Source of the DNA: Felis catus
Lineage: Eukaryota
DNA: 64,000 nt
Direction of reading: 5' to 3'
NCBI RefSeq assembly: GCF_018350175.1
Contig: NC_058368.1
Coordinates: 79,982,001 to 80,046,000, forward strand
The notes below the pieces were generated by a model. That model did no database searches, was not told the DNA's origin, and saw only the letters and a list, made by a program, of their open reading frames with translations. Position numbers and translations under genes: made by a program. Shown here one piece after another: positions 1 to 64,000 of this stretch. Position 1 is the stretch's first letter. Every line of letters begins with the position of its first letter.

Positions 1-2784
1 TATAAGAAGAAGAAGCATTAAAAAATTCAGCACTGCGCCTGACCCAACATAGACGTTCAATACACATCAACCCTTTTTCTTGCTCTGACATTCCAAAGCC
101 AGGATTTTCCTCTTCTGCCGAGATCGGCTGTGAATGGGCAGACACTACAATTTAATGTCAAGATGTAGACAGACAGGTTTATATGGCGGCCCGATGTGGG
201 ATATTTATTGACTGTGTGACACACATATGGGAACTTAATGGCTGGCGAAGCCCCAAACCATCCGCCGTAATAAAAGAAAAGAGTGTCCCGCAAGAAGAGT
301 GACGCGAACTTCCTCCCAGATTTCCAGGGCCCAACACAGAACGCCTTCCAGACTGGCCAGACTCCTCCACCCTTCCAAATCAGATAAGGCACCCGTTTCA
401 GCCCAACAGAAATTCCATTTTCAAAGTTCTCTGCTTTGCGGGTGATCTGGGGCTGTCCTCGCTGATGATGCATCACACTGTGCAGGACCCGCGTGCGGAG
501 CGGGGCTCTGACTCACAGTCTACCCAGCGACCACAGGACACGGGGCTTCTTTCCCACGCTGCTGGCAAGCAGCGAGGCATCAGCAGGGTAGAGTACACGG
601 AGGAGACACCCACACAGTTCTTGTTAGGGGACAGAAATGCCACAATTCTGTTTCATGAAGACCCTGCTTCAGACCGTGGTGGGGAAAGCCCCTTGCCAGA
701 GTCACCCGATTAGGAACCATCAGGCCTTTTCAACAATACGCTTATCAACTGGCCACAAGAGGCATTTTCTCAGATGAGTGTGGGTAAGCTCTGTGTGTGT
801 CCTTATGCCTGTGAGTGACCCTGCTCCCTAGGCAAGCATGTCAGGTCCACGAGTGGACACAGAATATGTCTGCACCGCACTTCACCGGGAAGCGGTCCCT
901 TTTTTCGCAGCCCCGGGCCACCTCTGGGCCGCGGGGCCGCTCCTTTCTGAGAACCGGGGCACCTGTTTTCTCTGCGCCCCCTGCGATTCGGCTGCTTGCT
1001 CCCCACTCGGCTATCCGCCTCGTCTGCACACCTCTCACCCCTGGTTTGGTGGGGAGCTCCCTGTCTTGAACGCTGCGGGGTCGTGGAAGAGAATGCGTGT
1101 TTCACATCAACAGGGGCTCCCGGGGCCAAAACATCTGAAAGACTTCTTCTGTAAGCTCTGTGTTGGCAAAACACAAACGGCCAGTTCCCAAGCAGACGGC
1201 AGTAACTCTTCGGAATGTGCTGCCTTTCCTAATATCTCACGGAGTTGCGAAAAGCAGGTTCTCAAGCAAAAGAAGAGCTCAACTTTTGTCTGTTTCTGAG
1301 TAAGCAAGCATTCAAAACGCTAATCAGGTTAAGCAGCCACCGTTCCCACAGGGCGGAGGCCTCCGGAGGAACACCAAGCCACCGGCACAAACCCGAAGTA
1401 ATTACCTAAGAGAAAGCACCTGAAGGTACGCGTGCCAGCCAGGGGAGTGGGGAGACAAACATCTCCGAGGGCCCCTGACGTCCTGCGAAAGCCTCGTGAA
1501 CGCAGAGCAAGACGCCCAGGGTTAGCCTGATGACTGAGATTAGAACATGCCCAAAGACCCCCTACACTGACACTCACTTATGGCAACTGGAGAACAGAAG
1601 ACATTCTGCCCAGGAATGACATCTCCCTCGAACACGGGACTTAGCCAGAAAAGGTTTGGCAACTGAGACGGGAGACATTCCAGGGTCCGCCGGTGGATTC
1701 TAAGTAGTCAGCATGTGAAAGTTTTCCTCGAGGAGACGTGGAAAAGACATGTGTCAGAAACAACGATTTCCACATTTCCAAGGCGGCTGACACTCTGTCC
1801 CACTTAGGTAACTTTAACTGTCTCAGAGTTATGTGGCTCCTACTATCCTATTTTTAAAAAACAGGTCAAAATTCATCTGACTTGCAGGCATTTGAGAATA
1901 GCAAAATAACTCAGAGGAGAAGCCAAGCCATCCGGCAGGAGCTCCAAAGCAGGCCGGTGATCCGAACTGCTAGATCTAGGGGCTGTGATTCGACACCCTC
2001 GGCTCATTTTGCATTTAAACCCCGTTAGCATGCCCAGGCCTCACTCCGAGAATGGGCGGGGGGCGATGGCGGTGGAGAAGGGCCAATTCCTGTCACTGAC
2101 GTGCCAGCTGAGAATAAAATCCTCTGTTGTCTGACCTCGGGATGGGAGGGGGAGGGGAGGGGAGGGGGAGGGCATGACAGGGGGAACCACGTCTGAAATC
2201 CCGGCTCAACCACACTTCAGGTATTCCAGGTCATTAACACTGACCGACATCAGTTTCAAGACAATGAGTGGAGGTTAAAATGTCCTCTTTCCATGGGGGG
2301 CGGGGGGGAAGGACCTCTTCCTTGGTCGTGTTATGTGAAACGTAGGGCCTGAAATACTTGTGCTCAAGACACATCTTCAATTTTTGTTGAAAAGACATAA
2401 TACTAAACCATTTAGCTAGATTTCAAGGGGCCTTCTGAATCCATGGGAAAATTACAGTCTTCTAAAAGATTAATTCAGAATGGTTTAACCTACAGCTTAC
2501 AAGTATTTCATTTTAAATAGTCTTGTTTTAGGAATAAGATAAAAAATCCCAAGTGGGCAGAGACAGGGTGCTGAGGGGGCAGGGCCGGCCAGGAAAGGTC
2601 ACGGAGGCCCTGGATCCCAGATGTCTGGTCCACTGGCTGGGAATCTTCTTGATGGTCAGCAAGGGGGGAGAGCAGAATTCTACTCTTCCCACCCCCAAGG
2701 GGGCGCTCTGCGGTTTTCTGATTTCAAGGCTCAGGTTGGTCTCAGTGGGAGGCTCGCCTGAGACCACAAGAAAGGGGCACAATC

Positions 2785-3000
2785 GGGGCGCCTGGGTGGC
2801 ACAGTCGGTTAAGCGTCCGACTTCAGCCAGGTCACGATCTCGCGGTCCGTGAGTTCGAGCCCCGCGTCGGGCTCTGGGCTGATGGCTCAGAGCCTGGAGC
2901 CTGTTTCCGATTCTGTGTCTCCCTCTCTCTCTGCCCCTCCCCCGTTCATGCTCTGTCTCTCTCTGTCCCAAAAATAAATAAACGTTGAAAAAAAAAATTA
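2785..3000 (+). mobile_element. Can-SINE (young feline SINEC_Fc type), full length
   Basis: GGGGCGCCTGGGTGG head, A/B boxes, (CT)n, AATAAA/A tail; perfect 17-bp TSD AAGAAAGGGGCACAATC at 2768-2784 and 3001-3017. Confidence 0.97.
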
Positions 3001-3989
3001 AAGAAAGGGGCACAATCTAATGGCACATCTTCGCCCTCGATGCCTCCTCCCTTTGACCGTCCAGTGCCCAAGTGGGAAGCAGGCATGTTTCCTTGTGGAG
3101 ATAAACACAGACCTGGCCTCACCTGAGTGTACCAGCCACCTCAAGGGTTCCCTCAATGCTCAAGGGTTTCCTCGATGCTCACTTTTGAAAAGAAATGTCT
3201 AAAGACCCTTTCCTTGCGGGGCTGGGTGCTAGATGCTGGCCGTGACTCAGAGGTGACCCCCGCCTTCTCTAAAGATATTTAACCAAATCCGAACTCAAGT
3301 GAACCAAGTCCCTGAGTAGCTGTTCTCAAGTCACGGAAAACTCAGCCAAAAATACCTGGAAAGCTATATCTAGATTATTCTGCCTGGTTACATGTTATTA
3401 ATGGGTGGATTTGGGGTAAAAATGAAAATGAGTCAGGCTGGAAAGCATATGCATGGAATAGGAAGTCTGAAAAAGCAGAGCCGTGGTGGGGGAGGTGGGG
3501 GGGCCACCACTGGAGTCTGCAGCTGCTGGACGAGAGGGGAGATTGGGAAAGTCGGGGGAATGGACTCCGCTCTCTTTGAGAGTGAGACTCGTTACCGCCA
3601 CCTCCCCTCCAGCTCCTGATGCTTTAAGTTACAAGAAAAACACTGTGATGTTGATACAGGCCTTCAGTTCCTATTTGTTGACATAGGAAAGTTCTACTTT
3701 TTATAGTTTTAAGAATGTCTTTGTTAGCTCAGTGTGCTTATGTGTAAAACTCAAGTTAGATCAAAAGAAAAAAGAAAGAGACAGAGAGAGAGAGAGAGAG
3801 ATTCCGTGTGGTATGAACATACTTTCCCCCACTATAAAATAACTCTTGCAAATGCACACTGGAACTAGCTAGAAAAACTTCCCAAATAAGAAAATGAACA
3901 GACCATGAAGGTGGATTATAGTTGATACGGTTGATAATGAAAGCTATCAATATATTTTCACATACTGCATTTGTTCAAAAAACTATCCA

Positions 3990-4207
3990 GGGGCACCTGG
4001 GTGGCTCAGTCGGTTGAGCGTCCGACTTCGGCTCAGGGCATGATCTCGCATTTCATGAGTTCAAGCCCCAGGCTGGGCTCTGTGCTGACAGCTCAGAGCC
4101 TGGAGCCTGCTTCGGATTCCATTTCTCCCCCTCTCTCTGCCCCTTCCCCTGCTTGTGCTCTCTGTCTCTCAACAAATGAATAAATGTTAAAAAAAAAATT
4201 TTTTTTT
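3990..4207 (+). mobile_element. Can-SINE
   Basis: Typical head, body and tail; flanked by AAACTATCCA copies. Confidence 0.95.
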
Positions 4208-4220
4208 TAAACTATCCATT

Positions 4221-4400
4221 GGGGCTCCTGGGTGGCTCAGTTGGTTAAGAAGGTAAGCGTCCAACTTCGGCTCAGATCGTGATCTCACAGTTTGTGAGTT
4301 CGAGCCCTGCATCGGGCTCTGTGCTGACAGCTCAGAGCCTGGAGCCTGCTTCGGATTCTGTGTCTCCCTCTCTCTCTGCCCCTTGCCAGCTCACACTCTG

Positions 4401-4446
<46 letters not shown>

Positions 4447-4472
4447 AAAAATAAACATTAAAAAAAAAAAAA
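4221..4472 (+). mobile_element. Can-SINE directly downstream of the previous one
   Basis: Typical body with expanded (CT)n and poly-A; small insertion in head (GTTAAGAAGGTAAGCG). Confidence 0.95.
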
Positions 4473-5434
4473 CACACACACAACTATTTATTAATACTGG
4501 TATCACCAACTATGAGTGTATTTAAAAACTAATAATAATGTTGGTACTTCAGCAAGTAGCTAAAAAGAAACCAAACCATTTTCTGTACAGTAAAATTCTC
4601 TGAATTTCAAGAGTGTGAGCCTGTGACCTGATAAGCCTGCAGCAGGCCATGAAGTAGAGAATGGACATCCAGCCCTGGCTGACACCCTCAGCGCCCAAGG
4701 AGCAGACAGTTGTCCATGGGCCTCCCTTGCTCCATACACCCCAGCCTGCCTCGGGCCCCCACTCGTCACAGGCCAACTGGCTTACTGGCCATGTCTTTTC
4801 ATGGCCACACCTGATGTACAGAACCACGCAGTTTCAGGGTGCTGCACTGTCCCCGGGGAAACCCAGGCAGACACCCTCTCTCCAAACAACTGAAACGCAC
4901 AGATTGATTGCCCTCCAGAGAAAAGGATTTACCCAGGTCTGTGACTCTTAAATGACAGGCAGGAACACTTGCTTAGAAAAATATAATTCAATTTACATTT
5001 GGGGAACAATAAATATTTACTGTTTTTGTAAATAATTCTGGGCCAGTGTGGGGTTAAAAATACTGATCTGAAGCCCTTAGGTGCAATAGAAACTTTTTCT
5101 GTTTTGAGAAACGTGCTAAGTTTCGTTCTTACACATGGGTTCCAAAGAATGCTACTGACTTGACAGGTTTTCTGCCAATACACGTGTCCCTTCTTGAGTC
5201 AAAAAAGGAAAGAAACCGAATCCGTTTTTCTGCATTAACTGCCACTAATTATCACAGTCTTTGGGGAGCTACTGCTGAGATCCCCTAGACATAATGTTAA
5301 GCCTGGTTTTGCTTCATTTGAATCACTCTGGGGAAATTATCAAAATAGTAAGTAATAAGGCTTTAAGATGAACTGCTGATGAATTGGTTAGGTTTAATGC
5401 AGTTTTTCATGATTTCCATATCGATGGCAATTCA

Positions 5435-5614
<180 letters not shown>

Positions 5615-6667
5615 TCACCTATTTATGGGAAACGTTCTACCCCGTTATGAGGAGTACGACCTCAAAATGTGAGATCTGGACTTGCTCTCATGGGGTTATC
5701 ATGTACGTAGCCTCTGGCTCCTCTCTCTTGCCCTCATAGATGAAATAGTAATCCTGGAGTAGAGCAAATCAAAGCATTACTTGCTCCACAAACTGAAGGC
5801 TTCTATTTATACTTTTTGGAATCGCCTCTCCAGGGATGATTTTAACAGGGCATCACCCATATTTGCAAGGCTATGATACTGATTAAGGAGTTTCAGACCA
5901 GAGACCAGGGAAACTGAGGCCCCAGGAAAGCAGAGTCCATGCTTTGTCCTCCAAATTCCCAAGGACACACAAGTATGCAAAAAATGTTTGTGCAAAGAGG
6001 AAATAAATGAAGGAGCTTATTTTAAGCCCAACCTTAGAGAACTGATTTTCAATTCAGTTAAAGCTTGAATGAAAAGAACCCAAGCATGTAATAAAAGCTG
6101 GAGAAGAGGAACATTCTCCAGAATAGATCACATATTAGGCCACAAACCAAGTCTCAACAAGTTCAAAAAGATTGAAATCATACCATGTATCTTTTCTGGC
6201 CACAATGCAATGCAACTAGAAATCAACCACAAGAAAAAATCTGGGAAGACCACAAATACGTGGAGGTTAAATTACACGCCACTAAACAATGAATAGGTCA
6301 ATCAAGAAATCAAAGAAGAAATAAAAAAGTACATGGAAACAAATAAAAATGAAAGCATGATGGTCCAAAACCTTCGGAATACAGCAAAAGTGGTTCTAAG
6401 AGGAAAGTTTACAGCAACACAGGCCTACACCAAAAAGCAAGAAAAATCTCAAATAAACAACCTAATGTTACATGTAAAGGAGCTAGAAAAAGAAGAACAA
6501 ACAAAACCCCAACCCAGCAAAAGGAAGGAAATAATAAAGATTAGAGCAGAAATAAATAGAAACTAAAAAAACAAGAGAACAGATTAATGAAACCTGGAGC
6601 TGCTTCTTTGAAAAGATCAACAAAATTGATAAACCTCTAGCCAGATCCATCAAGAAAAGGAGAGAAA

Positions 6668-6890
6668 GGGGCGCCCAGGTGGCTCAGTCGGTTGAGCGTC
6701 CGACTTCGGCTCAGGTCATGATCTAGTGGTTCGTGGGTTCAAGCCCCGCGTCAGGCTCTGTGCTGATGGCTCAGAGCCTGGAGCCTGTTTCGGATTCTGT
6801 GTCTCCCTCTCTCCCTGACCCTCCCCCGTTCATGCTGTCTCTCTCTGTCTCAAAAATAAATAAACGTTAAAAAAAAAATTAAAAAAAAAA
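6668..6890 (+). mobile_element. Can-SINE nested in L1
   Basis: Full SINE; TSD AAGAAAAGGAGAGAAA at 6652-6667 and 6891-6906. Confidence 0.96.
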
Positions 6891-8155
6891 AAGAAAAGGA
6901 GAGAAAATCTAAATAAAGTAATTAATGAAAGGGGAGAATAACAACCAATACCACAGAAATACAAACAATTGTAATAAAATATTATGATATAATATTAATT
7001 CTATTAAATCATTATATTAGGACATAATATTAATATATTATTCCAATATAACAGAATAGAATAATATGCCAACAAATTGGACAACTTAGAAGAAATGGAT
7101 AAATTCCTAGATGTATATATAATCTACCAAAACTGAAGCAGGAAGAAATAGAAAATTTGAACAGACCAATTGCCAGAAATGAAAATGAATCAGTAATCAA
7201 AAAAAACCCAACAAATGAAAGTCTGGGACCAGCTGGTTTCACATACGAATTCTACCAACATTTGAAGAAGAGTTAATACCTAGTCTCAAACTACTCCAAA
7301 AATTAGAAGAGGAAGGAAAACTTCCAAATTTATTCTTGAGACCAGTATCATTCTGATACCAAAACCAGATAAAGACACCTCAAAAGAAAAGGGGGAGGGA
7401 ACTACAGACCAATATCCCTAATGAACATAGATGCAAAATTCCTCGACAAAATATTAGCAAATTGAATCCAACAATACCTTTAAAAAAAATCACTCACCAT
7501 GATCAAGTGGGATTTATTCCCAGGATGCAAGGGTTGTTCAATACTCACAAATCAATCAACATGATATATCATACCAACAAGAGAAAGGATGAAAACCATA
7601 TGTTCATTTCAACAGATGCAGGAAAAGCATTTGACAAAGTACAGCATCCATTCATGATACAAAACCCTCTGATACCTCAGTATAATGAAGGCTAACAATG
7701 AAGCAGCAGAAAAAGAAATTAATAAAATAATCCCATTTATAATTGTACCAAAAAAATAAAATAAAATACCTATGAATAAACTTAACCAAAAAGGTGAAAG
7801 AAAGACCTGTGCCCTGAAATGAATCACGGATGAAAGAAATTAAAAACAACACAAAGAAATGGAAAGACAGTCCATGCTCATGGATTGGAAGAACAAATAT
7901 TGTTAAAATGTCAATACTACATAAAGCAGTCTACACATTTAATGCAATCCCTATCAAAATACCAACAGCAGTTTTCACAGAACTAGAACAAACAATCCTA
8001 AAATTTGTATGGAACCACAAAAGGCCCCAAATAACCTAAGCGATCTTGAAAAAGAAAAACAAAAGCAGAGGTATCACAATTCCAGACTTCAAGTTACATT
8101 ACAAAGTGGTAATAATCAAAACAGTATGGTACTGGCATAGAAACAGACATAGAAA

Positions 8156-8212
8156 GAATAGAATAGAATAGAATAGAATAGAATAGAATAGAATAGAATA
8201 GAATAGAATAGA
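8156..8212. repeat. (GAATA)n pentanucleotide microsatellite inside L1
   Basis: About 11 perfect GAATA units. Confidence 0.97.
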
Positions 8213-9584
8213 AAGCCTAGAAATAAACCCACAATTCTATGGTCAATTAATCTTTCACAAAGGAGGAATGAATATACAATGGGGAAAAGACCTTCTCTTC
8301 AACAAATGGTGTTGGGAAAAATGGATAGCCACATGCAAAAGGATGAAACTTTTTTTTCACCATACACAAAAATAAACTCAAAATGGATTAAAAACCTAAG
8401 TGTGAAACCTGAAACCATAGAAATCCTTGAAGAGACAACAGGCAGTAACCTCTTTGACAACAGCCATAGGAACATCTTTCTGAATATGTCTCCTGGGGCA
8501 AGGGAAATAACACCAACAATAAACTATTGGGACTACATCAAAATAAAGTTTCTGCACAGCAAAGGAAACAGTCAACAAAACTAAAAAGCAACCAACTGAA
8601 TGGGAAAAGATATTTATAAACAACATATCCAATAAAGGGTTAGTATGCAAAATATATAAAGAACTGATATAATTCAACACCCCAAAGAAACAAACAACCC
8701 AATTAAAACTTGGGCAGAAAACATGAACCAACATTTCCCCAAAGAAGACATCCAGATGGCCAACAGACACATGAAAAGATGCTCAACAACATTCATCGTC
8801 AGGGAAATATAAACCAAAAAACTACAGTGAGATATCACCTCACACCTGTCAGAACACCTAAAATCAAAGCACAAGAAACAGCAAGTGCTGGCAAGGTTGT
8901 GGAAAAAAAGGACCCCTCGTGCGCCTTCGTGGAAATGCAAACTGGTGCAGCCACTGTGGAAATCAGTATTGAGTTTCCCCAAAAAGTTAAAAACAGAACT
9001 ACCCCACAATCCAGCAATCGCACTTCTGGGTATTTACCCAAAAAATATAAGAACGCTGATTCAAAGGGATACATGCACCCCTATGTGTATTGCAGCATTA
9101 TTTACAACAGCCAAGATATGGAAGCAGCCCAAGTGTCCATCGATACATGAAGGATAGAGAAGAGGTGATGTATACATATGGTGGAATATCATTCAGCCAT
9201 AAAAAGAATGAAATCTTACCATTTGTAAAGATGCGGATGGAACCAGAGAGTATAATGCCGAGTGAAATAAGTCAGAGAAAGACAAATACCATATGATCTC
9301 ATTTGTAAGTGGAATTTAAGAAACAAAACAAACGAGCAAAGGAAAAAAAGAAAGAGAGACAAAGGAAGAAAGAGACTCTTAACTACAGAGAACAAACTGA
9401 TGGTTCCCAGAGGGGAGGCAGGTGGGGGAATGGGGATTAAGGAATACACCTGTTCTGATGAAAAACTAAACTAAACTAAACTAAAATAAAATAGCATCCT
9501 ATAAGAAAAGAAAGCTGGAAAGGAAGGGAACTAACGTGTTCAAAAGCTACAATTTGCCATCGTCTTATTTAATCAGCCGACGGT

Positions 9585-9685
9585 TATTTTGAGGTAAGTG
9601 CTACCATCCCCACTTTTCAGATGCAAGAACTGACTTTGGAGCTTGAATATAACATGCTAGGACAAGGTTGAAATTAGAACCCACC
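9585..9685 (-). mobile_element. Degenerate MIR fragment
   Basis: ATCCCCACTTTTCAGATGCAAGAACTGA resembles the reverse MIR core. Confidence 0.5.
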
Positions 9686-11014
9686 ACCAACTTTCATTAC
9701 ATAAAACTGCCAGCACATTAAGAGATAAAAGTATGAAGGTGCTTACGCACATTCGCAAGTTCCTTAGACAAACCCAAATTTTAACCCAAGACAGACACAG
9801 GTATTGGAGACAGAATGGAAGGGGGTGTGACAAGAAAAACTTTAGTTAATACGCTTTGTTAGAGGCTGTGTATTAAGTCTGAGATACAATGTGTGCTTCA
9901 ATTCTGCTTCAAGAGATCATTTCTCAAAAAGAAAACAATACTATTAATAGAACTGTGATCACGTGAAGTCTGTTTCTTTAACGATATCCTCAAGCCTTAG
10001 ACCTGTTGCCGTGGAGATCTTCTGCATAAAACAACTACATCTGGGGATATTTATTTCATAAAGTGAAACCTGAACAAGTGCCTCCAAGACAGTGAGCTGT
10101 TATTAATTTTATATTTTGGAAATGGGGACAATTGACCACAGTCCAAACAGACTCCGTAGATGATAGTCTTTCTCTTTCCCTGACTCACACGTGTGGCAGT
10201 CATCAGCGTGCAATCTCATAACCTCCTAACATCCTACATCAAGCCATGTGCACAGTTTTGCTTCACAATCTGGGTTTTGGTGACCACTCAGAGTTTTCCA
10301 AAGACAGGAAGCCAAAATCTTAAGCCTGTGCTCCAGAAGGTTCATCCAAAATGCCCAAATCCAAGTACTCAGAGACCCAAGAGATGTTCCTAACAACATC
10401 ACCGTCTCCTGCCTCCTTCCCACATGACGGGTGGCTGCACCCCACCCGGGCTCCCACAGTGGGGTGATAGGCCTCTACCGAGACACCTGTCCCATGCCCC
10501 TCACAACCCTCTCCTCGTCTGCCTCCCCAGGACCTGAGAACATTTGGGGGGCAGGCCCAGAATCACACCAAGCTTGACACAGACTGTATCTCATCTGAGA
10601 CTACATGGGTTGTAAGACTCACGCCAAGAGATAAAGAATAGCACGGATTACACAATGACACATCATCCATCGTGAAGATATACTGGAGCTTCAGACTTAA
10701 TGCATTAATAAATGGGCATCTTGGAACTGAGGAAATAGAGCAGTGCCTACCCAGTTACTGTGGGCTTGCTGCTGGTGGTGGCCATTTAACCAACCTTAAA
10801 TAACAGGTGCAGAGAGCAATCCAATGACACGGGTATATCAGCTCCCAACATATAACTGCCTAACTAACAGCACTGTGGGTAAATACTCCAAAGAGGAAAC
10901 TGGGTGAGGAGAGTGGGACCGGCCAGGGAGGAGGGGGCTCCCGGGGGTGCTGGGTGAGCCCCCAGACCAGGACAGGGTGCCTGTCCAGGACAGTCGCTAG
11001 GGCTCTGGATCAGC

Positions 11015-11100
11015 CTACCCGCCCCCCCCCGCCCCGCCCCCCACCACCGGCTCCCAGCCCAGCCCTATAAACTCCTGCTCCTGAACCAGGTTCAGGAACA
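11015..11100 (+). promoter_or_regulatory. Candidate GC-box + TATA core promoter
   Basis: CCCGCCCC/CCCCGCCCC boxes at 11018-11042, TATAAA at 11066-11071; motif evidence only. Confidence 0.3.
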
Positions 11101-12046
11101 CGCCTCTGCTCTTTAAACTCTGCTAACCCCCATCCCACTCCTACAGATGCCAGAAGGGAAAATCACCCAGGCTACTCATTTATCTGGTAGGAAAGAGAGG
11201 TCCACCTACCACCCAGGCTTCGTTGGCCAAAACCCAACAACAGCCTGAGCGGGAAGGCGGGCTTTTCTACTCCCAGCTCAGTACGGTTTCTTCTAAACTC
11301 CAGATTAGGCAAAGGATCATGTGGCTGAGGCAAAAATGGCTATTTGGTCTTTCTGGGTTTTCTCTTCTGAAATGTTGATAAAATCTCAGAAGCTTATCTC
11401 CGTTCAGTCTGAGGAAGTTATAAACATGAATTTCCTGGAACTGTTCCCTTCAGCTCTCAGCAAATGCTTTAATTGCAAGGGACACCAGATAAGAGGTTAC
11501 AGGGCCACGACTGTGGACGCTGGGGTCAACGTGCTTCTGGTGCCTTTGCTACAGAAACACAGACAGCGTGCATGGGTAAACAAATGGCCAGTTTTATCCC
11601 GGGCAAGGCTGCGGGTCATGACAAACTCTCAGGGCAATCTGAGACAAGAAATACAGGACTAGAGCCTTTATCACGGGCTCTATTATAGGAATAAAAGATC
11701 CCCACCCTGCCCCCACCACCTCATACTGTATATCAAGCAAAATTAAAAAAAAAAAAAAATCCTAGACAAAAGACATTCATGGCTCCTTTCTGCTTTATTC
11801 TTGTAGGAAATTTTTATTACCAGTGCTGGCCCTACAAGGCAATTCCAAAGGACTAATAATTCTAATAATACCTAGATTACGGTCAGCCTTTCAGAACAAA
11901 AGGCATTTTTAGACCATGATTTTTGTTTCACTTTCTGGGTGGCCTAGCATTTTACGTAAATGGCCCTATTAAAAAAAAAAAACTAATTTTTAGACTAAAA
12001 AAATGAAAAAATGCATGTTTACTTTGCTAAATAAAATCTATTTTGC

Positions 12047-12156
12047 TTTTTAAAAAGTTTTTATTTATTTAAGTAATCTCCACACCCAGCGTGGGGCTCG
12101 AACTCACGACCCCAAGATCAAGAGTCTCAGGGTCCTCTAAGCCGGCCAGATGCCCC
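12047..12156 (-). mobile_element. Short tRNA-derived carnivore SINE (no CT linker)
   Basis: TTTATTTAAGTAATCTCCACACCCAGCGTGGGGCTCGAACTCACGACC...GCCCC; TSD TAAAATCT(A/G)TTTTG. Confidence 0.88.
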
Positions 12157-12310
12157 TAAAATCTGTTTTGAAATATCACCATTCTGGTTCTTAACATTGT
12201 CAGCACATAATGGCCCATGCTGGATATCACCCTGGCACACGAGGTATTTTAGTTGTGATTTAAGGGTATGCTGCTAAAAAGAATACCAATGATGCTCTAA
12301 GGATCCCTTT

Positions 12311-12511
12311 AAAAAAAAAAGTTTATTTATTATTGAGAGACAGAGAGAGAGCACGAGCAGGGGAGGGGCAGAAGGAGAGGGAGACACAGAATCTGAAGCA
12401 GGTTCCAGGCTCTGAGCTGTCAGCACAAAGACCGATGCGAACCCAGGAACAGCCAGATCATGACCTGAGCCGAAGTCGGATGCTTAACCAACAGAGCCAC
12501 CCAGGCACCCC
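12311..12511 (-). mobile_element. Can-SINE
   Basis: Reverse body; TSD CTCTAAGGATCCCTTT. Confidence 0.95.
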
Positions 12512-13577
12512 TCTAAGGATCCCTTTTTAATCAGGTGTAATGCATGATTTTGAAATAGCTAAATAAAGTAAGAGCCTTAAGTAATGTACATCCCAACTCT
12601 CCGCTGTGAATCACTAAGTTTAAAAGGGCAAATGAACTATGTAAGTTACTCGGATCCAAAATTTCACTGGTGACCCACCTAACATGTTAAACATGGCGTC
12701 GCAAATGTCATGATTTCCTGAGGAATCACATTTTGCATCTGGGCCTTGCAGCAAAATCATGGTGTGCAGGGATCTCACCGACTCCAACAGCTCCCTACCG
12801 GCCGCACGTCGAGGGAGTGGACTTTACGAGGCCCTCTACCAGTGTCTGGAACATATCGGGCCCCATCAACTAGCTCCCATCCATCTGTTCCAGATTCTAG
12901 AACGGGAAGAATCTGTACCCTCTGTGAAGTACTCCTACTTCTTTCTTGTGCCTTTCCCCTCACTGGGGTGCAAGCATCGAGTAAGTCAGCTCCAAGTTAG
13001 GAGGAAAGCCTGTGCTTTCCTGCTGAGCAGTGCTCAAACCAAGAGGTCACGGCTGAGGAAGCTGGTCAAAGACGTTCTCCACTCGAACATGGGGAATGTG
13101 GCTGAAGACCCCAAATTCTTGGTCTTTGGGGGCTGTGGGTCTTGGTTTCTCTTGCAGAAGTGGGATCTCCATGGCCAACACTGGGCAGGGGGGCACCTAG
13201 ACACGGGGAGAATAGAATCCCAGCCAGCTCTCAGGGGGAAAACATCATATCTATACCCCTAACCCCCTAACGGTGCAGAACAACTTAATGAAAACCACAT
13301 CCCTCTTGATGATCCCCCTGGCCTCTTCCCGGCAGGACCCACAGCCAATAACCCACCATGGGATTGTAAGAAGTTACGTCCAGTGGGAGCTGAATTGAAT
13401 TAACTGCATTTTAAACAGAAAAAACACATTTGTTCTAGATGGAGTCTGGCAGACAAACGTGTCCACACACAACTTCAGTGGCCACTTTAAGGGCCAATTA
13501 ATGATAAAATTTGAAAGCGACGGTACAACAACATAGCCTTTAGAACAACGGTCTCTTCTAGTCTGTTCCAGTCTCTC

Positions 13578-13787
13578 TTTTTTTTTAATATTTTTATTTA
13601 CTTTTGAGAGAGAGACAGAGTATGAGCAGAGGAGGGGCAGAGAGGGAGGGAGACACAGAATCTGAAGCAGGTTCCAGGCTCTGAGCTGTCAGCACAGAGC
13701 CCGATGTGGGGCCCGAACCCACAAACCGCGAGATCATGACATGAGCCAAAGTCGGACGCTTAACCCACTGAGCCGCCCAGGTGCCCC
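13578..13787 (-). mobile_element. Can-SINE
   Basis: Reverse body ending CCCAGGTGCCCC. Confidence 0.95.
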
Positions 13788-15329
13788 TGTCCAGTCTGTT
13801 TATACATTTCAGGACATGACAAATTAATTAATATTATATACATTTTCTTTCATGCCCCAATTTCCAGCATGAGTGCTATGAAGTACGTTAAGTTCTAAAA
13901 ATTCCCTAAGATTTAGGATTTGCAGTCCTAGTGCCAAAGAAGGAAGGAGATCATGGAGGTCAGTGACTCTAGCTTGAAATGAAGCCTATTTCCGGCCCTT
14001 CTCTGATCTTCAGACCAACAGGGAGGTCTCCTCAACATTAAAGTGACTTCCCTGTGGGAATGCAGGGAGGGGGGAGGCTCGCGGATTCAGTTTGGAGAGC
14101 GCCTTTCTGCTTAACCGAAGGATGCCAAGTGCTCTGCGTGTGTGTGCATGCACGCGTGTGTGAGTGGGGGGTGAGGGGTGTGGGTGAGAGACAGACAGAG
14201 CGCAAGCCCATACATACACTCGGTCCCGCTGATCTGCCAGCTGTGACATAACTTTTTGCAGGAAGGCATATTCGGAATGGGTTTAACAATGAAGCCCTCC
14301 ATTTCCCCGCTTCTTTCCTGCTTCTGATGGAAGGTAGACCTTTGACATCACTGCTTTCACAAGTTTTATGTGTTTCCCATCCCACCAAATAGGGACATGT
14401 GGACATCTGCCAAGTCTAAACAGCTTATCTTTCAAATTCCTTTGTACATTCCCCATGCTGTGCAAAATGTCAGAATAGTTTTGTGGTGATATTACCATCC
14501 CGATTTTCTTCCTGGTTGTAGCACTTCTTCAGGGAAGCTTTGGAATCATTATCCAACCAAAGAAATATGTGGAGACAAAGGCATGTATTTCAGAGCTGCT
14601 AGGGCAGAAATTAAAGGTGTGCGGGAATGAACAGTGGGGCTCTCCGACCTCCCCCTCCCCCCACCACGGGACTGTCAAATGGGACAGATGCTGGACGACT
14701 GTTCGGCAGTATCTCAGGGCCTGAACATACACACGGGGGCTTTCCTAGATGATTCCACGCCTGGCATGTGCCCCACAGGTGTGTGTGTGTTCACGTGCAT
14801 CGCGGGGACATCATCGAGAGACACGCTCACGCGCAGCTAACCACATTTGCCCTTATCACGTGCTACCAGACTTTGATCTTTGCCGTTCCGTTATTTTTCG
14901 TTCTATTTCATTACCAGGAAAGTGCTGATGTGGTCAATCAGAGAGGACCACCAAAAGAAACGCCTCAAGAGTCCACCTTCTTTTTGGACATTAAAACATC
15001 GTAAATGCTGCTTACTGCCACGAGGTTCTGCAAAATGGCCCTCCACACCTCCACGCACCCACTGCCCAGACAGGACAGCCCTGAAAGAGAACCTTAACTC
15101 TCAGAAGAACACACACTGGTCCCGCTGCACTGACTTCAAGGACAGGTGAAACTATCCAGGGTGAAAAAGTCCGAAAGGTGGGGGGTCACCTAACCCAGGG
15201 CAGTTCCTGGGTGCCGGACATGGTCTCTGCTTGATGAGTCGGGTGTCTACACGGGGCAGGGGTTCCCATTTGCAAAAGGTCCCTGAGCTGGGAACTCACA
15301 GTTTTTGTACTTTGTTGTATTTCAATCAA

Positions 15330-15652
15330 ATCGGATAAAGCATATTCAAGAATGGTCATATTCAGAGGGAGCCCTCTACACATGGGCTTGAGCGACCACA
15401 ACACGGGGGACCCTCACACACACGACACTAAGTGAAGGGAAGCCCGGCGCAGCAGAGCGAGCCCGGTGAGTCCGTTGATACAAAGCTGAAAACTAAACAG
15501 AATTAAGTTGAATGCCAGCTACCCCCAGGGACTGTCGGTGAGGGGAAGGGGGACCAAGGGGTTTCCAGGCTTCTGTTTGGTGGGTGTGTTCTGTTTGTGC
15601 AAGATGCACTCAACTGTGTCCGTATCATTTCACACGTTTCTTCAATAAAATT
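15330..15652 (+). mobile_element. Old L1M(E)-type 3' UTR fragment
   Basis: CTAAGTGAAGGGAAGCC...TACAAAG...GGGTGTGTTCTGTTTGTG...TTCAATAAAA pattern. Confidence 0.6.
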
Positions 15653-18375
15653 TTACCCCCCCCCCAGAAAGTTTAAAACTTATTAGCAAACTGGAGAGTG
15701 AAATAGAGGCCAGATGTTACAGTGCAAATAGCAATTTCTCAAAAGCTTACATTTGTGCAGCATTTTTGAACTTCCAGAACTATGTTTGGCATTATGGATG
15801 TAAGGATGATTAATCTCCAAGGGGCTCTCCATCCTTGTTCTCTTATCTGCGTGTGTTTTATTATATCGGCCTCGTTTTGTTTTGATAAATGTTAGATGCG
15901 ATTCAAAGGATGTGAAAATTATCCTGCGTCGTTAGTTCAATGGAAGGGAGAATTTCGTTTAACTAAAATAACATTTCTGTTTCATTCAATCATGGAAAAC
16001 ATGGAAACCAAATACCCTTACTACTCTCTGGACTTACAAAATTTTTCTGTTCCCATTTGAAAACAACTGCAAGTGTTGATGCATTCTTGGCAAAAAAACA
16101 AATTAGCATGAAACCTTTGAGAAACAAACTGAACTTGTGACATGAGCACGTCTGAGTAAGCGCAGTGCGTGGGAGGCTGGGGCCCGTGGGGTCTGCGGGG
16201 GCTCCCAGCAAAACCGCACGAGGAGGCAGCCGGGGGGGGGGGTGGTGTCTGCCTGGCTCGCCTGACCGTCAGCCTGGGATCGTGGGTATGTGCAGATGTC
16301 ACCCACCCTACGATCTATGTGGTCTCATTTTCATGTCTTTTCCGCCCCTTCTCCCATTCGGTGGGGGTGGACGTTCAAGGTCCCCGCCTGGGGAATGGAA
16401 TGGGCCAGAGGGAACGGCTGGGGCCTCGCTTCACCTCCAGGTCATGTCTTGTCCAGCTGCAAGCAGATGTGACTATAATTAGCGGCCCCGTGACAGTGGC
16501 TCAGAGGTCTCTGTGTGAAATGAGTTGGTGGGCCGGCGTGTCCCCTGGGACACATGGGTGGGGCGAGGCTGAGGCCAGAACCGGGAGGCCAGGGGCTCCC
16601 CCTGGTGCTGCTGACTCACCAGTTCCGGGGAGGTGATGTGAGTCTCCAGCCCAGGGGTACTCCCACTGAGTCGCTCCCCGAATGTTCCTCCAGAGCAAGA
16701 GGCCGTCCTGGGCGAAGGTGTGGACTCAGGGGCTCCTTGGCTTCAGAGGGAACACATTTCCTACTTGCGGGGGGAGGGAAGGAGCCCTCCCCCAATAAAA
16801 CTCTTGCTCTTGGCTACTGTCCCCCCAGCTCCCGAACCCCTCCGGCCGGCCCCGCCCCACTGCCTCGACTTCCCCCCCCCCACACACACACCGTGTCCGC
16901 CCAGTCGCCTCCTCGGAGACCCCTTCCCGAGTGCCACACACACATTTCCCAGCCACTCTTTGAAGCCCAGAACGTTTCACTCAGCCAGGCTAGGGGAAAA
17001 AAAAAAAGTTGGACAATTTTCTCCAGCTTTGGGAAAATGCGCAAGCCTCTGTTGGGTTGAAGTCCGTGGGGCTCTTCTGGCTATTTTTGTTTTTTGTTTT
17101 TCATCCTTCCTCTCGCTGTGGCTCCAAAACACAAAGCACACTTGACTGCTTCCATGCCCTGGTCCGGCCACTGCCTGTCAGACATCCGCCTTTATTTCTG
17201 AAGCCCCAGACCAGCCCACAGGGGGCGAGTCCACAGGACACAGCCGCTCCCTCGTGGGCCTGAGCCACCCATTCACCCACACTTGGTCTCAGTCCCCAGC
17301 GTGACTCATCTTTGACCTGACGGGTGGTCGGAGTATGGTACCTGCCGCACCTGACACAGGCCAGGCGCGTGTAGCACTAAGCACGTTAGCAAGCGGGATG
17401 AGGAGGCGTGAGATGACAAGGTGTCGCCTCCTACAAGAGAGGGGAGCAGAGTCCCACAGATGCGGAGGCGGGGGCCCTGCGCCCTGTCCCAGTGCAGAGG
17501 GATCTCCAGGGCAGGTCCCAGTATAGAGATGACAGACTGGGGGGTGCTGGCCTGGAGGGGGAGGGCAGAACACGGGGAGGGGGTGTTGCTGCAAAGAAAG
17601 AGGCGAAGGGGAAACGAAGCGGAGCAAAAGGGCACTCGGCCCCGGGGTGTGGGACGCGGGTGCTGGGGCACAAGGGGGACACTGGCAGCCGCGGAGACAG
17701 AGCCCCAAACACATGCTTCAAGAGGATGTGCTGTCCTAGGCACAAAGCAGAATGAGGGAGAGCTGGCATGGGAGGCTGGTCGGGGTGGGCACTGGTGCCA
17801 GCTGGGCAGGTGATGAGTGACAACACACATTCCTGAGGCTGGTGGGGAGTCGAATTTGGAGGTCTGGGCGAAAAGGGCGTAGCTGACTCCCTGCAGAGCC
17901 CCGGCCCTTCCCAGCTTCTGTGTTTACTCTCTCGGAGGCCAGGGACTCTGACTCCAATCAATCTATAATTGCTGTCTTAAAGTGACAGCACATTGCCTGG
18001 GCGACCTCAATCCCGACAGCTGGGTGTAACAGGTGCCTTCTTCATTAATTCCTGGTCGTAAATAGAAGAGCGCTTAATACTGTTCATGGGGTCTCCAGGC
18101 TTCACATGTAATTCAGAAGCATGTTCTGAAGCAGAAGTGCTGTGTGCTTTCTGCACACCCATCGGTACGATCCGATGCCCCTGGGGTGGGAGAAGCAAGA
18201 CAGGGTTGCGCTCCAGGATGCCCTAAAGGGCTGGAGAGGAAACACAGATACAGAGGAAGGGAGGAAAGGGGACAGAGAGAGAGAGGAGGCAGGAGGGGAT
18301 GTGAAGCGGGTAGCCCCAGGCCCCGTCCTGCTTGCTCTCGGCCTGGACAGCAAGAACCCTCAAAGGGGGCTCCTT

Positions 18376-18587
18376 GGGGCGCCTGGGCGGCTCAGTCAGT
18401 TAAGCATCTGACTCTTATTTAGGCTCAGGTCATGATCTCACGGTTCGTGGGTTTGAGCCCCGCGTTGGGCTCTGCGATGACCGTGCGGAGCCTGCTTGGG
18501 ATTCTCTCTCCCTCTCTCTCTGTCCCTCCCCTGCTTGCTCTCTCTCTCTCTCTCTCAAAATAAATAACTAAACTTCAAAAAATAAAA
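18376..18587 (+). mobile_element. Can-SINE (older subtype)
   Basis: Head with CTCTT insertion, CCTGCTTGGGATTCTC, (CT)n, tail. Confidence 0.94.
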
Positions 18588-19361
18588 GTGGTCCCTTGGA
18601 CCATGTTGCTGCCGGTCTGTTGTGCTCACCCTAAACCTGAATCCCAGATTCACACTATTTCTCCCCACGCCTTGTATCACAGCGTTGGCAACATCACATG
18701 AACACATTGCCTCCACGATACTGTGGCAAGGGCGCCACGCCTCCGCAGGAAGGTGGACGGACGGCCCGGCCGAGAGAAGCCCCTGCTCAGCCCGCCCCCA
18801 CCCAGCACCGTCGCCGGCACTATACCTTCCGAAAAACTCCTAACCGCACCTAAATGTGAAATCAAAACAGCATTCAGTGAACTTCAGATGCTTCTCCTAT
18901 CATGACCCAGAAAATGCGCTGCATTTTACCACGTTAATGAAAAATTCCCAACAAGCGGACCCGCCGAAAGCCCCGCTGCATGTCTACTGGGCAGCTGTCA
19001 AGAGGGATTTATGCTGGGCAGTTTTCCCATCAACAGGGCTCTTTAAAGAGATCTCCCGGAGGCTCCACGTGTTCTAGGGAAGTGACGGATAACCGGCACT
19101 CAGGCACGGAGACCCGCATTATACTGTATATTGAAAGGTGGGGTCAGGGTTCTGTGTCTCCCATCGTGCCCCATCATGCTCCACACCCTGGTCCTCTAGG
19201 GACGCCAACAGTTCGTAACACGCTTAAAATGGAAACACAAAAGCCCAAGTGACCAGCGAAGCATCACCGTTGTGACTGACCTGCGACTTGAATCCAGAGC
19301 TTGACTAAACCAGCGGCCACAAGATTGCCACGTTTTTTTTTTTCCTGCGACAATTAAATAT

Positions 19362-19584
19362 TTTATTTATTTATTTTTTCAACGTTTATTTTTATTTTTG
19401 GGACAGAGAGAGACAGAGCATGAACGGGGGAGGGGCAGAGAGAGAGGGAGACCCAGAATCAGAAACAGGCTCCAGGCTCCGAGCCATCAGCCCAGAGCCT
19501 GACGCGGGGCTCGAACTCACGGACCGCGAGATCGTGACCTGGCTGAAGTCGGACGCTTAACCGACTGCGCCACCCAGGCGCCCC
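19362..19584 (-). mobile_element. Can-SINE (young SINEC_Fc type)
   Basis: CpG-intact reverse body; TSD GACAATTAAATAT. Confidence 0.97.
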
Positions 19585-20526
19585 GACAATTAAATATCTT
19601 AAATGCTTGTTAATTTCTCCCGAGATTAGCGACACCACCAACCTCCTCCAGTCTCTTGGAATGTGATCCAAGTTGAGTGACACTCCCTGACGCTCTGTTT
19701 CCATCCTAACAGGATACATTCTCCTTGTCAAAGCAGGCAGGAAGCTCTCCTTTTCTAGGGAATTCTGGGCACACCGTGGTCTGGTGCACTGGCCGCACAA
19801 GCCTTGCCCCCCCCTCTGTAAGGATCTGATGAGCACACTTACATGCTGGGCTCTGTCCTCCTACTTCAGAGGGTGAAAGGGGGGCTCAGATGGGACTCAC
19901 GCTCTCCAGGAGTCACACACAGAGGTGACCCAATGCTCAGGCCTGAGCCTGCTCTCAATGGAGGAAAGGTCACGTGCCAAGGCTTCAGAGGCAGCCTTAA
20001 ATAAGGTAAGGGTGTCAGAGAAAAGATGTTGGACAGGCTGGGTGAATGCCAGCTGGTGGATCCTGGATGGCCCGCAGAGGGGATTCTGTGCCATTCAACC
20101 GGCCATGGGGACGTTGAAAAGTTCTGAACCGAGGGAGAGAAATTCCCTCCTTGCTGGCAGTGAGGTTAGTGTGGGCGCAAGGGCCCTGAGGGAGGCAGGC
20201 AACAGGGGGAGGGAAGGGAAGGAGGCAGTTCTGAGAAGAGGAGGTGGGGCAGGACGAGGTAGAGGAGGGGAGGGAGGGGTCAGGGACTGAGGGTCACAGG
20301 AGCTACAGCTCCACTAGGTGTAGAGTAGGGAAAGGATATTCTCCAAAGAGCCCGATCCCAAGGAGGGGAAGGCGAGGAGAAGGGGAGCGGAGAGACAGGG
20401 AAGGGGAGGGGAAAGACAGGAAGGGAGGGGAAAGGAGGCAAGAAAGCAATGTGTCTTGTTTCATGATGGGAAATGGTCACCAATTTTCATTTTCTTGGTT
20501 GGCAGTTCTGCCCATTAGAGCAATTT

Positions 20527-20747
20527 CTTCTTTTTTTTTTAAGTTTATTTATTTTGAGAGAGAGAAACAGAGAGCACGAGTGGGGGGAGGGGCAGAGAGG
20601 GGGGGGGAGAGAGAGAGAATCCCAAGCGGGTAGCCAGCTGTCAGTGCAGAGCCCGACTCAGGGCTCAAACCCACGAATGCGAGATCATGAGATCATGAGC
20701 CAAAACCAAGGGTCAGATGCTCAACCGACTGAGTCACCAGGCGCTCC
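20527..20747 (-). mobile_element. Can-SINE
   Basis: Reverse body ending CACCAGGCGCTCC. Confidence 0.92.
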
Positions 20748-23683
20748 TCAATTAGCCTCATTTCAAGCTAAGATTTTATTCTCTGCCAAAGTGTAGATCT
20801 CATATCTTCTTATCAAAGTTTAATTCATAATCCTATTCATTGATGCAAGAAATCATGTAAATCCTTAGCAAGAAATACTATAGATCCAGCAGACCATCCC
20901 TAAAATTCATCTCGGCCAGTCGCCCATGAAATGTCCAAGAGCCACTGACATGAGCACAAGCCCAGGTGATGTTCACGCACTGTCCTCGGTGACATGAGGG
21001 ACTGTGCCCAAGGCACGGCTCCTTCCTGCAGGCGTGTTCTAGTCCAGGAGGAGAAAAACACCCCAAACTAAAGAAGTCAGGAGCATTCATGTTACTACCT
21101 CTGCGAGAACGCAAGAAGGAGAAACTTATTTTGGACTGAGCTGATACTCCCAGTGGGAGGAGGAAGGTCGCTGCTCGGCGAAGCCAGGCCCCATCAGGGT
21201 GGCTCCGGGTGGCTTCCCGGAGGTGGCGGGGAAGACGGCACAGCCTGGAGGGGCAAATGTGAACGTTCCAGGAGGAAGTAGGTGAACCATGCACAGAGGA
21301 AGGAGAGGAAGGCAGGAATCACAGAGGAATCACAGAGGACCAGACCCCAGGAGCGCACGGTGGGGAATGCGGCTCTCGGCCACACGAGTAAGAGTCTGCA
21401 CACCTCCCCAGCATGGCGAGACGCCGTGCCCCACCGTGGGAAGGCTGTACGGGGTGTTCAGTAGCAAAGACCATCCAGATAGTCCTTCTTGTGGGGTACG
21501 ACCTAACCACACAGCCCGGCAAATAAGTGCACATGACAGTGTCCACGGATTTAATGCTACTTCCATCTCACAGAGACACTAAAACATCCCGTCAGGACAG
21601 TGGCATCACAGCTGTTCACCTGTTGCGTCAGATGCGGGGCGCACTTTGGAACAACATGCACGCGAAGGCTAATCCCAGCCAGAATGACGCCGAAGGGTCA
21701 TTTTTGTAACTGCTCTCAGTCTCAGATACCAGACTCATCTGTAAAGCCACTTTTCAAAGGCAGATTTACACTCTTCATAAATGATAGATTCTCAGATGTC
21801 TCGGTCCAGTCCTCCACACCCAGACGAAGCATCCCCACCACCCCCCCCACCGCCAAGGATGTTATTACTTGATCTGTATATTTGAAACCAGAGTTGAAAA
21901 CCTAAGCAAAATGTGAACAGAAATGTCACATGGTACACCCAGTGGGTGACCGAACTCCTCACAGTAGGCGTTCTCTGCGTTTGACAGAAGCTCGGGGATC
22001 CGTGTGGGGGTTTGCTACGTGACGTATTTCTGGGTCCCACGCACATTTTAGCAAGACCTCCACTAAAACCTTCCACAAGTTCATCGGGCTTTCATGGAGC
22101 ATAATGAACGGTAAACCAAAAGTGCTACTTTGCAAACCGTAGTGGCACTTCTGAAGGACCCACCTAAACACACAAGCACAGCACTTATGGTTAAAGCAGA
22201 GAAAATGGGGCAAACCACAGGAGGAAGTGAAGCGCCTGGTGGTCAGGCAGTGGTTTCTCGGCGGCAAACTCTGGTATTTACGCTGTGGCCGAGAGAGGGT
22301 GCCCCGCGACACCTCTGAGGTTCCTGTGCGGCCCTGAGGTCAGCTGCACATGTTTGGTTTGTGCAGAGCCATCATTTCTAAACCACACCTCCCACTCTGT
22401 CCCTGAGCAGAACCCTATTCCTACACCCTCCAGTTTGCCAGCAACTCCTAAAACCACACGGGCTTATCCACATACACATGTCCGTAGCTATCAAAATGTG
22501 TGATGACTCCAGAAACCCTGACCTTTCCCAAGAGAATTAAGAAAAATATTAAGCGGACTTAAGCCATTCATAATTTATTATAAAAGTGAAATAAATAACA
22601 TATGAAAACGAGCACTCATTCTATTTCCCTGATCCTTCCATTGGAAGGATACACAAATACCCCTACTTTCTCTTTCTCATTTACGTTCATTAAATTCTTA
22701 TTTCCCCAGAGAGACACTGTGCACACAGTACAACAGAGCCCAGGGAGATTTGTGGGAACAAAAATACGGTTTTTAATGGTACAGCACCCACAGCAAGCAT
22801 GTTAACATCTAGAAAATTCGAGAAAACCTTTTGCTACCATGGATGGAGTTTAAAGAGAACCCATGTGGAGTCAGGGTGAACTGGGCTGTGAACACGATTC
22901 AGAACAAGTACTTTCTGGGGAGGTATATCGCCTCGGAAACCAAAACCACTCTTGTGCTCTTAACGACTATATTTCCACATTTTGATGGACATCTTCACGT
23001 GCTAGATGGCAGCTAATTCTCTCCTGGAAAAACTGGAGCGTCTCCGCTAGGAGCTGCCCATTGTAGAGTTCAAACGTCTACCCTAATTTCTAAGCAAAGG
23101 TTCATTTTTAGAGCAGCCCATTACTATTTCTGCATCTGGGAGAACAAGGCACTGGTCGAAGGGGACACTAAGGAATAAAGACGGGATGAGGCACCTGGCA
23201 TGGGGAGGAAGATACCATGGATGCAGTGAAGCGAGCCAGTTCTTGGGCAAAATCAAGTATGGAAAAGCCAAAGGCCAATACAAATATTCAGAGTAGGACC
23301 TGGCCAAACAATACCTAAAACCTGGAATCTTTAGGAGATTACAGTCATAATGACACAATCGGCCAAATTCATGACCAACCGGCAACGACCCGGTTTTTCT
23401 CTACAGGTGGTGTCACTGATGGTTCAGAGCATCGGCGTGGATTTTCGGGTTAAAATGGCAGAACTGGCCTCCACTCCAATTGATGTCATGTCTTGCAGGG
23501 AAAATGCGAGGTGACAACCCAATTCTTCCAGGTTCCTTGTCCTTTACTTGTTTCTGGTTGTTGGATTCCAACCCAAGTGCCTCCAACTTCCAACCCAAGT
23601 GCATCCAAAGTCACTGCTCTCTTAAATTATCAAAGAGATTTTGGCCATAAATCACTATCACATTAAGAGTCAATAGCATCCCA

Positions 23684-23874
23684 TGGGGCGCCTGGGCAGT
23701 TCAGTCAGTTAAGACAGCCGACTTTGGCTCAGGTCGTCATCTCACAGTTCAAGCCCCATGTCAGGCTCTGTGCTAACAGCTCAGAGCCTGGAACCTGCTT
23801 CAGATTCTGGCCCTCTTCCCCTACCCAGCTTGCACTCTGTCTCTCTCATAATAAATTAACATTAAAAAAAAAAA
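23684..23874 (+). mobile_element. Can-SINE with internal deletions
   Basis: TSD TCAATAGCATCC. Confidence 0.93.
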
Positions 23875-24806
23875 TCAATAGCATCCTAGTTCATATATGA
23901 ACCACAATGTCTCCAGGCTCATCACATACTTTCTAGTGTGTTATTGCTTCGATATCAACTTTGTGGTTGTTCTTGACCTCATTTGCACAGAGAAATACAG
24001 GCATCATGTGTCTCTGTGCACGTCTGTGTGCATACATGACATATTCCTTTCTGATGAGCTAATTATTGACGCCTCTCGTTTGCCTTTTTGATCAATTCAC
24101 AATGTACTTCTACAGAACCCTGAACTTGGAAATCTACTTCTGAAATCAAACAAATCCCATTGTTTTTGCCATTAAAAGAAATGGAGTTGTTTTGACTAGG
24201 CTGCTCAGAGAATAAATACAGGGGTTCTCACCCCCTGGATTGAGATCAATTGGTGGCCCGTTGTGTGCCGGGCCCGTGATGCAGCATCTGAGGCCGTGAG
24301 TGGGTCCGCACCCACAGGGAGGTCCTGCAGCCAGAGCTTGACCGGAGCACACCCCACCGCACGTGGTAACACCCATTACCACAGGTGGGTGGCTGAGACG
24401 TAGTAGATGTATTTTAGAGTTACCAGAATCCAGTCCCTAAACATCAGGACGAAGTATACTTTGAACAGATGGAGTGTTACAGATGGAAATTTCTGTTCAT
24501 AGCCTTGCACAGACTGAAAACAAATTCACGGTGGTCCGTGCTGTGTTTCCCCGAAGGGTACGCTCATTCAGTCTGCACATTTATTCAGCCATAACATGCA
24601 TCAGCCATGGAGCACGTGACATAGAAGACTGGTGTGGGTCAATTACAGCTTCACACCTTGCTTTTAGTGTCTGACAAATAAAAGTATCCCAAATCCAATG
24701 GATTAATTTAGATGGTGATATACACTTCGAATTTTTTATTTCAGTCTATTTACTACAACCATGTGCCTTCTCTCCATTAAAAATACAGCCTGGGATTACC
24801 GGCTGG

Positions 24807-24873
24807 TGAATTAATGAATTCATGAGCTAATACAGAATGAATTAATGAATTAATGAATTACCAATGAATTACT
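24807..24873. repeat. Degenerate (GAATTAAT)n repeat
   Basis: Several GAATTAAT/GAATTA copies. Confidence 0.7.
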
Positions 24874-25613
24874 ACAGAAGCTAATAGATGATACTAGCTG
24901 ATTTCAATTTTTAGTTGCACTAGGGCTTTTGCTAATCTGACCATACGAAGGAACCTGACACGCAGTGGTTTCCAAAATACATATTTTTTAAACCTTTAAA
25001 TTATTAAGTATCTTCAAAAAATAAAGACCAAGTGGTGCCCAGTACAGTTTCAGGGTACACACATTTCATTGCATTTCATTGCATCACAAGTGGAAAAGAC
25101 ACGTAGGATATACGCAGCCTTGATCTATCAGCCACGATAAAATAGACCGTGATCTATCGGTCACGCTCATTGGCAGCACTGATCAACCCAGAGGGCCTGC
25201 TCTGCGGCTCACCCAGCTCCAGGTGGCATCTGGCCTGAATGTCCCCGCCACCCCATCCAGCCCCGCAGGGAGCCCTTGCTCCATACCTTAGTCTGGGCCT
25301 CACCCAGCTTCCAGAACCACACACAATTGGGCTTTACCCTCCTGTCCATTTGTATGTTTTACCTTTTTAAGGCAATACTCTCCAGACCTTGTTTTGCTTC
25401 CAACAAACCACCATTTCCTACTCCCCCACCAGCCCAGCTCTAATTATTTTGTATTGTTTTTAGCTCACGGACCCTAATGAGGTGGTTCCATCAGCAGCCG
25501 GCTGCGTGATTCACTCTCTAGTCTGACATGACATGTTTACTTCGTGCAAATCTAAAGCAAACGTTGAAAGTATTTCATCAACAATAGTGCTTTAAAAAAA
25601 AACGGGGGGGGGG

Positions 25614-25838
25614 CGGCGCATGGGTGGCTCAGTTGGTTGAGCGTCTGGCTTCGGCTCAGGTCACAATCTCACGGTTTGTAGGTTTGAGCCCCACGTCGGG
25701 CTCTGTGCTGACAGCTCAGAGCCTGGAGCCTGCTTCTGATTCTGTGTCTCCCTCTCTCTCTGCTCCTCCCCTGCTCATGCTCTGTGTCTCTCTCTCTCCT
25801 TCAAAAATAAATAAAAACATTAAAAAAATTTTTTTTTA
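25614..25838 (+). mobile_element. Can-SINE
   Basis: Full body preceded by a poly-G run. Confidence 0.95.
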
Positions 25839-25852
25839 AAAAAAGGCTTGTC

Positions 25853-26078
25853 GGGGAGCCTGGGTGGCTCAGTCGGTTAAGGGTCCGACTTCAGCTCAGG
25901 TCACGATCTCATGGTCTGTGGGTTCGAGCCCCACGTCGAGCTCTGGGCTAATGGCTCAGAGCCTGGAGCCTGTTTCCGATTCTGTGTCTCCCTCTCCCCC
26001 TGCCCCTCCCCTGTTCATGCTCTGTCTCTGTCTCAAAAATACATAAACGTTAAAAAAAATTTTTTTTTTAAATAAAAA
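25853..26078 (+). mobile_element. Can-SINE, tandem with the previous one
   Basis: TSD AAAAAGGCTTGTC. Confidence 0.95.
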
Positions 26079-26814
26079 AAAAGGCTTGTCTACAAAATCA
26101 GGTAGAGCAAACATGTCATGGGAAATCTTAGTTTAGCCCAAGGAGTCGAAGGAATCAAATTGTCCTCTTTTGTTCTACTGTGTCGACTAGACAGGAAACT
26201 GGCAGATCACAAGCTTTCCCCCTTGAAAACCAGAGCGTTTCTTTACTGAAACCATTCGCTGCGCCCTTCGGGGGAGGAAATTCGCCGTCCAGTCATCTGT
26301 GAACGGTTTTCATATTTTTTGGTTCATAAAAAAGGTGACAGCAAAAGTTTATTTTCAAGAATGTGTTGAAGAATGTGATAAAACGTTATCGTTTGAAATC
26401 AGAACAAGTCAATCACTCTAACCGAGTTCTGTTCACTTACGGGCCACGGAAACCAGAGGTCACCCGCTGTCAGCTGGCAAGCACCACACAGGCGGGGCCG
26501 CACATCGAAACCCCACAGGCCCAGGTGACACCTTTTTCTCTGTGTTTGGGGGACACGTGGCTGTGTCCGGGTGCCAGGGTGACGCTGCCCCTGTGACCAT
26601 GTCACCATGCAACCCAACCCAAGAGCCAGGAGCCACCCGTGCCCCGTGGGACAGAGGACAGGCAGGTAACTTACCCCACCCCTGCATCCTCAGTGTTTAT
26701 ACTCCACGAAAACCAAGTAGCACCAGGGAGAACACAAGACCGTCCTTCCCAGACGCCCTGGAGAGAAGCCCAGTGCACGCCCCTCACGCTGACAGGGCGT
26801 TAACTTTGTTCTGC

Positions 26815-27225
26815 GTTAACGGGGACCAAGCTGCAGTGTGAGGACATGAGAAAGTTCTGGAGGTGGAAGGTGGGGATGGCTGCACAACATTGGACTCAAA
26901 GCCACTGAACCATACACTTAAAATGGTTGAGATGGCAGGAGCTCCTGGGTGGCTCAGCGGGTTAAACATCCGACTTCAGCTTGGGTCATGATCTCACAGT
27001 TCGTGGGTTCGAGCCCCACGTCAGGCCCTGTGCTGATAGCTCGGAGCCTGGAGCCTGCTTCCGATTCTGTGTCTCCCTCTCTCTCTGCCCCTCCCCTGCT
27101 CACACTCTGTTTCCTTCTCTCTCCCTCTCTCTCAAAAATAAATAAAACATTTTGAAAATCAAAAAAGTAATAAAATGGTTAAGATGGTAAATTCTGTTAT
27201 GCATGTTTTATGCCAATAAAAAAAA
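26815..27225 (+). mobile_element. Old L1M 3' end interrupted by a SINE
   Basis: AAAGTTCTGGAG...GATGGCTGCACAACATT...CCACTGAAC..TACACTTAAAATGGTT...GGTAAATT..GTTATG...CAATAAAAA. Confidence 0.85.
26937..27170 (+). mobile_element. Can-SINE nested in L1M
   Basis: TSD TAAAATGGTT(G/A)AGATGG. Confidence 0.95.
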
Positions 27226-27867
27226 AGTGAGAAATAGTTTTCACAAATCTGGCTAGCTATCCTCAAAACCTCGATGTCCTACAGCAGTCCTTCCTGCTGG
27301 GAACCCATAGTCACAAAAGATAGCCCGCCGGGGTGGGCAGCGAGCCCCCCATCCCTTCGTGTCTTTCCACAGAACCCACAGCCACACTCATCACTGGAGC
27401 TTCTAATTTTGGATTCCCTGGAAAAAGATGTTGACGTTTGTTCTCTTTCCTCCTACCAGATTTGGGGAGCTGTTGGCATGCTCGTTTTGGGCCACAGTCT
27501 TCTGAAGCTCTACCGTTTCTTGTGTTTGGGGAAAGAAGGCCCCAGAACTTCTTCCTTAACTGCCTGCAGCCCAAGTACTCCTGAGCCTTTAAATTGAGCA
27601 TCTCCTCAGATCCCCCCAACGTATTTCAAGCCCGACTTGGCCACACCAAGAAGGAAGACACACGCGCTGACTTCAATACTCCTAGACAGCCCTGCTGTCT
27701 GCTGGCCCCCCGGGAATCAGCCCACAGGGCCTGCTCAAGGACCCCACACACATCCAGGACCTGCCTCAGCAGGGGCCCCGGCATGGGGCTGGAGCATTCT
27801 CACTGTGAGCAACCATGTCTGAAAGTACGTCACCCCTTCCTATGAGATCTGCCACCAGAGGCTGGTG

Positions 27868-27940
27868 TGAGGGACACGGGTGTGGTGGCATCCGGACCCT
27901 GCAATGAGGGACACAGGTATGGTGGCACCCAGGCCCTGGC
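27868..27940. repeat. 37-bp tandem duplication
   Basis: TGAGGGACACRGGTRTGGTGGCA..C.G.CCCTG at 27868 and 27905. Confidence 0.85.
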
Positions 27941-30900
27941 TGTCACCTCCTAGCAGCACACCTGGTGCTTCCTATTTTCACCACTCGAGCCTTGTGCAGT
28001 GCCTCCCGAGCGTGGCAGGAACCGTGGCATCTTCTGAGCAGACGGCCGCGCCTTTGGCAGGACCTGAGCAGACCGGCCCAGAATGGAAGGGACGTGACCC
28101 ATTTCAAGACCACCTGATGGGGTGTTTGCAGGGTAGCTGGAAAGTGAGGACACACGGAATCTGATTAACGAATTTGGAAAACACAGGTGGCCCAGGGCTC
28201 TCCCTCCTCTGCCCTGCCCGAGGGCACTTCCCCCGCACGTCTAACGGGATGGAGCGAACCCCCAGAGGGGGAAGGGAAGACATCTACTGTGTGCTACGGG
28301 GCCTTTGGAAACAGATGGTCAGGTTCTCGGTCAGGGTCACCAAACCCTGAGAGGTGCTCACTTAACAGATCTGCAGAGCCCAGTATCACCCAGCCAGAGA
28401 GTGGAGGCACCAAGGTCCAAACTGGGACCTAATTCCACAGCCTAGCTCTTTCCACAATGAGCTGACTCTGCAAAGGCACCCACACCGCCAACTATCCCAC
28501 GGATGATGGTAAGAAGGTGGGCTTCCAAATATGCTTGCCCCCACCCCCGGCCAGGTCGTGGCAATGAAACCACCCAATTGGCCAATTGACTGTTATTTAT
28601 GGTAAATCACAAAACAGAAGTCATTTTCAGAAGCTTTCTGTGTGTGTGTAACTTCATGTGGGATTTCCTTAATTCTCTTTCCTCTCGTCACTGTGAGTCA
28701 TAGTCTGTATTTGGACAAGACTGCCCGATGGATGCTGCCTGGCCCCCAGTCCCGCTACCATATTGGGAGGAGGAAATGTGGTACCCTGGACTCTCAGGGG
28801 CTGGGGTTCACACAGTGGGAAGGAGAGTATAAAGAACACCTTTTCAGGGGAAACACGTATCTCCTGACTCTGCTGCACTAATTAATATCACCTACCTGGA
28901 ATTTCCAGGCTAAGGGTCTGTATTTCCAGCTGTCCTAATAATCTACTGCTTTTCTAAATTTTCCACTTGGTCCTAAAGATTTCCACCTGACAAGTCTGTC
29001 TCCCCCATGATACCTTTCCAGTCGAGGGCTGCATTATAAAATCAATATTGTATTTCAAGTGTTGCAAAAAGTCTGTCAGCCCTTCCTGCCCAAAGATGCA
29101 CTCTGGGCACCGACCCCACAGACCTCGCAAGTGTAAAGGCACTCTTGACATGGAAAGTGGAAGGTCAAGGTTTGCGCTCAACGTTGTAGCTCTGAACTTG
29201 AATCAAATGAGTCAGAGTTCTCCCTGGCAGGTGACATTAGCTGGCGGAACTCTACATGCTCAACCCTTCCAGGAACACGTGCATGCATTTGGTGAAGGAC
29301 CCAAAGAAAATGTGCTGTGTCCCCCTCTGTGGTGTCCCCCTCTGCTCCAAACCAGAGAGCAAACCACCTGGACCGAAGACAGCCAAAGGGTCCAGTGAGT
29401 CCAGGTAAGCTCTGATCTCCGGGGAGGACATCACACCCCCAGTCTGGCACTTCCAAATCTGGGACGTAAGTTCAGCGGAGAAAACAGGGAGTGTGTGCCA
29501 TCAGTAACTGCCAGAAACTACCTGGCCATTGCTGGGTCACATACACAGCAGATTATTAACAGAAACTGAAGCGCATCACCCCTTTAAAGCCCACTTTGAA
29601 CCCTGCATTAAAATAAGCAACCTTGCATTGTTCTTATTATCACCAAATGGGAACAAGGTAATTTTTGAAATGAATGACACATTGCCTCTCTTGTGTGGGA
29701 GTAGTAAAACCTTCATCAATTGCATCTTTCACGAAAACATAAACTTAATGGTTGAAATGGTGTTGTTACTTTGCAGATCAGGTCTCGTAAATGCTTCTTA
29801 GGGTTATTTTACAAGCTATAAAGACATACAAGCTTGAGCTATGTCAGGACCAAGTAAAAATAAGTTCCTAATTATAAATCTAGGAAAATCCGAAATGAAA
29901 CGGTTAAAAGTTTCCTACCCTAAAAAAAAGTAGGGCAGATCTTTTTCCAGAGCCAAGACATCTGTAAAAGTTGTACCAAAAGACAGAGCTCAGAACATCC
30001 TCCTCCCTGATGTTGCCTGGGGTAATGTCAGTGCAGCAGCTGTATTCCCAGTTTGCTCTCAACGCGAGAGACTTTCCCAGTGCTGGAGAACGCGTCCCCC
30101 ACCCTCGCCCCCATCAGGAATCCCACGCAAGCTCCAAGTTGGCACTGAAGCCACACTTCTCACGAGTCTGGGTTAATTAGTTTCTGAGGCTGAAACCCAG
30201 AGACTCTGCTCCTTCTTCATGGAGCAGGAGACCATTAAGGAGTTTGCAAACCACAGCTGTCTGTCCTCGGCAACACGGTCGTCGTTCCGGGGAGAATCAC
30301 GGACTCCGTTCCCTGTAGGCAACCATGCCAGCTGCCCACGCCACACGGGGTCTCCGCCGAGGCCCCAAATTTAGCAATATCCCCGCTCACCCGCCCCACC
30401 TGCCGCCTGCCTCCCAGCGCAAATGACCGTGAGGGACAGAGCCAGGGAAGAGACAGAAGTCAAAGACCATAGTGCCGTCCCTCACTTTTCTGAATATATC
30501 AAGAAATGGGAAATTCCATACATGAAGTCTCTAAATCCCAAAATGAATTCACCTTTCAAAAGGAGACTGTTTTTATGCAGCACTTGGCTGGGGCAGGCGT
30601 GGGGCAATCTCCTCAATTTCCTCCTGGGCTTGTGTGCTACCAGGGCCACTGGCCGGAGGCACAAGGGAATAAGGCCTCCTGAGCCCTGGGATGCCTTTCC
30701 ACCGTCCCATTATCTCCTACCGCTTGTTTTAACAGACCTTCCTTCCCTCCTACTCTGTCACTGAATAACCAGCGTGTGCAGGAACGCTGGCCGCACGGGG
30801 CACAGAGGGGCCCCGGCGAGACAGGTGCCGGGCCCTGCGTCATGGTCTCACTGCCATCCGCCTCCCGGCTCAGGGAGCCCTGCTCTACCCTCTCAGTCCC

Positions 30901-31739
30901 CAGGTTCAGATTTAGGAATCTGGGGGCAAGGGAAGCCTGACCTCATTTCCGTTCAACGCAGAGAAGGTCAGGATAAAGAAAGGAGGAAGGTAGAAATCAC
31001 AGAAAGATGATTCATGATGGGTGAACTGCAGTATAAATTTATTTCCCAGGAGCGGACTGCGTAATTTTCCTGCACACTCACCAGAGGACGTCAGCAAAGC
31101 CAGAGGAGGCCAAGGAGAGCTTTCAAAAGCCCTAAGAGCATGAGTGCAGCTCAGAATGGGAGGATTCATGAAGACAGCCACAGTCCCAAACAGTGGAGGG
31201 ACACGGGACACCCTTACCTAGAGTCCCACACAGTCAGGTTCGTACTGTCAACTCAGAAGTGACCAACACCCCCACTCTCACCAGATAAAAGATCTCAGCA
31301 CCCAACATGTGGGCACCACACAGTCGGACAAGAGAGACGGAGACTGGAGGCTAGCGGCACAGCTCAGCCAGTGGCTCTAACAAAGGTGACCTCGGGCCGG
31401 AGCAGGGACAGGGCACCATCTCCAGCCTCCAGGACGGAGGGACTCCTCTCCTGCCCACATGGTGCCCGCCTCCTTGCACATCAATGAGCAAAAAGATTCA
31501 CTTTCTGAATCACCGTGCGCATTCCCATGGCACTCTGTCTTGAGGGTGATCCTGAGTCTGGAAGCTGCCCCAAAGAAGCCAATCGAACCGGTCATTTTAA
31601 TTCCATTTCAGCCAGGCCAGGCTTCCTCATCAGGGGCTGGATTCAGACAGGAGCCCAGGCTCAGCCGACCGCCCCAAATTCCTGCCGATCATCCCAGACA
31701 CCAACACGCCCGCTGGGATTACACCTGGGGAGCCAAGTG

Positions 31740-32480
31740 CTGGCCGCTGGGAGTCGCGCTGCCCACCGCGTGGGGGGGGGGGGGGGACCGATGGGGACGT
31801 GACGGTCCCCGGCGCGCACACAGCAAGCCAGAGCGGGGGCTGCTGCGTGCTCTAAAGAATGAAGTCATGCCCCGGCCTGCGCCGGGGAAATCCTACACAG
31901 CAAAAGATCGCCACCGCGATAAAGGGCTGAAAGCAATTCCCCGATTCAGCTCTTTTAGCAGCAGAGTCTGGAAATGAGCTGACACCCGGCCGCATGCACA
32001 GGGCATCAGGCTTCGGGCAACGCCCAAGGACTCGGGGGCGCAGAGTCGACTCCCGCCGCGCGGTGGGACCGGCATGTCGCGAGCAGCTCTCTGAGCACGT
32101 CCATCACTGTCACCTTGGATCTCACGGCATGCAGAGGGACAGGGACTCCACCCCCAGGATCTTCCATGCCGGCCCTGCTTCCCGCTGAGGGGAAAGGGGC
32201 CCCTGAGCCGGCTGCGGTAAGAAAACATCAGGTCGCATCCTGCAGAAGAGCTGTGGCCTCGAGGAAGACAGGCCAGCACGTGTCACCCTGCACCGGATGC
32301 TGGTGCTGGATGTAGCATTGTAACAATGCGCTTCCTGGATTTAGCGAGCACGCTGCGCTTCAGTGACAGAACCCTGATCTCAGATGTGAGGCTGCCACGC
32401 TTAGGGGCCGCGGGAGGTGACGGCCAACAACTCGCGCCAATGGCTCGGCGAAGAGTAGTAATAATTTGGAGACAAACGAC
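31740..32480. promoter_or_regulatory. CpG-rich patch (candidate CpG island/enhancer)
   Basis: Visibly high CpG density in unique sequence; not computed. Confidence 0.4.
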
Positions 32481-32880
32481 GGTAAAAGGTCAACAACCGA
32501 TTTTCAGGAGCGAATTTCAGAGTTCTTGCAACTTTCCTATACGTTTTTTTAAGGAGGGTAAAGGAGTATGAAAATGTGGGGAAGGACACCAAAAGGAGGA
32601 AAGGCTGTGAGGAGCAGAGCAGTGTCCACGGGGGACAGTGGCAACAGGGCAAATGTAGAGCAAGCCCTTTGGAGCAGCTGAGGGTGGGCTACAGAGAAAG
32701 CCTCCCGGTGAGGGCAGCGGCTGCTGACAGAGGCACAAATGACACAAAGCGCCCTGAGAGAAAGGACCTGCGGTCACCCGCGGGCGCGGCGGCTCCCCTG
32801 CCATCCACACTGCTGGTGTCCAGGGCCTCGTCCACCTTGCGCCCAATGAGCACCTTCCTGGCTGGTCAGGGTGGGCAGGG

Positions 32881-33000
32881 GTGTGAGCAGGGGAAAGGCG
32901 GTCGGGGGAGGAGGTGTGAACAGGGGGGAGGCGGTCATGGGAGGGAGGCAAGAGCAGGGGGGAGGCGGTTGGGGGAGGGGGGTGAGCAGGCGGGAGGCGG
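32881..33000. repeat. G-rich ~33-bp minisatellite, ~3.7 copies
   Basis: GAGCAGGGGGGAGGCGGT-type core in units starting near 32881, 32914, 32948 and 32980. Confidence 0.85.
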
Positions 33001-33338
33001 CCCTGCCCAGGGCAGTTCGTGGCCACACAGACCCCCTCTGGGAGCACAGCGCAGGTGAGACTTCCCACATGAGCCCAAGTCCTCCAGAGAGTTTCAGTTA
33101 TCAATAGTGTGCTCCACTGAGAGCATATTTCACCAAAGACATCAGAGGCTGAAAGTTTTTAAATAATTATAACAATTTAAGGAAAGCTTTAGAAAAATGG
33201 CTTCTATCCAGAAGAAAGACTCATTCCCTGATGTCAAAAAATAAGGTGCTTCTATCCTTCAGTGCTCACAGATACGCTAAAAAACAAAACAAACAAACAA
33301 AAACCTTGTTTATGATATAACTTAATAATATAAGAAAG

Positions 33339-33456
33339 AGGCCCCTGGGTGGCCCAGCTGGTTCAGTGTCCAACTTTGGCTAAGGTCATGATCTCACCGT
33401 TCCTGAGTTCCAGCCCTGAATCAGGCTCTGTGCTGACAGTGCAGAGTCTGCTTAGG

Positions 33457-33507
<51 letters not shown>

Positions 33508-33582
33508 CCCCCACTTGCTCACGCTCTCTCTCTCTCTCTCTCTCTCTCTCAAAATAAACTTTAAAAAATAATAATAATAATA
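33339..33582 (+). mobile_element. Can-SINE with long (CT)n and (AAT)n tail
   Basis: Typical body. Confidence 0.93.
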
Positions 33583-35784
33583 TAGGAAACTATAGAATAA
33601 TCAAACTAAAAAACCTTTATAAAATCAGGAGAGCCTATATATGTTTCTTACCATGTAGGAGGAAATTGTCATAAAAGGGTTTTGGCCAATGCTGATAGGC
33701 TGGGCCCACAGTTCCCATGCATTAAATGACCACAGAATCTAGAAGATGAAGGCCCTTTGGAATTATGAAGACAGCAGTTAGTTACCCCATTTTACTCTTA
33801 GCCTATACATTGATGACAACCAGTGTCAGAAGCAATCAAGAAAGCCGAAAAAGCAAAGCTAGCTTCTGGAGCTCACAAGACACGTGGCAATGTCCATCTG
33901 AACCGAATTCACAAGGGCTGGCCGTGACTCCCACACACAGGATCACACTGACATGTGATGGGACATGCACGCACATGGCAGGGTGGGCCCCAGCTAACCA
34001 CAGGTCACAGCATGTCCCGGGCAGCTTCACCAGATGACACGAACTTTGAGGGGCCCTTGAGGGCGTTTCTGAAGTGATAGCACCATGAAGATCCTATTTC
34101 CGGGTCCAAAACAAATAGAAAGAACCACTGTAGGTTGTTCGCCTGGGTGAAGGATCCCGACACCTCACACATGCAGCGAAATACCTAAAATGCCAATGGG
34201 GACTGGCACTGTAAAGCCAGAAACACGGAAATGCTTCGACGGCTGGAATGCGTGTGACCTAATTCTGGCAGATGCCAAGATGAGACCAGAGCTTCTCAAG
34301 GATAGTATGTTCCTCCCCCAACCCTGCTGCCTCCTGCCTCGGGCATGAAATTCTCAACCTGGATGGGCCAGATGCCACGGCAGCTCACCTGGATGGTGAG
34401 GCTGACTTCCACGCCGCCACGGAGGCAAACGTGATCATTCAGGAGCAGAAACCAGTCAGTCCCTCCGCCTTACCGCGATGGCAAAGATAAGCAGTAGAAA
34501 GATTAACCTGCCAGAAACTGATCTGCGATCATTCTACCATACTAAGAGTACATTAAGTATTTCCTCTTTAAAATTGTTTTTAATAACAATGCCAACTTTC
34601 CTCTTGAAACCTCCTAATCAGATTATGGAAAGAAAGAAGGATTAAGAAGACAATATCAAGATAATATCAAGGTGGAAGTATCAGCTACTAGGATATGATG
34701 CACATGCCCAAGACAGAGCTGTGTTCTCCCCTCCCGCATCCACCTACCACCACGGGAGGGTCATTTCATGGCCCCTGAGGCTCAGGGTGAGTAAGAGGAG
34801 AGGCCAGGTGTCTCTGGCATCCACGCCCAGAATTTCCACCACGCCACGAGGCCTTCTATGAAGCCACACACAGGACACGGCAGGCAATGCTGGCTGAAAT
34901 TCTACCCTTGTTAAAGACGCCCTTTTTCTAATAGAAAGTATTAACTGCACCAGTCAGAGTCTAGAAGGCAATGGCAACACAGTAGCCGTCGGCACACCCA
35001 CCTCTCACGTCTTGGTTTCTAAACACCACTCTTCAACAGAAGGAACAGGACTCTCAGGAGGAAGGCTGACTCAGGGCTGGGGAAGGGAGGACAACACAAT
35101 CCTGGCACATACATGCAACATGCAAGGAAAGCAAAAGGCTAACTCTGCTTTTTCTGAAAAGGCGTTTCACAATTACATGTTGAACTTCACATTTTTGAAA
35201 CAAAAACAGTCTCCAAACTCTGAATGCTAATCACACACTTCTAAGAAATACCTCGACCTGCAGAGCAGTCCCCAGTCACTGAGCACACGTGCGGCTACTC
35301 CTATCAGCCGTGGCGTGTGGCTTGTGCTGCACGTCTGTGTCTCCCAGGGTCCTCGGCTCCCCAACTCCACAGCAAGCTCCTTCTCAAACACGTCAACCGC
35401 TCTACATCGCGCACACTGTGAAACTGCAGCAGACGGATAGAAGAAGGGGTACCTAACTCATGCCACCTGCCCAAACCCCCTTTCTCGCCAACACAAAGGT
35501 AGATGTTAACACTAAGATGGGGGCAAGGGGAAGAGTTGATTTTCTCCATACCCTAAACAATTAAAATGGAAACCACATTCCAAGGTGGCCTTTGCTATAC
35601 AAACATGACATGGCTGAGGTCAGAATCCCTTACCCCATGTCCCCCACCAAGAGGACAGCCCCTGGGCATGGTGAGGGGGTACGGGAGCCCACAGTCATTG
35701 ATTGCTCTGGGCTCACAGGGCATAAAGGGGAACCTAAAGCAAACTGAAATGTCTCTTTTCTCCTTCCTTGAAGGAAAAAAAAAA

Positions 35785-35826
35785 GTGTGTGTGTGTGTCT
35801 GTGTGTGTGCACGCGTGTGTGTGTGT
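35785..35826. repeat. Imperfect (TG)n
   Basis: Direct reading. Confidence 0.9.
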
Positions 35827-37409
35827 ACTGGCAAAATTTTAAGTAAGCTAGTTAAAATTTTCAAAATCTAAACGAGTTTATTATAAACAGTAAATGGTTG
35901 CCTGAACTTGTCCCAGAGCACAAGCGTTTTGAGATCCAGACCACCTCTGAGGTTTTTCCAGCACCACTGGCTGGGTTAATCGCTCATGTATCCATGAACT
36001 CAACAGGCCTACATAATCCCTCTTACTGCTGGCCATGGTTCTAGGTGCCAGAACAGACAATGACAAGGTCCCCAGCTATCAGGGGATGCACACGTAGAAG
36101 GAACTAAGGTCTGGTATAGGTCTGCCCTCACGATCAACGACATGACCCGCCCGTGTCTAAAAAATGCTTCCTTGACCACTGAGTGCGAGCTCTAGCCCCA
36201 CCCACAGCCCTTTGCAGAAAACAAGCTTTTTACCGCTCGTGAAGTCCCTCGTGGGTGCTCAATAAATAGCTGTTGAATAATTAATAGAATCTGCAAGCAA
36301 GACCTGTTTTAAACCCACCTCTCCTCCCTTACCTCAAATCCTCATTTTAAAGACAAGATCATAAACTCTGAAAGCTTCAAAGGGCAGTGTTCTTTAAGGA
36401 AAAGTCTGTAAATCAAACCAGGGCTTGCTTCAGAAACTCAGATCCCAGAGTTAAACGCTTCATTGGGGAAATGGTTTTAAATTGTCTCACACAACAGAGT
36501 AATAAGGAAAGAACTACAATTATCCCTCCTCTTTCTTTTTTTCAAATGACAGACACAAGGGATTAAGTGGGTGTAAAGTCCATCAAACCACACCTTCTGG
36601 TTACGAGGACAGAATGATCCTTCAAGATGACCCCAACATCCACCAGCATTGCCTAGACAGAGACCCTCTTTTTAATGAGCATCAGCGTGACAAAAGTCCT
36701 CGGCTGAAGCGCAGACACTTGGAAAGTACTTACAGCAGTTTAATCACCAAAGGATCCCATTTCCTTAATTTCCCAATAAGTTTAAAAATTATTATATTGG
36801 AAGGCAAAAAGACCAGTAAGATTTGGGCTAGGCCAAATTAAAAACGAATTCTTATTTAAACATTTGCTGTTACAACTGTTTTAATTATGCATTTGCTTAT
36901 CTGTTCAATAATACTGAGCAAAATATTATACGAAGTGCTACAGGGAAACAGGGGGAAACACTAAGGCTTTGTCCTCAATTAATGGGGAGATGATGGTGTA
37001 ACACAAATTACGATGTTATCGGCTAGTCGCTACGTTGAAACATGGACACAAGGGGGGAGACGTCTACACCTTCAAATACACACAACTCAAACTGAAATCT
37101 CTGAAATCTTCAGGGTAGGCTGTGAAATATGCATCTGGGCATATTAAGTGGTTCTGCCTTAAGAAGCCCTTTTCCCCCCATTAGTTGTTAGACGTTTTGC
37201 TCTGACGACCACACCATTCACCGTGAGCCACGTGCTCAAAGGAGAACATGCAGCTTTCTGGAGAGGGACCTGGATCTGGCCACACTGCCTACCTGTCGTC
37301 TGGCTTGGAGCAAGTCTCTGAACCCCCGACCCCATCCCCCCCAGAAGAGTGGGGACACAATCACCCAGCCTGTTCAGCTGAAATGATACATGTGTCCACC
37401 CACCGACGG

Positions 37410-37901
37410 TGCCCCCAACATCTTGAAACTGGCACTTTCGGTTCCCAGGCTTTCCAGACTCAGACCTGGGTTGCACCCTCCAGGCCCCTGGACCTCAGGC
37501 TTCAAGTTCAGCTCCACTTCACACCCGCCTTCCAGGTTCTGCAGCCTGCAGATGGTAGATAGGGCGGCTTCCAGCTCCTCTGTGAGCCGACACCTAAAAG
37601 AAACCTCCTGGGGCGCCTGGGGGGCTCAGCCAGTTAAGCATCTGACCATTGGTTTTGGCTCCAGTCGTGATCTCATGGCTCATGGGATCAAGGCCCTGGG
37701 GGGCTCTGCGCTGACAGCATGGAGCCTGCTTGGGATTCTCTGCCTCCCTCTCTCTCTCTCTCTCTCTCTCTGCCCCTCTTCCATTCTCTCTCTCTTTCTC
37801 TCAAAGTAAATAAACATTACAAAAGAAAGAAAGAAATCTCCCCTTATACGTCTCTCTATACATCCTATCGGCCCCGTGTCTCTGGAGCGCCCTAGACAAA
37901 C
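37410..37901 (+). mobile_element. MLT2-type (ERVL) LTR 3' part, interrupted by a SINE
   Basis: GGTTCCCAGGCTTT..GACTCAGAC, CAGCCTGCAGATGG, TGTGAGCC, ATCCTAT....TCTCTGGAG..CCCT terminal pattern. Confidence 0.75.
37610..37830 (+). mobile_element. Can-SINE nested in MLT2
   Basis: TSD AAAGAAA(C/T)CTCC. Confidence 0.94.
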
Positions 37902-38033
37902 ACCGAGAAAACAGCAAGTACTGAATCCTTCAGAGCAGAAATCTCTACACCTGTTTCAGATGTAGACGTAAATGTGCACGTGTGTATACGTGCGTGGGTA
38001 CCTGTGGAACATGCATTAAAATTATTCAAGAGA

Positions 38034-38251
38034 GGGGCGCCTGGGTGGCTCAGTCGGTTGAGCGTCTGACTTCAGCTTGGGTCACGATCTCACGGTCTGT
38101 GAGTTCGAGCCCCGCGTCGGGCTCTGGGCTGACAGCTCAGAGCCTGGAGCCCGTTTCCTATTCTGTGTCTCCCTCTCTCTCTGCCCCTCCCCCATTCATG
38201 CTCTGTCTCTCTCTGTCTCAAAAATAAATAAATGTTATAAAAATTTTTTTT
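38034..38251 (+). mobile_element. Can-SINE
   Basis: TSD AAATTATTCAAGAGA. Confidence 0.96.
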
Positions 38252-39129
38252 AAATTATTCAAGAGAATTTTTAGGCATTTTTAAATTCTAAGACATCTTC
38301 AGGTAGATGTGGGGATAAACTACACCATATGTTTCACCCTTCACACTTCTGTTTTCACAGCAGAGCTACAGAGAGCACACGCATGTATACAACCCTCACT
38401 TGTGAAACGGTCTGATGGAGCAGAGTAAAACCTCTATCGGCACAATTGTTTTACTGTTGACCCAGATATTTTGTCCTTTCCTTCAATAACTCAAAAATTC
38501 AGTAAGTTACTACAGATGTTGCCCAGCGTTCTGTTGGGTCCTTGAGGAATACATCCCAGCCTTTGTGCCAAAACCTCACCGTCCTGCCAAGTGCCTCCAC
38601 TCAGCCGAGGCACCACCACACCCTCGGCGTTTCTATCCAGGTTGTTCGGGGAGGGTCTGAAATTTTGGCATAACGTTTGGCACCAGATAACCCTGAACAT
38701 TATACGCAGTAATGACTTACCATATTAGTAACATTACACAAGATAGAGAATTCACTATACGTTAATAACGAATTTCTCAATCTTAACTAGTATGTGCCAC
38801 ATTAGATACATAAATGGGCTACTTAAATGCAGAATAATGGTCAAAAAATATCAGCCCACCAGTATGATATGCCATACCAACCAGTCAGAAAGGACGCTGG
38901 CCCTAATGATCCAGGTCCCCACCACCGTGCGCCAGCTCTAACCAGAAGTTATACGTCACCAACACAACATGACACAAAACACTTCGATATGAAGATCCCA
39001 GCGTTTTCGATTTGGAACACAGATAGCAAAGTGGTGGCCCGTGGGCTGGAATCTGCCTCCAGATGTCTCACGTGGCCTGAACCATATTCTACAGTTTTTA
39101 GAATGAATATTTTAAAAATTGAGACTCCA

Positions 39130-39360
39130 GGAGGCACCTGGGTGGCTCAGTCGGTTGAGCGTCCGACTCCGGCTCGGATCATGATCTCACGGTTCGTGGA
39201 TTCGAGCCCCGCATCAGGCTCTGTGCTGACAGCTCAGAGCCTGGAGCCTGCTTCAGAGTCTGTGTCTCCCTCTCTCTCTGCGCCTCCCCCACTCACACTC
39301 TGTCTCTCTCTCTCTCCTTCAAAAAAATAAATAAAAACATTAAAAAATTTTTTAATAAAA
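39130..39360 (+). mobile_element. Can-SINE
   Basis: TSD TGAGACTCCAGG. Confidence 0.96.
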
Positions 39361-39936
39361 AAATGAGACTCCAGGTTTCTAATGCTTAACCTATAAAAAG
39401 CGGGACCATTCTGGGCTCCTTTTGCTGGGACGCAAGCTCTGTCACCGAGCTGGCCACTCACTGAAGGACCTCCAGGTTAGCTCGTCAATTTACAGTGGAC
39501 TTGCTGAGTGAGCTTCAATCACTGAAATGTGTGTTCCAGGAAGTCCACACGTACGTTTACGGGAAGGTCACCCTGGAGCTGTATTCCAGGGCAATGGAGC
39601 CCTCCCTCAGGTGGCTATACTCTGATTTCCCTGTATTATCAATCCTAATAGCACATTTCAATTTTGACTAATTAGCCACTCCCCTGAATAGCACACAACA
39701 AATCCATCCTTTGAAAACTAGCCACTGAGGCCAAATTTCCTTTGCTTCATCATTGTTTTCCTTCCCCAATCGGTCTCTCTCCGAAATCTCTGATATGATG
39801 ACTCATCTTTTCTGAATATCTTCTACCAGGGAGTTCAGATTAATTTATATAATAATCCTTCCTGTGGAACAACCAGGTAAGTTGGTGACCAGGGCACCCA
39901 GCCAGATGGGCACCATCTCCCCTTCTGCAGAGCGCC

Positions 39937-40453
39937 GCCCCCTTACCCCCCACCCCCCGCTTCCTCTACTCCCATCCCCCACAACCACTACCCCCACCCC
40001 ACTGCCTCTACTCCCATCCCCCACAACCACTCTACCTCCACCTCCTCTACTCCCATCCCCCCACCCTTACCCCCAACCCCACCTCTACTCTCCCCCATCC
40101 CCCACCTCCTCGACTCCCATTCCCCTACCCTTACCCCCATCATACCTCCTCTATTCCCATCCCCCACCCCTGCCCTCACCTCACCTCCTCTACTCCCATC
40201 CCCCCACTCCTACTCCCCACCTTACCTCCTCTACTCTCATCCCCCCACCCCACCTCCTCTACTCTCACCCCCCATCCCCCACCCCCACCTCCTCGACTCC
40301 CATACCCCCAACCCTACCCCCATCCTACCTCCTCTACTCCCATACCCCACCCCTACCCCCCACCTCACCTCCTCTACTCTCATCCCTCCACCCCTACCCC
40401 CACCCCCACCTCCTCCACTCCTATCCCCCCACACCCACACACACCCCCATCCC
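39937..40453. repeat. C-rich degenerate minisatellite (core CCTCCTCTACTCCCATCCCCC)
   Basis: Core recurs about every 25-40 bp; + strand almost devoid of G. Confidence 0.92.
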
Positions 40454-41459
40454 AGAATCTGCTCAATTCTTGGCTCTCTCCTTCTAGGCTCCCTTCGAGC
40501 TCTGGGGGACTCACACCACTCCCTGGCACATTCGGCCCTTGCAGACTTTGCCCTTTCTGCCCTCATATCTTCCTTGACCTCAGTCTTGGCCTGCTGAGCA
40601 AGTTAAAGTTCACCCTCACTTAACCCAGAGATTTTATTTTCTTGAGATTTCTCAACATCCATTTGGTTTCATTTCCCCCTTTGTTCCCGTATCATCTTTT
40701 CAAATTGTTAGCACTCACTCTCTCTTCATAATAATCTCCTTTTGCAAACTTGAATCATCATCACTAACTTCCTTTATCAACACAATAACCCATCCTAACA
40801 CTGCATTCGACAGAAATTTTTTAAATTCCTTCATGCTTACCTCTGCCTTTTTTTTTCTTTTAAAACTATCACCCATGGACTTCTAGCTTTCTCGTTTCCA
40901 GCCCCCTCCACTGAGATGTACACACATTAACTAAGTTTAAGTAATATTTTTCTCCTAATGATTCAGAAGATCTTAAAAATAAGCTTCAGGAGCCATTTAT
41001 AGACATGGTAACTGGATGTAAATGAAGGTGCACTGAAGAGGAAGCATTATATTTTATGGAAAAGGTAAAGTGCTTTCCAGTGAGACACCGCCCAGGCTGG
41101 TGGGAGTTTTATATTCCCCCCCACCTTCTCTCTGACCCTATTTCATACTTAGCTTCTGGGTTCTGACAAGATCTAATATTTGTCAACAGTTTGAAAGTCC
41201 TACACTTCACACAATCCCCTGGAGTCCCTCAAGGAGCTGTGTGAAGCCACTCTGCAGATCCTCCTTCGTGCGTGATCTCATTTCACTCACGGATTCCTTT
41301 ACCCATCTGATGTGCACCTACAAAGCACTCGCACTGGCTTCAAAGTCTTTAAAAAAAAAAAGTGTTCCTCCCAACGGATGTCTGTTTTCTGCACATAGTA
41401 AATGTTCAACAAATACCTCTGACTGGTATCATAACTGACGTCTCACGGCCATTTCCTCT

Positions 41460-43250
41460 TCTTTATTTTCCAACGCAATGTCTGGAATTTAAGCGAGCTG
41501 CATTTCTTATCGTAGGAAGGTTGTCCGAGCATAGAACGGGATTGCAACTCAAGGAAACCTGTTGTTCCCAGACAGAACTCTCGACACTATCACATTCTCA
41601 ATCTGTCTGCCTATCTACCGTTGGAATGCTGGTTACATCCGCTGTGTTATCACCTTCAGCAGCTCAGAGACATCCCGATTTTCTTTTTTCTCATTTTTTC
41701 CAAACCAAAACTCATGTCTTGTCCTGTAAAATGCCTTCCGTTAATCCAAGGCTTTGCTGACGCCCGCTTCTTCCCCCATGCATCCCCCTTCTGCCTGCCA
41801 TCCCTTTTGGGGACAGCTTCAACTCTCTCTTTAAGCAAAGATCTTTGAACTCACATATTCTTGTATTACTTTTTGCAATCACGTACCGCAAATATGTCAT
41901 CATCTGGCTTCAATGATGATAACATTCCAATAAAATGTTCCCAAGTCTTAAAACCATAAATTACTTAATAAAATAGCTACAGACTGAATGCTGGTGTTCC
42001 TCCACAATTCACAGGTTGAAATCCCACCCTGCGCCCAGTGTGATGGTAGCAGGAGTGGGCCCTTCGGAGGCCACCAGGTGCAGCCCTCACGAGTGGGACT
42101 GGCGCCCTCACAAAGGAGACCCCGCAGAGGCCCTCGCCCCCCGCCACACGGCAGGAAGATGGGCGTCTGCGCACCAGGTGGCGGGCTCTCACCGGACGTG
42201 GAACCCGCTGGCACCTTGATCTTGGGACTCCCAGCCTCAGAACTGTGAGAATTACACGTCTGTTGTCCACAAGCCCCCCAGTCTGGAGCATTTTTGTTAC
42301 AACATCTTGAACTAAGGCAACGATCAAGTAGCCAACATTTTCTACACCAAGAAAGGGAACCTGTCATTCACCAAGACATACATCACTCCTTCTCCCCCTC
42401 AGATGGTAATTTGGGTTTCTACATTCCATGTCACTCTATTTCCCTTTTGCACTGCATCCGGGATTGCTTCATTCTCCTCCATTTTTACTTTGCTTTTCCT
42501 CTGCTACCACTCAGCCTGGCGCGGCCACAGCATCCCTTCGGCGGGTGTGTTCCGTCCGTGCCCCTGCGGCTGGGGCCTGACCGCCTGGTCTCTCTGTACC
42601 ATCTTAGACCAGGATGCAATGCAACATCATTGAAATAACTCATGTTTCTGGGTGGTTCCAGAGTGTGCACACCACATAGCGTCATTCATGAAGTTCCGCG
42701 TGCCGGACTCCTTTAACCTACTCTCTCTGGGGTTCCGAGGGCCACATCCACGCTTATGGGTTTCCAGAGGGAACCAAAACGTGCCAAGTTCTTACTGTAT
42801 ACATCCTCGCTTGCCGGGGAAAATCTCCCAGCACCAAAACCCGGCCACTCAGAAGTGTTTCGCAGGATTTCCTTCTTCAGTTTGCCCCACCAAGACTTCA
42901 CATGTTGACCTTTGCTGTTGCCGTTTAAGTCTCTAACCGTTCCAGACCGTGCTCTCATCCACAACCATTCACCTCCTCTGCATGATTCTTCGATGAAAAT
43001 CTCTTTTTCATCTCTCGCCCGTCTTCTGCGGGCTGTCATCGAAAAGGCCATACTGCCCTCGCTGGCTGTGCTCACTGTCCTGCCTCAGCTCGGCCACCAC
43101 CTGCCAGGTGCCCCCAAGGGCTCCCCCCTTGCACCTGCTTCAGCAATTCTAGCATCCGCACTTCCCTTTGGGTCTTCCTTTCTGATACCCCTTTCCTTTA
43201 TTCCTCTTCTTTATTAACATTTTGTTTCTGGTGGCAATGTCTCCTTTTTA
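41460..43250. mobile_element. Possible ancient LINE fossil (RTE-X/L4 on minus or L2 on plus; unresolved)
   Basis: Minus-strand peptides RDEKEIFIEE...VRDLNG and KPWI resemble RTE endonuclease/linker motifs; plus-strand GAPKGSPLAP resembles the RT motif GVPQGS; all weak. Confidence 0.3.
41975..42319 (+). mobile_element. MLT1-type (MaLR) solo LTR
   Basis: GACTGAATG..GTTGAAATC..CCCAGTGTGATGGTA..GCTGGCACCTTGATCTTGG..CCAGCCTCAGAACTGTGAGA..TTTTGTTAC..CTAAGGCA. Confidence 0.92.
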
Positions 43251-43805
43251 ATTTGGAGCCCCTTTTTATTTATGAATCCATCCCAAAATTATAACATCTG
43301 CCAAGTCGAATAAAGAGCTTTGTGTTTCTCCAAGCGAGACCTTAAAAGAACTGAAATACTGCGTGTTAATGCGTTCAGCGAAAACAGAAGGCGACTGGCC
43401 ATTCTGATTGTTCTATGTGTTTACCCCATGCCGTCCTATGCAACACATACAACCTTTCGGAGACAACAAACACGCTCGCACTTGACGCCCTCTACCCAGC
43501 AACAGTCAACGACAACTTCATATAAAGGTCAAAAGTGAAATGCCTTTAGGAGTTCCCTCCAAATCTTAAAATAAAAGTCACATTCCAAACTTCATAATTC
43601 TCACGAATACATCACAAAGTCACCATTATGCTATTGAAAACGAAAACAATTGCATGCTTGTATGACAGGGGAAAATATTCTAAAAATGAATTATATAGTA
43701 AAACCAGGAATCTTCAAGTCCCTGCTCACAAATCATGAGTTTGCTTTGGCCTAATTATCTTACGCGGCATGGTGTCCACACATCACACCTCTGCAGACAG
43801 AAGCC

Positions 43806-43903
43806 AGCCCCGCGTCAGGCTCTGTGCCGACAGCTCAGGGCCTGGAGCCTGCTTTGAGTTCTGTGTCTCCCTCTGCCTCTGCCCCTCCGCTGCTCACACT
43901 CTG

Positions 43904-43939
<36 letters not shown>

Positions 43940-43965
43940 AAATAAACATTAAAAAAAATTTTTTT
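43806..43965 (+). mobile_element. 5'-truncated Can-SINE
   Basis: Starts at AGCCCCGCGTCAGG; has (CT)n and tail. Confidence 0.92.
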
Positions 43966-44793
43966 AAAGACTTAAAGCCTTTCTCATATTCTTGGTCAAA
44001 CACTCTTTACAAAATACACGTGAGTACCAGGCGGAAGGTGTGTCTGGCATTGTGTGTCTCTGTCCACACGTGTGTGTGCCCAACACGTGGAACTACTCAG
44101 GGTGCCATATTACCCCTTGTTTGCTTCGAGAGTTACCCAATTCTTTGGGATCAGTGAAAGAGAGAAGCTTCTTCTCCCACCCAACCACGTGTTCCATTTT
44201 CCCTGCTATTTGGCCCTAAAAAACAATCGTACGGCTCCAAGCTTTCTCAGTAAACAAAACATCCTCTGGCCAGGGGCCCCAACATCTTTGACACCATCCA
44301 TGGGTTTGTGTAGCCACCAGACATGGAAGACACTCCCTCCAACTTTCTTCTCTGGGGAGAACAGCTGTAAGAGCATTGTTACGTGGTGACAAGACTTTAG
44401 AAAGGGTTATCCCCATCTCCCACAGCTGGAATTACTGTTTTTCAAAACAAAACGTGAGAAACAACAATACTGACCAATTTTCAACATTCCAAAAAGTACT
44501 CTGTGCTCCTTGAAGCACATTTTATGACATGATTTCAAACTATTTTATTAGCATCTTTAGCCCCTTGAGAATGGCCACGGGAAAAAGCAGAGCCATCGGC
44601 TGAAAACAACCAGCTGCAAAGAAGTGCCAGCACGGGATGAAGTATTTACCCCTGTGGCAACACGGAGGGCACAGCGTCAAACACAAAGCAGGACGCCTGC
44701 ATCTCTAACGTGTGGGTTCAGAGAACTCCGTTTTATCAAAAGTCTGTAAGTTAAGTAGTCACGGAGACTAGAAGTTAAGGTTGGGTAAAGCCA

Positions 44794-44937
44794 GGGGCGC
44801 CTGCCGAGGCTCAGTCGGTTGACCATCCGACTTCAGCTCAGGTCATGATCTCATGGTTCGTGGGTTCAAGCCCCACGCCAGGCTCTATGCTGAGTGTGGA
44901 GCCTGCCTGAGATTCCCTGTCTCTGTCTCTGTCTCTG

Positions 44938-44968
<31 letters not shown>

Positions 44969-45236
44969 GTCTGACCCTTCCCTGCCCACACTGTCTCTAT
45001 ATTAAAATTTTAAAAATCAGCCACCAGGGGTGCCTGGGTGGCTCAGTCAATTGAGCCTCCCACTTCGGCTCAGATCATGATCTCATGGTTCGTGGGTTCA
45101 AGCCCCACGTCGGGCTCTGTGCTAACAGCTGGAGCCTGCTTCGGATTCTGTGTCTCCCTCTTTCTCTGCCCTTTCCCCACTCATGTTCTGTCTCCCTCTC
45201 AAAAAAACAAATAAACACTAAAAAAAATTTTTTTTG
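44794..45236 (+). mobile_element. Composite Can-SINE dimer within one TSD pair
   Basis: Heads at 44794 and 45027; TTGGGTAAAGCCA at 44781-44793 and 45241-45253 flanks both units. Confidence 0.93.
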
Positions 45237-46276
45237 AAGTTTGGGTAAAGCCAAATCAGAGTGTCCTCCATCAGAGAACATGCTACCTACAAAACCCCTC
45301 CTTTCTGGAACATTTTAGTCACTCTCAGACAAAGATTTTCTGGAAACTAAGGGTCTTTTCTTATTTCTTGAGTTAAAGCCATTTCCCAATCTGTCAGCAA
45401 AGTCATATCCCCCCTCGCGTGCTGATAAATGTCTCCAACCCTCCGCCACCGTCGCGGGTCCAACAGTCCGTCAGCACGGCCCGGTACTCTAGAGAGAACA
45501 TACTCGGGCATCATCACTTTGCAACGTCCACCGGGGACCCTACGCTGTGCACCTGAGTCCTCCCAGTGCTGTCTTCGGCCCTCCTTCCGGGCCTTCCCTG
45601 CCGTCCTGTCCACATCGTTCTGTCCCCTTTCCAGTGCAGATCCATCACATTTTCGCCATGGCACGCACGCTGCTTTCGAGAGTCCGCTCCTAGCGGACAC
45701 GGGTGTCACTCACTGGGAAGAGCTGCGAGGCCCTGTCCAAGATCGCCGAGCAAGCAGGCGGCTGAGGCTCTGGTGTGGGTCCCACCACCCGGGCGAGGCT
45801 CAGCAAGCGCCCAGACTGCCATAGGGGTCACACCGTGACAGCGGCTCCTGTGCGGAATGCGCCAAAAGCAAAACACGTTGTGTCTACTGATGTGGGGGCC
45901 ACCGTGCTGCCTCCCTGAGGCCACGGCTTCGTGTCCAAGTATTCACAGCCTCCTGCTGAAGACTCACCCTGGGAGGGCAACCCCTGTGTGGATCCCACCG
46001 GGGTGGGATTTCTGTGATGGAGCCTTGTCCCATTTTCCCTAAAAACCATGACAGTGGCCATCTCCAGTCTTCCTGCACCTCTCCATGTTTCCAACCCCAG
46101 AGCCCAGAGGCAGAGGTCCTGACCACCTCCGGTGGCCCCAGGGCCCGGGTGGTCACTGACCTCCAGACGTAAAGGTGCGGCTTAATGTAAGGAGTTAAAT
46201 GGTATCTTTCCCTCTCTTTACTTTGTGGTTCAACTTTATCTATCTATTGTTTTCCATCTGAAAGACATTCTTCTTT

Positions 46277-46535
46277 GAGGCGCCGGGGTGGCTCAGTCGG
46301 TTGAGTGTCGGACTTTGGCTCAGGTCATGATCTCACAGATCATGGGTTTGAGCCCTGCGTCCAGTTCTGTGCTGACAGCTCAGAGCCTGGAGCCTGCTTC
46401 CGATTCTGTGTCTCCCTCTCTCTCTCTGCCCCTTCCCTGCTCACGCTCTGTCTCTCTCTCTCAAAATAAATAAACATTAAAAAAATTTGTTTTAAGGAAG
46501 GAAGGAAGGAAGGAAGGAAGGAAGGAAGGAAGGAA

Positions 46536-46591
<56 letters not shown>
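46277..46591 (+). mobile_element. Can-SINE whose tail carries (GGAA)n(GAAA)n
   Basis: TSD AAAGACATTCTTCT at 46261 and ~46592 encloses the microsatellite. Confidence 0.95.

Positions 46592-46595
<4 letters not shown>
46495..46595. repeat. Compound (GGAA)n(GAAA)n tetranucleotide microsatellite
   Basis: Direct reading. Confidence 0.97.
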
Positions 46596-46596
<1 letters not shown>

Positions 46597-47732
46597 CATT
46601 CTTCTAAGAAACACAGAAGCTGAAGGTAGTTACAGGATTCTTCCCAAAACCAAGCAAAAGAATATGTTCAGAAAAGAGAAGTCATCAAACCAGAGATTTG
46701 GAGGACAGATTGGAGAAAACAAAGAACCATGTAGAGCAGCAAATTTTATGTCAGCAGCTAGCTTTTAAATCATAGATTTGGTCTTTTGATATTTAATAGA
46801 AATAGCTAATTAGCCAAAAGTGAAATATGTTTATGCTGATAATACGGGAAGAAGAGAATGTGTACTAAGCCCAGGGTGTGAAACAAAGCATTCAGAGCCA
46901 GCAGGGAAAATGCAAAGGGAAAGGCCAGGGTGTCTGGGCCCCCACCCCCTCTGCACGTGCACATAGGTACACAACCACACACACGTACATGTGCACACAC
47001 ACACAAACTGCCCTTAAGATGTCCTGCCCTCCAGGAGCTCACCAGACGGCACAACGCACGTGTCCCAGGACGGACGCTGAGCACTGAGCCAGGACACGGG
47101 CTGGGCCACTTGGACAGCAGCACTGGGTGGCATTTGTGGGGAACGTGTTCCCTTTCCTGGCCCCGAAGGCCCCAGGCCCTGCAGTTGGCTGAGTCTCAGG
47201 CTGGCAGGGGAGTGAGTTGTGGGAGAACAGCACCCAGGAGGCTGTGATGGTTGCAGGCCGACAGCCTTCAGCGGGGACACTGGCAGCCACGGGGTAGAGA
47301 CCGACCACTACAGAGAGGGGCCCCCACCTATGGCAACCCCCACAAAGCACAGAGCCCGCTCAGAGGCCCAGAGGCATGCAGGGGGCCCCATCCAGCCTGC
47401 GGTGCTGACTCAACCCAGTGGAAAGCTTTATTCTCACTCTTGGGCCTGGGTTGCCCTTCAACACACAGAGAGAGTTCTGGACACACCTTCTTCCCGACCG
47501 CCCTATCCCACCCCCACACGAGCACGGAGACGGCTCTCAACAAAGGGAGAGGGGTGCTGGGGGGCCAGAGTGAATCACCACCCAAGCCTGTGGCTGTCCC
47601 TGGGGGTGGGGTACACACAGCTCCAGACTGAAACCCAGACACAGAGTGCTCGCTGCCTGGTAGAAACTTCTGGAAAGGGGCTGCTGAATTTCACCAAAGG
47701 CCCCCTCAGAGCTTCTCTCTTCAGTGTCTCCA

Positions 47733-47890
47733 ATTTATTTTTTTTAAGTTTATTTATTTGAGGGGGGAGGGGCAGAGAGAGACTCCCAAGCCGGCTCCAC
47801 ACCGTCATCACAGAGCCCGACGTGGGGTTCAATCCCATGAACCATGAGATCACAACCTGAGCCAAAACCGGGAGTTGGGGAGACGACCGG
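47733..47890 (-). mobile_element. Partial Can-SINE
   Basis: T tail, CAGAGCCCGACGTGGGG..CCATGAGATCAC..CCTGAGCCAAAACC; head degraded. Confidence 0.85.
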
Positions 47891-49043
47891 TGTTCCGGTA
47901 TTGAGGAACCCAAAGCCACAGCCCTGCCCCTAACATCTGACGTACGTGCTTGAACTACCTAAGTTACGCCCCAACCCAAATCGACAAGTATAACCTGAAA
48001 GCTGCAAGGATCTGCTAGTCTAGCCTCTCGGAAAGTCAGGGTGATACCCTAATCTTAGCCTCTGACCCCTTACAGAACAGGAAAATCTAATTCACACTCC
48101 TCAACAGTGTAGAAGTGGAAGCCCATGTTTTCCCTCAATTTGTGTCTAAAAAAACACGGGAGGAACACCGTATGAATGAGCTTTCCTAACCACGCCTGGC
48201 GGTACCGATCGCATTCAGTGGATGGGGTCTGCGGTTCAGACAAACCAAAAATAACCCCCCAGCTGTCTCTTCTCCGTAAAAGGCCTTTTCGGTGAACAGA
48301 AGTATGGCGCTGTCCTCCTCTTGACGTGAACAAGAGTGCTTTGCCTGGTTCTTTGGGGGTTTACATTGCACTCACCCCATCAGGCCAATAAGGCAGATGC
48401 CAACGAACGCGACCATTCCCTGAACATCAGAGAAACACGACCCCGGGACTGAACCTCACTCATTCTGCCCACTTCTCCTAGTGCGTTTTGTAGCTGTGAC
48501 CACTGAGCACGGTGGCCAGGAGACAGACAGCCACACTGCCCTGTCCAGGAGAAAGGCTATGGCAGCAGCATCCCCCACAGCCCAGAGACGGCCCTGAGTG
48601 CCGAGCGGGCCAGGAGGACCAGCGCACGGCCACCTGCCAGGGGGCAGGGCCAGGAAACAGCGCATCTGAGCGGCGCCACGTCTTGTCACATTGAGAACGT
48701 AAGAACGGTTCAACTTTCCGACGTGAGTTATTTTCCAAATTCAAGACTACGGCGTGAGCCAGAATCAGTTCCCTTGAAATGCTGCAGCTGGTAGGCACAG
48801 GTTTCGGAACGACAACGTGAATTGTGAAGACACGGATGCACCGGGAAGGAAGAAGACCAGCAGGAGGCCTCGCACGTGCCCATGGAACCCCATGCGTGTG
48901 CCTCATCACCCAGCAGCTGCCGATCACTGGGGCTGCCTCGGAGTACCGAGCTCTGGCCTGGCCGCGCGCGCATGAGGCTGTACAGGCAGGGGCCTAGGGC
49001 CTGGGGAGCACGGCCAGCGTGAGGGCCACGTGACAGAGGTAAA

Positions 49044-51050
49044 ACCACTGCTGAGGCCACTGGGGACACGGATCCATCCACTGACATGGCCAGTGACGCT
49101 GCTGCTGCTGCTGCTACTATTGTGGCCAGCGCCACTGCCAATACTGAGGCTGTGGCTGGTAACAGTAATACTGCTCTTACCAATACCACTGCTAATACTA
49201 CTCCTGCTCAGGCACCTGCTAATACTGCTGCTGGTAGTAATAATGCTGCCGATACTGTTACTACTATTCCTAATGCTGCTGCTGATGCTTCTGCTACTAC
49301 TAGGAAAATACCTACTAACACCACTGCTCCTGCTACTGCTACCACCGCAGGTAATGCTGCTGCTACTACTACTACTAATACCTCTAGTAATACCAGTGAT
49401 AATGCTACTGCCATCACTAATGTATCTGATGATACTACTGCTGATACTGTTACTACCATTCCTAAGGCTGCTGCTAATGCTACTACTAATAATAATATTT
49501 CTACTAACACCGCTGCTAATGCTACTACTACTACGATGGGTAACGCTGCTACTGATACTAACACTGCTGCACCTGTCACTGCTACGGATACTACGGATAA
49601 TGTTAGTAATGCTGCCACTAATACCAATACCTCTAGTAATACTAGCGCTAGTGCTACTGCTACTACTAATGTATCTACCAATAATACTGCCAATACCGTC
49701 GCTCTGTTACTACTATTACCGATGCTGCTGCTAATGCTACTACCACTGCTACTAATACCTCTACTAACACCACCACTCATGCTACTGCTACTACTATGTG
49801 TAATGCTGTTATTACTATTACCACTGCTGCTGCTGTTGCTGCTGCGAATACTACCGATAATGTTAGTAATACTGCTGCTAATGCTACTAATAACACATCT
49901 GGTGATACTAGTGCTAACGCTACTGCTACTACTAATGTATCTAATAATAATACTGCCAATACTGTTACTCTGTTACTACTATTACTGATGCTGCTGCTAA
50001 TGCTACTACCACTGCTACTAATACGTCTACTAACACCACTGCTACTGCTACTACTACCACCGCAGGTAATGCTGCTACTACTACTACTAATAATACCTCT
50101 AATAATACCAGTGATAATGCTACTGCCATCACTAATGTATCTGATGATAATACTGCTGATACTGTTACTACCATTCCTAAGGCTGCTGCTAATGCTACTA
50201 CTACTAATAATATTTCTAACACCGCTGCTAATGCTACTACTACTACCGCGGGTAACGCTGCTACTGATACTAACACTGCTGCACCTGTCGCTGCTACGAA
50301 TACTACAAATAATGTTGGTAATGCTGCCACTAACACTAATACCAATACCTCTAGTAATACTAGCGCTAATGCTACTGTTACTACTAATGCATCTACCAAT
50401 AATACTGCCGATGCTGTCGCTCTGTTACTACTATTACCGATGCTGCCACTAATGCTACTACCACTGCTACTAATACATCTACTAACACCGCTGCTGCTAC
50501 CATGGGTAATGCTGTTATTACCACGGCCGCTGCTGCTGCTGTTGCTGTCGCGAATACTACCGATAATGTCTGTAATGCTGTCGCTGACGCTACCAATCAC
50601 ACGTCTGGCGACACTGGTGCTAATGCCACCGCGCTGCCGACGCGGCTGCTGAACCTACTACTCCTGACGCACCTCCCAAAGCCGCTGCTGATGCCACCAC
50701 CACTCAGACAACCATGACTACCACCGATACTGCTGCTAACGCGACCGCTGAAGCTACCACTACCGACACGTCCACGATACGACGGCTAGTACCGTCGCTA
50801 AGGATACCGTGGATACTCAGGCTGCAAACGCTACCGCTGATACTATTAACTCCACTAGGGTGACAGCTACTGCTGAAGCTACCGACCCTGCTGTGACTAC
50901 CACCACCACCGACGCATCGACTGATCCCATTGCTGACGCCACTGCCGCTAATACCGCCAACGCTGCTGCCACTGAAACAGCCCCCACTGACACCGCAAAA
51001 GGTGTCGCCACTGATCCCACTGCTAACACCATCAGCCACAACAGCGCGCT
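49044..51050. repeat. Cryptic (ACT/GCT/AAT/ACC)n triplet array with ~190-266 bp monomers and ~715-bp higher-order duplication
   Basis: Landmarks ACCACCGCAGGTAATG at 49341/50056, CCTAAGGCTG at 49461/50176, GCTCTGTTACTACTATTA at 49701/50419. Confidence 0.93.
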
Positions 51051-53797
51051 GGGTGAAGCCGCCGTTCAAGGGTCACGTCCTCCATCCCACGCCTCGTCCC
51101 ACAGCCTCCGCCGCCGGGACCCTCGACTCTCACAGCACACGGGACGAGGTGCCAACACGGACCCCCAGGACGGGTGAGAAACGAGCCTAGAGAGGCTCCG
51201 AGAGGACAGAAGGCCCGAATACAGGAAGGACCTGGTGAGAGACACTCACAGAGCGGGGAGGTTACGAAGCCGAGAAGGACACTGGGTTCTGTGGGACTCA
51301 TAGCCCCAGCCGCGCACGCAGGGCAAGGTGACCTCACTCTGGACGAGGGACCGGAGCTCGGGGCCAAGAACCGTCTGGTTCATTCGCGGGAGGGCATCGG
51401 GACACCCGGTAGCTCCCAGGGGGCGGGCGGGCGCAGCGATCTCAGAAGGCACGAGCCAAAGCGGCTGCCCTGGAATAGCCGACCTCCGATGGCCGGGCCG
51501 GACGAGGGCTCGTGCAGGCAGGGCTGCAGCACTGGGGACAGGGCCGGCGAGCCTCGGGAAGCTGAGGGCTGGGGAGGCAGGGGGGGGAGAGGCAGCAGTG
51601 GGTCATTCCAGGACATCCGTCCTGAGTGAGGCGGGGAAGGAGAAACAGCTGCAGAGAGAACGAGGCTGTGGCCGGAGAAAAGCAGGTCATGGCCAGCCGG
51701 GGATGCCCAGCAGATGCCTGAACAGGGACAGGAGGGGCTCAGGTGCCCGAGAGCACCAGACAGGCAGCCTGGGGACCCCACTCTGCTCCCGAGCTCCAGA
51801 GGCCCCTCCGTGTGGCAGGGCGAGCACAGGGCAGGCCACAGAGAACTAGATACTGGGCGGGGGGGGAGAGACTAGGTACTGGAGTCCAGCCTGGACCGCG
51901 GCAGCACCAACACCCTCTCAGACGTCCACTTCTTCCAGGTCTGCGCAGTAACGGGTGAGCGCGTGCATCTTCCTGGGTCGCAGGCCATCGGACCTCTGAC
52001 CTGCACTCAGTCACGGACAAGCTCTGTGGAATCTGTTTCTGGGAAGAATTCCACTTTGCACCCTATAATGCGAGTTCAAAGCCCTCCTTCAAAATGAGCT
52101 TGGAACCAACACAAAACTGCAGAAAATTCAGGAGCGGCACTCGGAGGGATCGAAGCCGAGGGCGAGGAGGGTGTGACGACGCACTCCACACTCCGCGTCT
52201 TTCTCCCCGGGAGGCCACCCACCTAGGGAGAGGCGAGCAGGACCGCCGGCACCCCTGAGGCACACGTCAGGGTCACGAGGCCAAGGAATGGGCCAATGGA
52301 CAAAAAGAGGTGTTCTTTTTCCTACCGAACATCTAGGGGCAAGAATACCCTCCCCAGTTCCTGTCCCACCTTTCGACAAAAGCAACAGAATGCCTTTAGG
52401 ATGCTGCCACACCCCAACCACAGCACGTGGTCCCCACCCTGGGGCCCCAGGCCAGCCACGGTGGCTACCTGAACCGTCCCACTCAGCTGCACAACTCAGT
52501 ACTCCCCCCCAATGCATGTGTGCCAAGGACCCAGTGCCACGGGTGTCCGTGTGACGCTCCCACAGCCAGGGCTGGGGCCTCCACGGTGAACGTGGAGCGA
52601 AGCGTCACGCGTTTACAACCGGGGCTCTTGCGCTCGCTGAACTTTTCTGCAGAGACCGGGTGGCTGGAAGCCGTGAACCGTCACCTGTGCGGGCAGCCCG
52701 TCCTGCGGTGATACGCAGAATGAAGTCAGCGTGTCCTCGGGCCTTGCCCAGCGGTGGCTGGCGGGAGCTCAAGGCCGCACCGTGGAAAATCAGACACACT
52801 TCCACAACCGGGGGCTTCCGCACCATTCCCAAGCAGGAAGCACATGTGGCACGCCACCCAGCTGCTTCCAAGGGAAAGGCCTCCTGCAAGGCCCTGAGGT
52901 AGGAGCCCCACACCTGCCAGCCACCAGGCGCAAAGGACTTCCAGAGCAGGAACGGGGAGCCGTGGGGACGCGGGAAGCCCGCCCGGAGCCTGCAAGCATT
53001 GGGATGCCTGGAGCTCGCTTTGAGTCTGGGGGCCAAGTAGGAGAACCTGTCTAAAGAGAGGCCTGTCGTCACTTCTGGAAAGAATGCACGGGTGCAGAGA
53101 TAAGAATTTCATCTCTTGCAACCACACTCTGTTTGAGGATGATCCAACCGTGGGGAGAGCAGCTGACAGAACTGGTCCCACTTGACTGTGTCGATGTTTA
53201 TCATGCACTCTGTGTACTGCCTTTGCGCAGACATTTAAAAGTCACTCAAGTGGGAGTTCGTTCAATGTGGTTTGAAAGAAACTGATGATGGTCTCGAGTC
53301 CATAACTGCATGGAGAATACGCACAGTCCCCTTCAGGGCCAAATACTAATGCCTCCGGCTCCTTCTGTGTGGAAAGTTCCAGCAGCAAAGGAGCAGGGGT
53401 ACACACGATGCCACAGGCCGTCCCTCACAGGAGAGACTCATCGCAGTGACCTCCTCTTCCCGAATGTTGTGGTGGACAGTCTGCCCTGCCTGTGGACAGA
53501 CCTCGGACACCAGGGTGGAGACTGTTAACGCTCCACGTCCACACCCTCGTAGAAGACGAGCAGGCCGGTCTTACGGCCCCTGGGAGGTAGTGAGAGAGGG
53601 TCTGGTCTTGACCATGCGGGAAGGGGAGAGGAGCCGTTGGACACCTGCAGCTGCTCGCTCGGAGGCAACAGGGTACTCTTCTAGGCAGAGGAGTCTTGCG
53701 TCACATTCGGTAAGCTTACGGGGTGCTGGACAGGCTTGGCACCCTTTGTCCTCTTCCTTAAAGCCTGGTTGGAGGCCTTTTAGAGTGTGTTCTTTCA

Positions 53798-54003
53798 GGG
53801 CCACCTGGGGGACTCAGGTGGCTAAGTGTCGGACTTCACCTCAGGTCATGATCTCAGGGGTCTCGTGGGTTCAGGCCCACGTCGGGCTCTGTGCACTGAC
53901 CACGCAGAGCCTGATTAGGATCCTCTCTCTCTCTCTTTCACTCTGCCCCTGCCCTGCTCACCCTCCCTCTCCCTCAAAATGAAGAAATAATTTTTTAAAA
54001 AAC
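53798..54003 (+). mobile_element. Diverged Can-SINE
   Basis: Recognisable head, body and tail; TTCTTTCA flanks. Confidence 0.88.
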
Positions 54004-54879
54004 ATATATTCTTTCAGCCATGCAATACGTGGGAACACGCTGGGAGCTAAAATGCCCCATCGAACGAGCTTTGCATTTGTGGTTTCCAGGCTCCCCAGAG
54101 GGAAGCCAATCCGTGTAGTGTTAGTTTTATCATGAAAATGTCACTGTGCTGTTTAAATTTTATGTCCAAGACTTAATTTCTTTTATGATTTACCCTCTTA
54201 ATCAGTACATCTAATGACCCACAACATGTTTATATTACACCAGACTTGTCCTTAAAAGGCAACATAGCCCATAACATTCCTTTTACAGGCTCCCTCAGCT
54301 TCTGAGATCCTTTGTTCTCCGACTGCAGCTCACTCCCAGCTGCCACCCGACCGACCCCCGTACAGAACAGGACAGGACAGCGGCCGTGGTGGCACCGCTG
54401 ACCTCCTTCTACAAGGAATGCTCTGTCCTGGCATCACCTGCAGCTCACTAACTCCACCCAGCCCACCCACCCCCCACATCCCACTGTTTCTGACATCACC
54501 CTCAGTCATTCTGCCCATGACCTTGGGCTCTTGGCCAGTCTCCACCAGCGCCGGTCAGTGAGCAGGGGAAGGGTCACCGGGAACCTGAGAGTAAGTGAGT
54601 GTGCCCAGGATCAGGTGTCTACACTCTCAGACAAACACAGAAGTGGGCAAATCGGGGGCAGGAGGGGCTGTGGGGACCTAGGACAAGTACACAGAGTAGC
54701 AAACACCCCACGTGCCTTTCTCCCCAGGACAATGGCCAACACCTACCTGACCTAGAACCCTGACAGCCTCCCCTCCCCACCTTAAAACTGTGTCTCTAAA
54801 CCCCTGCCTGCACATTCTGCCACCAGGAGGAGCATCGCTGACTCCCAAGTCGCTCGGGGACTTAGAATCACTCGTCTCT

Positions 54880-55072
54880 GGGCGCCTGGGTGGTTCAGCT
54901 GGTTAAGCAGCCGACTCCTAGTTTTGGCTCAGGTCATGATCTCAACGTTCATGAGTTCAAGCCCCATATCGGGCTCCGTGCTGACAGTGTGGGGCCTGCA
55001 GAGGGATTCGCCCTCTCTGCCTCTACCCCCACCTCCAAATACATAAACTTAAAAAAAAAACTTAAAAAGAAA
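54880..55072 (+). mobile_element. Can-SINE
   Basis: TSD AGAATCACT(C/G)GTCTCT. Confidence 0.92.
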
Positions 55073-56011
55073 AGAATCACTGGTCTCTGACCATCTTTTA
55101 CAGTGCACCCCAAATTCTTCATGACTTTTGACTCTATGTTTTCATGGCTTCTGAGCACCAAAGAATGTGCTTTCCTCTTCAAGACTGGGTGGAAAGCTCT
55201 CAGCATTGAATCTCAAAATCAGGCTCCCATATAACTAATCTTCCAGATCAGGACACTGCTGGGGGTGAACGGGAGCTCTATTAATAATTAACAACCACGC
55301 CAGGGTCACCGGCGTGGACTGGGCTGGCCCTCTGCACACCTGCTTCTGTGCCTTACATGGCGGACAAGCAGTACAGGGCACGGGGCTTGGAGTGTAACAG
55401 CCTTGCACAAACGTGCAGTCCTTCGCCACGGCATGAAGCCACAGCATGGCTTCGTAAGGACACGCTCCATCTTGTTTTCTTAGAAAGGCTTCCCCTGTGG
55501 GTCAGACGGCTTCTTCCATGGCCCCCTCACTTTCCCCTTACATCAAGGCTCTGAACTGGGTTCTTGAAGTCATCGCCCAGTTCCACCATCTGCAGACAAA
55601 TTCTAGGTTCACCTCCAAGATTTCGGCTTCTCTAGCACAGCCTTGACAATTAAGAGAGCCTGGCTTGGTGTAAGTCCTGTGCAGCGATGGGCACGTACCA
55701 TGCAAGGTAGGGCAGGAAAACTGAGGGGCTGAAACGCAGGGGAGTGTTGGATGTTTACACGCAAAGAAATCAGTGGTTCCAGGAAAATGAGATGCATGCC
55801 AAACATCTGATGGAGACAATGAGATCATATGTGCCAAAAATGTCCTCCTTCAGCAGGCTCTCCTGTCACCCTCACAAGTGCCTACATCCTGCCTCCTTCT
55901 AAGAGCCAACTCTTTGGGGGATGGTCAAACCTAGCTCTGTTCTGCCAAATTCAAGGGCTTTTTCCATAAGGAATCTTGTGCAATGGATCTTACTATAAAA
56001 ATCAGCTACCA

Positions 56012-56220
56012 GGGCGCCTGGGGGGCTCAGTCAATTGGGCATCTGACTCTTGATTTTGGCTCAGATCATGCTCCCAGGGTCGTGGGATTGAGCCCCGCGT
56101 TGGGCTCCATGCTAAGTGTGGACCCTGCTTGGGATTCTCTATCTCTCTCTCTCCCTCCCACTCTCCCTCTCTCTCTCCCTCTGACCCTTCCCTGCCCACA
56201 CTCTCTCTAAAATAAAATTT
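56012..56220 (+). mobile_element. Can-SINE (older subtype)
   Basis: TSD AAAAATCAGCTACCA (55997-56011) / AAAAACTCATCTACCA (56221-56236). Confidence 0.94.
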
Positions 56221-56439
56221 AAAAACTCATCTACCAAAAACATGTCTTTAGACCTATAGTTTGCGGTTTGTATCTCTTCCAGAGTCTGATAAGGGCTCCA
56301 GGAACCGCCTCCTTCAAAATGCACCATGCACAGACTCATTAACGTACATATGATTCTGAGGGTTCATGGACACCCGCCCCCAACTGAAGAGAACACCCTG
56401 TGGTCTAGACCATTAGTTTTCACTTGTAAGTTGAATTTA

Positions 56440-56552
56440 TTTTTTTTTAAGTTTGATTATATTTTTTCCAGTTTTGAGAGGTCACTGACACACAACATTG
56501 TATAAGTTTGAGTCACACAATGTGCTCATCTGAAACACTACAAAATGGTCAC
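56440..56552 (-). mobile_element. L1 3'-terminal fragment
   Basis: T tail then ACAACATTGTATAAGTTT...ACAATGTG pattern. Confidence 0.6.
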
Positions 56553-58552
56553 TAGATTGTTTCTTGAATTTAATCTTTCCAGTGCCTCTAATTTGGGAGT
56601 GGGTATCCCAAACCACCTTTTACCCTTAATTTAACTAGAAAGAGAGAGAGGGGCCAAAGGTCAGGAAGACCTGTGTGTGGTTCTCTCCATAGGGCTCCAA
56701 GCCCCCTGCTGTCACGGTCCCACCTGCCTGGCGCTGGTACAGGACAGAGACAGGAACTCCGTAGGGTTTCCGGTGGGTAAGCAGGTAGGATCAGCAGGCC
56801 ATCAAAGAGAGGTTATCTCCACGTGGAGGGTGAGGAGAAATGCAAGTGTTCAGGGCTGTTACCAGCATGGCAATCTCAGGTAGAAGCTAAGACAACACAA
56901 CTCACATTCACAGGTAGACTCTGTGGTTATGAGAAGTTCCTGAGTGCTGTAACAAATCTCAGTACCCAGCTAGACCTCTTCCCCAGAACTGCTCTTAGAA
57001 ATACGGTCACTTTCCATCCACTGGTGCTAAATGCTGGATTCCACTCAAAGTTGCCTTATACCGGGGCCTCATCCAGCTTGGGACACACACAGGAGGACCA
57101 ACCGGATGGGCGGCGAGCCCAGGTCTGGTGATTTTCTGTTACACTCACCGTCCAGTGCCACAGTGCACACCTATGCAGATTAGCAAAGTCCCCAATTTTG
57201 AAAACCTAAGACCAAAACTGCGTAAAACTGTTGCATAGAAAGACACCTCTGCTTTGCACGTACTCAGGCTACCACAGCCCATGGCTTGCACATGCGTCAT
57301 GGCTCAGCATCTGGGAAGAACGGAGAAAACACTACACAAGCCAGCGACCGCTGCATCTGCCTACGAAGCTATTTATATGAGAAACTCAACCTAATTATTT
57401 TGCTTTGCAAGGCAGAGCTTTCAAATTAATACCATATCCTCTCAAATTACACAGTGGCATATCACCCAGGACTAGAACAAGCTGAGTTAACGTTTGGAGC
57501 TGTCCATCATCTGTCATTCTGGCTTGAGGTCAGAAGCAATTCCGCTCAGATACAGGAACTCAAACTCAGGGCAGCATTTTTACATGGTGTTTGGATGTAA
57601 CGGAAACCGGCTGATCTTCCCACCTCTCTCCTCTCTGAGGCTTCATTTAAGAAGAGAATTGCCAACTCAGGAATTAAGCTTATTAAGGATCGGGTCTATA
57701 ATGACTTCTCACTAAAAACGCTCTGCGACATCACACATTTCATCAGTGATTTTTACATTACAACTTTCCCCTGTATCAATAGCTCTTCCCAGTTGCAAGA
57801 TGACATAGGATGTGTCCTACCAATTGCCTGGGACAATTTCCCAACATCTTTTGCCAAGAACTTTGACCCATGTTTTCTTTCTTTTAAGCCACTCGGTATT
57901 TTTACAGAAACAGTCTCTGCGTTCCCAATTCATTATCCCTAACTCACACATTAGATTGGAACTGTGGTAAACGTCCCTACGGCACAATTTCAATTTTGCC
58001 CAATAGCGTAATCCGCAGAAAAGGGCTCATTGCTAACTGTGACAAGAACCCCTTAAGTTCAAGGACGTGTTAGGTAGAGAACATCAAGCCCTTCATTTCT
58101 CAGTGTTGGTGCACACGGTGGCAGCCTGTCCCATGGGGCTCGCTGTGTCAGGGGTGGGATGGAGTGACCCCTGTCTTTTGGAACTAGAGGTCCTTCGGGT
58201 ACGTCCCTGTTGATTACAAAATCATCTCTTCTTCTGTCTGAGTCCAACCTCTTCACACAGGATGCTGCCGATTTGGCCACATAGCAATTTTAAGGCAAAG
58301 GACAATATTCTTGCACCATTACTGTTGTGACACATACCACTCTCATCAAAATGCCTGGAAGTCATGAACACTGTAGAAACACATTTGTGCTCTTTGAAGT
58401 CTCCATTCTTACATCTGGTATTTCCACATTTGCTGCCTTTGTCCTCCCTAAATCCGAAGTGTTCTCCCTGGCTAGTTTTGCATAACTCCCAGGGCGAGAG
58501 GAGACCCAGGCTAACTCATTCCCTACTCTAGAGATATTTTGAAATTCCTAAT

Positions 58553-58791
58553 TTCTTTTTTTATTTAATTTTTTTAAATGCTTATTCATTTTTGAGAGGG
58601 AGAGAGAGACAGAGCATGAGCAGGGAAGGGGCAGAGAGAGAGAGAGAGAGAGGGAGACACAGAATCTGAAGCAAGCTCCAGGCTCTGAGCTGTCAGCGCA
58701 GGGCCCAATGTGGGGCTCAAACCCACCAACCGTGAGGTATGACTCGAGCTAAAGTTGGACACTTAACTGACTGAGCCACCCAGGTGCCTCC
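58553..58791 (-). mobile_element. Can-SINE
   Basis: Reverse body ending CACCCAGGTGCCTC. Confidence 0.95.
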
Positions 58792-60364
58792 CGCCTACCT
58801 TTTAAATAAATGGAACAGCCCTGAAGGTCTGTTAGAGATAACCTACAAAGTAGATAATACTTCCAATTAAGAGCTTTGGTCCTTATATTTACAGCTCTTT
58901 TAACAAAGTTGAGTTTCTGAGGCTGAGCCACTCCTAAAAGAGCAAAGAGGGGCATCTTTTAAAGTATTTTCTAGTTCAGTATGATGGAAGGCCCAAACTG
59001 TTTGTTTGTATTAATTCCACAAACAATCTTTGAGGGCAACAATTCTCGTCTGTTCTGTTCCACAGCCCAGTACGATACTTACCGCGTGAATGAATGCATG
59101 AAGGAAGGACCAAAAATCATTAATTACATCAATGTATATAACACATTTAAGTCATGCGCACGTGTGTATGTACAAACACGTAAACATATACGCACGTACG
59201 GAGGAACCGAAGGTACTTAATATACGAAAACCCTAACATCCTCCAAACAACCATTCTACTGTAAAATGTACAAGCAAGACTCATTTCCCGAAGGCCCGTA
59301 CAGACCTCTGCAGAAAGGCTCTCTATCAAGATGTATGGGGCTCTCTCCATCTTAGGCTTTTCAACGGATAAACATCCTCCATGTGTCAGCATGTTTGGAT
59401 TTTCTTCATATGCTCTCCCAGTCTGTGGCGTCCTGACCCCGACCTTCTGTGAATTCTAAAATGGATCTCGGCAGCGGAGGGTTATGTGGCTGGAAGCCCC
59501 AGGTCTGGAGCCCCGTAGACGCTGTCTCTCACAGAAACCCGGCCGTTCCTGCAGGATGAGGCCCGGTGATACATGTGATCTCAGCACCGGAGCGGGCCAC
59601 CTCTTGGATCTGTCTCCACATCTGCACTCGGGCCGAAGCAGCTTGCTGAGTGCCACGACTAGCTGATTCCAGAGGAATTTATCACTAAAAGATAGGGTTG
59701 TTGTCTTCAGTGAGACCCATCAACTCTGGACTCTGCGGATGTGCTGGTGGAAAATTACCAGAGTCCCTGACACTTGAGGTGGAGTCTCAGACTCCCAGAG
59801 ACCACATGCATCTGGGACGTGGAGGAGACAAAGCTCCGAGAACCCTTCATTTCTCAGGCTCAGGATAAGATGCCCTTTCTCATGTGAACAAGGTCAGGCA
59901 GAAAGTTCTGGAAAGCAGTTCCCACTTTTGCAGAATACTCTATTAAACCATGCTCTTTTCACACTAACCACGTGCGGGAAGAAACCCCCAGAAGACACCT
60001 TCTTCCGAGTGGCTCTCAAATACCAACCGTCAGGGCATCTCGCGAGAGTCAGAAACTGCGATAATATGGTCGATTCCCGTGCGGAATCACTACACTGTTT
60101 CCTTTCAATTTGCTCGTGTTGGTTTTATTCTTGTCTTCAAAGACCAGTTTTCAACTGTGGGTATAGAATTATACCCTTAAAATTATGCAATAAAAACTTA
60201 TTCAATTAATTGAAATGTGAATATCATTATAATCCTAATCTGTAAATTACCCAGGAATTACCACACTTTAAGGAATGACGTAGAGGTAAAAGGAAGATTA
60301 TTTTTCAGTCCACATCGTTTATAATCATGAAATAAATGAGAGCTGACGTGTCCGGGACCCGTGA

Positions 60365-60568
60365 TATAACAGTTCCTCATTTAGGTGCTTGGAATGTATT
60401 ATCACGTACGCTGTCTTCACAACCATCCTACAAAGGAACAGTACCATCACTCCTACTTTCAAACGAGAAAACAAAGCACAGAGAGGCTGAGAAGGCTGCC
60501 CACGGTCAAACAGCAAGTCAACGGTGAACCCAGAATTCAAACCCATGTGGTCTGGCCCCAGAGTCTAT
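60365..60568 (-). mobile_element. MIR SINE
   Basis: CTTCACAACCATCCTA..GAGAAAACAAAGCACAGAGAGG..GCCCACGGTCA..CCCAGAATTCAAACCCA..TCTGGCCCCAGAG. Confidence 0.85.
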
Positions 60569-61737
60569 GACTGCATGATGATCTCTCTACAGTTTCAGAA
60601 CCTATGTGAAAACTCTGGGGGCAAAAAAGAGCACCATGAACATCTTCATTGTTCAGTATAACATCTATTATACCATTATTAGAATTGCCCTCACCTTAAC
60701 TTGGGCACAGAGCAGAGTACAAAGCATAAGAACTCTTCTAACTGCCGGCATATTTTCCGACCTCTAGTGAGTGTTCAACACACATTTGTGGAACACATTT
60801 TGAATGCCAGAAGCAAGATACTGAGTTATGGACCCATTACTTTATGCTAGGTGCCTAAGTGAATTCTCAGCTTTATTTTCAAGGATGTAAGAAAAAAGGG
60901 GGGGGGTGCTTTGATTACAAATCCGCTTTCAGGCCTAAAACAATGCCCAAAGTTAGGTATGTTTTAAATGAATTATCCAGTCAAGGGAAGGACGTGTAAG
61001 TCTATCCTATACTCACACATAATCACTCGATGAGAGCAGAGAAATTATCTAAGGTCAACAAGAAATTATAAAAAAATGATTAACTATAAATTTTTTTCCA
61101 AGTTTTAAGAGCCTGAATTCCAGAATAAAGAAATACAATCTTATTGTGTTCAGCATTTGGAAAAACAAAATCTAATTATTACTAAGGCGCCTGATAGCTG
61201 TTTGTTCGGAGTTGTTTGAACCAACTGATAAAACGCATCTGTCGTCAGCATAACATCTACGTGCCAAAATGCTTGTCAAAGACAAGGGATGAGCCAAGAA
61301 CACTGCCCGCTATACCCTATGGAATAAAGAGCGTCCCCTCCCCAGTTTCTCAGTGACCAGAACTGAGCTTGGACCATGGCTGCACTCTTCTCCAAAATAC
61401 GTCCGACCCAGAAGCTGAACTATTCATACTGTAGTGGTTCCCCCATCTTCCTGTTTTGGCAAATTTATCTCAATTTTATAGGCCATTTCCTGACCAAAAT
61501 TTAGGAGTTATTTTAAACCACTAACCCCAAATGGTCTTTAATATCCAGGAAATAGATTTAGCCGTAATAGGACACGAAACAGAAACTCCTCATGAGGAGG
61601 GCAAGCAACAGAGACCCATGGGGGGCGGGGGCCACAGCAAGACATGGCAGCCACGCCCTGGGGGGCCAGCCTCACAACCCACCTGCCCTCTGGCCCGGCC
61701 AGCCTGTAAGCAAACAGCCTGTGCACATTCTCAGCAG

Positions 61738-61750
61738 GTGTGTGCGTGTG

Positions 61751-61800
<50 letters not shown>
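61738..61800. repeat. (TG)n microsatellite
   Basis: About 30 units, two TGCG interruptions. Confidence 0.97.
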
Positions 61801-61802
<2 letters not shown>

Positions 61803-62211
61803 ACCAGAGTCTTAGAGATGGCAAAAATTCTGACTTAAGGTAGATAATCTTGAGAAGACACATGTCCCGTGTCCTGAGGAGAGGAAGACCACAAGGCACC
61901 AGCATCTTCTCAACTCTCATCGGCCACAACCCCCTCAAATTAACTCTCAAACACAGACACTCCACATATATACTTCTAGAACCTTCTTCCCACTTCTCCC
62001 CCTTCAAATGGCACCACAGGGCTAGAACTGGGATTGTCAGTGGCAACAACAACCAATAAGAAAAAAACGAGAATTGTGAGTCATTTTCAATACAACGGTT
62101 CAGCTTCTACTTGAGGGCAAACTAACGCCCAGAAGAGCAGGTGGATAGCCCACATCCTCAAGCAGCTGGCCCTGTAAGAAAAAGGAATGGACAAGACCCA
62201 TGGCCTCTGGA

Positions 62212-62362
62212 ACAGCGGCCGCACATCACCTGCTAGAAAGGCAGCTCTCAGGTGCACAACGCACCCCCGAATCAGGGACTCTAGGAGGGGGCCTGGCACC
62301 TGTGCTTCACCAAGCCCCGGGAGAATCTGCTGTGAGCACAAGTTCCAGAACTACTGGACTAG
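62212..62362. mobile_element. MER5-type hAT DNA transposon relic
   Basis: CATCACCTG..GAATCAG..ACTCT..GGGGCCTGG..CTGTG.TT.ACCAAGCCCC..AGTT..AGAACTACTG. Confidence 0.75.
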
Positions 62363-62444
62363 GTGACCTTCGGGGTGCCTTGATGACAGAATTACTTCAC
62401 TACTTATTCCTCAGTGCTGATTTTTCATTTAACAAAGAGAATGG

Positions 62445-62660
62445 TGCCCAGCACTGTATAAACGCCCGGTAAACATTAACTCATTTAATCTGCATACATG
62501 TCTTCTTAGCCAGGCACCAACCACCGCCATCGCCACGGTCCAGGTGAGGAAATGTGGGCGGAGAGAGGGAGGGAAGTTGCACAGGGTCCCACAGCTTGGG
62601 GACAGGTGCAGCAGGAGGGGAACCAGCACTCTTGAATTTAACCGCAGTGTCCATTGCCCC
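62445..62660 (-). mobile_element. MIR SINE
   Basis: ATTAACTCATTTAATC..CAGGTGAGGAAA..GAGAGGG..AAGTTGC.CAGGGTCCCACAGCT. Confidence 0.8.
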
Positions 62661-64000
62661 ATGCGGGGCTCCTCTCCGGATGCCTCTGAGACATCGCAAT
62701 GGTCTTTCCAAGAAGCGGTGTGTGCACAGCCCAAGCCAAGCGTCCCAGAGAATGACACATTGCTTCTGCCTGGCTCACTGAGTCCCTGGAATTGAGCTGA
62801 CCCCTTCATAGACCATTACTTCTACTTAAGACATAAAGTCAGATCAAGTATTTTCCAAATGGACATGACAGAAAATGGGCCATGTGATAGGTCCCATGAC
62901 CTTTCTCTTCCTCATAAAACCTTGCATGTTAGAGGTATAAAAAGACAGCGATGTTACCTTCACTCAAGCCTTTCTCCAGGAATGGTCTGGACTTGGTAAG
63001 TAAGTTTCACACGACTCGGTAATAACTCTGTGACATTCAAGTGTTACTGTATTCTTTTTAAAAAAAAAAATTCTAAAACGTGACTTGAAAAATTAACGCT
63101 ACTTAGGAAAAGGAGTTGCCTGCATTTTAAAATGACATTTTAGGGCTGACACTCTTGGATGATGTAGGAATAAATACTCCTGTGCCGACTGGTTGCTTGA
63201 AAGGATCCTTGTGGGGTTTTAGAATAAACTGTGGTTGTTTCTTTGTATTATAAAATAATATGCTTACTCTATAAAAAATACTGTTGGAGACGTAGCCCCC
63301 AATCTTCCACTGATAGATACATTATACACTTACATATGTATGTATAAGTATCCATTAACACTTCCTTATCAGAAACAAAGGAATAGACCAGTATAGTTAT
63401 CCTCGGTTTATCTGTAACATCCTGAGGCCTGCCAAATGCCCCACGTGCTAGCTGACATATGTCAGGGAAGATTCACCTGTCCCAAGTGAAGGCACTCCCG
63501 TGGCCTGCCACCCACCTCTCTGAACCTCTTCCCATCACCAAGTGCGAGCAGCTGCCGTGAAAACTTGTGCCAACAGCTCCGGAGGCATTCCGAGTTACAA
63601 CTAGAAAGCCCTGGGTTCTGTTCTCCATGGAGGAATATGTTGATTTTCTAAAGCAAACACTCAATAAAACTTTTAACAACTTTAACGAAAACGTCAGACA
63701 CAGGCATACTAGGTCTCCAAAATATTCCGCTGGGTTTGCACGACATTTACTTTAAGTGGCTAGACTCTCTCTGAGAGAGGGTACAAACAGCTCCTCCGAC
63801 TGTCAGTACATGTGGAAAGCAATGGACTCCCATTACGGCTTCACCCAAACCAAGCCACAACCTGCTGTTATCGGACCCAGAAAGAAATGCCCACAGGCCA
63901 CTGAGCTATGTATTCAGTAATGAACAAAGTCATTCCCAAACTCTGAACAAAGTACTGATTCTAAGAGCAGTAGAAGATGAGGGGGTTCAAGAATTGTCCT

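Follow-up and report, generated by a model that had tools for sequence, protein, structure and literature searches.

We found that a dimer of two head-to-tail SINE units in the cat genome is a mosaic whose center is specifically akin to another SINE (here called e56), which has the same orientation, lies 11,210 bp downstream, and starts at position 56012 of the window (the whole stretch of 64,000 nucleotides that was analyzed). This kinship, and the order tail-TSD-head in which the shared sequence runs, had been put forward in an earlier note, and both were borne out by three markers: a 23-mer, the linker between the units, and a rare CAATTG in the second head. The junctions of the mosaic are in register and the markers are specific to e56. 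From this arrangement, we infer that the dimer is a young SINE (called X) enclosing an in-register insert from the older e56. We give a probability of about one half to the reading that DNA-level copying, guided by homology, broke up a monomeric X with sequence from its neighbor.

Architecture of the dimer and of its neighbor

Both units and e56 combine a conserved tRNA-like head with a (TC)n polypyrimidine tract, a tail rich in A/T, and TSDs, and we take them to be Can-SINEs, the tRNA-derived SINEs of carnivores. The head motif of this family, GGCTCAGTCRRTTR, has 282,193 copies genome-wide. Full-length alignments of unit 1, unit 2, and e56 were made with 9 further copies from the window and with genomic copies, and typing against subfamily consensuses distinguished an F type, without a 7-bp head insertion, from an insertion-bearing I type (Table 1). 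Each sequence statement of the earlier note could be recovered at its position, and the observation is confirmed. The dimer, e56, and the 11,210 bp between them each occur once. A segmental duplication relating 44 kb to 56 kb was considered and rejected, since the similarity is confined to the SINE parts.

Table 1. Features of the dimer and of e56, with positions in the window
Feature	Position	Strand	Basis
Outer 5' TSD of the whole dimer, AAGGTTGGGTAAAGCCA	44777..44793	+	16/17 identical to 45237-45253
Unit 1 head, F type, probably X-derived; no 7-bp head insertion; 35-mer at 44843-44877	44794..44886	+	F-type diagnostic columns to column 100
Unit 1 body and tail, I type like e56	44887..45011	+	Type switch between columns 100 and 101
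(CTGTCT/TC)n tract of unit 1	44917-44972	+	Within I-type body/tail
23-mer of the unit 1 tail	44970-44992	+	Exact elsewhere only in e56
Linker AAAAATCAGCCACCA, probable copy of the e56 TSD	45012..45026	+	14/15 to 55997-56011
Unit 2 head start, with the rare CAATTG of e56 (AA at 45049-45050)	45027..45059	+	2 mismatches and 1 gap in 24 versus e56
Unit 2 remainder, F type, probably X-derived; second 35-mer at 45075-45109, body, A/T-rich tail	45060..45236	+	F-type diagnostic columns
Outer 3' TSD of the dimer	45237..45253	+	Match to 44777-44793
e56 5' TSD, AAAAATCAGCTACCA	55997..56011	+	Sequence match to 3' copy
e56, ordinary I-type Can-SINE; 7-bp head insertion, (TC)n, 23-mer at 56180-56202, A-rich tail	56012..56220	+	Alignment and typing
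e56 3' TSD, AAAAACTCATCTACCA, decayed	56221..56236	+	2 mismatches and 1 indel versus 5' copy

The two units lie under one TSD pair, as had been noticed. TTGGGTAAAGCCA at 44781-44793 recurs unchanged at 45241-45253 (13/13), the match being 16/17 when lengthened to 17 nt, and the TSD of X reads AAG(G/T)TTGGGTAAAGCCA. With 1/17 differences, this pair is the least diverged part of the dimer. It starts with AAGG/AAGT after ...CTAG, a weak and purely qualitative resemblance to the TT/AAAA-like motif of the L1 endonuclease. No separate TSD pair flanks unit 2, and the linker corresponds to neither of the dimer's flanks. The build of an ordinary tandem array, with one TSD pair per unit, is therefore not what we see here; both control head-to-tail dimers of the window (2/2) carry unit-specific TSDs.

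The linker had been described as a copy of the 5' TSD of e56, and the 14/15 match was reproduced; against the 3' TSD, it matches at 12/15 plus one indel. The 15-mers upstream of the 24 intact SINE heads of the window form 276 pairs, among which the linker and e56 are the sole pair to reach 14/15, the remaining 275 matching at no more than 11/15. The proposed scan for linkers equal to the TSD of a neighbor, carried out within the window, thus singles out the dimer/e56 pair (1/276). Genome-wide, an 18-mer made of the linker and GGG, with Y at the variable site, is found exactly at the dimer and at e56 only. Allowing one mismatch adds 26 places, and one of the 6 inspected belongs to an unrelated SINE as its TSD. 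Since such near-matches occur, one of them as a SINE TSD, the evidence from the 15-mer is weaker than 4^-15 implies. The reverse filiation, in which e56 was born from the dimer, was ruled out, as both e56, an I-type copy, and its A-led TSD are typical.

Composition of the two units

Unit 1 is a hybrid. Its diagnostic columns up to column 100 are F type except columns 6 and 28, which read I type here and likewise in unit 2. The switch at 44886|44887 is flanked by the identity blocks GGGCTC (6 nt) and TGCT (4 nt), so that unit 1 has the chimeric structure, with an in-register breakpoint at microhomology, that characterizes Alu/Alu rearrangements. The head insertion that it lacks is present in 28 of the 29 other inspected copies with its body 20-mer; among 40 other genomic copies with its 35-mer, 36 are devoid of the insertion and none has its body. 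No support was found for a retrotransposed family of hybrid copies: apart from itself, 44843-44930 had its best match at 86 to 87% (among 40 scored out of 1,716 candidates).

The 23-mer of the unit 1 tail, reported as identical to 56180-56202, occurs at exactly two places in the 2.43-Gb genome, both in the window. Its sequence lies near the consensus of a subfamily: 31 places differ by one mismatch, and 928 by at most two. The alignment of 44926-45026 with 56136-56236 is ungapped, at 83%. The body had also been assigned to the same subtype as e56. The shared type holds, but it is a subfamily trait only, given that the body 20-mer has 717 exact copies. We rejected the idea of a uniquely e56-like body, since other copies match the e56 body at 80 to 89% versus 77% for unit 1 (among 40 scored out of 3,527 candidates). 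The two bodies show 7/44 differences, and none of the private body variants of e56 is held in common.

The head of unit 2 shares the atypical GGCTCAGTCAATTG with e56, as claimed, and this variant was counted in 1,355 of the 282,193 comparable heads (0.48%). Combined with CTCAGATCATG, it has only 30 copies genome-wide, two of them being unit 2 and e56; the same two are among the 30/282,193 copies in which CAATTG accompanies CAGATCATG. The return to X type falls between 45051 and 45060, the latter being the first F-type diagnostic site. From column 35 on, all diagnostic columns are F type, and columns 101-150 show 2/43 differences from the F consensus. The second head had been judged a mosaic without the insertion of the donor, and indeed neither unit has the 7-bp insertion of e56. 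Four head variants private to e56 (missing first G, GGGGGG, TTGGGC, and GCATC) are absent from unit 2. Two A's private to e56, at 45074 and 45124, are found in unit 2 inside the stretch predicted to come from X, and would therefore reflect chance or patchy repair. The case for an e56 ancestry of this head is thin: one rare dinucleotide variant and its adjacency to the linker would point to it.

The dimer would accordingly be ordered as X (columns 1-100), a body and tail of e56 type, the e56 TSD, the e56 head as far as column ~25, and X again from column ~26/35 to its end. Because X is left after column 100 and re-entered at ~26-35, its columns ~35-100, including the 35-mer, are present twice. 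The 35-bp segment had been noticed in both units, which are among its 45 places genome-wide. The e56 version of columns ~35-100 is absent from the dimer. Units 1 and 2 show 5/59 differences in columns 35-100 and 8/34 in columns 1-34 (heterogeneity, P = 0.06), and the parts assigned to e56 show 17/129 differences from it. No difference from the F consensus common to both X copies was seen in the overlap. Given this and the 1/17 divergence of the outer TSD, nothing indicates a long solo existence of X.

Origin of the insert

The likeliest process would be DNA synthesis by copy choice, during either the repair of a break or a replication stall, with multi-invasion SDSA, MMBIR, or serial replication slippage as candidate pathways. 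Synthesis would have switched from X to e56 after column 100 (44886|44887), proceeded through the tail and TSD of e56, slipped from the 3' TSD to the 5' TSD, copied the start of the e56 head (first ~25 to 34 nt), and returned to X, in register, at column ~26 to 35. The earlier note had offered, as its second alternative, repair synthesis that invaded the 56-kb SINE and slipped between its TSDs; this fits the mosaic without extra steps. The donor lies in cis, just 11 kb away, among at least 280,000 comparable SINE heads, which favors a proximity-dependent DNA process. A DNA-level event, the direction assigned to each switch, and an earlier monomeric X are what the mosaic suggests. The need for three switches counts against copy choice on a chromosomal template. 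Template switching between Alu elements has been reported to give chimeric junctions that are in register, lie at microhomology, and are concentrated downstream of the Pol III boxes (PMC6071635), and non-B microsatellites provoke break-induced replication with template switching (PMC11161834). Polypyrimidine tracts are present in both SINEs here.

A topologically equivalent route would use a TSD-closed circle of e56 as the copying template. In another circle route, an e56 circle gapped in columns ~26-100 would undergo ends-in integration, the gap being filled from X. Such routes would amount to DNA-level mobility of a SINE without L1, with a TSD-closed e56 circle of ~225 bp that was broken and entered a diverged SINE 11 kb away by ends-in gap repair, or served for rolling copy; we regard this as unlikely.

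The earlier note had also held that ordinary retrotransposition cannot give this order. This stands for independent insertions, which fail because unit 2 has no TSD pair, but not for template switching by a reverse transcriptase. A single L1-mediated TPRT event with such switches, by which the dimer arose in one step within one TSD pair, is rather improbable but the likeliest of the alternatives. The enzyme would have started on X RNA at the target, passed by homology to a read-through (Pol II/intronic) e56 RNA with both TSDs, copied the head and 5' TSD, jumped to the 3' TSD, continued through tail and body, and gone back to X RNA. This would place the whole structure under one TSD pair, and the divergence of the outer TSD (1/17), of the X duplicates (5/59), and of the e56 parts (17/129) gives no sign of two dates; the lack of any sign of a long solo phase of X would suit one retrotransposition event too. 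Bipartite L1 insertions under one TSD pair, made by template switching or by RNA ligation, are known, including 452 Alu/L1 chimeras, but the known chimeras are whole RNAs joined end to end and colinear (PMC13174262), whereas here three internal homology-guided switches would be needed. The event would also require an RNA with the genomic flanks of e56, and a donor at 11 kb would be a coincidence for a diffusible RNA, barring nascent local transcripts. Internal copy choice should moreover be harder for an enzyme without RNase H, which to our knowledge mammalian ORF2p lacks.

A further alternative is a colinear chimera without any permutation. The head of X would be joined to the body, tail, and 3' TSD of e56 (e.g., if reverse transcriptase, having completed an X cDNA, jumped from its end onto a read-through transcript of e56), with unit 2 being entirely X and its CAATTG due to chance. 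Indeed, 44926-45026 is colinear and ungapped with the e56 tail and 3' TSD (BLAST match q23-247), the four private head variants of e56 are missing from unit 2, and the unit 2 head shows 2 to 4/26 differences from general consensuses versus 3/26 from e56. What makes this origin improbable to a marked degree is that CAATTG would arise by chance at 0.48%, and jointly with the A of CAGATCATG at ~1 in 10,000 (30/282,193). A common X source, as indicated by the 35-mer, also predicts that columns 1-34 match equally well, while 8/34 differences were seen versus 5/59. Finally, neither a terminator nor microhomology accounts for a landing precisely where the TSD ends.

We consider very improbable the reciprocal integration, through one crossover, of an intact TSD-closed e56 circle with later gene conversion between the units. 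Such a circle would carry tail, one TSD, and head in order; TSD-TSD recombination is an accepted, very rare route of precise SINE loss (PMC5402677), and yeast has been found to form LTR-LTR circles (PMC4751563). A circle with one reciprocal crossover, the first mechanism offered in the earlier note, predicts one X-type and one e56-type unit at each position. This prediction failed, as columns ~35-100 are X type in both units and the insertion-bearing version of e56 is in neither, and at least one extra conversion with matching borders is therefore needed; the circle idea keeps only its gapped ends-in form and its use as a copying template. The homologous arms are also short and ~75 to 88% identical. 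Most improbable is an artefact or chance, whether a chimera of the assembly or a coincidental likeness between two independent insertions: an unrelated SINE elsewhere does have a TSD one mismatch from the linker, but three independent rare markers, adjoining each other, all point to the same neighbor, the two ordinary dimers of the window differ in build (2/2), the assembly is in 71 contigs, and 92 to 94% of sampled words of 43500-46500, a measure not specific to the junctions, were found in 20 runs from 9 studies.

Comparison with known systems

A close likeness of the proposed DNA copying is to Alu/Alu rearrangement and ectopic SINE-SINE gene conversion, through template switching/MMBIR, MMEJ, or homeologous recombination. 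As in those systems, the dimer has an in-register chimeric junction at short identity blocks, located just downstream of the B-box region, and a partner that is a diverged nearby SINE in the same orientation (PMC6071635). Unlike them, the 11-kb interval between the dimer and e56 is neither deleted nor duplicated, and the tract adds ~232 bp, carries the TSD of the donor, and runs into the donor head in rotated order. With L1 chimeras (U6/L1 and Alu/L1), the dimer shares a bipartite sense-oriented insertion, a single TSD pair, and an A/T-rich 3' end, but those chimeras consist of complete RNAs end to end (PMC13174262), whereas the dimer has a hybrid 5' unit, internal homologous junctions, and a donor TSD. 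It thus departs from the complete 5' RNA, colinearity, and absence of donor flank expected of an end-to-end jump of L1. The tandem CanSINE arrays of Felidae, ascribed to repeated insertion into CanSINE loci already present, also place Can-SINEs head to tail a few bases apart; each insertion described there has its own TSD (PMC4084570), while the dimer has the outer pair only and the TSD of another SINE as its linker.

Circles formed between direct repeats (by TSD-TSD excision, or as LTR-LTR eccDNA) would have exactly the junction seen in the insert, with one TSD between the tail and head of the donor, here in a homologous target; on the head side, this likeness depends mainly on CAATTG. No circle is observable here, and e56 is still in place. 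Ends-in integration of gapped plasmids, a gap-repair model from yeast work, offers a further parallel, as a gap filled from the chromosomal target would account for the X type of columns 35-100 in both units. In the literature searched, we found no germline reintegration of a circle of ~230 bp by homology and no description of a SINE dimer with the TSD of a neighbor as its linker, although a prior report of the latter may exist.

Significance

SINE-rich genomes undergo recombination and template switching between diverged repeats, and the documented outcomes are mostly deletions, duplications, and like-for-like conversion tracts. The locus described here preserves an outcome in which the TSD of the donor was carried along and set between the donor tail and head, which therefore implies that copying involved either a TSD-to-TSD slip or a TSD-closed circle. 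By present signs, the dimer has no evident function and would be a neutral relic of an old event. We infer that this tail-TSD-head capture records DNA copying between repeats, a rare kind of footprint and a variant of SINE/SINE recombination. A single old neutral event of this kind is an instructive curiosity, not a discovery; if recurrent, such footprints would be countable genome-wide and would provide a sequence signature of a repair or replication pathway, or of the reintegration of small circles in the germline.

Setting and layout of the SINE dimer

The window (C1:79,982,001-80,046,000, in a genome of 2.43 Gb and 71 contigs) holds many tRNA-derived SINEs that carry a (TC)n tract and end in an A/T-rich tail; we take them to be Can-SINEs of the feliform type. 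Searching the window by BLAST with unit 1, unit 2 and e56, the SINE proposed as donor, yielded 106 alignments, probably of about 30 SINE copies; the 5' end is intact in 24 of them.

Features of the dimer, its proposed donor and other loci (window coordinates)
Feature	Position	Strand	Description
Outer TSD of dimer, 5' copy	44781-44793		TTGGGTAAAGCCA
Unit 1	44794-45011	+	SINE unit inside outer TSD pair
Linker	45012-45026	+	AAAAATCAGCCACCA; separates unit 1 from unit 2
Unit 2	45027-45236	+	SINE unit inside outer TSD pair, head-to-tail with unit 1
Outer TSD of dimer, 3' copy	45241-45253		TTGGGTAAAGCCA
e56 5' TSD	55997-56011	+	AAAAATCAGCTACCA; flank of e56
e56	56012-56220	+	proposed donor SINE
e56 3' TSD	56221-56236	+	AAAAACTCATCTACCA; decayed copy of e56 5' TSD
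Ordinary SINE dimer 1	3977-4480		upstream unit has own TSD AAACTATCCA; second unit begins 2 nt past TSD
Ordinary SINE dimer 2	25613-26090		downstream unit's own TSD AAAAAAAGGCTTGTC within A/T tail of upstream unit
Repeat-rich open frames	49023-50652	+	long frames rich in Thr, Asn, Ala and Ser; many N-x-S/T sequons

Extended to 17 nt, the two outer TSD copies of the dimer are identical at 16 positions. The proposed donor has the same orientation at a distance of 11,210 bp, and its 5' TSD matches the linker at 14 of 15 positions. Comparison of the flanks at the locus revealed no TSD pair belonging to unit 2 itself, which excludes independent insertions of the two units, the ordinary origin of felid CanSINE tandem arrays according to one study (PMC4084570). 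Both of the other head-to-tail dimers in the window carry a unit-specific TSD.

The unique flank just past the 3' TSD of the dimer (45247-45259) reads GCCAAATCAGAG. The string AAATCAG is common to this flank, the linker (45012-45020) and the e56 TSD, and AGCCA to the outer TSD and the linker. This sharing, noticed post hoc and of a length easily reached by chance, could reflect microhomology in the event or be meaningless.

Imperfect repeats make up the open frames nearby: one period is about 266 bp (2.8 copies, 78% matches), others of 21-24 bp are nested, and two 277-bp stretches 715 bp apart match at 89%. The frames resemble a repeat exon of the mucin type with heavy glycosylation; of three pieces searched against Pfam, none matched a family.

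Markers shared with the neighbouring SINE

The 23-mer identity between the dimer and e56, the shared CAGTCAATTG, the 35-mer found in both units and the lack from both of the 7-bp head insertion of e56 are all present as the earlier note described. Among the 276 pairs formed by the 24 intact heads of the window, the upstream 15-mers match at 14 of 15 positions only for unit 2 and e56, and at 11 or fewer in the remaining 275. In the genome as a whole, the 18-mer made of the linker plus GGG was exact at these two loci only, with 26 more places at one mismatch. Such near-matches are less rare than naive arithmetic suggests because TSDs are A-led, and one of the six one-mismatch loci inspected was the TSD of an unrelated SINE. 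The SINE in question is a young F-type element (L009, G000:C11:54756153-54759170, minus strand, around position 1500); a single mismatch separates its TSD, AAAAATCAGCCAACA, from the linker.

The 23-mer is exact at two places, both here. It lies only one to two substitutions from a common subfamily sequence: genome-wide, 31 places carry it with one mismatch and 928 with no more than two. The rare head variant CAATTG (GGCTCAGTCAATTG), common to unit 2 and e56, occurs in 1,355 of 282,193 comparable heads genome-wide (0.48%), and together with CTCAGATCATG in only 30 copies, unit 2 and e56 among them. The linker, the 23-mer and CAATTG adjoin one another and all indicate the same neighbour; coincidence is not a credible source of the three.

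Mosaic structure of the two units

The alignment of unit 1, unit 2 and e56 was polarised with majority consensuses of 25 I-type and 36 F-type genomic copies. I-type elements, of which e56 is typical, carry the 7-bp head insertion (…GACTCTTGATTT…) and the body …CCATGCTGAGTGTGGAGCC…, while F-type elements lack the insertion and have the body …CTGTGCTGACAGCTCAGAGCCTGGAGCC…. Unit 1 is F-type at diagnostic sites to 44886, save two sites early in the head (columns 6 and 28), which read I-type in both units, and I-type from 44887 onward. Two neighbouring diagnostic columns bracket the switch, with GGGCTC and TGCT identity blocks on either side. The body 20-mer of unit 1 has 717 copies genome-wide; the head insertion accompanies it in 28 of 29 other inspected loci, the last having a larger deletion there. 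Of the 43 other 35-mer loci in the genome, 40 were inspected: the insertion is missing from 36 and present in 4, and the body of unit 1 occurs in none. An F-type head on an I-type body is thus unusual.

From 45060 on, every diagnostic site of unit 2 is F-type. The e56 or I-type states that it carries are, at 45049-45050, the AA of CAATTG and, at 45074 and 45124, two isolated A's, which are G-to-A states otherwise private to e56, within stretches that are X-type (that is, like the putative host SINE) at all subfamily-diagnostic sites. Chance, patchy repair of mismatches in a heteroduplex or an exchange between the SINEs at a later date could account for these two A's.

The dimer therefore seems to read as X (1-100), e56-type sequence (101 to end), the e56 TSD, e56 (1 to ~25) and X (~26/35 to end), where X is a single F-type SINE whose columns ~35-100 are present twice. 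Both X/e56 junctions are in register. Distal tail and TSD are the e56-specific parts. In its body, unit 1 is typical of the subfamily and no more, differing from e56 at 7 of 44 sites and sharing none of the private variants of e56. Among the 40 scored of 3,527 candidates, other genomic copies reach 80-89% identity to the e56 body and unit 1 reaches 77%, although the alignment of unit 1 alone continues through the TSD. Of five e56-private states in the head, unit 2 has one, and the link of its head to e56 rests mainly on CAATTG and the position directly behind the linker. Absent private states are expected if the sequence of e56 has diverged by ~6% from its state at the event. Overall, it is probable (about 0.8-0.85) that the rotated order of tail, TSD and head is real.

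Age and mechanism of the event

Differences amount to 1/17 in the outer TSD pair, 5/59 between the two X copies (columns 35-100) and 17/129 between the e56-derived parts and e56 (body 7/44, tail 6/46, linker 1/15, head 3/24), with no significant difference among the three figures. The event is old: at mammalian rates, a pairwise divergence of about ten per cent points to an age of tens of millions of years. These comparisons gave no sign of a long monomer phase of X beforehand.

DNA-level homology-guided copying is the most likely mechanism, at about even odds. It is favoured because the junctions keep register and fall at short blocks of identity a little beyond the B-box region, because the donor is only 11 kb off in cis and because both dimer and e56 contain polypyrimidine tracts. 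In one route, copy-choice synthesis during break repair or at stalled replication would quit X after column 100, copy the e56 body, tail and TSD, slip from the 3' to the 5' TSD of e56, copy ~25-34 nt of head and re-anneal to X in register, so that X(35-100) would be copied a second time. In another, a TSD-closed e56 circle would serve as template, with two switches only; in a variant, a circle gapped in columns ~26-100 would integrate ends-in, the gap being filled from X, as in the gapped-plasmid model from yeast. Either route would account for the mosaic with no additional step; the circle variant is a live option, though unproven. One reciprocal crossover with an intact circle is insufficient, since columns ~35-100 are X-type in both units and the e56 version is in neither. 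These features resemble Alu/Alu template switching (PMC6071635) and the break-induced replication, with template switches, that microsatellites trigger (PMC11161834). Recombination between TSDs is accepted as a way, if a very rare one, in which a SINE can be lost precisely (PMC5402677).

A single TPRT event in which reverse transcriptase switched three times between X RNA and a read-through RNA with e56 and both its TSDs would also yield one outer TSD pair, and suits the absence of a detectable monomer phase; however, the known L1 chimeras are end-to-end and colinear (PMC13174262). A colinear order, unit 1 plus the e56 3' TSD and then a complete X, would need CAATTG by chance at 0.48% and leaves unexplained why the units differ at 8/34 sites in columns 1-34 versus 5/59 in 35-100 (Fisher p=0.06). 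Assembly error seems unlikely: 20 of 24 listed runs, from 9 studies, each contain 92-94% of the sampled words of 43500-46500, a figure that is not junction-specific.

The dimer is a neutral relic without evident function, and is read as a new form of SINE/SINE recombination, of interest chiefly as a searchable signature.
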